DNA of 64,000 nucleotides from an uncultured Planctomycetota bacterium (GCA_963845755.1 CAWJTV010000030.1:32001-96000); one strand, 5' to 3'. Shown: positions 1-64,000, counted from the first letter of the stretch. Notes: generated by a model not told the origin, from the sequence alone. Translations and numbers: made by a program.

Positions 1-575
1 TCCAGTTCCCAACCAGCTTCCAGCAGCCGCGGCACCTCGTCGCGCTTCAGGTTGTCCACGTGACAACGGATCAGGAACCTGTCGAACAGGGCGCGCAGCG
101 CCTCGTCTTCCGGCAGGTGATTCGATGCCGCGAACAAGGACAATAACGGGAGCTGGTGGGTTTCGGCACCCCGCCGGTAGATCCGCTCGTTGAGCACCGT
201 GAGCAGGTTGTTCAGGATGGCGCTATTGGCGTTGAAGAGCTCGTCAAGGAAGACGAACTCTGCTTCCGGAAGCATTCCCGTGGTGACCGTGGCGACCGTT
301 CCCTCACGTAGCCGGGCCAGGTCGATCGGGCCGAAGACCTCATTCGGCTCGGAGAACCGCGTCAGCAGATACTCAAAGTAATTCCCCCGTACCGACCCGG
401 CAAACTGCCGGATCAAGGCGGACTTGGCAGTACCGGGCGGACCATGGAGGAACAAGTGCTCGCCCGCCGTGACCGCCAGAGCGATCAGGTTGACGACTTC
501 GTCGCGGCCGACGAAACGCCGCTTCAGCGGCTGGATAACCTCGGCTCGAAGACGGTCAACTGCGTGGTCCTTCAT
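1..575 (-). CDS. MoxR/RavA-family AAA+ ATPase, 3' end outside the window
   Basis: Manual translation from ATG 575: MKDHAVDRLRAEVIQPLKRRFVGRDEVV...HLFLHGPPGTAKS (Walker A)...YLLTRFSEPNEVFGP...FVFLDELFNANSAILNNLL (Walker B)...ALFDRF. Not in the ORF track because it runs off the edge. Confidence 0.9.
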   Translation of the reverse strand, partial: MKDHAVDRLRAEVIQPLKRRFVGRDEVVNLIALAVTAGEHLFLHGPPGTAKSALIRQFAGSVRGNYFEYLLTRFSEPNEVFGPIDLARLREGTVATVTTGMLPEAEFVFLDELFNANSAILNNLLTVLNERIYRRGAETHQLPLLSLFAASNHLPEDEALRALFDRFLIRCHVDNLKRDEVPRLLEAGWEL

Positions 576-1072
576 GAATGAATCCTTAACTGACACGATG
601 GTCGGAACCCGACCCGGGCGCCATTCAACCTCAATTCTGCTACCGGCCTGCGTCAGTCGGCTTACACCCGAGCTGGAACCGTTCACGATTCCGCGGGTTG
701 GATTGTCGGGAATCCCGTCGGAGTGCTCTCCGGTGAGATCGCGTTTTCCAGGTCTTCAGCATAATCGCAGAGTCCATATCAAATCACTCGGTTACATCTT
801 TGATGGGCGCGTCGCAGATTCGATCGACGGATCCGGCCCGATTCAGGGTTTTCAGCTCGAGGAGAACATGCGCTGGCTGGCGGGGCCCTACACTCAATTA
901 TAAGGCATCGCGGCAAGAACGACAGAACTTCGAAGAACGGAATCGAAGGCCGGTGGATGGCCCTGGAATGTGCCCTGATCCCGCACTTTATCCTCCCGTC
1001 CGAGGATGAGACCTCGCGGTATTCATCGACCCGCATCGGAGGAGTTTGACGCGGCGATCTGGGTTGGGTAGA

Positions 1073-1101
1073 TTGCATAGAGTTTTGTAAGCTTTTACAA
1101 G
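1073..1101 (+). promoter_or_regulatory. Putative sigma70 promoter with an overlapping palindromic operator
   Basis: TTGCAT(1073-1078)-N17-TACAAG(1096-1101); palindrome TTGTAA-gctt-TTACAA at 1085-1100, about 30 bp upstream of the HTH gene. Confidence 0.45.
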
Positions 1102-1131
1102 GTTGCTCCTCGGGCCGCGGCCTTCAGTGAG

Positions 1132-1407
1132 ATGCGCACTCTATCACACTACCTGACGGTTTCCGCAGCCGCGAAGTTCCTCGGCGTCACTGCCACAACG
1201 CTTCGCAACTGGGACCGGGCGGGCAAGTTCAAGCCCGCTCGACATCCCGTAAACGGCTATCGGCTCTATCGCGAAGAAGACCTCAAGTCCATACTCCGGC
1301 AGGTCAGCGGTGCGCAGGAGGACATCTACCCTGCAGATGACCGAGTGCCGAAGGACGCGATGATCCATCTTGAGCCGCTTCGCGCGATCGGCCGCCCGGA
1401 CTCGTGA
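1132..1407 (+). CDS. MerR/excisionase-type HTH DNA-binding protein (HTH only)
   Basis: YLTVSAAAKFLGVTATTLRNWDRAGK...RHPVNGYRLYREEDL matches the MerR-type wHTH pattern. Confidence 0.85.
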   Translation: MRTLSHYLTVSAAAKFLGVTATTLRNWDRAGKFKPARHPVNGYRLYREEDLKSILRQVSGAQEDIYPADDRVPKDAMIHLEPLRAIGRPDS

Positions 1408-1519
1408 TCTCCCGAGGTGGGTGCATGGTCAAGCAGTAGAGACTGTTTGCGGTGCTTCGGTTCCTATGCGGCTCTGCCCGAGACGGTCAATCCGAGGACA
1501 GCCACGATTCGGAGGGGGG

Positions 1520-4500
1520 ATGAACGGACAAGCCCGGCATGACGCTACCAGCAACCGACCCGGGAGCGAGCTCTTCGCCGGGCTCACCGCCGTCGTGATC
1601 TCGTTCGCCGTGAGCGGCCTCATCTCGTATTTGAATACGCGGATGCTCAATCAGGACGCCCATCAGGTTACCAATACCCACGAACTCCTATCGGCCCTCG
1701 ATGGAGTTCTCTCGATCATGAAAGACGCGGAGACGGGGCAACGGGGCTATCTGATCACCGGCGACGACCGCTACCTCGCGCCCCATACCGAAGCAGTAGC
1801 CCGCATCGACGAGCAATTGGGCCGGGTCGAGCGACTGATTCATGACAAGCCTGAGCAACAGTCCCGAATCTCGGCGGTGAAGAACCAGATCGGGATCAAG
1901 TTGAGGGAACTTAACGAGACGATCGCACTGCGCAGGACACAAGGCTTCGAGGTAGCAAGGAAAAAAGTGGAGTCCGACGTCGGCAAGGCGGCGATGGACG
2001 CCGTCCGGGCACAGGTCGGGGTGATGCAGGCTGATGAGCGCGAGCGTCACACTGTACGACTCGCGGAGATGAACAGTGCCTACCGGGTGGCGGTCGGAAG
2101 CGGCGTTCTCACGAGCATTCTCGGCGTACTCCTTTCCGCGGGAGTCGCCTACCTTGTGCACCGAGGTGTCATCACTCGTAGGCGGCAGGAATGGCTCCAG
2201 TCGGGACAGATCGGGATCAATGAGGCATTGGCCGGGGACCAACGGCTGGAGCAGTTGGGGGAGAGCGTCCTCCGATTCCTCGCGAAGTACCTCGACGCCC
2301 ACGCCGGGGCCTTCTTTGTCAGGAACGGCAGGGGATTCCGCCGCATCGCCACCTATGGGGTGGCCGCCATCAATGGTGTGCCCGAAGGCTTTGAACCAGG
2401 GGACGGACTCCTCGGGCAAGCGGCCCAGGATAAGCGGGCGTTCCTCATCCGCGAGGTACCCGAAGGCTACATGTCGATCGGTTCGGCGCTCGGTAAAGGC
2501 AAGCCACGGCATCTCGTCGTTGCGCCCTCCATCGCGGACGGCGTGGTGAACGGCGTCCTCGAAGTCGGTTTCATCCATCCGCTTGAAGAGCTCACCGTCC
2601 AACTTCTCAACCAGGTATCGGAATCGCTCGGCGTCGCCGTCCAGTCGGCGACCTACCGCACGCACCTGCAGGACCTCATCGAGGAGACGCAACGGCAGGC
2701 CGAGGAGCTTCAATCCCAGGGCGAGGAGCTCCGGGTGTCGAACGAAGTGCTCGAGGAGCAGGGTCGGGCTCTCAAGGAGTCGCAGACTCACCTCGAGCAG
2801 CAGCAGACAGAGCTCGAACAGACGAACCTCCAACTCCAGCAACACACCAACCTCCTCGGATTACAGCGGGACGAGCTTGCGCGGGCCAAGGAGGCGCTTC
2901 AGTTGCAGACTCGCGATCTCGCGCAGGCCAGCCGCTATAAGTCCGACTTCCTCGCGAACATGTCGCATGAGCTTCGGACCCCGCTCAACTCGTCCCTGAT
3001 CCTGGCCAAACTCCTTGCCGACAATCCGCACGGAAACCTCTCGGAGGATCAGGTCAAGTATGCCGAGACCATCCGGTCTGCCGGAAACGATCTGTTAGTC
3101 CTCATCAATGATGTCCTCGATCTCTCGAAGATCGAGGCGGGACGCACGGAAATCCGATCGGAGCATGTGCGAGTCGCGGGGATGGTGGAGGAGCTCAGTC
3201 GCGGCTTCGAACCAGTCGCTGCCCAGAAGGGCCTCGCGTTCCGCACACGGATTCCCCCGGATTGTCCGCAGACCATCGAGACCGACCGGCAGCGACTCGA
3301 GCAGATACTGAAGAACTTGCTGTCGAATGCGATCAAGTTTACCGAATCCGGCGAGGTCGTGCTGAAGGTGGGCCACGGCGGCGAAGGTCTCATCTCTTTC
3401 GCCGTCGAGGACACCGGGATCGGCATCGCCGAGCATGAACGCCAGGTCATCTTCGAGGCCTTCCGCCAGGCGGACGGCACGACGAATCGGAAGTACGGCG
3501 GCACAGGACTGGGCCTTTCGATCTCGCGTGAGCTCGTGCGGCTGCTCGGGGGTGACATTCGTCTCGAGAGCCAGCCGGGCCGAGGCAGCACCTTCACCGT
3601 TACCATCCCCGAGGTCTATCAACCTCGCGTCCTGCAACCGATCGCCAAGCCGCCCTCCCTGGATTCTCGGCCGTCGGAAGTGGCTGCTCGCCCAGCTCCC
3701 ACGCTGGCGAAACCCCCGGGAACAGGGACGCAAATTCTAACGCGTCGAGTCGAAGATGATCGCGAGCGTTTGACGGGCGATCGCAACGTCATCCTGGTCG
3801 TCGAGGACGATGAGCCGTTCGCCCGGGTCCTCTACGACCTGGCACACGAGCTCGACTTCCAGTGCCTGATCGCCACGACGGCAGAGGAAGGGCAGACCAT
3901 GGCCGTGCAGTATCTTCCGAGCGCCGTGGTGCTCGACATCGGCCTGCCCGATCACTCGGGGCTATCGGTCCTCGATCGACTGAAACATGACGCTCGAACC
4001 CGCCACATCCCCGTGCATGTCGTCTCCGCGGGCGATTACTCCGAAGCCGCGCTCTGCGCTCGGCGCGGTGGGATACATGCTCAAGCCGGTCAGACGGGAG
4101 GAGCTGGTGCGGGCGCTGAAACAACTCGAGACACGGCTCGCCCAGAGGATGCGCCGTGTCCTGGTGGTTGAAGACGACCCGGTCCAGCGCGACAGTCCCT
4201 GAGAGGGCTTCTTAGCTCCCACGAGGTCGAGACCGTGGGAACCGGCACCGCGGCCGAATGCCTGGCACAGCTCAGGAACTCCACGTTCGACTGCATGGTA
4301 CTCGACCTGTCATTGCCGGATGCATCCGGGTATTCGCTCCTCGAGACGCTCAGCAGCGAGGATAGCTACGCGTTTCCGCCGGTGATCGTCTACACGGGCC
4401 GCGACCTTTCGGCCGAAGAGGAAGCGGCGCCTTCGCCGTTATTCCAAGTCGATCATCATCAAAGGGGCAAAGTCGCCCGAGCGGCTGCTCGACGAAGTGA

Positions 4501-4973
4501 CGCTCTTCCTCCATCAGGTGGTATCGGAATTGCCGCTGGAGCAACAACGGATGCTCGAGAAGGCGAGGAGTCGCGATGCCGTCCTCGAAGGCCGCCACGT
4601 GCTCATCGTCGAGGACGACGTGCGGAACGTCTTCGCCCTCACGAGCATCCTCGAGCCGCGCGGCGTAGTCGTGCAGATCGCGCGCAACGGCAGGGAGGCG
4701 CTCGAGGTCCTCGAGCGAGAGCTGACCCATCCAGATCAGGCGATCGACCTGGTGCTCATGGACGTGATGATGCCGGAGATGGACGGTCTCACCGCCACTC
4801 GTGAAATCCGGAGGCGGCCCGAGTGGAAGAGGCTGCCTGTGATCATGCTGACGGCGAAGGCGATGAAGGACGACCAGGAGCGCTGCCTCGCGGCCGGCGC
4901 GAACGACTACATGGCGAAACCGCTCGACGTGGAGAAACTGCTGTCTCTGGTCCGCGTGTGGATGCCGAGGTGA
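1520..4973 (+). CDS. Hybrid sensor histidine kinase CHASE3-GAF-coiled coil-HisKA-HATPase-REC-REC-REC (apparent frameshifts near 4055, 4200, 4425)
   Basis: CHASE3 motif DAETGQRGYLITGD; H-box FLANMSHELRTPLN; N and G boxes NLLSNAIKF, DTGIG, GGTGLGL; three receiver domains spread over ORF pieces 1370-4171, 3987-4202, 4235-, 4497-4973. GGAGGG precedes ATG 1520. Confidence 0.9.
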
Positions 4974-4985
4974 GAGGGCTATTCC

Positions 4986-5813
4986 GTGCCCGACAAGACC
5001 GACGACATCGAACTGATGCTCCTGCTCGAGGCGATTCTCCGCAAGTACCACTACGACTTCCGGGGGTACTCGATGGCTTCCATCAAGAGACGGCTCATTC
5101 AAGCCAGGGAGTCCTTCGGAGACAGCACCTTCTCGCTGCTCCAGAACCGAGTATTGCACGATCCCGAGGTGCTGCCCAGACTGATCTCCTTCCTCACGGT
5201 TCAGGTCAGCGAGCTTTTTCGCGATCCTGCTTACTTTCGGGTGATTCGTGAGTCGGTCGTGCCGCATCTGAGGACCTACCCGTCGCTCAAGGTCTGGGTG
5301 GCCGGGTGCGGCGCCGGTGAGGAGCTCTATTCGTTGGCCATCCTCTTTCGCGAGGAGGGGCTTGAGGACCGAACACTCTTCTATGGAACGGACATCAATC
5401 CCGACGCGCTGAAGAGGGCCGAGGCTGGGGTGTACGAGGTCGACCGGATCCCGATCTTCACGGAAAACCACCGGGCATCGGGCGGCAAATCCTCCTTATC
5501 GGACTATTATCTGGCGGCGTACGGTGCCGCCGTATTCGACAAGAGCTTGCGAAAGCGGACCGTCTTCTCCGACCACAGCCTGGTCACCGACGCGGTCTTC
5601 GCCGAGATGCACCTCGTCTCCTGTCGGAACGTTCTGATCTACTTCGACCGCGAACTCCAAGATCGCGCGATCGGCCTCTTCAAGGACTCGCTCGCGAGAA
5701 AGGGCTTCCTGGGACTTGGCGCGAAGGAGAATCTCCGCTTCTCGGCACACGCCGATGCGTTCGCCGAGTTCGCACGCGACGAGAGGATCTTCCAGAAGCG
5801 AGGTCTCCCATGA
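4986..5813 (+). CDS. cheR: CheR-family protein-glutamate O-methyltransferase
   Basis: YHYDFRGYSMASIKRR, VSELFRDP, VWVAGCGAGEELYS, GTDIN, SCRNVLIYF. Confidence 0.93.
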   Translation: MPDKTDDIELMLLLEAILRKYHYDFRGYSMASIKRRLIQARESFGDSTFSLLQNRVLHDPEVLPRLISFLTVQVSELFRDPAYFRVIRESVVPHLRTYPSLKVWVAGCGAGEELYSLAILFREEGLEDRTLFYGTDINPDALKRAEAGVYEVDRIPIFTENHRASGGKSSLSDYYLAAYGAAVFDKSLRKRTVFSDHSLVTDAVFAEMHLVSCRNVLIYFDRELQDRAIGLFKDSLARKGFLGLGAKENLRFSAHADAFAEFARDERIFQKRGLP

Positions 5814-6388
5814 ACGTCGCGTCGACCCAGGCGATCGTCCTCGGTGCCTCCGCGGGAGCCGTTGACGCCCTGTCCACGATCCTTCCCGCCCTGCGCGCCG
5901 GATTCCCGCTGCCGATGATCGTGGTCGTCCATCTGCCGCCGGACAAGAATAACGTGATTCCGGAGCTGCTCCGGGTCAGATGTCGGATCAACGTGAGGGA
6001 GGCTGAAGACAAGGAACCGATTCAACCCGGCACGGTGTACTTTGCTCCGCCCGACTACCATCTTCTCGTCGAGACGAACAGACGGCTTTCCCTCTCGAGT
6101 GAAGAGCCGGTCCATTTTTCTCGGCCGTCGATCGACGTCCTGTTCGAGACCGCCGCGGATGCGTATGCGTCCGAACTCATCGGAATCATCCTCACGGGCG
6201 CGAACAGCGACGGCGCACGGGGATTGCGAGCGGTGTATGAAGCGGGAGGGATCGCCCTGGTCCAACGTCCCGAGCTCGCATATTCTCCCGTCATGCCCCA
6301 GGCCGCACTGGACGCCTGTCCCGGTGCACTTGCCCTCGGTCTGGAGGAGATCGCGGCCTACCTCATGGAGGTCGTCAGCGGAAAATGA
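5810..6388 (+). CDS. cheB: CheB methylesterase, stand-alone catalytic domain
   Basis: GASAG, VVHL, APPDYHL, SRPSIDVLF, LTGANSDG motifs; no receiver domain. Confidence 0.92.
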   Translation: MNVASTQAIVLGASAGAVDALSTILPALRAGFPLPMIVVVHLPPDKNNVIPELLRVRCRINVREAEDKEPIQPGTVYFAPPDYHLLVETNRRLSLSSEEPVHFSRPSIDVLFETAADAYASELIGIILTGANSDGARGLRAVYEAGGIALVQRPELAYSPVMPQAALDACPGALALGLEEIAAYLMEVVSGK

Positions 6389-8004
6389 TCACGACGCCGA
6401 TCGAACCGGTTCACTGTTTGCTGGTCGATGACCTCGAGGAGAACCTGATCGCACTCGAGGCGCTGCTCCGGTCGCACGGAGTGGTGCTCTTGAAGGCACG
6501 CTCAGGCCGTGAGGCGCTGGAGCTACTCCTCAAGTACGATGTGGCGCTCGCGCTCGTCGACGTACAAATGCCCGAAATGGATGGGTTCGAGCTCGCCGAG
6601 TTGATGAGGGGGACGGAGCGAACCCGCCGCGTGCCGATCATCTTCCTCACCGCCGGGAGCGCGGACCGGCAGCGGCGATTCCGCGGATACGAGGCTGGGG
6701 CCGTGGATTTCCTCCAGAAGCCCCTCGAGCCGGACATCCTCCGAAATAAGGCCGAGGTGTTCTTCGAACTCTACCGGCAGAGGCAGGAAGTGGCCCGTCA
6801 GCGCGACGACCTCAGGGCCGCGACCGAGGAGAACGCCCGCCTGTTGGAGGAGAGCCGGAAGTATGCCGAGGCGCTCAAGCGAGCCGACTTGCGAAAGGAC
6901 GAGTTCCTGGCGATGCTCGCACACGAGCTTCGAAATCCGCTCTCGGCGATCTCCAATGCCGTTCAACTCTCCAAACAAAGCAGCGCTCCGGAGCATCATG
7001 ACTGGGCAAGACAAGTCACCGAGACGCAGATCAAGAACCTGTCTCGGTTGATCGACGACCTCCTGGATGTCTCCCGTATTACTCGCGGAAAGATCCTTCT
7101 CAAGAAAGAAATCGTGGACGTCGGTCGGATCATCGGGCACGCCATCACTTCGGTCAGCTCGCTCGTCGAGGCCCGAGGCCACGACCTCACGGTCGAGTAT
7201 GGTCACGGGGACACGATGCTCGATGTCGATCCGACCCGCCTCGAGCAGATGGTCGCGAATCTGCTCAATAACGCAGCCAAGTATTCGGACAACGGAGGAC
7301 GCATTCGGCTACGTACCGAGCTCCGCGGCGCAACTCTTATCATCACCGTCGAAGATACCGGCGTCGGCATCGAACCGGAGCGTCTTCCGATGATATTCGA
7401 GCCCTTCGTCCAGGAAGACCGCTCGATCGCTCGATCCGAAGGCGGACTTGGGATTGGGCTGACGCTAGTCAAGAAGCTCGCCGAGTTGCACGGGGGAAGC
7501 GTCATGGCCGAGAGCAAGGGTATCGGCCGCGGAAGCACCTTCACCCTGAGCCTCCACGTGGCGTCGAGGACGCCCGCTGATTCGGTGCGGGGACCCGAGG
7601 CGGAGCCAATACAACCCGATGCCGTCAAGCTGCGGATTCTTGTTGTCGATGACAACGTCGATACGGCGAATGCGATGGGCCGCCTCCTGGAGCTCAAGGG
7701 CCAGGAGGTCACCATCGCTCATAGCGGACCTTCGGCCGTTGAACTGGCGAGGACGCTCCGGCCCGACGTCGTGATCCTCGATATCGGCCTGCCCGTCATG
7801 AACGGCTACGAAGTTGCGGAAACGCTTCGACGTGAGGGCTGTTGCTCCGATTCATATTTCATCGCGATCACCGGCTACGGCCAGGATCAGGACCGTGCGC
7901 GCTCGAAGGCGATGGGCTTCGCCCACCACCTGGTCAAGCCCGTTGATCTCGAGGCCGTCATCTGCATCCTCAGGGGGTTGTCCGTGCCGCGGAAGGACGC
8001 GTGA
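6385..8004 (+). CDS. Hybrid histidine kinase REC-HisKA-HATPase-REC
   Basis: LLVDD...DVQMPEMDG; FLAMLAHELRNPL; NLLNNAAKY; GGLGIGL; C-terminal receiver domain. Confidence 0.93.
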   Translation: MITTPIEPVHCLLVDDLEENLIALEALLRSHGVVLLKARSGREALELLLKYDVALALVDVQMPEMDGFELAELMRGTERTRRVPIIFLTAGSADRQRRFRGYEAGAVDFLQKPLEPDILRNKAEVFFELYRQRQEVARQRDDLRAATEENARLLEESRKYAEALKRADLRKDEFLAMLAHELRNPLSAISNAVQLSKQSSAPEHHDWARQVTETQIKNLSRLIDDLLDVSRITRGKILLKKEIVDVGRIIGHAITSVSSLVEARGHDLTVEYGHGDTMLDVDPTRLEQMVANLLNNAAKYSDNGGRIRLRTELRGATLIITVEDTGVGIEPERLPMIFEPFVQEDRSIARSEGGLGIGLTLVKKLAELHGGSVMAESKGIGRGSTFTLSLHVASRTPADSVRGPEAEPIQPDAVKLRILVVDDNVDTANAMGRLLELKGQEVTIAHSGPSAVELARTLRPDVVILDIGLPVMNGYEVAETLRREGCCSDSYFIAITGYGQDQDRARSKAMGFAHHLVKPVDLEAVICILRGLSVPRKDA

Positions 8005-9403
8005 CGGAGTTGGTGTTAGACGCAAGATCGTCGAATCGGTCTGTGTAGCGATCCTGTGAGATTCGATCCGAAAGTCACGATGTCCCTTCGACCACAAGAG
8101 TTGCCGTCATGGTGCCGACTCCGGGGACGCGCAGAATCGCGACCCCAGGGACGCATCGCAACTGTCGATGAGTCTTCGTCGCGGGTGTCGCATCGCTAAT
8201 CGCGGATGAAGGCAAAGATCAACGCGGTGGTTTGGACGAAGAATTCGCCCGGACCCGGCTGGGCGAAGAGCCCCTGAATGAAGATCTGCCCCTGGGAGAT
8301 CATCGTTACGAACGGGAAGCCACCCGTCTCGATGGGGGCGAGGGTATAGCTGCCTTGGGCCATGAACGTGACCCCGGTCGTCACGTCGAACTGCACCCAG
8401 GTGAACTGGCCGTTCGCTTTGAACGTGACAGTCGCCGGGAACCCATTGCCGAACGCCGGCGTGCTGGTCACGCTCCAGGTGCCGAGCAGTGGGTTGGCCG
8501 GGTTGCCCCCACCTCCGCCTCCACCATCACCGCCGCCACCACGATCTGTCCGTCGCGCTCGATGGCCACACCGACGGCATTGGCTGAGTCGTCGGGGCCA
8601 AAGCTCGAGATCACCTGGCCGCCCGTACCGAATCTCGTGTCCAGGCTGCCATTTGTGTTGAAGCGCGCAGAACGAAGTCATCTTTGAGCGTGTTGGGATC
8701 GGTGGTCGGCCAGCCACAACAATCTTGCCGTTTGGCTGGAACTCCAGGCTCGCGGTGGTGAGCTGCATGTCGGGACCCAAACCCGTGAGGACTTCGCCTC
8801 CGGAAGCGAACGACGCATCCCGGCGGCCGCTCGCGGTGAGGCAGCCCAGGGCGAAGTCCTGGAAGAAATTGTCGTCACTATCGAAGCCCGAGGCCGTTCC
8901 AGCGACCACGATCTGGCCGTTGGTCTGGATCGCCAGGCCCGCAGCGGTCGCCGAGGGATCGCTGCCGAATTCGACGAGGACTTCACCTCCCTTGCCGAAG
9001 CCCTGGTCAAGGGTAGCATCCTTGTTGTAGCGCGCCACCCGATATCCTGGTCGAACGTACTGTTGAAGTTGCCAACGATGCTCCCCACGACCACGATCTT
9101 GCCATCGGACTGGATCGCCACGGCCGCGGCTTCATTTGTCCCGGTGCCGAAATCGGTGAGGACTGAGCCGTTGTTGCCGAAGTTCGTGTCAACAGTGCCA
9201 TCGCTGGTGACCGGGGGTTGGAAGGTGCCGTCGACCTTACCGAGCATCACGTCGACCTGGTCGAGGCTGGTATTGTCGGTCGCGACGTCGACCTTCCCGT
9301 TCCCCTTAGAATCCGCGACGACCATCGCGACGGTGCCTGCCGAAATGGGCGTGGCGAGCGGACCGACGAAGGCGGGGACCACCCGGTCTTCGAGTCCTTC
9401 TAA

Positions 9404-10419
9404 GAGGGGATCTGGGAACTTACAGGGATTAGGCGAACCTTCGGTGTGCATTGACGTAGAAACGGGTCGTTGGCCTCCTTGAACTCCGACATCCTTTTCC
9501 TCTGATGACGCCATGCCACGAGCCCACAAGCCTCAGCGACCTCCGCGGACCCCGACCACGCAATCGCGAACCCCCTACGAGACCGACCTCACCGATGCCC
9601 AATGGGAAATCATCCAGCTCCTGTTGCCCCCGCCGCCGGGCGGCGGACGACCGCGCACGACCGACATGCGAGAGGTCCTCAACGCCATCCTCTACGTGCT
9701 CCGCACCGGCTGTGCCTGGGACCTGCTGCCTCATGACTTTCCCCCGCCCGGGACCGCCTACGACTACTTCAGTCAGTGGCGGCGCACCGGGACGATCGCG
9801 CGGATTCATGACGCGTTGCGGCCGATGGTACGGGAGGCGTCGGAACGCGATCCCGAACCGTCGGCAGCCAGCCTGGACAGCCAGTCGGTCAAGACAACCG
9901 AGGTGGGCGGGATCCAGGGCTTCGATGCGGGGAAGAAGGTGAAGGGCCGGAAGCGGCATATCTTGGTGGACACCCTGGGCCTGCTGATCGCGGTGGTCGT
10001 GACGTCCGCAGGGGTGCAGGACTACCACGGGGCCAAGCCGGTGCTGGAGAAGGTCAAGGGTCGCTGTCCGCGGTTGAAGGTCATCTGGGCCGATGGCATC
10101 TATGAGAAGGGATGGCTGATCGCCTGGGTCGAGAGCGAATGCGGTTGGGAGTTGCAGGTGATCAAGCGGACGGACGATACCAAAGGGTTCAAGCTGCTGC
10201 CGAAGCGGTGGGTGGTGGAGCGGACGTTCGGCTGGCTGGGACGATATCGCCGACTGAGTAAGGACTACGAGGGATTGACCGAGACGAGTGAGGCTATGAT
10301 TCAGATGGCAATGATTCATATTATGCTCCGACGTTTGGAACCGACGCACCAATATTCCCTAGTTTCACAAAATGAGGGGGTCGAGATTTCCCAGGCCGCT
10401 TAATTTTCCAAATCCCCTC
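9404..10419 (+). mobile_element. IS5-family insertion sequence (IS1031-like), complete
   Basis: IRL GAGGGGATCTGGGAACTTA (9404-9422) and IRR reverse complement GAGGGGATTTGGAAAATTA (10401-10419), 16/19 match; TAA target duplication at 9401-3 and 10420-2. Confidence 0.93.
9513..10403 (+). CDS. IS5-family DDE transposase
   Basis: YETDLTDAQW, LRTGCAW, DSQSVK, GRKRHILVDTLG, WADG, RWVVERTFGWL. Confidence 0.95.
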   Translation: MPRAHKPQRPPRTPTTQSRTPYETDLTDAQWEIIQLLLPPPPGGGRPRTTDMREVLNAILYVLRTGCAWDLLPHDFPPPGTAYDYFSQWRRTGTIARIHDALRPMVREASERDPEPSAASLDSQSVKTTEVGGIQGFDAGKKVKGRKRHILVDTLGLLIAVVVTSAGVQDYHGAKPVLEKVKGRCPRLKVIWADGIYEKGWLIAWVESECGWELQVIKRTDDTKGFKLLPKRWVVERTFGWLGRYRRLSKDYEGLTETSEAMIQMAMIHIMLRRLEPTHQYSLVSQNEGVEISQAA

Positions 10420-10936
10420 TAAGACGAGACGCAGCATCGATCGATTTGGACGTCTCAGATTCAGACGACGGCCGTGCCGTGGGGAATCTCGACGAGCTTC
10501 GTCGTCACTACGCAGGAGTCCTCGAGCCAACATTGGTAAACTTTCTTCGAAAATGAACAATCACAACATGATACTTTAAAATTAGATACGTCATCATTCG
10601 GAGGTTTTCGGGCGCATTGCCGCGCTTTTCCGGATGACCGCGTACGTAGCCGAAACCATGGCGGGTTCCACATCCGCATGGGTTGAGCGATCGGGCCCAT
10701 CGCCGAAACGCCCCCGACTGCAGGACCAGGTCATCGGGTCTCGAACTCTTCACCTCGTAGAACGAGGAGTGGGATCGCTCAATTCCGTCCGCCATCCGCT
10801 CGCGGAGGATTTCCCGATCGCAGGGAAGCGGCGATGACCGGGCCAGCTAGTCGGTCGAGTCTCCCCATTATCGAAGGGGGTGGGGGACTCTCTCATCGAC
10901 ACTGCCGCGCGCGCAATCTAAGCGTGAAGCGTCTAG

Positions 10937-12830
10937 ACCAAAACAAGCGTGAGAAAAAAAGCGGCCATGTATCATTTATGTGAGTATTTATATTATTCAA
11001 GACGTACTCTCTACAACTCGGGGGAGGCTGGCCCCGTCCTAGCTGCCCGAATTGCTCGTTGACATCACCCACCCCCTTTCTTCGTTCGATGGCCCATGCG
11101 GATAGGGGCATCCGGACCCCGACTTCAGGGTCGAACCGGTCAACACAGCCGGCATGCGTGCAGCCGCTCGACCAGCCGCAGCAACACCGCTTGCCACGGA
11201 TTCCACGACAGGAACCGGTAGATCAACCGGCGGCCCGCCCGCACGAGCTGGCACGGCATCCGGAGGAACGCCTCGCGATAGGTCGCGAACTCCATCCGCA
11301 ACAACGTGCGCCGCTCCGACTCGTGTTGGGCACGGTGACGTGGCGCCACGGGGACCAGCAACGCGCTCCACGCCTTGAGGCTCCATGCCAACGACGCCAT
11401 CACCATGTACGCCCAGTTGCTGACCAGATCGTCCACGGGGGTCGTCAACGCGTGGACGCCACTCTTGAGCTGGGCGATCAGATTCTCCTGGTCGCAACGA
11501 TCGTTGGCCGAGAACACGACCTCCTCGGCCGTCATCGTGCGGTCGTTGGTGATGTAAAAGAAGTACCGGTATTCCTCGAACAAGCGGAGCTGTCCCTTGG
11601 CGACCCCGATCCGCTTGCGGAGGACGATCATCCGATAACTCTTCCGGCAAGCCAGCGGCCGGTAGTTGAACTCCGCGACCATCTCCTCGAGCAGTTCGAG
11701 GTTCTCGTAGCCGCGGCGGCGGACGATCTCGGCTTTGACTCGCTCCGGCTTCTGCCGCGGGGCGGTCTGGATCTGGTACCGCGGTGGTCGGTTCAGGAGA
11801 CGATACGAGCTGGCCGGCAGTCGGTCAGCTCGGGCTTGGAGGGACGGGGACGCCTCGTAGCCGAAGATGAACCGGAGGTCGCCCGCGGCGTCCCATCCAT
11901 CCAGATGCTTGGTCAGGGCGATGCGGGTGTCGCCCCGCATGAGGATCGAGCGGAAGCCCGCCCGACGGACCAGGGCGACGGCCTTGTCCAAGAACTCGTC
12001 AGCCCGTTCTTGGCAGGGGCGGTTGCCGCTGCGATTGAGTAGGTAAAGCGGTTCGGCCGTATTGGCCAGCGAGATCAGCAGCGGATGGTAACCATATTGG
12101 CCGTCGTAGGTGAAATCCATCCCGTGCTTGCACTCGGCATCGCTGGGCACGATGCTGCCATCGGCCTCGAGGATCGCCTCGGCGAAGAACTCGGGTGGTT
12201 GCTGGGCCCAGACCCGCAGCCGTGCCTCGTTGATCGCGGCCATCAGAGTCAGGACGTCGTCCTCGGTGAAACGGCGGCAGAAGTCGCCAGCCGTGGTGGG
12301 GTCGGGGATGCGCTGGGCTCCCAGGGCATCGAGGTAGACCTCGTCGTTGCGCGCAGTTCGAGGTGCTCGAGGCACAGGCCCCCGGCGAGGATGTTGAAGG
12401 CGATGTTCAGGACATGGTCGGATTCGTGGTAGGGCAGATGCCGCTTGAGCAAGTGAAGCTTGTGATCGATCTCCTGGATGAGCCCGACCCTCTGAGCCAG
12501 AAGGAAGATGGCCCCGATGCCGCCGGCACTGAGCCCCCGGGTGCGCTGGGCCGGCTCGTAGTGGATATTGGAGGCGGTCATCATAGGTACAGGCCGCTCG
12601 GGTCCGGGCGTATTGGCGAGCCGATTCTTGATCCGCCGCCGCCCCTGCTGGAAGGATCTCTTCTTGCGTGCAGCCTGCTTTTTTCGGAGAGTAGCGCTCA
12701 CTCGAAACACCCCCTTGTCTTGGAAGAATGAGGATGTGAACTCTCCTACATTATTCCAAGAACTTGCGGGGTTTTCGAGCTTTTTCTTCAGAATCGGGCC
12801 AGGCGGACCATAAATCACGCTTGGTTAGGG
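10937..12830 (-). mobile_element. IS1380-family insertion sequence
   Basis: Ends CCAAAACAAGCGTGA (10938-) and reverse complement CCTAACCAAGCGTGA (-12829), 13/15 match; flanking CTAG(A) duplication at 10933- and 12831-. Exact end is uncertain by 1 nt. Confidence 0.85.
11140..12701 (-). CDS. IS1380-family transposase (frameshift near 12350)
   Basis: LHLLKRHLPYHESDHVLNIAFN / RNDEVYLDALGAQRIPDPTTAGDFCRRF...GYHPL...RGD...RCDQENLIAQLK. Start codon approximate. Confidence 0.88.
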
Positions 12831-12861
12831 CTAGAATCCTGTATCCTTCTTCGCGTGCGTC

Positions 12862-14076
12862 TCAGCCGTGCGAAGAGAGACGCGAATGGGTGGGACCGAG
12901 ATTCCCCTGACCACCGGCATTGTCGCCGCGAAGTAACCTCTCGTAGAGGGAACGGAGCTGCTGGGTCATCGTCTCGTGCCGGAATTGATGGGCGAACCTT
13001 CGACGCCCTTCCGCGCCCATCTGGGCACGGAGCGCATCATTCTCGGCGAGTCGAAGGATCGCGTGGTTCAGCCCATCGAGGTCGCGTGGCGGAAGCAGGA
13101 CACCGGTCTCCGGTAGCACGACCTCGCGGGCACCGTCGATGTCGTAACTGATGACGGGGCGACCGACCAGGAGCGCCTGCGGCAAGACGCGGGCCAAGCC
13201 CTCGCGGAGGCTGGGATGGATGACCGCATCGACGGCTCCGAGATATTCGGGTATGCGATTGGGCGGGACCAGCCCGGTGAGGATGAACGCTTGGCTGATG
13301 CCGAGCCGTTCGAGGTTAGCCACCAGGCGGGCGCGAAGGATCCCGTCTCCGATCCAGACGAAGCGGACCTTCGGATTGGCGGCGAGAACCCGCGGGGCGA
13401 TCGACAGGATGTCGTCATGGCCCTTCAACTCGAAGAGACGCGCCACCGTGGCGAATGCGATCTCATCGTCGGCCAGACCCAACTCGCGTCGCACTTCGAT
13501 TCGCCCGCGTGGCGGGGTCAGGAACGCGTCCGCGTCCATGCCACTGTAGACGGTGAGAAACTGGTCCGGTCGCCCCACGCCGGCGGCCCGCGCCTGGGTG
13601 GTCATGGCATCGCACACGCTCACGATCGCGTGGCAACGCCGTGCCGCCCAGCGCTCAAGGGCGACGTAGAGGCGATTCCGCCAGGGACTCTCGAACGGAC
13701 CGAACGGCATGCCGTGGATCGTGTGCACGATCGCCGGGACCTGTTCGGCCCATGCCGCCGCCCGGCCGAGGATGCCGGCCTTCGAACTGTGCGTGTGCAC
13801 GACGTCGGGCTTCCAATCCCGTAATGCTCCGCGAAGCTTGTGATACGCGCGGAGATCCACGCGCGGCCGGATGGCGCGGACCAGTTCGGGCATCACCTCG
13901 ACGTTCAGTCCCAGATCCGAGGCGCGCGCGAAGAGGTCGCCTTCGGGCCCTTCCGCAGGGCCGGTAACGAGTGTCACGTCGTCGCGATACTGATGGTGCA
14001 ATCCTTCGACGGTCAGCAGCGTGTTCTCCTGAGCGCCACCGATGATCAGACGGGTAATGACGTGGACGATGCGCAT
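12862..14076 (-). CDS. Glycosyltransferase family 4
   Basis: HVITRLIIGGAQENT, HTHSSKAG, LKGH, PSLREGL. Confidence 0.92.
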   Translation of the reverse strand: MRIVHVITRLIIGGAQENTLLTVEGLHHQYRDDVTLVTGPAEGPEGDLFARASDLGLNVEVMPELVRAIRPRVDLRAYHKLRGALRDWKPDVVHTHSSKAGILGRAAAWAEQVPAIVHTIHGMPFGPFESPWRNRLYVALERWAARRCHAIVSVCDAMTTQARAAGVGRPDQFLTVYSGMDADAFLTPPRGRIEVRRELGLADDEIAFATVARLFELKGHDDILSIAPRVLAANPKVRFVWIGDGILRARLVANLERLGISQAFILTGLVPPNRIPEYLGAVDAVIHPSLREGLARVLPQALLVGRPVISYDIDGAREVVLPETGVLLPPRDLDGLNHAILRLAENDALRAQMGAEGRRRFAHQFRHETMTQQLRSLYERLLRGDNAGGQGNLGPTHSRLSSHG

Positions 14077-14822
14077 TGTTCCTCTGATCCATAGTGGACG
14101 CGCAACAGGAAAAGTCCTTGAGGAGGAGCCGTCGGCCCCGCCTCGACGCGACTTTCGGCAGCAAGCACGTCAGTGATCCAGGCCGCGGATCGTTTTCCTG
14201 TCCCGACTAGCATCAAGGTCCCCGCGATGGAACGGACCATATTGTACAGGAATCCATCGGCCTCGACTTCGACGAGAACGATCTCCCCATTCCGCTCGAC
14301 CGAGATGTCCAAAATCGTTCGAACGCTGCTGGTGCGATTGGGCCATTCCGTCTCGAAGCTCCGGAAGTCATGCCGGCCCAGCAGCCTGCGTGCGGCACAG
14401 TCCATCGCGTTCGCAACGAGTGGTCGGGGGACGTGCCAGGAGTATCGGAGTTGAAACGGACTGGCGATCCGGCCATTGTCGATCACGTAGCGATACCGCT
14501 TGGACTTCGCGTCCAGAGTGGCGTGGAAGGCTTGCGGCCTCTCCCAAGCTTCGAGAACCCGGACATCACGGGACAACATGGCGTTCAAGGCACGAACGAA
14601 AGTCTCGGTCGAGTGGCCCGAGGCGGTGAAGAAATGGACCGACTGGCCTAGCGCATGGACACCCGCGTCGGTTCGCCCGCTGGCCGTTGCGTTTGGCCGG
14701 ACGCCAGTGAGCTTCTCGATCGCCTCTTCGAGAGCCTGCTGGACCGTCCTCAGTCCCGGCTGGTGCTGCCAGCCGTGGAATGCGGTACCATCATAGCTGA
14801 GGATCAACTGGATATTCCGCAT
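14046..14822 (-). CDS. truA: tRNA pseudouridine(38-40) synthase TruA
   Basis: YDGTAFHGWQ, SGRTDAGVHA, GFLYNMVR, TAPPQGL. Confidence 0.96.
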   Translation of the reverse strand: MRNIQLILSYDGTAFHGWQHQPGLRTVQQALEEAIEKLTGVRPNATASGRTDAGVHALGQSVHFFTASGHSTETFVRALNAMLSRDVRVLEAWERPQAFHATLDAKSKRYRYVIDNGRIASPFQLRYSWHVPRPLVANAMDCAARRLLGRHDFRSFETEWPNRTSSVRTILDISVERNGEIVLVEVEADGFLYNMVRSIAGTLMLVGTGKRSAAWITDVLAAESRVEAGPTAPPQGLFLLRVHYGSEEQCASSTSLPV

Positions 14823-14854
14823 CGGACCGAAGGCGGCCGGCGAGTCGATCTCGT

Positions 14855-15873
14855 TCAGACCTCGACCGGAGCGAGCTCCAGGAGTTTTTCGGCGATTTGC
14901 ACCGCATTCGTCGCCGCCCCCTTGCGGAGGTTATCGCTGACGCACCAGAACAAGAGCCGCATTGGTCCGGCCGAGGTCGAGTCGGATCCGGCCGACAAAC
15001 ACGTCATCCTTGCCCGTGGCATCGGCGGCCAATGGGTAAATCCTGGCCATCGGGTCATCTACCACCGTCACACCCGGAGCGTCGGCCCAGAGGGCAAGGG
15101 CTTCCTCGACCGAAAGCGGACGCTCCGTTTCCACGAGGATCGACTCGCTGTGGGACATCGCGACCGGTACGCGGACACACGTGGGACTGACGTCGATGGT
15201 CGGGTCTCCCATGATCTTTCGGGTCTCGTTGACCATCTTCATCTCCTCCTTCGTGTAGCCATTCGGGAGGAAATCGTCGATCTGAGGGATGCAGTTGCCG
15301 AGGATCGGGTGGGCGAACTTGACCGGGTCGGGGATGGCTTTGCCGTGGACATGCGCCTCGGTCTGCGAGGAAAGCTCATGAATCCCCTTCATGCCGGCCC
15401 CGGACACCGACTGGTAGGTGCTCACGACGACCCGTCGCACGCGGGCCGCATCGTGGAGAGGCTTTAGTGCGACCACCATCTGAATCGTCGAACAGTTCGG
15501 ATTGGCAATGATCCCCTGGTGGTTTCGAATGTCCTGCGCGTTCACCTCGGGGACGACCAGCGGGACGTCCGGCTCCATGCGGAAGGCGCTGGAATTGTCG
15601 ACGACGACGGCACCGGCAGCCGCGGCGATCGGGCTCCACTGCCGGGATACGCTTGCCGGCGTGCTCGAGAGCACGATGTCGATGCCCTCGAAGGCTTCGG
15701 TGGAGAGGGGTTCCAACGAATACTCCTCGCCGCGAAATCGCACGGACTTCCCCGCGCCTGCGCTCGGACGCCAGGAACCTAATCGAACCGATGGGGAAAT
15801 CGCGATCTTCCAGGAGGCGAATCATTCGCTCTCCCACTGCACCTGTGGCCCCGACAACGGCAACATGCTTCAC
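14855..15873 (-). CDS. asd: Aspartate-semialdehyde dehydrogenase (frameshifts near 15755 and 14965)
   Basis: [57 protein letters not shown] across three ORF pieces. Confidence 0.93.
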
Positions 15874-16258
15874 GGATCCGGCTCCCCTCGTCTCGTAAGT
15901 CAGGCTTTTTTCGCGTCACGGGGTCGGTTCGTCATAATCCGAAGGCGGCTATTCGTCAGGCGGGAAGGCCTGACCTGCTCCCTTACTGGCGATCAGGGCG
16001 CGGACCAGACGCGCCGAGGCGGACATCGATTCCCGTCAGAGCCGGGTCGGATCCGCGGAGTTTGCGCGGGTTTCGACGCCGTGGATTCGCCAACACGGAA
16101 TCCCAACCCAGCTCTCAGTTTACTCGACTGACAGGCCATCGAGAATCCCAGGCGCGGGAAAAGGCTCGCGTCCAGGAAAGGTTGCCAACTGTCCCAGACC
16201 CATCGCTTTCTAATAGAATGGGAAGGAGTCGAGGCGATGAGGTGGAACACTTTGCGGA

Positions 16259-17781
16259 ATGAGGGTCGGTGCCTTGAAAGTCCTAGTCATCGGCAAGGGG
16301 GGGCGTGAGCACGCCCTTTGCTGGAAACTCAAGCAGTCGCGCCGGGTCACTACGATCTTCTGCGCACCCGGTAATGCGGGAACCGCCCTGGACGTCCAGA
16401 ATGTGGCGATCGAGCCGGGCGACTTCCGCGGGTTGGTCCAGTTCGCCAAGCGAGAAGGGGTCGGGCTGACGGTCGTCGGCCCGGAGGAGCCCCTAGCTAA
16501 AGGGGTCGTCGATGTCTTTCAGCGCGAGGGTCTCCGAATCTTCGGCCCACGGAAGGAAGCCGCCGAGCTGGAAGGGAGTAAGGTCTTCGCCAAGGACTTG
16601 ATGCGCCAGGCCGGGATTCCGACCGCCGATTACCGAGTCTTCCGCTCGGCGCCGGATGCCGAGCATTTTGCTTTGTCGCGCGAAGTGGCCCTGATCGTCC
16701 GATCGCGCGGCCGTTCAACAATACGCCATACGCTCCATTGTCGCACGGCCGCTGAAACGCTGGAAGCCATCGACCGGATCATGGACCCGCGCGAGATGCT
16801 CAGCCCGGGCGTCCAGGTCGAGATCGAGGAACGCGGGCAGAAGCGGGTTTTCGGCAACGCCGGTGAGGCTCGCGACTTCGTGCTCGGTCGTCCGTTGGGC
16901 CTGGTCCTGAAAGCCGACGGCCTGGCGGCCGGCAAGGGCGTCTTCGTTTGCGACAACCTCCGACAGGTCCTGGACGGAATCGAGCAGATCATGATTCGCC
17001 GAATCTTCGGCCAGGCTGGCGACCGCCTCATCATCGAGGAGCGGCTCGACGGGGCCGAGACGAGCGTCCTGGCACTCACCGACGGTCGCACGATCGTCCC
17101 CCTGGAATCGAGCCAGGATTACAAACGGGCGTTCGACCACGATGAAGGCCCCAATACCGGAGGCATGGGCGCCTTCTCGCCGACTCCGGTAATCACGGAC
17201 GAGCTGATGGAGCAGGTCGAGCGCGAGATCCTCGTCCCGGCGATCCACGCGTTGAAGCGGCGCGACGCCCCTTTCGCGGTGTGCTCTACGCCGGGCTGAT
17301 GCTGACGAACCAGGGACCGAAGGTCCTCGAGTTCAACGTGCGCTTCGGCGATCCCGAGACCCAGGTGGTCCTGATGCGCCTGAAATCCGACTTGCTGGAG
17401 GTCCTGGAGGCGGTCGCGGACGAACGCCTGGATTCGGTCTCGCTCGAGTGGGACCCGCGGCCGTCGGTCACCGTCGTGATGGCCTCGGAGGGCTACCCGG
17501 GCCACTACGAGAGGGACCGCCTGATCCAGAACCTCGATGTCGTCGAGAAAATGCCGGACGTGAAGGTGTTCCACGCGGGGACGACACTACGGGCCGATGC
17601 CGCACCGGGCCGAGATGCGCGCATCGTCACCGACGGCGGTCGCGTCCTGAACGTCACTGCGCTGGGCGATACCCTGGCCGAGGCGCAGGCCCGCGCCTAC
17701 GAGGCTGCCCGGGCCATCAAATTCCCCGGGGCCTGGTATCGCCGGGATATCGCCGGACGTAGCCCCCGCCTCGCACGATAA
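16259..17781 (+). CDS. purD: Phosphoribosylamine-glycine ligase (frameshift near 17265; internal 70-aa duplication)
   Basis: GKGGREHAL, APGNAG, LEGSKVFAK, KADGLAAGKGV, GPNTGGMGA, EFNVRFGDPE, VFHAGT, GGRVL. Confidence 0.95.
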
Positions 17782-17830
17782 CTTGCGTCACCGCGCGATG
17801 ACTTCCGGGGACAGTCCATCTTGCCGTCAA

Positions 17831-19668
17831 TTACTTCTTCTTGCTCGCACTCGCCGCGGCCACACGGGCCAAGTGGAGGTTGCTCGGGAAGTGATCGATC
17901 TTGAACAACCCCTTGAGATTACGCTGCCCGGTGTGATAGACCGTCGGCGCGAGGTAAGGCTCGTAAGGTACGCTCGGTGGGATGATCGGTCCCTTCTTGA
18001 TATGTACGACACGCGCGAAGAACGCCGCGTTGATCGGAGCGGATGTGGAGATCAAGGGGTTCGTCGAATTGTCGATGATCCCCTCGAACTTGACGTTGAT
18101 CACGCCACGCGGCAATACGAGATTGTCCGTGCGCCGAAGGGGTACGTTTCACCTTTGGGCTGCTGGAACTGTCCGGAGACGTCGATCGCGGACGGGCTCA
18201 ATCCGGACGGGTTCGGGTTGACCGACGCCGAGATCACGGAATTCGTGATATTGCCAGCGATCCGACCTTGGATGTACCCCCCGTTCTGCGCGAAGGGCTC
18301 CAGGAAGCTCGTGTTGGGATTGACCTGATGATTGGTGATGGTTGGCGGCGGAGTGCCAAAGAAAACGCCGCTGCCTGCCGACAGGAGGCTCGTCGGCGGA
18401 TCGTTCGTGTCGAAGAACAGGCTCTGTGCATAGCCTGCCTGGATGTTGGTATTCTCGACCGGGCCCCCGATTAAGAGGTTCTGGATCGACCGGCTCACGG
18501 TAAGTGTCGAGTTATTGGCATCGCGATTGGCCCTGAGGTTCTGGATTGCCAGGGTGTTGATTGTTACGTTATCCATGCCCAAACCAAAGGCGATATTGCG
18601 AGAACCGGAAGGGGCCATCAGCATCACGTTGTTCGTCTCGCCGCCGACGAAGAAATTGCTGATCTTGGCATCCAGCGCCCCTTCGACCGGCGACGTACTC
18701 AAGGGATACTCGTTGACCAGGGTCGTGAAATTCGTCGCATTGCCGCCGACCCGTACGTCGCCGATCTGGCCAGTCCCGGCCTCACTACCCTGGGAGATGA
18801 CGAACGTCCCGCCCGGTGCCAGACCGGTCGAGGGCGTGGCCCCGGCGAATTGCGACGGCGCCAACCCGGAAGTCGTATTTCCGTTGATGGTGTTGGCCTG
18901 GAAGAGGTTCAATCGGCCGCCTACCAGGAACGTCACCATGTCCTGGAATGGCGCCGAACCCGATGTGGAATTGGCCTCGGCATCGGATGTGACGCTATTC
19001 ACGATGATGCTGGTACCGGTCGTGATCGGTATACCCAGATTGATCCCGAATTCGTTGCTCTGGCCTGACTGGTTCAGCGGAGTCCCGCCCGGTGGCGTGT
19101 AGTCCGCGTCTACGCCGCCGAGGCGTAACGTGATGACGCCTCCTGGAACCGAGATGACCCCGGCCTGCTTGGCTCCCGAGTGGATCGTCGATGTGATGCT
19201 GGGAGCGACGGTCTCCGTGTGAGCCAGGTAGAAAGTGGGCATGTCGATCGCGGCGATGCCTTCCTGGGCGGTCCGGAAGTTAGAGACTTGTCCCAGGTCG
19301 ATCTTGCCCAGTTCCCCGGTGGGGGTCACGATCAGGTTCTCAAAATACACGTTCGAATCGCCGTTGGCAGCCGGGACCACGGTACCGACCAGCCGCGTCT
19401 CGGACGTGATCGATCCGCCCACCGTGATCGTGTTGATCGAGTCGGCCACCTCGCTCTTCCTGTTGTCAAAGGCCGTGCCATTGGCGTTGACCACATTGAG
19501 CGTCCCCGGACCATAAAGACGGAGCGTCCACTGGGCACCGTCCGGGTCGGTCCCACGCACGGTCGCCGTCGGCGTCCCGTAAGCCGAGGACAGGAGCTGG
19601 CGCGTCTCCAAGCTCTCGGCCATAGGCCGAAGGGATCGTGTCGGTGGCGATGGCTTCCGCTTCGACAT
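17831..19668 (-). CDS. Secreted/surface protein with planctomycete extracellular signal, function unknown (frameshift near 18130)
   Basis: N-terminus RSLRPMAESLETRQLLS; T/G/S/N-rich; continues in ORF 17831-18115; resembles 62126-63949. Confidence 0.8.
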
Positions 19669-20173
19669 GGATCAGACACCCCTTTCCCAGGAGACAAGGC
19701 CCATAGCCCGTCCGTTCAGGACTGCTCAGCTCCAACTTCCGTGCTGATTCGGGCTAATGTCGCCTTTCCCGTAAATCCGAGCCCCGTCGAGATGGTCCAC
19801 CTCTCCAGGTCGTCCGGATTCGCACTCATGACGTCCTCGACCGACCGGCAATGCGGACCACCAGGGGAGGATCCGCCTGCTTTGAATGAGAATCGGCAGG
19901 ACGTTCGGTATTCTTGAGAGATTCGTTAAGATTATCCTAATCGTCACAACCCGACTGATCGGACGTGGAAATCCCAGGAGGGGTTGGGGCAGGACGATTG
20001 GCCTCTGTTCGTCCCGGTTTCTATCACGGGTGGGACGTTCGAGGTTGGCTGGCTCCGTAACCCGCGACGCGTCCTGCGATGGGTCGGAACACGACACGTC
20101 GGGGCCTGTAAGGACCGCTTCATAATGAGTATCACCCCGAATCCTGCGCCGGCGTCCTTCCGTCCATGTCACC

Positions 20174-20581
20174 TTGCAACGCGCCGCACGACTGCATCGA
20201 CTCGTCGTATTCTTAGCCGAGATTCCTCGAACTCGCAGCGCGATCCTGTCGGAACTGGAAATCGGCTTGCGGACGTTCTATCGAGAGCTGGAGCTTCTCA
20301 AGCGGTGCGGCGTGAAGGTGCGCGACAAAACCAAGGTATACTTGCTCTTGGCAACCCCTGAGCAGGCGGAGGGACGCTTGCCGTTCCCCGATCCCCAGTT
20401 AAGCTTCGCCGAGATGGCGGAACTCGCTCGATGTGATTGCCCGGCCGGCAAGCGGCTGGCGGACTTGCTCGCCGCCGTAACTCAACGGCCCGAACCGGAA
20501 AAGAAAAAAACGCGAGGGCCACGGTTGACGGGGAGATCGAGCCGAAAGGAGAAAACCCCGGACGGAAAGTCCAGAGAATAA
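20174..20581 (+). CDS. Small winged-HTH protein with basic C-terminal tail
   Basis: TRSAILSELEIGLRTFYRELELLKRCGV resembles HTH_11-type wHTH; the true start may be the ATG near 20125 across an indel. Confidence 0.65.
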   Translation: MQRAARLHRLVVFLAEIPRTRSAILSELEIGLRTFYRELELLKRCGVKVRDKTKVYLLLATPEQAEGRLPFPDPQLSFAEMAELARCDCPAGKRLADLLAAVTQRPEPEKKKTRGPRLTGRSSRKEKTPDGKSRE

Positions 20582-20641
20582 CTCGAGTCAACGAGTGGGC
20601 GCGGATTCGATCCGACGACGAGCTATTTAACCGTCCGTCCC

Positions 20642-22140
20642 GAATGCCACGAAGTTAGTGCACAAATCCTGCCTTCTAAACAAGTTGTAGCATCTTGAGC
20701 AAAGGAGGGGCTCCGGGCAATCTGGTGGTAGGTCCCAGCCACCCTGACCCCGAAGGAGCCCTCCCGTGCCGGTACGGATTGTCACCATCTTGGGCCGTCT
20801 CAAGCAAGACCTCGCCGACGGGCTTTCTCGCGAGGCCATCGAGCAGGCATGCAAGCAGGAGAAATACTCGTGGCGCCAGCGGATGCTCGATCCGGTCACG
20901 ACCGTCTATCTGTTTATCCTCCAGATCCTTCACGGCAACACCGCCTGTTCGCACGTGGTCCACTTCGGCCGATGGAACTTCACCGATGCCGCCTACTGTG
21001 CCGCGCGGAAGCGGCTCCCCCTGGCGGTCCTCCGCCGCCTTGCTGCGCGGATCGCCGCGAGTGTCCGGACGGCGACGACGGCCCAATCGACCTGGCACGG
21101 CCACCGGGTCTGGCTCCTCGACGGGTCGAGCTTCTCGATGCCCGACACCCGCGAGCTGCAGGAGGCATTCGGCCAGCCCAGCGGCCAGCGGCGGGGATGC
21201 GGCTTCCCGGTCGCCAAGTTTCTGGCACTCTTCGACCTGGCCACCGGCATGCTCCTGCGGGTCGAGCCGGCGCCGCTCCGCTCGCACGAGATGGCGCGAT
21301 CTCGCCGTGGCCACCTCCGCTCTGAACCCCGGCGACATCGCGCTGGGTGACCGCGCCTTTTGCTCATACGCTCACCTGGCCATCCTCCTGAACCGCAAGC
21401 AGCACGGGGTCTTCCGGCGCATCAGCGCCAGATCATCGACTTCACTCCGGGTCGGCCGCAGGCGGTGCGGGGCAAGGGGAAGAAGCCGCACGAGGCAAAG
21501 ATCCGTCCGCATTCGCGGTGGGTGCTCTCGCAGGGCGAATCCGATCAAGTAGTCATCTGGTCCAAGCCCAAGTCTCATCCGAGATGGATCACCAAGGATG
21601 AGTATGCGTCACTGCAAGAAGAGATCGCGGTGCGTGAGCTGCGATATAAGGTCTCGACGCCGGGATACCGTGTCGGCGAGGTGACGCTGGTGACGACGCT
21701 CCTGGACGCGTCGGTGTACCCGGCGGAGGCGCTGGCGGATCTGTACTTCCGGCGATGGCAGGTGGAAGTTTATCTGAGAGACTTGAAGATCACGTTGAAG
21801 ATGGATGTGCTGAAGTGCAAGACAGTGGATGGCGTGTTGAAGGAGCTGGCGGTCTTCGCCCTGGTGTACAACCTGGTGCGATCGGTGGCGTGCCAGGCGG
21901 CGCAGGCTCAGGGCGTGGCTGCGGACCGGGTGAGCGTGACCGACGCAGTGCGATGGCTGGTGGGCGCCGAAGGGGACGAGGATCTGTCGGTGATCTTGAC
22001 CGTCCCCAAGCGGAAGGGTCGATTCGAGCCGCGCGTCAAGAAGCGCCGCCCGAAACAGTACGATCTGATGACCAAACCCCGCAGAGAACTACGTAAAGAG
22101 CTTCTGGACAACAAGGTTGCAGCTTAAATTCGCGGCATTC
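20642..22140 (+). mobile_element. IS4-family insertion sequence
   Basis: IRL GAATGCCACGAAGTTA and IRR reverse complement GAATGCCGCGAATTTA (14/16); 11-bp target duplication CCGTCCGTCCC at 20631-41 and 22141-51. Confidence 0.92.
20766..22127 (+). CDS. IS4-family transposase (frameshifts near 21300 and 21417)
   Basis: WHGHRVWLLDGSSFSMPDT, GDRAFCSY, LVTTLLD, YFRRWQVEVYLRDLK (YREK motif), EPRVKKRRPK. Confidence 0.9.
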
Positions 22141-22767
22141 CCGTCCGTCCCCTCATCGACACAACTTCTCGGCCACTAAAGTAATTTCAATGACCCAGAC
22201 GCATTCACCTCGTCGATTCGTGCTCTCTCCTTCGAGTTGTTCAGAAATGAGACCGCCTCGTCAAATGCGCCGATGCATTAGATGATTAATGATAACACCT
22301 GGTAAGTCGTCGAGAACGGTGCCAGTCAAAAAAACTAGGATGGCAAAGGTGACTTGGATTTGACGTAAGTCGTTATTCCTCGGTCGGACCGCCGACCATC
22401 GCCAAAGGACTTACGGCGATTCCCAGCGACTTTTGCCATCCTAGAAAAAAACCATGACCATTCGTCTTTCTTCTTGACACAATACACCCACCCACTCGTT
22501 CTACGTCGCCGGCATTGACCCACTTCCCTACGGCTGCACACACAGTATTCGTCGGTTCGGGCCATCCCTTCGTCATCGGGTCAAGGTCGCAGTCATCCCA
22601 CCAGGTCTTATGATCGATCCAGGAACCAGTCAGGGGAGTTATTGCTCACCTTGCGTGGTCTATTGGGGTGATGACAAGACCGGATGATCTGGGGTGGCTA
22701 ACAGAAATCCCCGGATTTCCAGGGGCCTTGAGGCTTCATGACGCGTTCCGACTTTCCGAATCGCGAA

Positions 22768-23168
22768 TGACCGGGGAGGGACTCGAACCCTCGACCAACG
22801 GATTAACGTACCTCATCGGCTTTCACCGACCACCGCAACCCGCGCTCGACCGCCAGCGGCCAAACGCGGAGCTTACGGGTTGAAAGTCTGGACTATCCCT
22901 TCGCCATCGCAGGCGTGCCGCGTCTAGTCTCTGGGGCTGAGGCCGGTTCATCGCCGGTCCCTTGCCTGCTGATTACCCAATCCGCTGTCTTTTCGGACCG
23001 TCACGCTTGCCGTTACCGGCGACGTTGTGGTGCCAGCGGCTCTGAGGGCGTCCCAGCATACTGCGGCATGCACTCATCGCGGTTCGGTTTCTTCCCGCGT
23101 GAGGCTCCTCATGACTGCCTCCCGACAGTCTCCAAAGTCCGTTGCTCTACCGACTGAGCTACCCGGTC
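22768..23168 (-). tRNA. tRNA-Lys(UUU), intron-containing: exon 1 23168-23135, exon 2 22806-22768
   Basis: Joined exons GACCGGG TA GCTC AGTCGGTA GAGC A ACGGA CTT|TTAA TCCGT TGGTC GAGGG TTCGAGT CCCTC CCCGGTC A form a perfect 73-nt cloverleaf with discriminator A73; CCA is not encoded. Confidence 0.93.
22807..23134 (-). ncRNA. Group I self-splicing intron, 328 nt, no homing endonuclease ORF
   Basis: P TATGCTGGGA, Q AATCAGCAGG, R CCAGAGACTAGA, S AAGGGATAGTCC; P3 TGCCGC/GCGGCA, P4 TGCTG/CAGCA, P7 GACTA/TAGTC; 5' exon ends in U, intron ends in G. Confidence 0.93.
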
Positions 23169-23181
23169 TCTCTGCGATTCC

Positions 23182-23210
23182 AGATTAAGCGCCAAGGCCC
23201 GTCGCGTCCA
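23182..23210 (-). promoter_or_regulatory. Putative sigma70 promoter of the tRNA
   Basis: TGGACG-N17-TAATCT ending 13 nt before tRNA position G1. Confidence 0.55.
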
Positions 23211-23475
23211 GTCTTCGCTTCGATCCAGAACTCCCTTCCCTCTGGCCAGCCGACCCGGCGCGCTCTTTCGGCCCGGGGTGGACAAGACACGAGTCTTGCC
23301 GGAAATCGAGATCCGCATACCATAACTCCTTCGAAATCCGGTCTTTCGAAAGAAGTCTCTCCTCACCAGGAGATCTGGGACTTCCAGGACCTTGCCCCCG
23401 GCCTGGCGATTCCCGACAATGGCTTCGCCGTAATCTTCTCGATTGCAAGGGCATTCCCGCTCAGGATCAGCAGCC

Positions 23476-24243
23476 ATGGCGCAACTCGGTATCGTCACCT
23501 ACAATATCGCCAAGGACTGGGACCTGACCACCATCCTCACCAAGCTCCAGACCCTCGGCTATGAAGGTGTCGAGCTCCGCACGACGCATGCCCACAAGGT
23601 CGAGGTCAACCTGTCGAAGCCGCAGCGAGAGGAAGTCCGCAAGCGGTTCGAAGATTCGGCCGTGCAACTGGCGGGCCTGGGCAGTGCTTTCGAATACCAG
23701 GCGAGGGATCCGGCGATCGTGCGCAAGAACATCGAGGAGACCAAGGAGTACGTCCGCCTGGCACACGATATCGGCGCACCCGGCGTGAAGGTCCGACCCA
23801 ATGGGATCCCCAAGGGGGCCGACCTGGAGGCAACTCTCCGCCAGATCGGCGGGGCCCTGCGCGAAGTCGGCGAGGACGCGAATGACTTCGGAATCGAGAT
23901 CCGACTGGAAGTCCATGGTGCCGTGACCTCGCAAATCGAGAATTTCTCCAAGATCCTGAAATATGCGGGTCACCCGAATGTTTATGCGTGCTGGAATTCC
24001 AATCCGACTGACGTCAAGGATGGCTCGATCCGGGAGACGTTCGCCCTCATCGGCGATCGGATCGGTGAAGTCCATCTCCGCGACCTGACGGACGAGAACT
24101 ACCCTTGGCGCCAGCTCTTCGCCTTGTTGACGTCCAGAAACTATGGCGGCTTCACCCTCGCCGAGATTCCCGAGAGCCCCGATCCCGACCGCGTGCTGAG
24201 GTACTTTCGCGCCCTCTGGCTGGCCTATCAGCCGCATGCCTGA
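23476..24243 (+). CDS. Sugar phosphate isomerase/epimerase (xylose isomerase-like TIM barrel)
   Basis: GYEGVELR, IRLEVHG, EVHLRD, TLAE. Confidence 0.85.
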   Translation: MAQLGIVTYNIAKDWDLTTILTKLQTLGYEGVELRTTHAHKVEVNLSKPQREEVRKRFEDSAVQLAGLGSAFEYQARDPAIVRKNIEETKEYVRLAHDIGAPGVKVRPNGIPKGADLEATLRQIGGALREVGEDANDFGIEIRLEVHGAVTSQIENFSKILKYAGHPNVYACWNSNPTDVKDGSIRETFALIGDRIGEVHLRDLTDENYPWRQLFALLTSRNYGGFTLAEIPESPDPDRVLRYFRALWLAYQPHA

Positions 24244-24258
24244 TCCGTCGATTGTTCA

Positions 24259-24936
24259 TCACGGTCGGTCGGAGAGACGAACAAGCACCCAGATGATCAG
24301 GGGCGTGAGCAGGACGAGAAGGAACACGGCCTCCGTGATCCAGAGCCGGGTGGCGCCGGGCTCGGGAAGCCGATCTGGCTCGTCGTCATCGGGTTCATCC
24401 AGGTCGTCCCAGTCGGAATCGGGAACGCCAGGAAGATCGTCGAGCCCGTCCTGGGAATCCTCGACCTCGTTCGGTAAAGACCACTTCTGAGATAGGATGA
24501 TCCGCGCCTGGCTTGCCAGGAGCCTCGGCACCTGCAACTTCACTCCGTTGGTCGCTACCTGGTACATGGCCGGGCTTCCCATCCGCTCCCCTTCGACGAA
24601 GGTTGGGATGCCCTCGGCTTCGAGTCGAATCCTGGCGGCTTCGGCGGCCAAGGTGTGCGGAAAGGTCGTGATGGTGACCCAGGAGATCGACGCGTTGGAG
24701 GATGAGAGCATGGGCGGGCCGGGCTCGTCGGCCTCGAGCACCACGTCATGTTTGGGACACATCGAGCCAACAGCCAGATTCAGGCGGCGCTCGCAGATGG
24801 GACAGTAGCCTCGGAGATGAAGGCTATTGCCGCAATAGAGGCAGAGCGATCCTTCAAGGGAGTCCTCGGCCACGTGGCCGCAAGCTGGGCAGAATCGTGA
24901 TTCCCGAGTCGGGGAGAGCGGCGTCTTGGGGTCCAT
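24259..24936 (-). CDS. Zn-ribbon + DUF2007-like membrane-anchored protein
   Basis: CPAC/CLYC/CPIC/CPKH; AEAARIRLEAEGIPTFV...GVKLQV; acidic linker and C-terminal TM helix. Confidence 0.75.
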   Translation of the reverse strand: MDPKTPLSPTRESRFCPACGHVAEDSLEGSLCLYCGNSLHLRGYCPICERRLNLAVGSMCPKHDVVLEADEPGPPMLSSSNASISWVTITTFPHTLAAEAARIRLEAEGIPTFVEGERMGSPAMYQVATNGVKLQVPRLLASQARIILSQKWSLPNEVEDSQDGLDDLPGVPDSDWDDLDEPDDDEPDRLPEPGATRLWITEAVFLLVLLTPLIIWVLVRLSDRP

Positions 24937-25083
24937 GGTATTAAAGCATCAACCGAGTAGTGAGGATCGGCCGGGCGTCGTGGATGCGAGACCGCTCGAG
25001 CGTCCCCTTGAGTCTAGCCTCGGACACGCTTGATGCCAACTTGGTGGATCGGGTGTTCTGGAATGTCCTCCCGGCGGAGCCGA

Positions 25084-26959
25084 TCAGCGCCGAGTGGTGT
25101 CGTTGGGGCTCATCGCGTTGTTCGCCGCTCGCCACTCCGGTACATCGACTCGCGACTGAATCTCGATAAGATGGATACTGCCTGTACGGGTGGCGACCGC
25201 GATCAGCCCGCGCTCGGACGAATAGGCGAGGCCGGTAGGGCGTGTCCGTCCCAGGTTGAACGGCCCGAGCAGTGGGAAGCGGCCGAGGGAGCGCCGTGGC
25301 GAGGTTTGCGAGATCTCCAGGACGGACTCGTCTTGCCGCGTGGAGATCATGTAATCGGGGTTCCGGATCGGGAGGATCTCTTTCAACATTTCCCGCCGTG
25401 TGGCTATCTCAGACCATTCGATCGCGATTGTATCGCCGTCGCCGGTTGCGGGCATCATGATCCAATCCGCGTCGAAGGACCGCGAAACATAGGGCGCAGT
25501 CGAATTGACCTCCTTGGTCCGACCGAGCAGGTGCGGTGCCTCGGGCACGCTGAGGTCAACCGCCATCGTCTGCTTGGACTTGGCGAAGAATATCGCACCG
25601 AATCGTCCCGAGGCCGAGAGCGTCAACCGCTCGGGATCGTCCGTCGGATCGAAGGTGAGCCGGCTCAAGAGGCGCGGCGACTCGGTACCCTGGCCAAGCG
25701 CGAGGACATCAAGCGCGGGCAACGGCTTCTTCTCGTCGCCTTCCGATCGTCCCGAGGACAAAACGAAGAGAAACCGTCCATCAAGCGATGCGGCCAGGTC
25801 ATCCGGATAGAATCCGGCCAGGTTGCGCGACCCTACTTTCTTCCCGTGCAAATCGAACATCTCCCACCAACCCGGCTCCAGGTGCTTCTGATCGCCTGCC
25901 GGACGCTGGAGCACCACAAATCGCGATCCTAGGGTCACGATTGCAACGGGACGCCCTTCCAAATCTGTCTCGGCAATCGGTCGCAGCTTCAGGTTCCGAT
26001 CGACCTGGTAGGTCAATAGGCGATGATAGCGCGGGCAGATGCCGGCTAGCCGATCCCCGTCGGGCGCGAACGCGACGCGCTCGACGCGCTGTTGTCCGGT
26101 CTTGACTCGATCCATCTCCCGGAGAGACCAGGGTCCCACCACGGCTACCACCGACCGGTTCGCATTATGGATGAGCCAGATGCCCCCGATCATCGCAATT
26201 GAGATGAGGACGAGGCCAATCGCCAGGAAGATGACGATCCGACCGCTGGGCGGGGCGGATGTGCCCTGCTTCGGTATGGACCCATCATCGGAGCGGCGTC
26301 GCCACCCGGGGAGTTTCACCCGGTTCTCGGTACCCGCTCGAATCCGAGCAAGGTTAGTGCGATGACGCACGAATAAGAGAACCATCACGGCGATCGAGAA
26401 TAAGCTCATTGCAACATGCTCGCGACCCCAGGGCGCGGTGACGCGGAGGAAATGCGCCGCCACGAAGCCGGCGCCACCCAGAAGAGAGGCCAGCGACATA
26501 TCGCGCGTCGTCAACAACACCACGCCGAATACGATCATCGCCACGGCACAGGAGACGGGATCGAGGGCGAGCACGGCGCCCAGGCTGGTCGCGACTCCCT
26601 TGCCACCTCGAAACTTGAGATAAACCGGAAACGTGTGACCCAGGATCGCCGCCATCGCGATCAGGACCGGCAGGACCACCGGGGTCGCGCCGAGGAATCG
26701 ATGGAAAAGCCAGGGGAAGACCAGAGTGGGAACGAGTCCCTTCAGGGCATCGAGTACCAGGACCGCCACGAAATAACGCGCAGCCCAGGACACGTCCGAC
26801 GTTCGTGGCCCCCAGATTGCCCGAACCGAGCGTCCGGATGTCGATCCCCTTCACCGCGCGTGCGATCAGGTAGCCGAACGGGATCGACCCGATCAGATAG
26901 GCGCTCAGAATCGCCAGCGTCGAGAAGGCGAGCGTACCCGCCGAAGAAATGCCGGTCAC
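25084..26959 (-). CDS. plsY: Glycerol-3-phosphate acyltransferase PlsY fused to a C-terminal beta-propeller-like domain (frameshift near 26790)
   Basis: [45 protein letters not shown]; then a TM helix and about 350 aa with [29 protein letters not shown] blade-like motifs. Confidence 0.85.
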
Positions 26960-27711
26960 TGGTCGCGCCCAATCTTGAGTTTCCTGGCCTCGGGGATTCC
27001 CAGAAACGCCGATCGTCGCGCGTCGAACACCTCATTCGCCAGCTCGTAATCGTCGTGCCGCCCGATGTCCAGCCAGTAACACTCCTGCCGGTAACAATGA
27101 ACTTCGTGTCCGCTGAGGCGTAAGGATTCCAGGAGGTCAGGCATCGGCAACGACCGTCCCGGCTCCAGAAATTCCCAGGCGAACGGATCGAGGATGTAGA
27201 CACCCATGCTCACCTGGAAGGAATACTCGGGCTTCTCCCGATAGCCGGTCAAGACTTGAGGATCGTCGCCGAAGAGGAGCACGCCGAAATCGATCTTCAC
27301 CTCACGAGGGTATGAGGCGGTCGTCGCCGCCGGACCGCGTCGCCGATGGAACTCGTACATCTCTCCGAAATCGAGCGTCGTCAGGATGTCACCATTGATG
27401 ACAAGAATGGGGTCCGACGGTCGATCAACCAGGGTCAGGCCTCCGGCCGTTCCCAGGGGGGTCACCTCGCGGCGGTATTCCAGTCGAGTTCCAAATCTCC
27501 TCCCATCACCGCAGAACGCTTCGATCAACTCGGTCAGATAACCCGTGATGATCGTGACGTCGCGGAATCCGTACCGCGAAAGTTGGCGGAGGACAACTTC
27601 AATGATCGGCATCGGATCGTCGCCACCCAGGGGCATGAGCGGCTTGGGCAGGACGTGAGTATACGGGCGTAGACGCGTTCCTTTTCCTCCTGCCAGAAGA
27701 ACCGCCTGCAT
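26956..27711 (-). CDS. Sugar-phosphate nucleotidyltransferase
   Basis: [13 protein letters not shown]...PKPL, LGTAG, INGD, WLDIGR. Confidence 0.92.
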
Positions 27712-27737
27712 CGTCTCTCCCTCCGTGGTACGTACGG

Positions 27738-29006
27738 TCAGGCCGAACCCAAACTCCCTTGGTTCGGCTGGCTAAATCGTCCCGCCCGCAGCCGAGGGAA
27801 GCGACCGCGCGGCCGCGCGTGAGGTGCCCGTGGCTGATTCTTTTTGGCCGCGATCTGGAAGATTTTCAAGAGTTCTGAGACATGGTGATCGAAGGTTTGA
27901 TGCCGGCCCAAGCGGCGAGCCGACGACGACATCGCCGCCCGCTTCGCGCCATCCGTCATGACATCGAGGGCGGCGATCAGCTCGCTCTCGGCGTCGGGTG
28001 ACGTCAACACGTAGCCTTCACGTCCGTCGGTCATCAGGTCCCCTGCCCCGTTCTGCTCGGTCGTGATCACCGGTAAGCCGCACGCCAGTGCCTCGAGGAC
28101 GACCAGCGAGCAAGGATCATAGTAGGTCGGCTGGACGAAGAAATCACTCGACCAGTAGCACTCTCGGACATCGGGATGGAAGCCGAGGAAGTGCACAGAA
28201 TCGTGGATTCCCAGACTTCTGGCAAGCCGAAGATAGGGCGCGGCGTTCCCGCCGCCGCAGACCAGGAGATGAATGGGCCGCGCCGATCGATTGCGCCTCC
28301 ACCGCTCACCGAGTCCCATGAGGAGCGGCTTGAGGCCTTTCAGCGCGAAGTTGTGACCAACGAAGAGGCCCACCAGGTCGGAAGGTTCCAGGCCCATCCG
28401 GTTGCGGAATCCACAACGCAGAGCGCCGGGCTGAGAGACGTCAACCCGTCGCACATCAATCGCGTTGGGCACCACATGGATCTGGTCGAGCGGCACCTGG
28501 CGGAACTGTTCGAGGTGCCGACGGACCATCTCACTCACCGCAACAAACCGCGACGAGCGGATGGGATCATACTGCTTGTTCTCGATGGCGCGGTGGACCC
28601 AGTATTTCGGATTTGCGGACTTCGTCAGCCGATACAGCCCGCGTTGGAGTCCCGTCTGAAACCGCCCGGCATTGGCATCCAGGCTTCCTTTCTGAACGCC
28701 GCCCTGCGGGATGATCACGTCGTGCGCCCAGGTGTTGATGAAGCCGACCGAGCAGTCATGTCCCCCATGTTGCATCGCGGACTCGGAATTCCGGGCGAAG
28801 TTCCAGATCCGCTCCAACCGTGACCGGCCCCTTGTCGATACCGCGACGATGTTGACCTCATGAGGAAGGCAAGCATCGGCCCAACTCTCCGCGTAAAGGT
28901 CCACGCGATGACCATCGAGGACCAGGCATCGGCAGAGATCCGCGACGTATGTCTCGGCGCCACCTCGCGACGGGTCAACGCGCTGATAATTGAGGGCGAG
29001 GTGCAT
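27738..29006 (-). CDS. Glycosyltransferase family 4 (WaaG-like)
   Basis: GGAETY, HNFALKGL, PTYYDPCSLVVLEALACG. Confidence 0.9.
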   Translation of the reverse strand: MHLALNYQRVDPSRGGAETYVADLCRCLVLDGHRVDLYAESWADACLPHEVNIVAVSTRGRSRLERIWNFARNSESAMQHGGHDCSVGFINTWAHDVIIPQGGVQKGSLDANAGRFQTGLQRGLYRLTKSANPKYWVHRAIENKQYDPIRSSRFVAVSEMVRRHLEQFRQVPLDQIHVVPNAIDVRRVDVSQPGALRCGFRNRMGLEPSDLVGLFVGHNFALKGLKPLLMGLGERWRRNRSARPIHLLVCGGGNAAPYLRLARSLGIHDSVHFLGFHPDVRECYWSSDFFVQPTYYDPCSLVVLEALACGLPVITTEQNGAGDLMTDGREGYVLTSPDAESELIAALDVMTDGAKRAAMSSSARRLGRHQTFDHHVSELLKIFQIAAKKNQPRAPHARPRGRFPRLRAGRFSQPNQGSLGSA

Positions 29007-29120
29007 GGTTCCTCCCGTGTAGGTTCTGACGATAAGACGTGTGACCAGTCCGTCATCCTCGTCTTATCGCACGACGATCACGCCGGCCTGTAGCCATTCT
29101 GAAGCAAGACGGCGCCCGAG

Positions 29121-30011
29121 TTAACGCCGCTTTCGGTTGTGCCTCTCGTAGCGTGCGGCCCGGAATCGCACGAGACGCTCCTGCCAGCGGGCGACTGGGA
29201 TCCGAAGGCGCCGGCAGTACTGGTGCCAGAATCGCCGTCGATCGTGGTTGTCGATTCCGGCGACGCCGTAGGTTGAGAACAACAATTGTCCGAGATCTTT
29301 CCAGCGTCCCCAGTCGGGCCAGAATCGATGGGCGCCCAGCCGGTGAAGATCGATCAGGACGAGCCGCGGCGAGGCTCCGTCTTGGACGAGACGGTCGAGA
29401 TTCAGGAAGAAGTGGCAGAGATACAAGTCGTTGTGGAATTCGCGAGCGGCGTGCAGCACCGTCGTGATCCGGGCCATCTCAGAGATCACCCGGCGGCTTG
29501 AGGTCGGTGAACGCCAGCGGCTCGAGCCGCTCCGCCAGCTTCGGCAAGGCTTCGTTGAGCGCCTCGCAACCCGTCAACTCGGCGACCATCAAGAAGCTCC
29601 GCAAGCCGGCATGAGGACCGATCTGCTCACCAGCCGCGACGACCTCGGGCACATCGACACCCAGCGCCGGGCGCGTTCCAGGTGAGCCCACTCCGCAGCC
29701 GCCGGGGATCGTCTTCGAGCAGGGTCGAGCATCGCGGCCAGTCGAATCGTCCAGGGGAGGCGATAATGCCGTTTCAGGTAAACGGAGAGTGGGAATTCAG
29801 GGGCGTCCAGGAGGTCCGAACCACCAGGCGGTCCGGGATGGAAGACGACGCGCACCGTGGAGCGGCCCTGTTTCGCGTGGTGCCGATCCGTGCATGGGAG
29901 ATCCATGACGGTGTCGTCGAAACCTTCGGGTAAGCGGCGTCGATACTGCTCGTTGACCCAGGTCCAGCGCACGCCTCGGGCCCAACGTTCCCAGAACGAT
30001 CCGTACTTCAA
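29121..30011 (-). CDS. LPS (heptose) kinase, WaaP/InaA family (frameshifts near 29660 and 29490)
   Basis: HHAKQGRST, VYLKRH, AAAEW, HNDLYLCHF, LIDLHR, KDLGQL across three ORF pieces. Confidence 0.82.
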
Positions 30012-31616
30012 CGGGCCAGTCCTTCCCATGATCCGGGCCGGTGAAATCGATAGAGACGAACGGCGGGACTTCGCCCATGAGGCGATGCCGGGAACTCCAG
30101 GAGTGGAGTCGCCGAATAGGCGAGCAGGGCGTTGAGCGTCTCCGCCCTAGGACTGACCGCACTCAGCTCATCAAGGCCGACCAGGATATAACTCAGGTGC
30201 GAGTCCGTGAGCGCCTGGCGCACGTGCCAGTAGTCGTACCCCGGTTGTTCGGAGATGAACTTGGCCCAGCCGCGCGTGTCGAGGATGAACTCGTCGGGCC
30301 GGGCGTTCACGTTCAACCACTTGCCCGCGGCCCAATGGCCCCATCGGCTGAGATGATCTCGATGGCTCGGGTTGGTCTGGGTCACGAGGGATCCGAGGAT
30401 CGCCGCTCCGATCACCACGTTGCGGGCGGCGGGATACCAGCGACCGGACAGGCGACTCTTTAAGGCGATCCCGCGACAACAGACGTAAGTCCCCGCCGCG
30501 GCCCACGGAATCGAGGCGACCACGAGCGGCATGACGTGCCGTCCCGAGAGATAGCCGAGCATGACCGAATGCCGCAACAATGCCATGAGGTAAACCGCGG
30601 CGAACACTAGCAGAAGTGGGCCTTCGACTGCATCGCCATCGCCCGGGCGGCGATCCGGCCGAATGTTGCGGATGAATCGTCGCCTCGTCAGTCCCCAGAC
30701 CGTCATCACGGCAAAGCCCCAGCACAGCTCTTCCCACCACTTGCCGGTGATCCGCCCGAGCGACGAACGCCAGCTACGGATCGGGACTTGGTACGACTCT
30801 TCCTTGGCAGAAAAGTCCCAACGCGGATCATCCAGGCCCTGAGGAACCTGCTGTGGAACCGGCCGGCTCATGATCCGTTGTGGCCCGAGTCTTCCCCCGT
30901 ACCGTACGGCTAGCTTCTCAGAGATCTCGCCTTTGACCGCGGAGTAGGAGATCACTACCAGTCCGACTGACCCCAGCAACATCGTCAGGGCGAGAAGTCG
31001 CTCGAGCCGGGATCTGCCCAGGTTCTTCCTGAGGCCGATCAATCCTGTCAGACCGATGGCCACAGGTACCAGGATGACCTCCGGCCGCGCCAGGGTAGCC
31101 TGCGCCAGCGGCCAGGCCCGAGCCCAGTGCGGTGCGCCAGTTTCCAGTCTTCAGGGCCATTGCTCCCAGCCACAAGGCAAGGAATGTTGAGAACAGGCCC
31201 AGGCTATCGGCCAGAGTATCGTGTCCCACCTCCGCCACGCGCGGGAGCAGAGCCAGGAGCCCCGCCGCCACGAAAGCGATTCTCCGGTCGAACAGCACTG
31301 CGGTCAGGAAGTAAACCGGGACCAGCAATCCAACCGATGCCATCGACGCGACCAGTTGAGCGGCAATCCTCCAGCCATCCGGCCCATGACCAGTGAACGT
31401 CGTCACGACCGGCTCGACGATCGCAACCAGCGACGGATAGAGCGGATGCACATCCGTCCCGCGGATGACATCGGTCCAGGTATCGGTCTGGAACTGCCGG
31501 GCGACCCGGATGAACTTGAGGCCGTCCTGCGCAGGGAGCAAGGTCCGGGCGATAAACCAAACATGAAGGCTCATCGCGAGCAAGAGGATCGCGAGCAGAC
31601 TCCGGCGCCGGGCCAT
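30008..31616 (-). CDS. GT-C membrane glycosyltransferase (ArnT/PMT-like; frameshift near 31095)
   Basis: Multiple TM segments; QDGLKFI, HPLYP, LADSL motifs. Confidence 0.78.
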
Positions 31617-32077
31617 CGCGATCCTCCGTGATCAGCGGGTCTGCTCAATCGGGTTCCAGGTCGAATGGGTCGGCGCATTAGCCATCGTTCCGGCTCGGCG
31701 GTTACAGGCCGAAGCAGGAAGACAAGCCAATGAGCCATGCATCATGAGACAAGTCGAGGCTAGTATAGGGACCATGCAGGGACGGTCAATGGCACTTATC
31801 AGTGCCTTTGTCTTCGCCAACCACTGGCCACTGCGAATTCCCGGATTGAATCTGAGGGATTAACGCCACATCGAGCATCATCCCGATTCGACCGGGGCGC
31901 ACCCTTGAGGCCGCATGGTTCGATTACTGCCCGCACGCAGCGGAGGTCGATCAAGGGATCTGCAAGGACGAGGAATCCTCTGATGGCTCAATGAGAGCCG
32001 ACCATATAGCCGCAGCGAGCCGGGATCGACGAGGCTATCGAGCGTCCACCAGCGCGAGCAGGCCGACGAACTCAACT

Positions 32078-33064
32078 TCAGGATGCCAGCAGTCTTTTGT
32101 AGGGCTCTGGGTTGGCGCGCCAGAGGTCTTGGCTGCGTCCCTCACGGGTTTCGCGCCACAGATCGGCGAGCGATTCCTCCCACGCGATTCTCGGCTGCCA
32201 TCCGGTATCAGCGACGATGCGGCCGATTGCAGCGCGCGAATCCGCCGGCCCTCGCCGGCCTAGTAACGCAGGATCAACGCGGAGCTTGACCGTTCGGCCA
32301 CTCCACCGCAATAAGGAGTCGAGTCCGTCGCCGACGCGATTTGATTGGCCGGTTCCAACATGATAGACCTGTCCCAGACGGCCACGTAGAGCCAGCGCGA
32401 TCATCGCACGCGCCACGTCGCGAACGTCGATGAAATCGCGGCGGGCCTCGAGGTCCCCGACCACCAATTCCAGCGGATCCGGGCCGGGCTCTCCAAGTCG
32501 TGCCGCGAACTGGCCGAATGCTTGAGTCTGGGGTGTGCCCGGACCGATCGGGTTGAACACACGCGCGACCACAACCTCGAGGGGAGGCCGCTCTGAGAGG
32601 CCCCGGAGCGTAGCCAGATGCTTACTTCGACCGTAAGCGTCAACCGGATAGCCGGTATAGTCCTCACCCACCGGAAGATGCGTGGCCTCGACCGGACCCA
32701 ACTCGGCCGCCGAACCGGACAGCACAATTCGACACGGTTTGCTCAAGCACCGCAAGGCACTGAGCAGATGGATGGTCAACCAGAAATTTGCGCGGTAAAG
32801 CTCATCGTCTGTGGCTGGAGGTGTCCGTCCCGCCGTGTGGATCACGTAGTCCGGGGCAAATCGTTGCAGACAATCGCGAAGGGATGCCGTGTCATTCAAG
32901 TCGACGGCGACGAACCGTTCCTCGGGCCATCCCTGAGGTCAACGCCGACTCATCAGGATGACTTCCGTATCGGACCCGGAAACCCAGTCTTCACATGACG
33001 TCAGGGCTTCCACGACATGGCGACCCACGAAACCGGTCGCCCCCGTCACCAACCAGAGCGCCAT
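32078..33064 (-). CDS. NAD-dependent sugar epimerase/dehydratase (Rmd-like; frameshift near 32935)
   Basis: VTGATGFVG, SGSAAE, YGRSK, RVFNPIGPG, RDFIDVRD. Confidence 0.88.
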
Positions 33065-33074
33065 GCTCTTCTCC

Positions 33075-34157
33075 TCAATCGATCGCCCCGTCACGGACCG
33101 GTTCCAGCGACCGGCTCGCACGCCTGGGAGCCAGGATGTCCTGGGCCACGCGAAAGACACTCGCCGGACTCAGCTTGCTCATGCAATCGTGATGACCCTC
33201 GGGACAGACCGGCCGCTGGCAAGGCCCGCACGGCACGGGATGTAAGAGGTGCCACGCGTGGGGATGGTATGTCCTGGTCCAGGCGACATGCGTCGGTCCG
33301 AACAAGGTCATCACAGGCGTGCCGAACGCGGCGGCGAAATGTCGCGGCCCGGAATCGGTTGTGATCAAGAGGGTCGCGCGGCGTACACACGCTTTCGTCA
33401 ATCCGATCCCCAGATCCTGGTCGGCCAGGCTGACGACCATCGGGTGTGCCGCCGTTTGTGCGATCTCGCGGGCGGCATCGCGCTCGCTGGGTCCGCAGAC
33501 AACCAGGACGCGCGTGTTCGACTCCTCGGCCAGCCTACGCGCCAGGTTGGAGAAATGTGAGACCGGCCAGTTCTTGGCCGGGCCGAATGCCCCTCCCGTA
33601 TTCAGGCAGACCACCCGCTCGCCTGGAGACAATCCCAGCGCCGACCAAGCCCGGTCGGCTGCGATCTCGTCGGCCGGGGTCGTGGCTAGGTTGAGTCGGA
33701 GGGAATCGACCGGACAATCGAGATGCCGTGCCAGCTTCACATAGGACTCCACGATCGGGATCGGCAGCCGACGTCCTGCATCATCGTGAGGATGATGCAG
33801 GACATCGGTCAGGAGAATGCGTCGTCTACATCGATCATAGCCCACGCGGCGCGGGATACCCGCCATCCAGGCCATCGCAGCCGATCGGAACGAGTTGGGC
33901 AAGAGTACGGCCAGGTCGAAGCGGGCTTTACGAAGTTTGCGTAATACGGCCGGAGACCGCTCATCTCGGAGGTTCGAACGCGGATCGAATCGGATCCACT
34001 CGTCGAACCACTCGGTCCCGTCGAGAGTCGGAACGACCTGAGGCTTGATTACCGCCGCCATGATCGCTCCGGGGAACCCGCGCCGGATCGCACGGAAGGT
34101 CGGAGTTGCCATGACAGTATCACCAACCAGGTTGGGGCAGAAAACAGCGATTCTCAT
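33075..34157 (-). CDS. waaF: Lipopolysaccharide heptosyltransferase II (GT9)
   Basis: PNLVGDTVM, LPNSFRSA, GGAFGPAKNW, TDSGPRH, FGPT. Confidence 0.9.
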   Translation of the reverse strand: MRIAVFCPNLVGDTVMATPTFRAIRRGFPGAIMAAVIKPQVVPTLDGTEWFDEWIRFDPRSNLRDERSPAVLRKLRKARFDLAVLLPNSFRSAAMAWMAGIPRRVGYDRCRRRILLTDVLHHPHDDAGRRLPIPIVESYVKLARHLDCPVDSLRLNLATTPADEIAADRAWSALGLSPGERVVCLNTGGAFGPAKNWPVSHFSNLARRLAEESNTRVLVVCGPSERDAAREIAQTAAHPMVVSLADQDLGIGLTKACVRRATLLITTDSGPRHFAAAFGTPVMTLFGPTHVAWTRTYHPHAWHLLHPVPCGPCQRPVCPEGHHDCMSKLSPASVFRVAQDILAPRRASRSLEPVRDGAID

Positions 34158-35248
34158 GCTCCGGTGCCATTCCCTTCTCCAACAGGATTAATCGACATCT
34201 CCCGAGCCTCCTGCCGGTTCGCCAATCGAGCCGCGATCGCGGCGTGGAGCAATGGAATCATGATCTCGTGGTGGCCGGTCAGAGCGATACCCTTGGCCCC
34301 CGGCCGATCGAGAACGTTCAACAGACCACGGTATTTCTGGTCGAAATCCATGTTGGCCGCAGTCAACCCCTCGAGTGTGTGCCCCAGGTTCCGGGCGATC
34401 GCAACGGCCTTGAGAAAGACCTCCGGCATGACGACGGCGCTGCCAAGATTCAGCCAGACGCCGCCGGCCATCCTGGCTACCTCAGTGCACAGAATTCGAA
34501 AATCGCACAAGGCCGCTTCACCCAGCGCGGCCCCGTCCAGATTTGGTGTCATGTGGACAATGTCGGTACCAATGGCTACGTGCACCGTCAAGGGAATGCC
34601 GGCGCGCCGGGCCGTCGCAAGGAGGGAGACATCCAGGCCCGGCCCGCCGTGATCGAGGACGACATCGCCCAGCGCGGCTCCCAAACCGGTAGATGCCGAG
34701 ACAGCTCGACGGCACGCAGCATCGAAGAGTTCCGAAGTCTCCCGGGCGAAGCCGAAGGTGCCCGCCATCAGCCGGACGGCGACGTCTTCGCTGGTCCTGC
34801 CCGCAACCGCCAGCTCCAGGTCGTGGATCGCCGCGGCGCCGTTGAGTGCCAGACCTTGAAGGACGCCGCGATGCATCCAGTCGATCAGGTAAGGCGCACA
34901 GCCCGTCTTGATCACGTGTCCGCCGAGGGCGGCCAGCACCGGCCGCCCGCGTTCGCGGGCTCCAAGGATGGCGTCTCGGAGGTGCTTCAGGTTAGAGGCT
35001 CCGAGGAGTCTCGGCAGGCTATCGAGCCACTTTTCAATCGACGATTCTGATCCGACAGGCTGTCCCAGGTCTTCGAGGTGGACCTTGCTCGCCCGATCCG
35101 CGAGGGGTTCAAAGCGCAGGTCGTCCCATCTCAGCGTGGCCGAGCCGTCGGAGGTGACGCCTTGTAACGACTTCGGATGTGGCGGCTCAGACCCGGCAGG
35201 CCCATGGGTATGGATCTTTGGGACGGAGGCGAATCCCTTCGCACTCAC
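34154..35248 (-). CDS. Conserved hypothetical protein, deoxyhypusine-synthase-like
   Basis: LGGHVIKTG, NGAAAIHDLE, TVHVAIGTD, GSAVVMPEVFLKA, GHHEIMIPLL. Confidence 0.75.
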   Translation of the reverse strand: MSAKGFASVPKIHTHGPAGSEPPHPKSLQGVTSDGSATLRWDDLRFEPLADRASKVHLEDLGQPVGSESSIEKWLDSLPRLLGASNLKHLRDAILGARERGRPVLAALGGHVIKTGCAPYLIDWMHRGVLQGLALNGAAAIHDLELAVAGRTSEDVAVRLMAGTFGFARETSELFDAACRRAVSASTGLGAALGDVVLDHGGPGLDVSLLATARRAGIPLTVHVAIGTDIVHMTPNLDGAALGEAALCDFRILCTEVARMAGGVWLNLGSAVVMPEVFLKAVAIARNLGHTLEGLTAANMDFDQKYRGLLNVLDRPGAKGIALTGHHEIMIPLLHAAIAARLANRQEAREMSINPVGEGNGTGA

Positions 35249-35269
35249 GAGATCTCCTTCTCACCCGGC

Positions 35270-36338
35270 TCAATTCGACGGTGAATACCGCACGAGCCGG
35301 GCCAAAGCGTCTTCCATGACGTCTTCACCCGCCACGATCTCGAGGCCGATCCGGATCGCTCGCAAAGGAACCGGCCCCAGGCTGCTGGCTCGCAGCTTCA
35401 CCAAATCCTTCTGCGTGGTCAAGACAAGATTGACCCCAAGGTTGCTCGCCCAGCGTTGCAATGCGTCAACGTCGGCGGCTATGTAATCATGATGGTCCGG
35501 GAAGATGCGAAAGTCGCGCAGCTCGGCACAAAGGGGCAAAATGGTCCGTCGAAAACCCTCCGGATTGCCGATCCCGCAAAATGCCGCCACGGACTGATCG
35601 CCCAATTCACCCAACGGAGTCGGAGTACCGTCGGCGTCGATTACGTCGCGCGGTGCATGCCGGGCTTCAACCCATTTCCGGGGCCCGGAGCCGCCGTTCC
35701 ACCTCGGCGCGAATGGTTCCTCGGTCGGCTGCAGTCACAAGGTCCGACCGCGATAGAACGACGATGTCGGCCCGTCTCAACGAGCCGAGGGGCTCGCGTA
35801 GCAGCCCGCGCGGCAGAAGGTGACCGAGACCGAACGGCTCGAGCACATCGATCAAGACCACATCGAGATCACGCGCGAGACGTCGATGCTGAAATCCGTC
35901 GTCAAGCACCAAAACCTCGGCCTCCAGTTCCTCGACCGCGACTCGGGCAGAACGGGAGCGATCCCGGTCCTGGAGGTGGGGGACATCGGGTAGATTCTCC
36001 TCCAGGACGCGGCGTTCGTCGTTGATTCCCTGGACTTGCTTGTAGCCCCGGCTGAGGATCGCCACTCGCCGACCATGCCGCCGGAACCAGCGCGCCACCC
36101 ACTCAACCATCGGAGTCTTGCCCGTTCCCCCGACGGTGAGATTGCCGACCGAAACCACCGGTACTTCGGCGCGATAGACCCCGAGCCAGCCTCGATCAAA
36201 CCCCAGGTTGCGTAATGCGATAGCCGCCCCATAAGGGATCGCGACGGACCGAAGCGACCACATTGCAACGTGCGCAATCGGACCGCCCGGCGGACCCTGG
36301 ATCAAGCGGAGATATCGGTCCTGGTTGAATCGGCTCAA
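35270..36338 (-). CDS. lpxK: Tetraacyldisaccharide 4'-kinase (frameshift near 35665)
   Basis: [47 protein letters not shown]. Confidence 0.93.
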
Positions 36339-37429
36339 GCCCCTGCTTCCATGGCGCGGATGATGGCTTTGGCCATCGCGACCGTTCCCACGGCCGTGGG
36401 ATCATCGCGGTGCGGCTTCATGTCGTAGGTGACGTCCTTGCCCTCTTCAATTACCCGGGCCACCGCATTTTCCAGTCGCCGTGCGGCTTGAGTCTCGCCC
36501 AGGTGGTCGAGCATCAAGACGGCCGAGAGAATGAGGGCCGTCGGATTCATCTTGTACTGACCCTTATACTTCGGCGCCGATCCGTGCGTCGCTTCGAAGA
36601 CCGCTCCCGCTTCACCGATATTGGCGCCCGGAGCGACACCCAGCCCGCCTACCAAGCCGGCACACAGGTCCGAGACGATATCACCGTAGAGGTTTGGCAA
36701 GACCAGCACGTCGTACAGCTCGGGCTTCTGGACGAGCTGCATGCACATATTGTTAACGATTCGATCCTCGAATTCGATGTCAGGGTATTCCTTGGCTACC
36801 TCACGGCTAACCTCGAGGAACAGGCCATCACTGAACTTCAGGATATTGGCCTTGTGGACCGACGTAACCTTCTTCCGTCCATGCTTGCGAGCGTACTCGA
36901 AGGCGTACCTGACGATCCGTTCTGTGCCGGTAATGGAGATGGCCTTCACGGAAATACCCGAATCGGGCCGGACCGTCTTGCCGTTGAGTTTCTTGATGGC
37001 AGCGATCATCTCCGCGGTCTCTGGCTTCCCCTGCTCGAACTCACATCCGAAGTATAGATCCTCGGTATTCTCGCGAACGACGACGAGATCGACCGGAGTC
37101 TGGGAGAAGAAGGTTCGAACCCCGCGATAGATCTTGCACGGTCGGACGCAGGCGTAGAGGTCCAGAGCCTGCCGGAGGTAAACATTCACGCTCCGGAATC
37201 CGGTGCCGACGGGGGTCGTGATTGGCGCCTTGAGGGCAACACGCGTTCGGCGGCACGACTCGATCACGCTGTCGGGGATCGGCGTCCCAAGTTTGGCCAT
37301 CACATCGACGCCGGCATCCTGCTCGTCCCAACGGATGGCGACGCCGGTGGCCTCGATGCACATCTTCGTAGCTTCGGCGAGCTCCGGACCAACACCGTCG
37401 CCGCGAATGAGCGTCACTTCGTAAGGCAT
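36335..37429 (-). CDS. icd: Isocitrate/isopropylmalate dehydrogenase family, likely NAD-dependent isocitrate dehydrogenase
   Basis: [50 protein letters not shown]. Confidence 0.85.
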
Positions 37430-37628
37430 CAGTTCAGCATCTCCCTGGGATCCGTAGTGCCTGCGCCACGCGGGCGCCGCCAAGCCCGGTTTCGAGAACC
37501 GGACACCAATCGTTGCGATTTCCCCGCGGTCTGGTATGATTAATGATGACGCCAGGCTAACCGGGAGCGCGACATGCGTCAAGCGGCCCGGGCAGTATCA
37601 CCTTGACACGACACCTATTGGCTAGACG

Positions 37629-37988
37629 GTGCTCCCGACGATGATCGAGCCCCCAATCGCACCGGATCCGCGCGTTCGCAACTGGCTCCGGCGCCACTCC
37701 AGCCCGACCAGCTTCGTCCTGCACATGATCGGGATTCCACCGACATTCCTTGGGGCTCTGTTCGTACCGATCTACCTCGCACTGCTATCGCTGTCTGTCT
37801 TCTTCCTGGCCCTGGGCCTGTTCTTGGGGGGTTATTTGCTCCAGTTTCTCGGCCACTTCCTCGAACGTACCGACCCCGGGGAGATCATCTATTTCAAGCG
37901 CAAGTTGGGGCTCCCCTACGTGGAGTTTCCGACGCCGCGGGTCTCTCATCCACGGCCGAGTCTCGGGGCACCAGCCGCGTCGGCATGA
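37629..37988 (+). CDS. Mpo1/DUF962-like membrane protein
   Basis: H...LHMIGIP...LQFLGHFLE. Confidence 0.78.
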   Translation: MLPTMIEPPIAPDPRVRNWLRRHSSPTSFVLHMIGIPPTFLGALFVPIYLALLSLSVFFLALGLFLGGYLLQFLGHFLERTDPGEIIYFKRKLGLPYVEFPTPRVSHPRPSLGAPAASA

Positions 37989-38582
37989 CAATCGATCGGG
38001 AAGGCGGCCGACCCCGCTGTCCCTTTCCGTTGGCGGCGAAGTCGGAATCTGGACGTGCCGCTGGCAGGAGAACGCGGGAACGCGATTTTCGTCGTCTGCT
38101 TCTCGTGCTGGTCTTGCGAGGTCCGCGGCGTGAGAACTCCACCGAGACGGGTCGTTCGGTGTGGTCGATTGATATCGCGCTGGGACTTCCGCGAGCGGGC
38201 GAACGGCTTTTTTGGTCTAGGCTCGATCGGAAAAATCGATAAAATCCCCCTCATCGTTTCAAGTCGCACGCCGCAAGGAACCGATCCAATCCGACAAGTC
38301 GATCAAGCTGGATCTCTCGGGACAGGCGTGCGCCGCCGGGGCGGCACGGTCATGAACGGTTCGGGGGTCGTTGAGCCGGGCACGGAGCGCAGCTCGGTGA
38401 CGGGCACGACCCTCGAAGAATGAAGTGAGTAACGCGTCGCAGCGGGACACGTCCGGAATCGACCGGCTGCGGCACAAGCCGTGATGACACGGAAAACCCG
38501 AAGCCAAGCCAGGGACGGCGCGGCGCGACCCGATGGGTTGAACTCATCGTCACATGGCGATCTTAGTCAAGGACGGCTGGCC

Positions 38583-41097
38583 ATGCGATTGACCCTCCGA
38601 AGGAACCGATGGACGCGGGCGGCTTTGCTCGCGGCCTGGATCCTCTCTTCTGGTTGTCAGAAGCTTCCCTACATTGATGACTCCAAGCCGGTCCCGCATG
38701 ACAGCATGGGACGAATCGCATTGGAAGATACGGAGGTCAAGCAGGCGAGCCTGCTCAGCAGTAGCCTGGGGATGCAATTGCCCAAGGTGGCCAAGCCGCG
38801 GACGACCAACGATCCCGAGGCGGCGGAGATGTGGCCTCTGACCTTGCAAGAGGCGATCCGTATCGGCCTGGACAACTCCGAGGTGGTGCGCGTCATCGCC
38901 TTCGGTGCACAGGGGATCCCGATCGGTGGCTTCGAGCCGACCCCGCTCAATAGTGGTGCCAGCGCGGGCGTGGCCAGCTCCCTCGGGGCCGGCACGCTTC
39001 AAACGGTCTACGATCCTGCGATCCTGGAAACCCAGATCGCCACCGCCCTCTCCAATTTTGACACCGCATTCACCACGAGCCTCCTCTGGGGCGACACCGT
39101 CCAGCCGTTCAACAACGGCGTACAGGGCGGTTCGTTGAGCCTCACGGGGACCAAGTTCCCGATCGTGTCGGTGAATGATTCGGCGACGTTCCAGATCGGT
39201 CTGTCCAAGCGGAACGCCACCGGTGGATTGATGGGCATCACGAACAACGTAGCCTGGTCGTATCAGAACAGCTCGTTCCTGGTCTGGCCCTCGGCGTATA
39301 CGACGAATATCCAGCTCAGCTTGACCCAGCCGTTGTTGGGTAGTGCCGCGCTGCCGGGCCAGGCCGCCGGGCCGCCGGTGGGCCTGGAAGCCAACCGGGC
39401 TCCGATCGTGATCGCGCGGCTTAACGCCGACGCCGCGGTCTGGCGGTTCAAGGCTGAAATCATGGCGGAGGTGCGGTCGATCGAGCAACAGTACTGGAAC
39501 CTGGCGCAGGCCCACGTCCAGCTCTGGGCGGCCGACAAGGCTGTCAGCCTCGCCGAGGAGATCCTTAAACGCGAGGAAGCCGAACTGCAGGTTGGCCGCG
39601 GCACGGTTGCCGACGTCGCCGAGGCTCGCCAGCGGCTCGAACAATTCAACCTCGACCTGGTGACCCGGACCTCGGACGTCATCACGACCGAGCGTCAGTT
39701 GCGAAACCTCCTCGGACTTCCACCCGCCGACAATCGTCGGATCATCCCCGTGACACCGCCCACCGAGGCGCGCCTCGAACCGGACTGGGATTCGAGCCTG
39801 GCCCAGATGCTGAGTTTCCAGCCCGACATCGTTCAACAGCAGATCCTTGTCCGCGTCGCCGAGCTTCAGTTGCTGATCGCCCGCAACCAACTTCTCCCGC
39901 AGTTAAGCCTGAATGCCCTCTACCAACTCAATGGGTTGGGCCAATCGTTGGACCAGTCCTTCGCTGTCATGACCGGGGCCACCCTCAAAGCCCTCAATCC
40001 CGTCATCGCGAACCAGCAGAGAGCCGCCGGTCTCAATGAAAACCCGGGCAGTTACAACAATTTTAATCAGTGGCAGATCGGTTTCACGTTCCAGATGCCA
40101 CTCGGCATGAGATCTCCGCTGGCAAACTCTCGCCAAGCACAGTACATCCTCCTGCGAGCCAGGGCCTATCTTGCCCAGATCGTTCACCAGACGACGCACT
40201 CCCTCGCCCGGTTCTTCCTGGAAATCGACGCCAATTACAAGCAGTTTAAGACCGCCTCGAGGTTGAGAGCGGCGGCGGCGCAACGGCTCGACGCCCAGCG
40301 AGCGTATTATGAGGAAGGCCGTATCACCATCGACCGCTTCCTCGACGCAGTCAGCCAATACGCGACGGCCGTCGCCACGGAAGCTCAGTACAAGACCACG
40401 TACAACATCTCGATCGTGGCCCTGGAAGAGGCCAAAGGCACCTTGCTGGCTTATGACAATATTGCCGTCGCCGAGGGTCCGCATCCCCGAAAGGCGTACA
40501 TCCAGGCCCGTGATATCCAGGGAGCTCATCGCCAGTTCCACATGCTTCCCGACGGCCCGTTGATGCCGGCGAAGCCTTTTGGCCCGGCGAACCAGGATCC
40601 TGTTACCCCCAATCCTCCGCCCAATGCGGAAGGACCACAAAACCTGCCGCCGATGCCGGCTCCTGTCGGTCCGATCGGCCCATCCCCTGCACCTGTGCCG
40701 CCTCATGTGCCGGCCTCCGTGCCACCCTTCTTGTCGCAAATCGCTCCAGGCACAGGGGCTGTTAGTCCCGTTGCGAGTTCAGCCGGGGTGATGCCGGTCT
40801 CAAACTCCGGAGTGGGTTTCCGTCCTGCATCCGATCTGCGTCTGACCTCGGGAGAAGTCGCCAACGGTTGGTCTCGGCCGTTGGCGGCGCCGGTCATCGC
40901 GGGGAACACACCTTCGGCCTACGCACGAATTCCGGCTAGTGGCACACCCACGTCCACCTCGGCCACGATGAGTCCGTCTGCATCAGCGCCTCCGGATGCA
41001 GGCGGGCTCTCCGCCGACGGTTACGCCTTCGCCAGCTCCAGAAGATCTTCCGCGATTACCCGTATCGATCGATCTCCCTCCCTTACCGGCCCAGTGA
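38583..41097 (+). CDS. TolC/outer-membrane efflux family lipoprotein with a Pro-rich tail (likely frameshift near 41000)
   Basis: Lipobox-like LSSG-C; LTLQEAIRIGLDNS, LTQPLL, VRSIEQQYWNL, LLPQLSL; alternative frame ends ...DLPPLPAQ* at 41097 (ORF track runs to 41255). Confidence 0.82.
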
Positions 41098-41294
41098 CGC
41101 TCTCCCGGATCGTTCGGCGGATCGAAACCGCCGTCGGTCGGGTTGTCCGGACCACCCAAGTCCAGGTCTCGGTTTCGCTTGGGAGTTGTCAAAACCTTGT
41201 TGACCGTGGGCTTGGGGATCGCCACAATGAGGAGACTCTTGCTACCCCACCATAGCCGGGGGGTTACTCCCCACCCTGAGGAAAGGCGGTCACG

Positions 41295-42551
41295 ATGGAC
41301 GGCGCTCCGAACGATCGGTTGAGCGAAGGCAGTCAACGTGATTTTCTCAAGACAGCGTCGGCTACCGGCGGTGCCGTGGCCCTGGCGGCAAGTCCCTCGG
41401 CCTGGGCCGACCCGCCCGAAGCCGCGAAGGCGAGCCTTCCGACTGTGACGCTGGGCAAGACCGGCCAGAAGGTCACGCTGCTCGGACAGGGAACCAGTTG
41501 GACCTTGCAACCCGCCTTCTTGCAGGCGGCGTTCTTCTCGGGCGTTGGGTATGTTGACTGCTCGGAAAACTACGAACGCGGGAAGTGTGAAAAGACCCTC
41601 GGCGAAGTCCTCGAGCGGACAAAGTTGCGGAAACACGTGTACGTCGTCACCAAGTGCGGTCGCAAGGTCGGCGGTGCGGGAGCCTTCACCAACTATGAAT
41701 CGCATCTCAACGCCAGCCTGGAACGATTGAAGACTGACTACGTCGACTCGTACTACCTGCACGGCGTCACTGGTGGCGAGATCTCACTGCTCCATGATCC
41801 CGAAGTCAAGGCGGCCTTCGAGAAACTCAAGAAACTCGGCAAGATTCGGTTCTGTGGTCTGAGCTGCCACGATCGGAGGCTGCCGGAGGTCGTCACCGCC
41901 GCCGCAGAATGTGGCTGGATCGATCAGATCATGATCCAGTACAACTACCGCACGATGGGCGCGGATGACGTCCGTCGCGCCGTGGATGCAGCGTCCAAGG
42001 CCAACCTCGGAATCGTGGCGATGAAGACTCAGGGAGGCGCCGGCAGTTTTCGGGAGGGCGATACCTCGCCAAAATACAGGGAATTCATGGACAAGGGCTT
42101 CAAGAAGCAAGCGTCGGCAATCAAGACCATCTTCACCGACCAGCGCATCCACGTGGTGGTCAGCGAGATGACCAATCGCGACATGCTCCGCGAGAACATG
42201 GCCGCGGCGACCGACCATACGCTTTCCTCTCGCGATCAGAAGATGCTGGAAGAGTATCGCCTGGCCACGTCCCACTTGTACTGCCAGGGTTGCGGTCACC
42301 ATTGCGAGCCGGCCGCCAACGGAGTCGCGGTGGCCGATATCCTGCGGTTCCTTCGGTACGACGAAGTCTATGGCAAGCGTCGGCGGGCTCGTGAGCTCTA
42401 TCAAGCCCTGCCCCCCGAGGCTCGCAATCTCGTCGCGGCCGATCTGGCCGCAGCCCAGGCCGCCTGCCCGCATGGTCTCCCGGTCGCCGAACTCCTGCGC
42501 GGGCCGAGGCGAAGATGGGTTGAACAGGAGAGGATGAAGGATGAGGGCTGA
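41295..42551 (+). CDS. Aldo/keto reductase with Tat-like signal and C-terminal Cys cluster
   Basis: LGKTG, SLERLKTDYVDSYYLH, GKIRFCGLSCH, AMKT, YCQGCGHHC...CPHG. Confidence 0.88.
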   Translation: MDGAPNDRLSEGSQRDFLKTASATGGAVALAASPSAWADPPEAAKASLPTVTLGKTGQKVTLLGQGTSWTLQPAFLQAAFFSGVGYVDCSENYERGKCEKTLGEVLERTKLRKHVYVVTKCGRKVGGAGAFTNYESHLNASLERLKTDYVDSYYLHGVTGGEISLLHDPEVKAAFEKLKKLGKIRFCGLSCHDRRLPEVVTAAAECGWIDQIMIQYNYRTMGADDVRRAVDAASKANLGIVAMKTQGGAGSFREGDTSPKYREFMDKGFKKQASAIKTIFTDQRIHVVVSEMTNRDMLRENMAAATDHTLSSRDQKMLEEYRLATSHLYCQGCGHHCEPAANGVAVADILRFLRYDEVYGKRRRARELYQALPPEARNLVAADLAAAQAACPHGLPVAELLRGPRRRWVEQERMKDEG

Positions 42552-42588
42552 AGGACGAATCGATCCGGTCTGATTCGGAATTCAGCCT

Positions 42589-42807
42589 TTATCCTTCCGG
42601 ATAGGCCGGGTCATCGAGGTCATCTTCTTCCCCGCAGTCGTCAGATCGATCTGGGACGCGGCTCTCGGGGATCGCGTAATCCCCATCGATCCAGCGCCCG
42701 AGGTCGATCAGGCGGCATCTCTGAGAACAGAAGGGGAACGACGGGAGATCGTCAACTCCGGCGATCTTGAAATGGCCGGCGCAGATGGGACATCGTCCTC
42801 GAATCAT
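42589..42807 (-). CDS. yacG: DNA gyrase inhibitor YacG-like zinc protein
   Basis: CPIC...FPFCSQRCRLIDLGRW. Confidence 0.9.
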   Translation of the reverse strand: MIRGRCPICAGHFKIAGVDDLPSFPFCSQRCRLIDLGRWIDGDYAIPESRVPDRSDDCGEEDDLDDPAYPEG

Positions 42808-43130
42808 GGCTCGCTCTTGGAGCTGGTTGCCGCGGGCTTTGGCGCATCCGAAGTCGAGGGACTCGTCGAGCTGGGAGACGCGGAATCGCCCGAAGATTTC
42901 GTCTCGGCCGCAGGTTTCTCGGCCTGGGCGGCTTTCTTGTACGACTCACTCCGATAGTCGGTCTGATAGAATCCCGATCCTTTGAAGAGGATCGCGGCGC
43001 CGGGGCCGATCTTCCGTCGCAGCTTGGCCTGATGGCATTCGGGGCATTCCGTTCGAGGCTGCGCCGTGATAGATTCGTATGCCTCGAATTCATGTCCACA
43101 GTCGTCACAAATATAATCGTAGGTCGGCAT
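42804..43130 (-). CDS. FmdB-family zinc-ribbon protein
   Basis: MPTYDYICDDC...CPEC...FKGSGFYQTDY. Confidence 0.92.
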   Translation of the reverse strand: MPTYDYICDDCGHEFEAYESITAQPRTECPECHQAKLRRKIGPGAAILFKGSGFYQTDYRSESYKKAAQAEKPAAETKSSGDSASPSSTSPSTSDAPKPAATSSKSEP

Positions 43131-43231
43131 GGCTTTCCCGTTCTCGATGACGATCGTTATTTGAACTCATCTCGTCCGTTCGATCGGTTACTGAGTTGCC
43201 GCCGTTTTCGAAGGGCCGGCTCGCATCCTCG

Positions 43232-43825
43232 TCAGTCAGCAGGGGGACGGACCGAGACGGCAACCTTGCTCGGCCGAAGGACTCGGTCGCGGATCTTGTA
43301 CCCTTTGGTGAGCTCGCCCACGACCGTGCCCTCGGGATGCTCGCGCGAAGGCTGCTGGAGGACAGCGTCGTGGAGGTTCGGATCGAACGACCCGCCCAGT
43401 GCCGCGATTGGCTCCACGCCGTGCTTGGCCAGGACCTCATGTAATTGTTTCTGGACCATGTCTAGCCCGGCGGTGACGTCGGCCGCGCCGGAGGCACGCA
43501 GGGCGTCGATGGCCCGCGCCAGGTTGTCGAGCGAGTCGAGCAGGTCGCGCGCGAGTGACCCGACGGCATACGCGCGATCGGCGTCGGCCTGCTGCTTCGC
43601 TCGCTTCTGATAGTTCGCAAACTCGGCGCGGCTCCGAAGGGCTTGCTCCCGAAACTCCTCGCGCTCCCTGCGCAATTGCTCGACGTCCTCGCTGGCGAAC
43701 AGGGACTCGCTGTCACTGCGCGAGCCGACCTCACCGGCACCTTTGGTAAAATGGGAGGCGGGATCGCCGGAGAGCGGATAATCCGAAGTCTCCAGGTCGT
43801 CGGGCTTCCGGGTGGATTCATTCAT
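43232..43825 (-). CDS. grpE: Nucleotide exchange factor GrpE
   Basis: RSRAEFANYQKR, FDPNLHDAV, KGYKIRDRVLRPSKVAV. Confidence 0.95.
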   Translation of the reverse strand: MNESTRKPDDLETSDYPLSGDPASHFTKGAGEVGSRSDSESLFASEDVEQLRREREEFREQALRSRAEFANYQKRAKQQADADRAYAVGSLARDLLDSLDNLARAIDALRASGAADVTAGLDMVQKQLHEVLAKHGVEPIAALGGSFDPNLHDAVLQQPSREHPEGTVVGELTKGYKIRDRVLRPSKVAVSVRPPAD

Positions 43826-43933
43826 GGGCCTCTGCTCCTTACGCGGCGAAGCCGTAGCCGAAAGGCATTCCGGATTCCACATTCCTTGACCTTCCATCGG
43901 GAATCGGAATTCCGGGATTCCCCGAGTGCAATG

Positions 43934-45086
43934 TTACTCGGGCGAATCCTCCGGCTCGGCTTCTTCGGTGAAATACTCGCGAAGTTTCTCGAAAAAGCTC
44001 TTGCGACGTGGACTGACCTGTTCGTGTTCGATCTCGGCAAACTCGCGCAACAGCTCCTCCTGGCGCAGCCGTCAGGTGCCGGGGGGTCTCGACGACGACT
44101 TCCACAAGCTCATCACCGCGGCCCCTGCCCCCGATATCGGGCATCCCGCGACCCTTGATCCGCAACACATCGCTGCTCTGCGTGCCCCGCGGGACATCGA
44201 GATGTTCCGGTCCGTCCAGGGTCGGCACGTCGATCTCGGCACCCAGCGCCGCCTGGGCGAAACTGATCGGCACCTGGCAATAGAGGTCGTTGCGGCGGCG
44301 TTCGAAGAATGGATGTTTCCTGACGAGGATTTGAACGCGGAGATTCCCGCGTGGTGCGCCGACGTCACCGAGTTCTCCCTGGTTTCGCTGCTGGAGCCAC
44401 ATACCGCTCTCAACGCCCGGTGGGACGTTCACCGCGAGCTTCACGGTCGTCGGCAGACGCCCCGCACCGCGACACGCTGGGCATGGATCGGTGATCCGCA
44501 CCCCCTCGCCGCCACAGGCCGGGCAAGTCGTTGCGACCTGGAAGAATCCGCGGGTCTGAACGACCTGGCCACGTCCGCCGCAGTAGTTGCAGGTCGTGGC
44601 CACGGTCCCTTTGCGTGCTCCCGCACCCTGGCACTCGCCGCAAAAATCCTGGCGATTCACGTCGATGGTACGCGTCGTCCCCCGGGCCGCTTCGATCAGC
44701 TCGATCTCCAGCTTCAACAGGAGATCGGGGCCGGTCCGAGGCCCGCGGCGACGATTACCGAAAAGATCGCCGAATAACCCGCCTCCGAAGATATCGCTGA
44801 AGGCCGACATGATATCGTCGGCCGACCGGAAATCGTGGAACGCCTGACCGTTGAGGCCGGCATGGCCATAACGGTCGTACCGTTGCCGCTTGTCGGTATC
44901 GGAAAGCACTTCATAAGCTTCGGCCGCTTCTTTGAAGCGCTTCGGGGCCTCTTCATCACCCGGGTTTCGGTCCGGATGAAACTTGAGCGCCATCTGTCGA
45001 TAAGCCTTCTTGATCTCGTCGAGCGGCGCATCACGGCCGATGCCGAGAACTTCGTAATAATCGCGCTTCGTGGCTGCCATTGGCAT
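43934..45086 (-). CDS. dnaJ: Chaperone DnaJ (frameshift near 44065)
   Basis: DYYEVLG, HPD, four CxxCxGxG repeats; corrected C-terminus ...[12 protein letters not shown]...PEDSPE*. Confidence 0.95.
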
Positions 45087-45322
45087 GGCGTCTCAGTGAA
45101 TTGAGGTTTGTGGCGAGGAAACGGACCGCCCGGCGCGGCCTGCAATCGGCGCCGGCTCCCGGGACTCTCACTCTATCATACGCCTCCTGGTGCTGATTAC
45201 GAAGTCCACAATCCTCAGCGTCCTCGCGGCAAGTGACGAGTTGCAAGCTGCAAGTAAAAACAGCACATCACCTTCCGTGCTTGCCACTTGTTACTTGCCA
45301 CTCGCCACTTGCATCGTCCGAA

Positions 45323-46949
45323 TTAACGAACCGACCCTTCGATCCGGGCGGCGTTTTCCTTCTCGTCGTCCTTGATGTTGGTGATCATCGCCTCGGTCGT
45401 CAGCATCAATGAGGCAATTGAGGATGCGTTCTGGAGCGCGGAGCGAGTGACCTTGGTGGGATCGACGATGCCGGCGGCGAACATGTCGACAAACTCACCC
45501 GTATTGGCGTCAAATCCCATCGACGCCTCCTGGTTGCGTACCTCCTCAGCGATCACGGCGCCATCGTGTCCGGAGTTGGACGCGATGTAGCGGATCGGTT
45601 CCTCGAGCGCCCGCAGAACAATAGCCGAGCCCAGCTTCTCGTCGCCGGAGAGGGCCTTATGGACCTTCTCGACCGCCGGGATCACACGGAGCAGGGCCAC
45701 GCCGCCGCCGGGGACAATGCCTTCCTCAGCGGCCGCGCGGGTCGCATGCAGGGCGTCCTCGACCCGGGCCTTTGTCTGCTTCATCTCGGTCTCACTTGGA
45801 GCACCGACGCGGATGAGTGCCACGCCACCGGAGAGCTTCGCCAGCCGCTCCTGGAACTTCTCCTTGTCGTATTCGCTGTCGGTCTCATCGATCTGGCGCC
45901 GGAGCTGGTCAATCCGGCGCCTGGATCTCGGCGCGTTTGCCAGCCCCTTGAATGATGGTCGTGCTATCCTTGTTGACCTTGATCTGCTTGGCCTTGCCAA
46001 GCTGCGAGAGCTGGAGGTTTTCCAGCTTGAGGCCCAGGTCCTCGCTGATCACGGTGCCGCCGGTGAGGACCGCCATATCACCGAGCATCGCCTTGCGGCG
46101 GTCGCCGAAGCCGGGAGCCTTGACCGCGGCGATGTTGAGCACGCCGCGGAGTTTGTTGACAACCAGGGTTGCCAGGGCCTCGCCCTCGACGTCCTCGGCG
46201 ACGATCAACAGCGGCTGACCCGACTGGGCGACCTTCTCCAGCAGGGGGACCATCTCGCGAAGGCTGCTGATCTTCTTCTCGTGGAGCAGGATCAGGGCAT
46301 CCTCGAAGATGACCTCCATGGTGGAAGGATTCGTAACGAAGTAAGGGCTCAAATAGCCCTTGTCAAACTGCATGCCTTCGACGAACTCGAGGGTGGTCGT
46401 CGCGGTCTTTCCCTCCTCGACCGTGATCACGCCGTCGCGGCCGACCCGCTCGACGGCATCGGCCAGCATCTTGCCGATCGCCGGGTCATTATTCGCCGAG
46501 ATGGCGCCGACCTGGGCGATTTCTTCCTTCTTGGACACCGGCCGAGAGACCTTGCTGGCCAGCTCGGCCACCGCGGCCTCGACGGCCTTTTCGATACCCC
46601 GGCGCACCGCGGTGGGATTGGCACCCGAGGTGATGTTCTTCAGCCCCTCGCGGTAGATGGCGCGGGCCAGGATCGTCGCCGTCGTGGTCCCGTCGCCGGC
46701 CACGTCGGAGGTCTTGGACGCAACCTGGTTGACGAGCTTGGCGCCCATGTTCTCGAATGGGTCGGCCAGCTCGATCTCCTTGGAGACAGTAACGCCGTCC
46801 TTGGTGACGGTCGGGCCACCGAACGATTTACTGAGAATCACGTTGCGCCCGGTCGGACCGAGCGTCGAGCCGACCGCGCGGGCGAGGATATCGATCCCCT
46901 CCAGCATCTTCCGGCGTGCGGCGTCGGAAAAGAGCAATTGTTTCGCCAC
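45323..46949 (-). CDS. groEL: Chaperonin GroEL, copy without a GGM tail (frameshift near 45915)
   Basis: [36 protein letters not shown]; ends ...ARIEGSVR. Confidence 0.96.
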
Positions 46950-47049
46950 CGTCGTAGGCTCCTCGATTCCAAATGGATTCGGTTGGGGAGGTTGTGGGCC
47001 AGACGGGCCGCAGGTTCGCGGCGGCCCCGACCGGCCCGCGCGTCATGTC

Positions 47050-47349
47050 TTACTTGACGATCTTCGCCAGGATGTCGGACTCGCGAAGGATCTTGATCTC
47101 CTCGCCGTCCACCTTGATTTCGGTGCCGGAGTATTTGCCGAAGAGCACCACGTCCCCTTCGACCACTCCGATCGGGGCCCGTTCTCCCGAGTCGAGCAAT
47201 TTGCCCGGCCCCACCGCGAGCACAGTGCCCCGCTGTGGCTTCTCCTTGGCGGTATCCGGCAGCACGATCCCGCCGGCCGTCTTCTCCTCGGCCTCGATCT
47301 GCTGAATCACCACCCGATCCTCAAGCGGTCGAATCTTCTGCTTCGCCAT
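47050..47349 (-). CDS. groES: Co-chaperonin GroES
   Basis: [23 protein letters not shown]. Confidence 0.97.
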
Positions 47350-47473
47350 GAATGCGTGTCCTTTATTCTGAATCCTGGTGTCTTGCCCGTGTGAAGGAAT
47401 GATCTCGGCTCTTGCCGTGAGTTCTTCGGTTTCCGGTTTCGCACGTCAGGCTGGAACGCCTGAGTGACTTCGA

Positions 47474-49158
47474 TCACATCATCCCCATATCTCCCATGCC
47501 ACCCATACCGCCCATGCCACCCATACCGCCCATGCCACCTCCGCCGTGGTGGGGGTCGTGATGCCCGGCGGGCTCCTTCTTCTTGGGCGGCTCGGCGACC
47601 AGAGCTTCCGTCGTGAGCAGGAGCCCGGCGACGGAGGCGCCATTCTGGAGTGCGGAGCGGGTGACCTTGGTGGGATCGACGATCCCGGCGGCGAACATGT
47701 CACCCCATTTCTCAGCGGCGGCGTCGTAACCGAACCGGGCATCCGAGCTCTTCTTGATCCGGTTGACGACGACAGCCCCATCGATTCCGGCGTTGTCGGC
47801 GATGTACCGAGCGGGCTGCTCGATGGCGCGGCGAACGATGTCGGCTCCGTGACCTTCATCGCCGGTGAGTTTCAGCGCGTCGATGGCCGCAGCGGCCCGG
47901 ATCAGAGCGGTACCACCGCCGGGCACCACGCCTTCTTCGATGGCCGCGCGGGTGGCGTGCAGCGCGCGTCTTCGACGAGGGCCTTGCGTTCTTTCATTTC
48001 GGTCTCGGTGGCGGCGCCGACGTTGATCTGGGCGATACCGCCGGCGAGTTTCGCGAGCCGCTCCTGAAGCTTTTCGCGGTCATACTCGCTGTCGGTCCCC
48101 TCGATCTCGCGGCGGATCATCTCGGCGCGGCCCTTGATCTCGCTGGCGGTGCCGGCCCCTTCGACGATCGTGGTGTTCTCGCTGCTGATGGTAACCTTCT
48201 TCACGCGACCGAGGTCGGCGAGCTGGATATTCTCCAGGTCGATGCCCAGGTCTTTGAAGATCGCCTTGCCGCCGGTCAGCACGGCGATGTCGCCTAGCAT
48301 CGCCTTACGGCGATCGCCGTAGCCCGGCGCCTTGACCGCCGCGATCTTGAGAATGCCTCGCAGCTTGTTGACGACCAAGGTCGCCAGGGCCTCGCCCTCG
48401 ACGTCCTCGGCAATGATCAACAGTGGCTTGTTCGCCTTCGCCATCTTCTCGAGCAGGGGGATCAACTTGGTTGGCGTGCTGATCTTCTCCTCGTAGATCA
48501 GGACGTGAGCGTCCTCCAGGACGACCTCCATGCGCTCCTGATCGGTGACGAAATGGGGGCTGAGATAGCCCCGGTCGAACTGCATCCCCTCGACCACATC
48601 CACGGTGGTCTCGAAGGCCTTGCCTTCCTCGACGGTGATCACGCCGTCCGTGCCGACTTTCTCGAAAGCGTCGGCCAACTTCTCGCCGATCGAGATGTCA
48701 TTGTTGGCGGCGATCGACGCGACTTCGGTGATCTCCTTTTTCCCCGAGACCTTCTTGGACTGACCCTTGACGTGGGCAACGACCGCTTCCACGGCCTTCT
48801 CGATGCCGCGCTTCAGGGTCATGGCATCGGCACCGGCGGCGAGGGCTTTGAGCCCTTCCTTGTAGATCGCCTCGGCCAGGACGGTGGCGGTGGTCGTGCC
48901 ATCCCCCGCGGCGTCGGACGTCTTCGAGGCCGCTTCCTTGACGAGCTGTGCGCCCATGTTCTCGTAAGGGTCGGTCAGCTCGATCTCCTCGGCTACCGTC
49001 ACACCGTCCTTGGTCACGGTTGGGCTCCCCCAGCCCTTGTCGATCACGGCATTACGACCGCGTGGACCAAGCGTACAACGAACCGCACGCGCCAGTTTCG
49101 TCACGCCGGTGGCCAGCTTCTGGCGGGCCTCCTCGTCGTAGGCCAATATCTTCGCCAC
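47474..49158 (-). CDS. groEL: Chaperonin GroEL, copy with His-rich + GGM tail (frameshift near 47965)
   Basis: GTG start after [33 protein letters not shown]; tail [18 protein letters not shown]... Confidence 0.96.
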
Positions 49159-49272
49159 AATGAGTCTCCTTCGTCGTTGTCCGAGGGTCGGCCGGGTCTC
49201 GCCCGCCCGGCTCGATGCGCGGGACGCCACGTCGATACGTACAGCCCCAAAGATGAAAACGCACAGCCCAGA

Positions 49273-49288
49273 TGCAAGCCATATACCA
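49273..49288 (-). promoter_or_regulatory. Putative sigma54 (-24/-12) promoter of the chaperone operon
   Basis: Minus strand TGGTATATGGCTTGCA = GG-N10-GC, about 115 nt upstream of groEL. Confidence 0.6.
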
Positions 49289-49586
49289 ATCGTTGAGAAT
49301 TTCCCTAATTCAAATTCTAACAGGATTTTACGTCATTTCGTGTATGGAGTCGTCGTGGACGAGACTGTCGTTTTGGCAGTTGGGCGACCGATTTGTCATT
49401 CTTGACATTGCCCAGGGCAGACAGTGTCTGTCTTGGAGGTCATAGGGCTGAGGTCGGATTTCTTGACCTCTCAAAGGTCCAGAAAGTTTGACGGCGACCA
49501 CGGCGCCCGTCAGACTGTGCGAATGGTCTCGGTCCTGGCAACGTGGGTTGGCTTCGGTCCGTGCGACAATAGATGAGGAGACAGCG

Positions 49587-50552
49587 ATGCAGTTGTCGAG
49601 TTCCGGAATCCGGCATGGAATTCGTTGGTTGCTGCTGGGAGTCTTGGTGATGTCTGGACGGGGAAACGACAGCCATGCTCAGGATCGAGCGAAGCCCCCT
49701 GAGACGATCCCCCTCTGGCCCAACGGTGTGCCCGAGGTGAAGGGGACGGATCCCGATAAGGACGTCCCGAGTCTGACCATCTGGCAGCCTCAGCCGGAGC
49801 TGGCGAAAGGCTCGGCAGTCGTCGTCTGTCCGGGCGGCGGCTATGGGATGCTGGCGAATGACCACGAAGGGAAGCAGGTTGCCGAGTGGCTGAATTCCCT
49901 GGGGATCACGGCATTCGTCCTCAAGTACCGGCTTGGTCCGCGGTATCATCATCCGGCGATGCTCCACGATGCCGGCCGGGCCATCCGCACCGTCCGGGCG
50001 CGCGCTTCCGAGTGGAAGGTGGACCCCCACCGCATCGCAATCCTGGGATTCTCCGCGGGAGGACACCTCGCCTCGACGGCCGGGACTCATTTTGACGCCG
50101 GCAAACCCGACGCCGAGGATCCGATCGAACGCGCCACTTCGCGACCCGATCGGATGATCCTGGTCTATCCCGTCATCGCGCTGGCGACACCCTATGGACA
50201 CTCCGGCTCGCTGAAGAACTTGCTGGGGGATCATCCCTCGCCGGAATCGATCGAGAGCCTGTCGAACGAGCGGCAGGTCACGAAGGACACTCCGCCGACC
50301 TTCCTCGCTCACACCAATGCCGACAAAGGCGTGCCAGCCGAGAACAGCCTGTTGTTCGCCCTGGCGCTCCGTAAGGCCGGCGTACCGGTCGAGCTGCACC
50401 TCTTCGAACGCGGTCCCCATGGACTGGGACTCGGCGGAGGCACCCCGAACTTCCGAGTACCCGCCGAACCGTCTTTCAAAGCCTGGCCCAAACTCTGCGA
50501 GACCTGGCTCAAGAACCAAGGATTCTTGGACTCGACTCCCGGAACGCATTGA
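49587..50552 (+). CDS. Secreted alpha/beta hydrolase (acetylxylan esterase/BD-FAE-like)
   Basis: Signal peptide; CPGGGY, GFSAGG, D and H of the catalytic triad (ADKGV, GPHGLG). Confidence 0.9.
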   Translation: MQLSSSGIRHGIRWLLLGVLVMSGRGNDSHAQDRAKPPETIPLWPNGVPEVKGTDPDKDVPSLTIWQPQPELAKGSAVVVCPGGGYGMLANDHEGKQVAEWLNSLGITAFVLKYRLGPRYHHPAMLHDAGRAIRTVRARASEWKVDPHRIAILGFSAGGHLASTAGTHFDAGKPDAEDPIERATSRPDRMILVYPVIALATPYGHSGSLKNLLGDHPSPESIESLSNERQVTKDTPPTFLAHTNADKGVPAENSLLFALALRKAGVPVELHLFERGPHGLGLGGGTPNFRVPAEPSFKAWPKLCETWLKNQGFLDSTPGTH

Positions 50553-51166
50553 TCGAATCCCGCAGGGTTCAATCCTTCCGGGTTCGCTTCGCGATAACGA
50601 GCGGTAACTTGGGTCGTGAACGTGCATGAGGGCAGCCCCGCAACGAACCACGATCGGCCCATCAATCCATAGCGCCATGGCCGGGATTGGTCGAGTTACG
50701 CTGGGTAAGTCTCTTTGATCCAGAGTCACTCTGCATAATCCAAACAATCGATCCTATTTGCCTAAACCTGATAATCGTGGCTTCGTTTTCGTGGTTTTCA
50801 GGTGTGTGGACCCCCGTAGTTGGCTTCGTTTCGTCATTTTCCTGTCCGCATTGCCAATCCTTTGACCTGGTTGGATGATATCGAGGCTCAATCTAATGCA
50901 GCCAAGCGAGCATCCCCGCTCGCGTGATATGACGGTCTTGCTTATCATGTTGCAATCTCCGGGTGGAAATCCAGATCGAAACTTGATGCGCGCAGACCGA
51001 GCGCCTCGAATCTCTCTATTGAGATAAGATCCGAAGAAGCGTCTCGCTGGTACACAAAATTTCGTTGATGTGTTCGATTTCATGATCAGGCGGGGGATCG
51101 GGGGCCGACGATGGCCCTACCAGGGACGACCGATTCTCCGCCGTGTTCTCGAATCGGGAGACCTTC

Positions 51167-51883
51167 ATGTCGGCCCGCTTCCCGACGACGCGTTGGAGCC
51201 GGATTGATCGCATCAGCGATCAGGCCGATCCCAATGCCCGCGCCGCATTGGAGGGATTGTGCCGGGACTACTGGTTCCCTCTGTATGCCTTCATCCGCGC
51301 CCGTGGACATTCGTCACACGAGGCTGAGGATCTCGTGCAGGGTTTCCTCGCCGACTTGCTGGAACGGGGCGACCTGGCCCGACTCGACCGATCGAAAGGC
51401 CGCTTTCGCGCGTTCCTTCGAACGGCCTGCGATCACTACCTTTCGAATCGCCGCGATCACGACCGGGCCGCCAAGCGAGGCGGGGGAGCCTCAATCGTCT
51501 CGATCGATCGACTCGACGCCGAGGGTCGGTACGGCCGAGAGCCATCCCATGCACTCACTCCCGAGCGACTCTTTGAACGCGAGTGGGCCCTGGCCCTACT
51601 GGCTCGCGTGCTCGATCGACTCGAAGCTGAGTCGGTCCAGGCCAGGAACGGTGCCTTCTTCGAGCGGATTCGGCCCGCCTTGCAGAAAGACGGCCTGGCT
51701 CCCTCATATCGCGAAATCGCCGAGGACCTCGGCATCAGTGCGGAGGCGGTGCGAGCCGCCACGCGTCGGATCCGGCTGCGGTACCGCGAATTGCTCCGTG
51801 AAGAAGTTAGCCGCACGATTGATGACCCGAGAGCCGTGGACGAAGAGATCGGCGAGTTGCTGGTTGCGCTGGCTAGCGATTGA
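51167..51883 (+). CDS. ECF RNA polymerase sigma factor (Ser/Thr-kinase-associated type)
   Basis: FPTTRWS, LCRDYWFPLY, AEDLVQGF, GRFRAFL, sigma4 region SYREIAEDLG. Confidence 0.9.
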   Translation: MSARFPTTRWSRIDRISDQADPNARAALEGLCRDYWFPLYAFIRARGHSSHEAEDLVQGFLADLLERGDLARLDRSKGRFRAFLRTACDHYLSNRRDHDRAAKRGGGASIVSIDRLDAEGRYGREPSHALTPERLFEREWALALLARVLDRLEAESVQARNGAFFERIRPALQKDGLAPSYREIAEDLGISAEAVRAATRRIRLRYRELLREEVSRTIDDPRAVDEEIGELLVALASD

Positions 51884-51918
51884 GGACACGATCCCAGTCA
51901 GGAGAATGCACAGGAATA

Positions 51919-52069
51919 TTCACCACAGAGTCACAGAGCACACAGTGAGTACCAAATCTGGATGGTTACTTTTTCAGCGCAGTTGGGAGTCGCTCCTCGG
52001 CTTCGGACCGAGGCCCAGGATTGAGAAGCGTTTCTGTCTTCTCTTTGCTCTCGGTGACTCTGTGGTGAA
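51919..52069. repeat. 151-bp element bounded by perfect 16-bp inverted repeats (CACAGAG-type)
   Basis: TTCACCACAGAGTCAC (51919-34) / GTGACTCTGTGGTGAA (52054-69). Confidence 0.8.
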
Positions 52070-52169
52070 ACCTCTGAACAACCACGCAACCGACGATTTT
52101 TTTGTCACATCCGCCGGCATTTCCTTCTTCGATGAATGAGGGAGAGGTGAATCTCTTGGAGGATCGGCG

Positions 52170-55100
52170 ATGAAAGCGGAAAACGGGTGCAGAGGCTGCG
52201 GGCACGCGCTGCCTGTCGGAGCATTGCGGGGACTTTGTCCGGTCTGTCTGCTGCGGGAGGGACTGGCCGACGATGCCCCGGAGTGGAGCGAGATTGGGCG
52301 ATTCTCCAGCCTGACCCAGGTGCCGGTCGGTGCCGGAGTCCTGGCGACATTGACGGAGGTGCTGGCGTCCGGAGACGTTCCGCGGGTGCTGCTGCGGGAT
52401 TCGGATCTCACCGATGGACCCAGTCCGCTGATCCACCCCGGTTCGCCCGAGATGCCTCCCGTCGGCGACCGCTCCGGACGGCTCCAGCTTCTGGGCGAGA
52501 TTGCCCGCGGCGGCATGGGTGCAGTGCTCAAGGGCCGCGACCCCGACCTCGGTCGCGACCTGGCCGTGAAAGTCCTCCTCGAGTCACATCGCGACAAGCC
52601 CGACTTGATCCGGCGCTTTGTGGAAGAAGCGCAGATCGGCGGCCAATTGCAGCATCCGGGGATCGTCCCGATCTACGAGCTGGGCGCGTTTGCCGACGGT
52701 CGCCCGTATTTCGCCATGAAGCTGGTCAAAGGGCGAACGCTGTCGAGCCTGCTTGACGAAGGGACGGACCCCAGGCGCGACCTGCCCCGCTTCCTCTCGA
52801 TATTCGAGGCGGTCTGCCAGACGATCGCCTACGCCCATGCGCGAGGCGTGATCCATCGCGATCTCAAGCCGTCGAACATCATGGTCGGCTCGTTTGGCGA
52901 GGTTCACGTGATGGACTGGGGCCTGGCGAAGGTCTTGCCGCAAGGAGGAGTGGCCGACGATGCCTCGGCGGGGAAGTCGCGTGCACGAGACACCGTGATC
53001 GCCACAGCCCGAAGCACGTCGGGTATCGACCAGTCTCAGTCAGGGAGCGTCCTGGACACGCCGTCGTACATGGCCCCCGAGCAGGCCCGCGGCGAGATCG
53101 ACCGGCTCGACGAGCGGTGCGACGTCTTCGCGCTCGGGTCGATCCTCTGCGAACTGCTGACCGGCGGGCCGGCCTTCACGGGACGAACCTCGGGCGAGAT
53201 CCAGCGCAAAGCCTCGCGCGGTGAGCTGAACGAGGCCGGCGATCGGCTGAATTCCAGCGGTGCCGACGCCGATTTGATCAACCTGGCCAAGGACTGCCTG
53301 GCTCCAGAACTGGAAGACCGCCCGCGCCATGTGGGGGAGGTTGCTACCCGAATCAGCGCCTATCAGACCGGCGTGCAGGAACGGTTGAGAAAGGCCGAGA
53401 TCGCACGTGCCGAGGAGAAGGCCCGCGCCGAGGAGGCGATCAAGCGCGCTCGCGTCGAGCGCGAACGTCTGCGCTTGACCGTCGCCCTGGCGGCATCGAT
53501 CCTGGCTCTGGTGATCCTCGGCGGCTGGGGCGCGGCATGGCTTTTTCAACAACGAAGGGACCGAATAGCAGGAGTGGAGGCAACACTGGCCCGGATTCAA
53601 GCGATTCGGGATCAAGCGGCAGCCGATGGGGCGGACCCGGCCCGGTGGAGGGTGGCGCTGGACGCGGCCGACCAGGCCCTCAGCTCGATGGGCGGCCTGT
53701 CTGCCTCGGAACCGGGCCGACGCTTAGCGGCCCTCCGAAAGAGGATGGCCGAAGATCAGGCACAGGCGGAACGCGACCGGAAGCTCATCGACGAGCTGAC
53801 CAACCTCAGGACGTACGTGGCCAGCGTATCATGGGAGAACGATCCGTCAGTTGCGAATCGGCGTCTTACTCGGGCGTTCAAACGCTACGGGTTGGATCTG
53901 GAAGCAATGCCGGTTAGAGACGCGGTGGCTCGGTTAAAGTCCCGCCCTCTGACGTTCGTGCGCGAAGTGGTCGGCGGCTTCGACCACTGGCTGATGTTTC
54001 GTCGAGAGATCAAGGGTGGACCGGAGAAAGTGCAACGACTCATCGAACTGGCGAACGGGCTGGATCCCGAGGCGGAGCGCAATCGGTTGCGCACTTGCTC
54101 GCACAGTCTGACCTGAAATCGAAACGTCAATCGTTGAGCGCGATGGCAGGTCACGCGAAGCTGATCGAATACGGCGCATCGAACAGCCTTGCTGCTCGCT
54201 CGATCATTGAGCAGCGCCGAGGACCAAGAAGGTGCCATCGCGGTCCTTCGTGCGGCCGTAGTTCGGTACCCTGGCGACGCCTGGACCAACTTCGAGCTCG
54301 CGAGGCTATTGAGTATCGCCCAGCCCCGTCAAACCGATGAAGTAATTCGTTTCTACACGGCGGTACGCGCTCTCCGTCCAAAATGGGGATTCGATCTGGC
54401 CATGTCGCTTCAACGGTCCGGGCAGATCGACGAGGCTGAGGCGACCTTTCGCGAACTCGTCAGACTCAATCCGAAAAGGTTTCTCTTCCTGTTCAATTTC
54501 CACCAATGCCTTCGGAGCAACGGCAAGGTGGAAGAGGCGCGATCAGTTGCCAATCGCATCGCTGCCCCTTTTTGTGATCGGCTCAGGCACGATCCTCACA
54601 ACAGATCCGCACAGCGCGAACTCCGCGTGGTCTCATGGATAATCGGAGATTTCGCCGCCGCCATCAATGTGATCCGGGAGGTAGCACAGACTTTCCCGAA
54701 CGACGCCTATCTCCATCAGTTGACGGGTCAAATACTGCTTCTTCAGAAGGATTGGCCGGGCGCAATCGCGGCGTACCGTGAAGCGATCCGAATCAAACCT
54801 TTGGACGTAGATCCCCGCTACCACCTCGCCTCCGCGCTCGGACTCTCGGGTGACCGAGAAGGAGTAATCGTGGAGTTACGCGAGGCCCTTCGTGTCGAAA
54901 GAATTCCCCAGCACCCCACAGACACGACGGTTGTTGTCGGAACCAATAGCGTCCCGCCTGCCCAGAAGAAGCAGGGCGGCGATGAAGCAGTCATCATCGA
55001 AGAACCAGAGTTTAACGAAGACGCATTTGAGGCGGAAGCCGATAACGCTTTCATTCATGGGCTCCTGATAGGCTCCTCTTCATTCTTTAAATCGACTTTA

Positions 55101-56081
55101 CACCTTGAACGCGGCCAACTCGCCCTGGGCACAGCCCTGGCGGAATCGGGCGACCTTCGAGGGGCAATCGCGGAGTACAAGACAGTCAGGCTCGGAGACG
55201 CTGGCATGGAAGGGAAGGCCATGTCACAGTTCTATCTCGGTTCCGCAACCAGGCTGGAGGGTGACTTGGCTAGTGGAATCGCTGCGTACCGTGAGGCGAT
55301 CCGCCTCGGTCTCGGCCCTGAACCTGAGATCGAGGCTCGGTACAGCCTAGGGATCGCTCTCGCAGAATCAGGAGATCCGAAGCGTGCCATCATCGAGTTT
55401 CATGAGGCGATCCGACAGGAAGGGCTCGATCGAGTCGGACCGTTTCGCCTTCTTCGAGCGATCCTTATGGGTCAGAGGTCCGAGGACGCAGTTCGAGCCC
55501 TCCGACGTGTCCGAGAACAGGCTCGCGACGACCGCGCAGTCCTTGCGGGCATTGACCTCGCGATGGCCCAGTTCGAACAACTCTCAGAATCGGGCACGCC
55601 GGTTCAGCGGATCTTTCGTATGCCGGTCGCCAGCGGCGGTCTGGCGGAGCGATACTACAATCGGCGATTCTTCATAGGGTCGGCAGCGATCTGGTCGGCA
55701 GGCTTCGCCGCGGACCCAAAGCTGGCCGACGACATGGATGCCCACAACCGCTACAACGCCGCCTGTTCGGCGGCGCTGGCATCGGCAGGCAATGGTCTCG
55801 ACAAACCGCCGCTGGACGACGAGGCAAAGGCCCGCTGGCGAAAACAGGCCCTCGACTGGCTCAAGGCCGACCTCGCTCACTGGGCCAAGCACGCTGAATC
55901 CGGCGCAACTGACGCCAAGTCTCACGTGTGCGAGACCCTCCAGCACTGGAAAGCTGACAGAGACCTTGCCAGCGTCCGCGACGAGGCCGACGTCAAGAAA
56001 CTGCCCGAGCAGGAACGGAAAGCCTGGCACGCGTTCTGGGCGGAGGTCGCTGCGCTTCTCAAGAAGACTGGCGAATCTTAG
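52170..56081 (+). CDS. Hanks-type Ser/Thr kinase with TM segment and TPR repeats (frameshift near 54090)
   Basis: CxxC/CPVC leader, IARGGMGAV, AVK, HRDLKPSN, DWG, YMAPE, DVFALG; TPR repeats; C-terminal RYNAAC...ALDWLKADL...WKADRDL. Confidence 0.92.
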
Positions 56082-56142
56082 AATCAAGAAGTCGTCCGAT
56101 TCATGATCCCCTCAAAGCACAAGGGACCAAGCGAGGCACGGA

Positions 56143-56562
56143 ATGCCGGCTCGAGATTTCTACCACGGCGTGGTCAAGGCCGCCTTGATCGCCGACGGCT
56201 GGACGATCACCGACGATCCGCTGACGCTGTCAATCGGCAAGAAGGATCTCTTCGTCAACCTCGGCGCAGAGCGTCTGCTCGCCGCGGACAAGGAAGGTCG
56301 AAAGATCGCTGTCGAGGTCAAGAGCTTCTTCGGAGAATCCGAGGTCGATGACCTCGAGAAAGCGCTTGGTCAGTTCATCCTCTACCGTGGTATTCTGGGC
56401 CAGAGTGAACCGGACCGCCGTCTTTACCTGGCGATCCGTCAGGAAGTCTTTGACGATCTCTTTACCGAACCCATCGGCCAGTTGCTCCTGAAGTTGGAGC
56501 ATCTGAAGTTAATCGTCTTCGATCCCGATCGGGGAGCCATCCTTCAATGGATACCGGACTAG
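56143..56562 (+). CDS. xisH: XisH-family PD-(D/E)XK nuclease-fold protein
   Basis: MPARDFYH...DGWTITDDP...LGAE...IAVEVKSF...ALGQF. Confidence 0.93.
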   Translation: MPARDFYHGVVKAALIADGWTITDDPLTLSIGKKDLFVNLGAERLLAADKEGRKIAVEVKSFFGESEVDDLEKALGQFILYRGILGQSEPDRRLYLAIRQEVFDDLFTEPIGQLLLKLEHLKLIVFDPDRGAILQWIPD

Positions 56563-56882
56563 ATTCCTACCGCGCCATCATCGAGCGGATCCTCACGGAG
56601 TATGCCCAATACCCGTACGCCTACGGCGAGATCGAACGTCAACTCGTCTTCGACCGCGAGCGCGATCATTATCTCCTGTTGAGTGTCGGCTGGGACAAGC
56701 ACCGCGTCCATGGTTGCGTGATCCATATTGACCTCATCGACGGCAAATGCTGGATCCAGCGCGACGGCACCGAGACGGGGATCGCGCGCGACCTGGTAGC
56801 CACCGGGATCCCAAAGGATCAGATCGTCCTGGGATTCAAGTCACCGAAGATTCGACCCCACACCGGCTACGCGGTGGCGTAG
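56547..56882 (+). CDS. xisI: XisI-family protein
   Basis: FDRERDHY...VGW...WIQRDGTE...IVLGF. Confidence 0.93.
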   Translation: MDTGLDSYRAIIERILTEYAQYPYAYGEIERQLVFDRERDHYLLLSVGWDKHRVHGCVIHIDLIDGKCWIQRDGTETGIARDLVATGIPKDQIVLGFKSPKIRPHTGYAVA

Positions 56883-56954
56883 GGCTCCAGAGGCCGGCGA
56901 TGTGACAATCGGTCACTGGCGGCGAGATCGGGGGAGAGGAGGACACCGCCCACT

Positions 56955-57194
56955 ATGAAAGTGATCCCCGTCAGTGAAGCCAAAGCGAACCTGAGTCGAT
57001 GCGGTCGCCTGTGCGAGGAGGAACCCGTGATCGTGACGATCCACGGCGTCCCGTCCTTCCAATTGACCCCCTTGTCGGAAGACGACGACCTGATCGATCG
57101 CCTCCTGGTTCATAATCCGAAGTTCGTCCAAATGCTGGAAAAACGCTCGGGGGAACGGACGATCTCGCGAAACGAGGTTCAAGAACGTTTGTAA
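56955..57194 (+). CDS. Phd/YefM-like antitoxin
   Basis: VSEAKANLS...EPVIVTIHGVP; GGAGGA ribosome-binding site. Confidence 0.8.
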   Translation: MKVIPVSEAKANLSRCGRLCEEEPVIVTIHGVPSFQLTPLSEDDDLIDRLLVHNPKFVQMLEKRSGERTISRNEVQERL

Positions 57195-57243
57195 TCCGCT
57201 CGCTTCGCGGACTTTACTGGGATCGCCATGAACTCCCCGCAAG

Positions 57244-57483
57244 ATGTTTCGGAAAGCACTGAACAATCCCAAGAACTTGCTGTTTCATGACTTCGTACAA
57301 CTTGCAGGAGCCTTCGGGTTCCGGCTTGCGCGGACGAACGGCAGCCATCACATCTTGGTTCATGACGACGTCAGGGAGCACTTGAACCTTCAGGACGTCG
57401 ATGGTGAGGCCAAGGCTTACCAAGTCCGCCAATTCTTCCGACTCGTCGAGGAGAACAATCTCACCCTGGAGGATGACTCGTGA
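57244..57483 (+). CDS. hicA: HicA-family toxin
   Basis: FGFRLARTNGSHH...AKAYQVRQ. Confidence 0.87.
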   Translation: MFRKALNNPKNLLFHDFVQLAGAFGFRLARTNGSHHILVHDDVREHLNLQDVDGEAKAYQVRQFFRLVEENNLTLEDDS

Positions 57484-57704
57484 AAGACTATCACATCAAC
57501 ATTTTCTACAGCCAAGAGGACGAAGGCTACATCGCCGACATTCCCGATCTGCGCTTCTGCTCGGCCTTCGGTCGCACACCGGCCGAGGCTCTCAGCGAGT
57601 TGCAGAAAGCCAGGGAAGCGTGGATCGAGACCGCACGTGCTGAGGGTAAGCCCATCCCCAAGCCCCGCTATCGTCCGGCGATCTATCAGAGCGTGCGAGC
57701 CTAG
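57480..57704 (+). CDS. hicB: HicB-family antitoxin (short, no DNA-binding domain)
   Basis: EDEGYIADIPDL..CSAFGRTPAEAL...IPKP; overlaps the hicA stop. Confidence 0.9.
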   Translation: MKDYHINIFYSQEDEGYIADIPDLRFCSAFGRTPAEALSELQKAREAWIETARAEGKPIPKPRYRPAIYQSVRA

Positions 57705-57761
57705 GGATGGCCCTACCCCGTTGTCCGTGCGAGAATCCTCGGGTTGTTGGAGGCCCCGGTC

Positions 57762-58487
57762 GTGCGAAGTCCGTTTCCCGGGATGGATCCCTACCTCGAA
57801 GCCTCCTGGGGCGATGTTCATCATACGATGATCGCGTATGCGAGCGCCGCGATCCAGAAGCCATTGCCTCGCGGACTGGTCGCTCGGATTGATCGGCGGG
57901 AATTCCTCGAGCCGATCGAGAGCTGGCCCCGGCGAGAGGCGGAGTGGTTCCTGCGGCGGGGCGGCTCTCTGGAACTCGGCGAGCCGACGCGGCAGGGATT
58001 CATCCAGATCATCGACATCATGTCGGGTCGGCGCGTCGTCACGGCGATCGAATTCGTCAGCCCGTCGAACAAGGTCCCCGGTCTCGGTCGCGATTTGTAC
58101 CTGAAACAACAGGCAGAGGGGCGTGAGGGGAGCGTCAGCCTCGTCGAGATCAACCTGAATCGGACCGGCCGCCATGTCTTGACCGCGCCGTTTGACCGCA
58201 TTCCTGAAGGCCACCGCACTCCTTATGCCGCTTGTATTCGGCGGAGCTGGAGTCCGCTCGAGATCGAGTATTACCGAATCCCCCTACGCGAGCGGCTTCC
58301 CGCCATCGCCATTCCACTCCGTCGCGACGATCGCGTCGTCCCACTCGACCTCCAAGACCTGCTCGATCAGTGCTACGAGTCAGGGGGATACGACGACATC
58401 AACTACCGTGAAGAGTCCGATCCGCCCCTGGAGCCCGACGACACAAAATGGGCCGACGCGCTCCTGCGGGAGAAAGGCTTGCGGTAA
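57762..58487 (+). CDS. DUF4058-family restriction-endonuclease-fold protein
   Basis: SPFPGMDPYLE, AIEFVSPSNK, LVEINL, LPAIAIPL, LDLQ. Confidence 0.88.
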   Translation: MRSPFPGMDPYLEASWGDVHHTMIAYASAAIQKPLPRGLVARIDRREFLEPIESWPRREAEWFLRRGGSLELGEPTRQGFIQIIDIMSGRRVVTAIEFVSPSNKVPGLGRDLYLKQQAEGREGSVSLVEINLNRTGRHVLTAPFDRIPEGHRTPYAACIRRSWSPLEIEYYRIPLRERLPAIAIPLRRDDRVVPLDLQDLLDQCYESGGYDDINYREESDPPLEPDDTKWADALLREKGLR

Positions 58488-58573
58488 CGGGTTTCGGTCG
58501 CTGGGAGACCGGCCATCGGCTCGTCGGCGTGTCGCCCTCGCCTCGTCTCGTCGTCAGGGCTGCTCAGGACGGG

Positions 58574-59379
58574 TCAGTGCTCCATGTCGTGGTAGGCCGC
58601 CATCCGATCGCGTTGATCCTCGGAGTCGGAGTGCGAGCGAAGCGGGTCATTCGCTTCGTCCTCGCGCTGCATCTCCTCCATCACGAATCCGGACTGGCGC
58701 GTCGCCGAGATCGTCAGCGCAGTCACCTGCATCAGGGTGATGGCCCAGATGAGCAGGGATCCCAAATAAAGTAGATATTCTTGCGCCGCCAAGAACGGAC
58801 GTGGTCGTAACGGCCACGAAGCAGACCAGTCTGTCCGCTCGCAGAAGAGGAGCATCCAGAGTACGGCGCCGGTCGCCGCCATGGCCCGCGCCGACTTGCC
58901 GGAGTCCCGCGCCTGTTCTAGCCCCAGGTGTTCGAGGTAATCGCAGCTTAACCCCGCCAGCAACGCGAACTCCGCCCACCCCAAGGCCTGGCCGAGATTG
59001 ATCCGGAGCCATTGATGTCCGATATCCAGATCCGGAATCCCCAGGGCGGGGCCGTGTTCGAAGAACCAGAGCACCCGTCGACCAGCGTCATCGCGAGCAA
59101 GAGGCCCGCCCGGCGCTGCCAGCTCACGTGATCCCAACGACCCCAGAGCAGCGCCGTGCCGAGCAGGCTACCAAAGGTGATGGGTACATCGATCCACTCG
59201 TACCAGCTCGAGAATTCAATTCGGATGATGAGGACGGCGAGCTCACCCTGGAAGAACCGGGCCAGGAGGGGGAGGATTGCCGTAATGCAAGCGAGACCCA
59301 GTGCCACCGCGAGGAGACCGAAACCCAGGCGGCAGACTTGATAGGTCTTGCGGAGCTGTTCGCGTTCGAGGTCGATCAT
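58574..59379 (-). CDS. Hypothetical multi-pass membrane protein (frameshift near 59075)
   Basis: ORFs 58948-59436 and 58574-59137 join into a protein with several hydrophobic segments. Confidence 0.6.
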
Positions 59380-59557
59380 GGCGGATGCGCGTTTCAATTT
59401 CGGTGAATAACCATGCTGTTCAGCGTAGAAATCCATTCTAGTACCTCGACGTCGGAGTCGCCAGGGGCATCGAACCTGGCACGCCTGAGTTCACCCTCCG
59501 GATTGGGAATCGGTCACCGAGACGGGACGAGGGGGCCAATGCCTGGGTCCGCTCGCG

Positions 59558-60007
59558 TTAATCCGGCGCATCCAACGAATCCGCCGCCTCCTCCGAACGG
59601 ATGACCAGCGAAACCTCACCCCAATCGGTGGGCGAACACGGGGAATCCGAAGAGTCGGGCGTCTCCACTTCCAGAACAAGCCGTCGATGGCCACCCGATG
59701 CATCCAGCAGGACCTCGTATTCGGTGGAGCCCGGCGAGACCGGCACCGCGGGTTGTCCGTTGACTTCCAGGAGCCGGATCCCCGGAACTTGCTGCAAGCG
59801 GACCACCACCCGGCGACCGGCCTCCGATGGGGGCTGATTAAACCGGCGCGTCAGTCGCAATCGCCGCCGGCCATCGGCTGCCCATCGAGTCGGCAAGGTC
59901 AATCGGCATGGCGCCCCTGTGGGTGGATCGATGCTTTCGCATTCCCAGCCGCCACGGAGGCGGATTCGATGTTCGTTCATTACCGCGACTACCCCCGCAA
60001 GAATCAT
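59558..60007 (-). CDS. Hypothetical protein (beta-sandwich-like)
   Basis: HRIRLRGGW...LTRRFNQP...VNGQ; start uncertain. Confidence 0.55.
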   Translation of the reverse strand: MILAGVVAVMNEHRIRLRGGWECESIDPPTGAPCRLTLPTRWAADGRRRLRLTRRFNQPPSEAGRRVVVRLQQVPGIRLLEVNGQPAVPVSPGSTEYEVLLDASGGHRRLVLEVETPDSSDSPCSPTDWGEVSLVIRSEEAADSLDAPD

Positions 60008-60593
60008 CGAGTGAACGCTTGCATCCGATGGATCGCTTTTTGAGGCGCGAGCGTATCGAAGTCCTCGAATCGCTCGGGCTTTGGTCTAGCCTTGACTGAG
60101 TGGAGACATTATAGTCAAGGGCTCCTCAGATTGGCCGGAGAGGAACGTAGCAGGCCATGAAACCTCGAGTGCCGTCAACCTCCGATTGACGGGCTGGAGT
60201 CCCGCCTTTGGGCGGAAAAAGACCGGATCAAACCGGCACTCCAACCGATCGAATCCAGTTTGACGCACCATCGGGTTGATCGTCGGCCACGGCTCGCCGG
60301 CATTCCGAGACTGTGAGGGGGCGTCCGCGTGAGGACGTGCCGTGGTCGGTTCCCTTGCACTTCCGGTGGTTCCGAGGATCGGTTTGATTTGCCGCGGGTT
60401 CGATGCACTGCGGCAACCCTCTGGTTCGCTTGATGTGCTCCGCCTGATCGAGCGATCGGGCGATCATCGAATATCGGGATCGTTGTGACCTAAGTCACGG
60501 CTCGAGCGCGCTTCGAAGCCTCCCGCTACTGGCCGGATCCTTCCGCACGACCGGCGAGCCCAAATCCTCTCCTGAACTCTTGCAGAAATCGCC

Positions 60594-61694
60594 ATGGCAA
60601 ATGATCGAGTGGGCAAAATGGCTCACGCGGATCGGCACTCACACATTCTGGATGAGCCGCGTCGCGTCTCCGCCACACCCAACGGCCAGTCCCACCTGAA
60701 ACCGGCTCCCCAATCCCTGCTCGGCATTCGGATCCTGTCTACCGGAAGCTATGTACCGGAACAGGTGGTGAGCAATCGGGATTTGCAGATGACGCATGGA
60801 TTCGATCCGGATTGGATTGTCAATCGCACGGGCATTCACGAACGGCGGTTCGCCCTGCCCCACCAAGCGACCAGCGACCTGTGTACCCAGGCAGCCCTGC
60901 GCTGCCTGCGCGCAGCGGGCCGCGAGGCCAGCGACGTGGACCTGCTGGTCGTGGGCACCTTCACGCCGGATATGGCGTTCCCATCCACGGCAAACCTGGT
61001 TCAGGACCAGCTCAAACTGGTATGTCCCGCCTTCGATGTTCAGGCGGCCTGTGCGGGTTTTGTGTTCGCACTGGTCATCGCGGCCCAGTTCGTTGCCACA
61101 GGGAATAGTCGCTGCGCGCTGGTGATCGGCGGTGATTGCAACAGCCGAGTCACTAATCCCGGCGATCAGAAAAGCTACCCACTCTTCGGAGATGGTGCCG
61201 GCGCCGTCCTGCTGGCGCCCGGCGAGCCCGATCAGGGTTTGGTCGCCTACCAACTTGGCTCGGATGGATCGGGTGGCGACCTCCTGAGCCGGCCCGCCTG
61301 CGGGAGTCGGATTCCTCCCTCGACGGCAGTACTGGAGCAAGGACTCCACTACCTGACCATGGATGGACGCGCCGTCTTCAAGTGGGCGGTCCGAATCCTC
61401 GCCGATTCGTCACTCGCCGTTCTCGCCCACGCCAACTGTCAGGTTCGCGATGTCCGCTGGTTCATCCCCCATCAGGCGAATATCCGCATCATCCACGCGG
61501 CGACCGACGTACTGGGCTTCCAGCGCGACACCGTCTTCAAGAACCTGGAACGCTACGGCAATACCTCCGCCGGCTCCATCCCGATTGCCCTGGATGAACT
61601 CAACCGCCAGGATGGGTTTCGGAGGGGAGACTTGCTGCTGACCTCCGGCTTCGGGGCCGGTCTGAACTGGGGGACGGCGTTGTGGCGATGGTGA
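60594..61694 (+). CDS. fabH: 3-oxoacyl-ACP synthase III
   Basis: RTGIHERR, AACAGF, FGDGAGA, PHQAN, GNTSAGS, GFGAG. Confidence 0.95.
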   Translation: MANDRVGKMAHADRHSHILDEPRRVSATPNGQSHLKPAPQSLLGIRILSTGSYVPEQVVSNRDLQMTHGFDPDWIVNRTGIHERRFALPHQATSDLCTQAALRCLRAAGREASDVDLLVVGTFTPDMAFPSTANLVQDQLKLVCPAFDVQAACAGFVFALVIAAQFVATGNSRCALVIGGDCNSRVTNPGDQKSYPLFGDGAGAVLLAPGEPDQGLVAYQLGSDGSGGDLLSRPACGSRIPPSTAVLEQGLHYLTMDGRAVFKWAVRILADSSLAVLAHANCQVRDVRWFIPHQANIRIIHAATDVLGFQRDTVFKNLERYGNTSAGSIPIALDELNRQDGFRRGDLLLTSGFGAGLNWGTALWRW

Positions 61695-61768
61695 TCTTGC
61701 GCAGTAGGTAGTGTCTTCCGCGGTACGATCTCTGCGCTGTACGCGCATCGGCCGAATTCCCAATTGGA

Positions 61769-62045
61769 GATTCGAGATTCCGGAATCGTCCTCATCCGGA
61801 ATCTCGAATCGACAAGCCCAATTGGGTTGCGGTCGAAAGCCACATCAGAGTCGTCCTCCGTAGGATCCCTTCGCCATGCGCGCCTCTGGGAATTCCGGAT
61901 TCGAGATTCCCGATTCCCAGATCATTCCCCTTCGGGAATCCGGAATCTCGAATCGGGAATCCCGATTGGGTTGCAGCCGAAAGCCACATCAGGTAGTAGG
62001 CAGTCAAGACAAGGAGGGTCGCCCTTTCTGACTTCTGCCTACTAC
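61769..62045. repeat. Composite intergenic repeat (tandem hairpin units plus an 11-bp inverted repeat)
   Basis: 16-bp perfect IR 61769-84/61795-810; 28-bp direct repeat 61821-48/61965-92 (26/28); GTAGTAGGCAG/CTGCCTACTAC 61993-62003/62035-45. Confidence 0.8.
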
Positions 62046-62125
62046 TTAATGGGCATTGAGAAGCGGTCCGTTGAGACAAGAACGGGCCGCATCCCATTTT
62101 CTACCTACCGCCCACTGCCGACTGC

Positions 62126-63949
62126 TCAATTCGTAGCCGGCAAGCGTCCCTTGAGATGCTTGGCGAAGACGCCCGCGCCCGTGTTCCCCAGGCCGGTCGT
62201 GCCGTTGGTATCGATCGCCTGGCCGGTGACGGTTCCCGTGATCGCGCCGTTGCCCGCCGTGCCGGTCGCTCGGCTGTAGTGGTTGTTCGCCGGGCGGAAC
62301 GTCGCGGAGATGTTGCTGTTGATCAGGTCGCCTCGGACCTTCAGCCGGCCAATCTGGCTGGCAGCCCGCGTCCCTTCCAGACCCTGGACAAACGCGTTGT
62401 AGTCGAAGCCCGTCTTGATCTCGGTATTGAGCAAGCTTCCGGTGATGTCCGCCTGGTTGATGGAGCCGGATGTGGTGATGAGGGCGTTGCTCAGGGCATT
62501 GCCAGGGACGGTGGCATACGTCGGCCAACCCTGCTCGCCGAGCTGGACAAGGAGGGGGTTCTGCGGGGTCGATGCCAGGGTGTTGGCGGGGCCGACGACG
62601 AGCTGGTCGATCTGGGTCGCCGTGACCAGGCCACCGAGATCGCCCGCGGCCGGATACCCGGTTGTGGCGGCGTACGTCCCGTAGTTCGTCGCCGGGAGTT
62701 GTTGCCCGGCTGTACCCTTGGCCGTGAACGTGCCCGCGGGATTGCCGAGCCCCTTCTTGAACACGAGCTTGTGGATCGGGCCGTCGACGTCGAGGCCCAC
62801 GCCGTCGGCGGTTCCGTCGAAGATCGCCTTGCGCAGGTGCGACACGCCACTGGTCGCCGACGTGAAGGGTTGAGAACTGTGCGACACAGTGAGGTTGACC
62901 GCAGAACCATGGACGTGGATCTGATTGACGGCCGTCGCCTGGATCGCGGTCCGTCCGGTCGTGCCGACCACCGGGAACAAGAACTGGTAGCCTGCCGTAC
63001 CGGGGGTCAATTCGGAGGACGCCGAAGTCGAGACGGGAGGAATCAGGTTGAAATTCGCGATATTGCCCTGCGACGCCGAGACGATGTCGAAGTTCTTGAG
63101 CGCGCCGTTGACGATGAGCTGCACGGTCGGCGTGGTGAGCGGCTCCGTCGGGATCGAGGTAGCCTCAGTATCGCTGTAGACGAGGTTCGAGATGCTATTG
63201 AGGTAGATCGAGGGCGCGACCTTAAGCGGGGTGTTGGGCGTACCGATGACGATCTGGGCGGGCGTCGAGTTGGTGGTCGTGTCGAACCCGTACCGGATGT
63301 CTTGGAACGAGAGCGTTTTCACGCCGCCGTAGAGGAAGACCCCCGTCGGTGAGCTCACCGCGGGCAAGACCTGGTTCGAGAGGATGAACCCGTTGAGCTC
63401 GATCGACTTGACACCGGAGGTCGCAATGAGCTGATTGAACATGACCGTGCCTGAGGGCAGCGCCGCCGAGCCGGTCGCCGTGGTGGTAAACGCCAGGTTG
63501 ATGGGCAGGCCGATGCCCGGCGTTCTCGGCGAGGCCTGAACCAGGCCGGTCACGTAGGTCTTCTTCGGATTGGTGCCGACGAGCTGGATCGTGTTGATGT
63601 CGTCGTCGAGTGCGCCGTCGTTGGGCGTTGTGTCGGTGACGATCACCTTGCCGGGCCCGTGGACGGTGATCGTCCACAGGTCGCCTTCTCGGTCGATCCC
63701 GCTGACGAGCTTGCCTTCGTTGCTCTGCAAGAGACTGTTGATGTTGTTGGGGCGGAGCTTCGAGGCCTGGATGATTTCCTTCTGGTGCGTGATCGGGTTC
63801 TGCACCGGAAGATCGGTCGGCACCCAGGGTGCCAGGTAAGCGGGAAGCGTTATGGAGAGGACTTGACGGCTCTCCAGGGCCTCCGGATGGGACATGAGCC
63901 TCCGCCGTCCCGAGTCGGACCGGCCAGACTGCCGCCGCGTGCGTCTCAT
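62126..63949 (-). CDS. Secreted/surface protein with planctomycete extracellular signal, function unknown
   Basis: MRRTRR...HPEALESRQVLS; T/G/S-rich; paralog of 17831-19668. Confidence 0.83.
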   Translation of the reverse strand: MRRTRRQSGRSDSGRRRLMSHPEALESRQVLSITLPAYLAPWVPTDLPVQNPITHQKEIIQASKLRPNNINSLLQSNEGKLVSGIDREGDLWTITVHGPGKVIVTDTTPNDGALDDDINTIQLVGTNPKKTYVTGLVQASPRTPGIGLPINLAFTTTATGSAALPSGTVMFNQLIATSGVKSIELNGFILSNQVLPAVSSPTGVFLYGGVKTLSFQDIRYGFDTTTNSTPAQIVIGTPNTPLKVAPSIYLNSISNLVYSDTEATSIPTEPLTTPTVQLIVNGALKNFDIVSASQGNIANFNLIPPVSTSASSELTPGTAGYQFLFPVVGTTGRTAIQATAVNQIHVHGSAVNLTVSHSSQPFTSATSGVSHLRKAIFDGTADGVGLDVDGPIHKLVFKKGLGNPAGTFTAKGTAGQQLPATNYGTYAATTGYPAAGDLGGLVTATQIDQLVVGPANTLASTPQNPLLVQLGEQGWPTYATVPGNALSNALITTSGSINQADITGSLLNTEIKTGFDYNAFVQGLEGTRAASQIGRLKVRGDLINSNISATFRPANNHYSRATGTAGNGAITGTVTGQAIDTNGTTGLGNTGAGVFAKHLKGRLPATN

Positions 63950-64000
63950 GGAAGAATCCCTCCCCGGCAGCTCGCAAAGGTGCGTCAGCACGACGATCGT

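Follow-up and report, generated by a model that had tools for sequence, protein, structure and literature searches.

A housekeeping tRNA-Lys(UUU) gene of the Isosphaeraceae is, with a probability of roughly 0.9 by our estimate, interrupted between U34 and U35 of its anticodon by a 328-nt group I intron that carries no open reading frame and is predicted to splice. In this soil planctomycete the split gene lies on the minus strand at positions 23168-22768 of the window, by which we mean the whole 64,000-nt stretch of DNA that was analyzed. When the two exons were joined by a script and submitted to ARAGORN, a 73-nt tRNA-Lys(ttt) was returned with all stems paired and the anticodon loop CU-UUU-AA. 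The lysine identity proposed in the preliminary description was thereby confirmed, and intron-free orthologues also read UUU. The planctomycete host was confirmed as well, since named records with the same split gene belong to the Isosphaeraceae (Planctomycetota); the family name used here is taken from these records. The elements of the locus, with the helices as predicted, are as follows.

23135-23168, minus strand: 5' exon, 34 nt ending in ..GGACUU; acceptor 5' strand, D arm, anticodon stem 5' strand and C32, U33, U34
23134-23137, minus strand: P1 5' strand, C32, U33, U34 and the first intron base; partners G64, A63, G62 and G61
23134-22807, minus strand: intron, 328 nt; first base U, end ..GGUACG
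23113-23130, minus strand: hairpin of variable length within the loop of P1, seen in the centroid fold
23105-23108, minus strand: internal guide GGAG (P1 3' strand), invariant G61 G62 A63 G64; G62 wobbles with U34
23073-23103, minus strand: P2 stem-loop, 8 pairs, 93.2% of cells paired, 1 compensatory pair; present in the centroid fold
23063-23068, minus strand: P3 5' strand, partner 22916-22921; 100% of cells paired
23053-23058, minus strand: P4 5' strand ('P' element), partner 22967-22972; invariant in 43 sequences
22976-23048, minus strand: P5 and extension, with P5, P5a, a GNRA-capped hairpin (GUAA at 23016-23013) and the A-rich single strand GAAAAG
22967-22972, minus strand: P4 3' strand ('Q' element), partner of 23053-23058
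22935-22966, minus strand: P6 and P6a; P6 invariant, P6a with 3 compensatory pairs
22925-22931, minus strand: P7 5' strand ('R' element), inside the conserved CAGAGACUA; partner 22890-22895 across P3, giving a pseudoknot
22916-22921, minus strand: P3 3' strand, partner of 23063-23068
22902-22915, minus strand: P8 hairpin, 4 pairs
22890-22895, minus strand: P7 3' strand ('S' element), inside the conserved AUAGUCC
22832-22878, minus strand: long hairpin of the P9 region, seen in the centroid fold; differs in length and sequence between relatives
22815-22830, minus strand: conserved terminal hairpin with GAAA tetraloop, 6 pairs, 99.4% of cells paired
22807, minus strand: omega G, directly before the 3' splice site; pre-tRNA position 362
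22768-22806, minus strand: 3' exon, 39 nt beginning with UUAAUCC; U35 U36 A37 A38, anticodon stem 3' strand, variable loop, T arm and acceptor 3' strand, with discriminator A73 at the end
22709-22724, minus strand: terminator-like hairpin with U-rich tail, 44 nt downstream of the tRNA; a weak site from a consensus scan

The 5' exon is (nearly) invariant across 30 relatives. In the 3' exon, which has no encoded CCA, the T stem and the pair 27-43 covary. Terminator-like sites as a class are hardly enriched, with 2 observed and 1.3 expected from shuffles. A fragment of a DDE transposase gene was seen at window positions 21360-22127, about 640 nt downstream of the tRNA.

The group I fold was evaluated on two alignments. 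The first (A1) contains 30 family copies and was scored against a hand-drawn model of 89 pairs comprising P1, P2, P3, P4, P5 with its extension, P6/P6a, P7, P8 and the terminal hairpin, with the tRNA stems as internal control. The second (A2) adds 13 more distant copies to give 43 sequences and is restricted to the core (50 pairs). In A1, standard pairs occupy 98.5% of 2661 cells, compared to 31-42% when the 3' partners were slid by 1-3 columns. Compensatory change was found in 21 of the 89 pairs, and none of 500 shuffles reached any of the five measures used. The more distant set gave 95.8% paired cells and compensatory change in 26 of 50 pairs. The core helices P3-P8 follow each other in canonical order and are 83-100% paired in the two alignments, as against 31-45% in the slid controls.

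Compensatory change was seen in P3 (3 of 6 pairs in A1, 4 of 6 in A2), in all six pairs of P5a, in the P5b stems and in P6a, P7 and P8. P7, the putative site of guanosine binding, has a bulged A and is invariant except for a covarying last pair (AU 27, CG 11, GC 4 and UA 1 among 43 sequences). One P8 pair switches from G-C to A-U in 3 of 30 copies in A1 and 11 of 43 in A2, and the closing pair of the terminal hairpin is U.G in 20 copies, C-G in 9 and U-A in 1. Both crossing helices of the P3/P7 pseudoknot are supported in A1 and A2. The thermodynamic centroid of the single sequence reproduced the helices without any comparative input (z = -2.37), and P3, P4 and P7 pair in the way that had initially been described. 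The tetraloop of the P5 extension is GUAA, GCAA, GCGA or GUGA across the alignment. We take this extension, with its GNRA hairpin and A-rich strand, to resemble P5abc of IC1 introns more than a minimal IC3 periphery.

The check with Infernal and the Rfam model RF00028, which the preliminary description had suggested, was negative for the window copy: there was no match at E <= 10, on either 951 nt or 341 nt of sequence. A search of the whole genome likewise left the window copy unmatched and returned a different intron on contig C44 with 70.7 bits. At E <= 1, none of six named Isosphaeraceae loci (Singulisphaera acidiphila, Tautonia, Paludisphaera, Aquisphaera, Tundrisphaera and one MAG) was matched. 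The gathering cut-off of RF00028 is 50 bits, which is a detector threshold and not a defining property. Due to the negative result for the window copy, its membership rests on covariation and on homologous introns that RF00028 does score. Of 20 homologous loci, 14 received such scores, which range from 45.9 to 76.6 bits and exceed the 50-bit cut-off in 13 cases; these loci share a 26-base core pattern with the window intron and align with it over the whole core.

The relationship was also followed with R1, a covariance model of the core built from this intron family. R1 scored the window at 209.8 bits. With 12.8 bits and E = 0.024, it also recovered the C44 intron validated by RF00028. The alignment is in register at P4, P6 and the R element, so that P4 of the window intron lies opposite P4 of that intron. 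When applied to 150 genomes across the phylum, R1 returned four other introns with 27-45 bits, which by eye lie in an apparent 23S rRNA, a tRNA with CAU anticodon, a tRNA-Arg(UCU) and one unplaced setting. Based on structure and homology, we assign the insert to the group I introns, in line with the initial description. RF00028 is blind to the Isosphaeraceae clade, although it scores the cousins of this clade well. According to the accessible part of Williams 2020 (bioRxiv 10.1101/2020.01.27.920355), the 12 seed sequences of RF00028 include no bacterial intron. Because the whole clade is invisible to this model, surveys seeded with RF00028 would undercount such introns.

The junction U34^U35 holds, given the invariant exon and intron ends in 30 relatives and an intron-free orthologous locus. 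In A1, all 30 relatives have CUU at the end of the 5' exon and UUAA at the start of the 3' exon. At the first position of the intron, 22 of them have C, 6 have U, 1 has G and 1 has A. The terminal G is invariant (30/30) and the base before it varies. Since the 5' exon always ends in CUU and the intron always ends in G, U34^U35 is the only junction that fits both ends. Within P1, the pairs C32-G64 and U33-A63 and the wobble U34.G62 are present in 30 of 30 copies each, and the intron thus follows a U and ends in G as stated at the outset. The fourth P1 pair is CG in 22 copies, UG in 6 and unpaired in 2, and the distance from the splice site to GGAG ranges from 9 to 43 nt among relatives. The window variant has U as its first intron base, compared to C in 22 relatives. 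Because of this U, a second U.G pair could form next to the splice site, and the 5' site could be less sharply defined here than in the C-bearing relatives.

An uninterrupted tRNA-Lys(ttt) was found in 4 of 5 tested genomes of the sister genus, g192. One of these genes is letter for letter identical to the joined exons of the window, each exon matching its part of the intron-free gene exactly. In the same genome the flanking DNA and a neighbour gene are syntenic, and the alignment blocks abut at window positions 22806 and 23134. The g192 locus is thus an empty site at the orthologous position, and the clean loss fixes the splice junction independently. Loci fetched from sister families carry an uninterrupted tRNA-Lys(ttt) with the same anticodon arm in six of six cases. 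In a DNA search of 61 related genomes, the exons alone matched, contiguously, in the 24 genomes of other families.

In the same search, 32 of 36 family genomes contained the whole exon-intron-exon unit with an identity of 74-91%, which rules out a chance resemblance. R1 detected the intron in 101 of 121 Isosphaeraceae genomes and in 44 of the 47 high-quality ones, nearly always once per genome and with 163-216 bits. The carriers span 47 genera and include complete genomes of cultured strains. In the present genome the insert is single-copy. Among the 20 intron-free family genomes, eight are all the sampled members of g192; the others are scattered and mostly incomplete. A maximum likelihood tree was computed from a 494-aa RpoB fragment (28 rows, rooted by six outgroup genomes). 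It recovered the family as one clade against the outgroup (support 100/99) and placed g192 as sister to the genus of this genome (95/89), inside an intron-bearing clade (100/97). Read most simply, this one gene fragment would mean that the intron was gained once, long ago, descended vertically and was lost precisely in g192.

For the splicing of the gene we propose the following course. Transcription of the minus strand would give a precursor of about 401 nt, as expected from the anatomy of the locus, and the intron would fold into a P1-P9 group I core. C32, U33 and U34 would pair with the GAG of the guide GGAG, with the U34.G62 wobble marking the 5' splice site, and free guanosine would attack after U34. 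The terminal G (window position 22807) would then take the same site and the 3'-OH of U34 would attack after it, so that the exons are ligated to the 73-nt tRNA with the loop CU-UUU-AA. The intron holds no ORF of at least 90 aa, and a homing endonuclease gene is therefore absent from it. It is single-copy and would have been inherited vertically within the family and precisely removed in the closest genus.

It is also conceivable, though rather unlikely in our view, that the insert has a group I fold and that splicing in the cell needs a protein cofactor or chaperone, or a pre-formed tRNA body, to align the exons. P10 speaks for such a need. With the guide motif GGAGCC as anchor, the 3' exon and the bases 5' of the guide form no contiguous pair in 7 of 30 copies, 1 in 15, 2 in 6 and 3 in 2, and P10 is weak or absent in most relatives and not conserved. 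The two splice sites lie between the strands of the anticodon stem, which covaries and presumably helps to align the exons. The elaborate periphery, with the P5 extension and two GNRA loops, could point to dependence or just as well to self-sufficiency. Against a cofactor stands the intron itself, which encodes no maturase or other ORF, and nothing points to a specific protein. Moreover, classical bacterial tRNA group I introns self-splice in vitro. These are listed as Leu.3Ug, Arg.5Ug, fMet.2Ug and Ile2.5Ug, all IC3, in the accessible part of Williams 2020.

For the predicted self-splicing intron, it had been supposed that decoding of AAA depends on splicing, provided that the split gene is the only tRNA with a UUU anticodon. 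This proviso fails. ARAGORN predicted a second tRNA-Lys(ttt) at C20:432005-432076, which has an atypical D arm and is one of four tRNA genes in a row; five more tRNA genes form another run about 18 kb away on the same contig. With this second predicted gene, a strict dependence of the cell on splicing may not hold. The count of uninterrupted copies that had been called for therefore gave one other gene, an atypical one, and the genome contains no close uninterrupted paralogue of the split gene. In total, ARAGORN made 102 tRNA calls in the assembly of 14.27 Mb, of which some are clearly spurious. AAA makes up about one fifth of the lysine codons (1748 AAA versus 6925 AAG), in a crude count over long open frames of three contigs that includes non-coding frames. 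The case for a dependence of AAA decoding on the intron is a partial one. Apart from this, contig C41 carries an array of 36 tRNA genes, many of them atypical; such arrays are described in the accessible parts of PMC4758250 and PMC8421152.

The C20 gene, together with the blindness of RF00028 to the window intron, could suggest that the split gene is a dead relic, a pseudogene whose role in reading AAA has passed to the C20 tRNA. We consider this very improbable. A dead gene would decay, whereas 101 genomes of 47 genera have retained the exons and the catalytic core, with compensatory changes, and the C20 copy, with its atypical D arm, belongs to a cluster of accessory-looking tRNAs.

That standard annotation would miss the intron-bearing gene was borne out. 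ARAGORN in default mode reported no tRNA in the whole 64-kb window, Rfam at gathering thresholds gave no match in the window, and the Rfam tRNA model scored the locus at 16.8 bits with a cut-off of 29. Weaker Rfam matches (plastid 3'UTR, snoRNA, mascRNA, Y RNA-like) all fell on the T arm of the 3' exon and were dismissed as tRNA-like noise. ARAGORN -i, which had been recommended for this purpose, located the outer ends correctly, but forced the intron to 37/38 and called a poor tRNA-Pro(tgg). Across the relatives its labels include Pro, Asn, Lys, Leu, Ser and others, with the intron at 37/38 or elsewhere. ARAGORN -i is unusable for the isotype or the junction of these genes.

Many of these relatives were labelled 'Asn gtt, intron at 34', as would result from a junction one base earlier (U33^) with the terminal G as an exonic base and the gene a tRNA-Asn(GUU). 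There is next to no chance of this. Such an intron would have a variable last base instead of G, the discriminator is A73, separate tRNA-Asn(gtt) genes exist in the genome, and the uninterrupted orthologues in the sister families and in g192 read UUU; the intron-free orthologue refutes the asparagine identity. A transposable insertion or an assembly artefact that breaks the gene, for which one could cite the transposase fragment downstream, is just as remote and is refuted by distribution and structure, as the insert is single-copy, has neither terminal repeats nor an ORF, contains a covarying ribozyme core and occupies the identical site in 101 independent assemblies.

The tRNA-Lys(UUU) intron was compared with known systems. 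With the catalogued bacterial tRNA introns it shares the insertion into the anticodon loop, the rule of U at -1 and a terminal G, the lack of an ORF and a length of a few hundred nt. In the nomenclature of Williams 2020 it would be 'Lys.3Ug', and its loop position is that of the cyanobacterial tRNA-Leu(UAA) intron (CUU/a...g/AAAA). The intron at C44:86791-87153 is an element of the same kind in the same genome (RF00028, 70.7 bits as above). As read from the sequence, it splits a tRNA with CAU anticodon as CUCAU/...G/AA, which is the classical Ile2.5Ug or Azoarcus-type position. It differs from the Lys intron in the tRNA, in the loop position (36/37) and in being recognized by RF00028, and the similarity between the two is marginal.

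Closer relatives were found with an exact scan for the 26-base core pattern in one genome per species, which gave 112 loci. Among these, 89 were classed by motif rules as tRNA-Lys(UUU) genes of the form CUU/N..NG/UUAA, 21 are tRNA-Lys(CUU) genes of the form CUCU/U..G/UAA and 2 are cut by contig ends. The 21 comprise 15 loci assigned by the motif rule and 6 reassigned ones, three from their ends (L040, L051, L089) and three from junction enumeration as tRNA-Lys(ctt) with loop position 4 (L121, L127, L138). Outside the Isosphaeraceae the lineage is patchy, with Lys(UUU) introns in a few other MAGs and Lys(CUU) introns in Acidobacteriota.

The Lys(CUU) introns of Pyrinomonadaceae and other Acidobacteriota belong to the same lineage, as they have the identical 26-base pattern, the GGAG guide and an alignable P3-P8. 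They differ in the CUU isoacceptor, the site U35^U36, a shorter P5 extension, a longer P8 and a high AT content. RF00028 scored 10 of 10 tested introns of this type at 53-77 bits. A second group of Lys(UUU) introns (L095, L124, L130, L091) comes from MAGs that bear the label Ca. Kuenenia stuttgartiensis and from an unclassified MAG. It has the same tRNA, site and P5 extension with GNRA loop and A-rich strand as the window intron. However, its guide is AGAG, so that the intron U+1 pairs with A and U34 alone can wobble. Three of these loci reached 54-57.2 bits with RF00028 and the unclassified MAG 45.9 bits.

The guide GGAG is thus common to the Lys(UUU) introns of the window type and the Lys(CUU) introns. 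In Lys(CUU) the first guide G wobbles with U35; in Lys(UUU) the second G wobbles with U34 and the first pairs with the first intron base. Judged from these pairings, the splice site appears to follow the wobble, at 34/35 in Lys(UUU) and one nucleotide further 3', at 35/36, in Lys(CUU). One could go further and see here an RF00028-invisible sub-lineage that has been kept vertically in the sole housekeeping AAA-reading tRNA of nearly a whole family and has moved between position 34/35 and Lys(CUU) 35/36 by sliding the U.G pair on an unchanged GGAG. This would be an undescribed case open to experiment, for which the precisely intron-free sister genus provides a natural control. We regard this wider proposal as doubtful. 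If true, it could teach us how such an intron shifts to another insertion site, and whether keeping the intron benefits the cell, for example by a GTP-linked control of AAA decoding.

The preliminary description knew of no group I intron in tRNA-Lys(UUU) or in planctomycete tRNAs. A literature search, in which subscription journals were little covered, found no paper on a group I intron in tRNA-Lys or in planctomycetes. The novelty claim is doubtful, since Williams 2020 raised the bacterial tRNA intron settings from 4 to 21, i.e. by 17 new ones, according to its accessible part. The terms 'Lys' and 'Planctomyc' have no occurrence in the accessible main text of that preprint, and the accessible part of PMC11915505 deals with tmRNA introns only. 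Phase I of Williams 2020, as described there, required an RF00028 match of 18-20 bits, whereas the Isosphaeraceae clade gives no such match. The element is genuine and of an ordinary kind, probably already catalogued at the level of 'Lys.3Ug', and there is no new mechanism here. What the present analysis adds is the blind spot of RF00028, the vertical distribution across the family, the clean loss from the sister genus and the one-nucleotide shift between the two lysine isoacceptors.

For annotation, the consequence is that genomes of this family will seem to have no normal tRNA-Lys(UUU). ARAGORN and Rfam miss or mis-call the gene here, and an apparent gap in family annotations would arise because tRNAscan-SE 2.0 is not designed to detect group I introns, as stated in the accessible part of PMC8450103. 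Cultured carriers are available in Singulisphaera, Paludisphaera, Tautonia, Aquisphaera and Tundrisphaera; in Singulisphaera acidiphila DSM 18658 the locus (L037) is NC_019892.1:3860122-3861377. Together with the genus showing a clean loss and the sister intron in the other isoacceptor, they form a compact system for the choice of splice sites and for intron loss.

RNA data were searched for traces of the predicted splicing. The exon-exon joint was absent from the contigs of three metatranscriptome runs and of one further run apparently recorded as DNA, in which tRNAs are poorly captured. Soil metatranscriptome contigs from X2, X17 and X18 cover the core of the intron family at 85-99% likeness; these are community contigs, and carry-over of DNA is possible, so that they speak neither for nor against expression. 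One X17 contig joins window position 22809, 3 nt before the intron end, to position 23109, just 5' of the guide, with five other letters in between. This joint, from a single contig of one run at less than 95% likeness, resembles an excised and circularized intron of a relative and may be a hint of splicing.

Synteny between the window and related genomes ends at the 3' end of tRNA-Lys(UUU) (window 22766), the pattern that an integration hot spot would leave. A transposase fragment lies approximately 640 nt downstream of the tRNA 3' end, and in two relatives the split gene is accompanied by a repeat.

Window 21360-22127, plus strand: DDE transposase fragment (PF01609, 35.2 bits)
G001:C17:418000-433300 (locus L155): sister species, split tRNA-Lys region with downstream repeat
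G008:C14:327700-330700 (locus L156): split tRNA-Lys region with nearby repeat

Downstream of the split gene of the sister species, at a distance of 14.7 kb, is a 45-nt repeat that comprises the final 6 intron bases and the 3' exon. The interval between gene and repeat encodes ResIII, an endonuclease and an N6_N4 methylase, which make up a type III restriction-modification set, and two tyrosine recombinases. The arrangement at L155 resembles a genomic island that has inserted into the split tRNA gene and whose attachment site would take in intron sequence. The repeat at L156 measures 67 nt; it lies 2.4 kb away, as does a Fic/DOC gene. An additional 39-nt copy of the tRNA-Lys(UUU) 3' part (query 28-66, 100% identity) is present in an intron-free genome of the sister genus g192 (locus L161, G257:C215:7992-11030). 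No tRNA was called at that spot, and the copy may be another attachment-site repeat.

In a soil metatranscriptome, one contig of run X17 joins window 22809, at the intron 3' end, back to 23109, just 5' of the internal guide GGAG, with 5 other letters inserted between the two positions. This is what an excised, circularised intron from a relative would look like.

Split tRNA-Lys(UUU) genes of the Isosphaeraceae type were also detected in records labelled Terriglobia and Thermoplasmata archaeon (loci L054 and L114); these contigs are probably mis-binned or mislabelled. In each of two genomes of the family, the intron core model gives an additional, lower-scoring hit; these hits may represent related introns within other genes.

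G206:C184:18760-18921: second intron core match (69.2 bits)
G224:C67:174279-174444: second intron core match (54.9 bits)

The source genome contains another intron-interrupted tRNA outside the window (contig C44:86791-87153, locus L149), whose intron scores 70.7 bits with RF00028. By our own reading of the sequence, this would be a tRNA with anticodon CAU, split CUCAU/...G/AA, and an intron of 359 nt, compared with 357 nt by ARAGORN -i. The tRNA-Gln(ttg) label given by ARAGORN -i is a mis-call. The split gene may be the reason why the default search found just 2 tRNA(cat) genes in this genome. Densely packed tRNA genes were observed elsewhere in the same assembly.

Contig C41:590256-593662: array of 36 densely packed tRNA genes, many of which lack U8 and have an unusual D arm
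Contig C20:431840-451106: two smaller tRNA clusters, with members including tRNA-Ile(tat) and an atypical tRNA-Lys(ttt)
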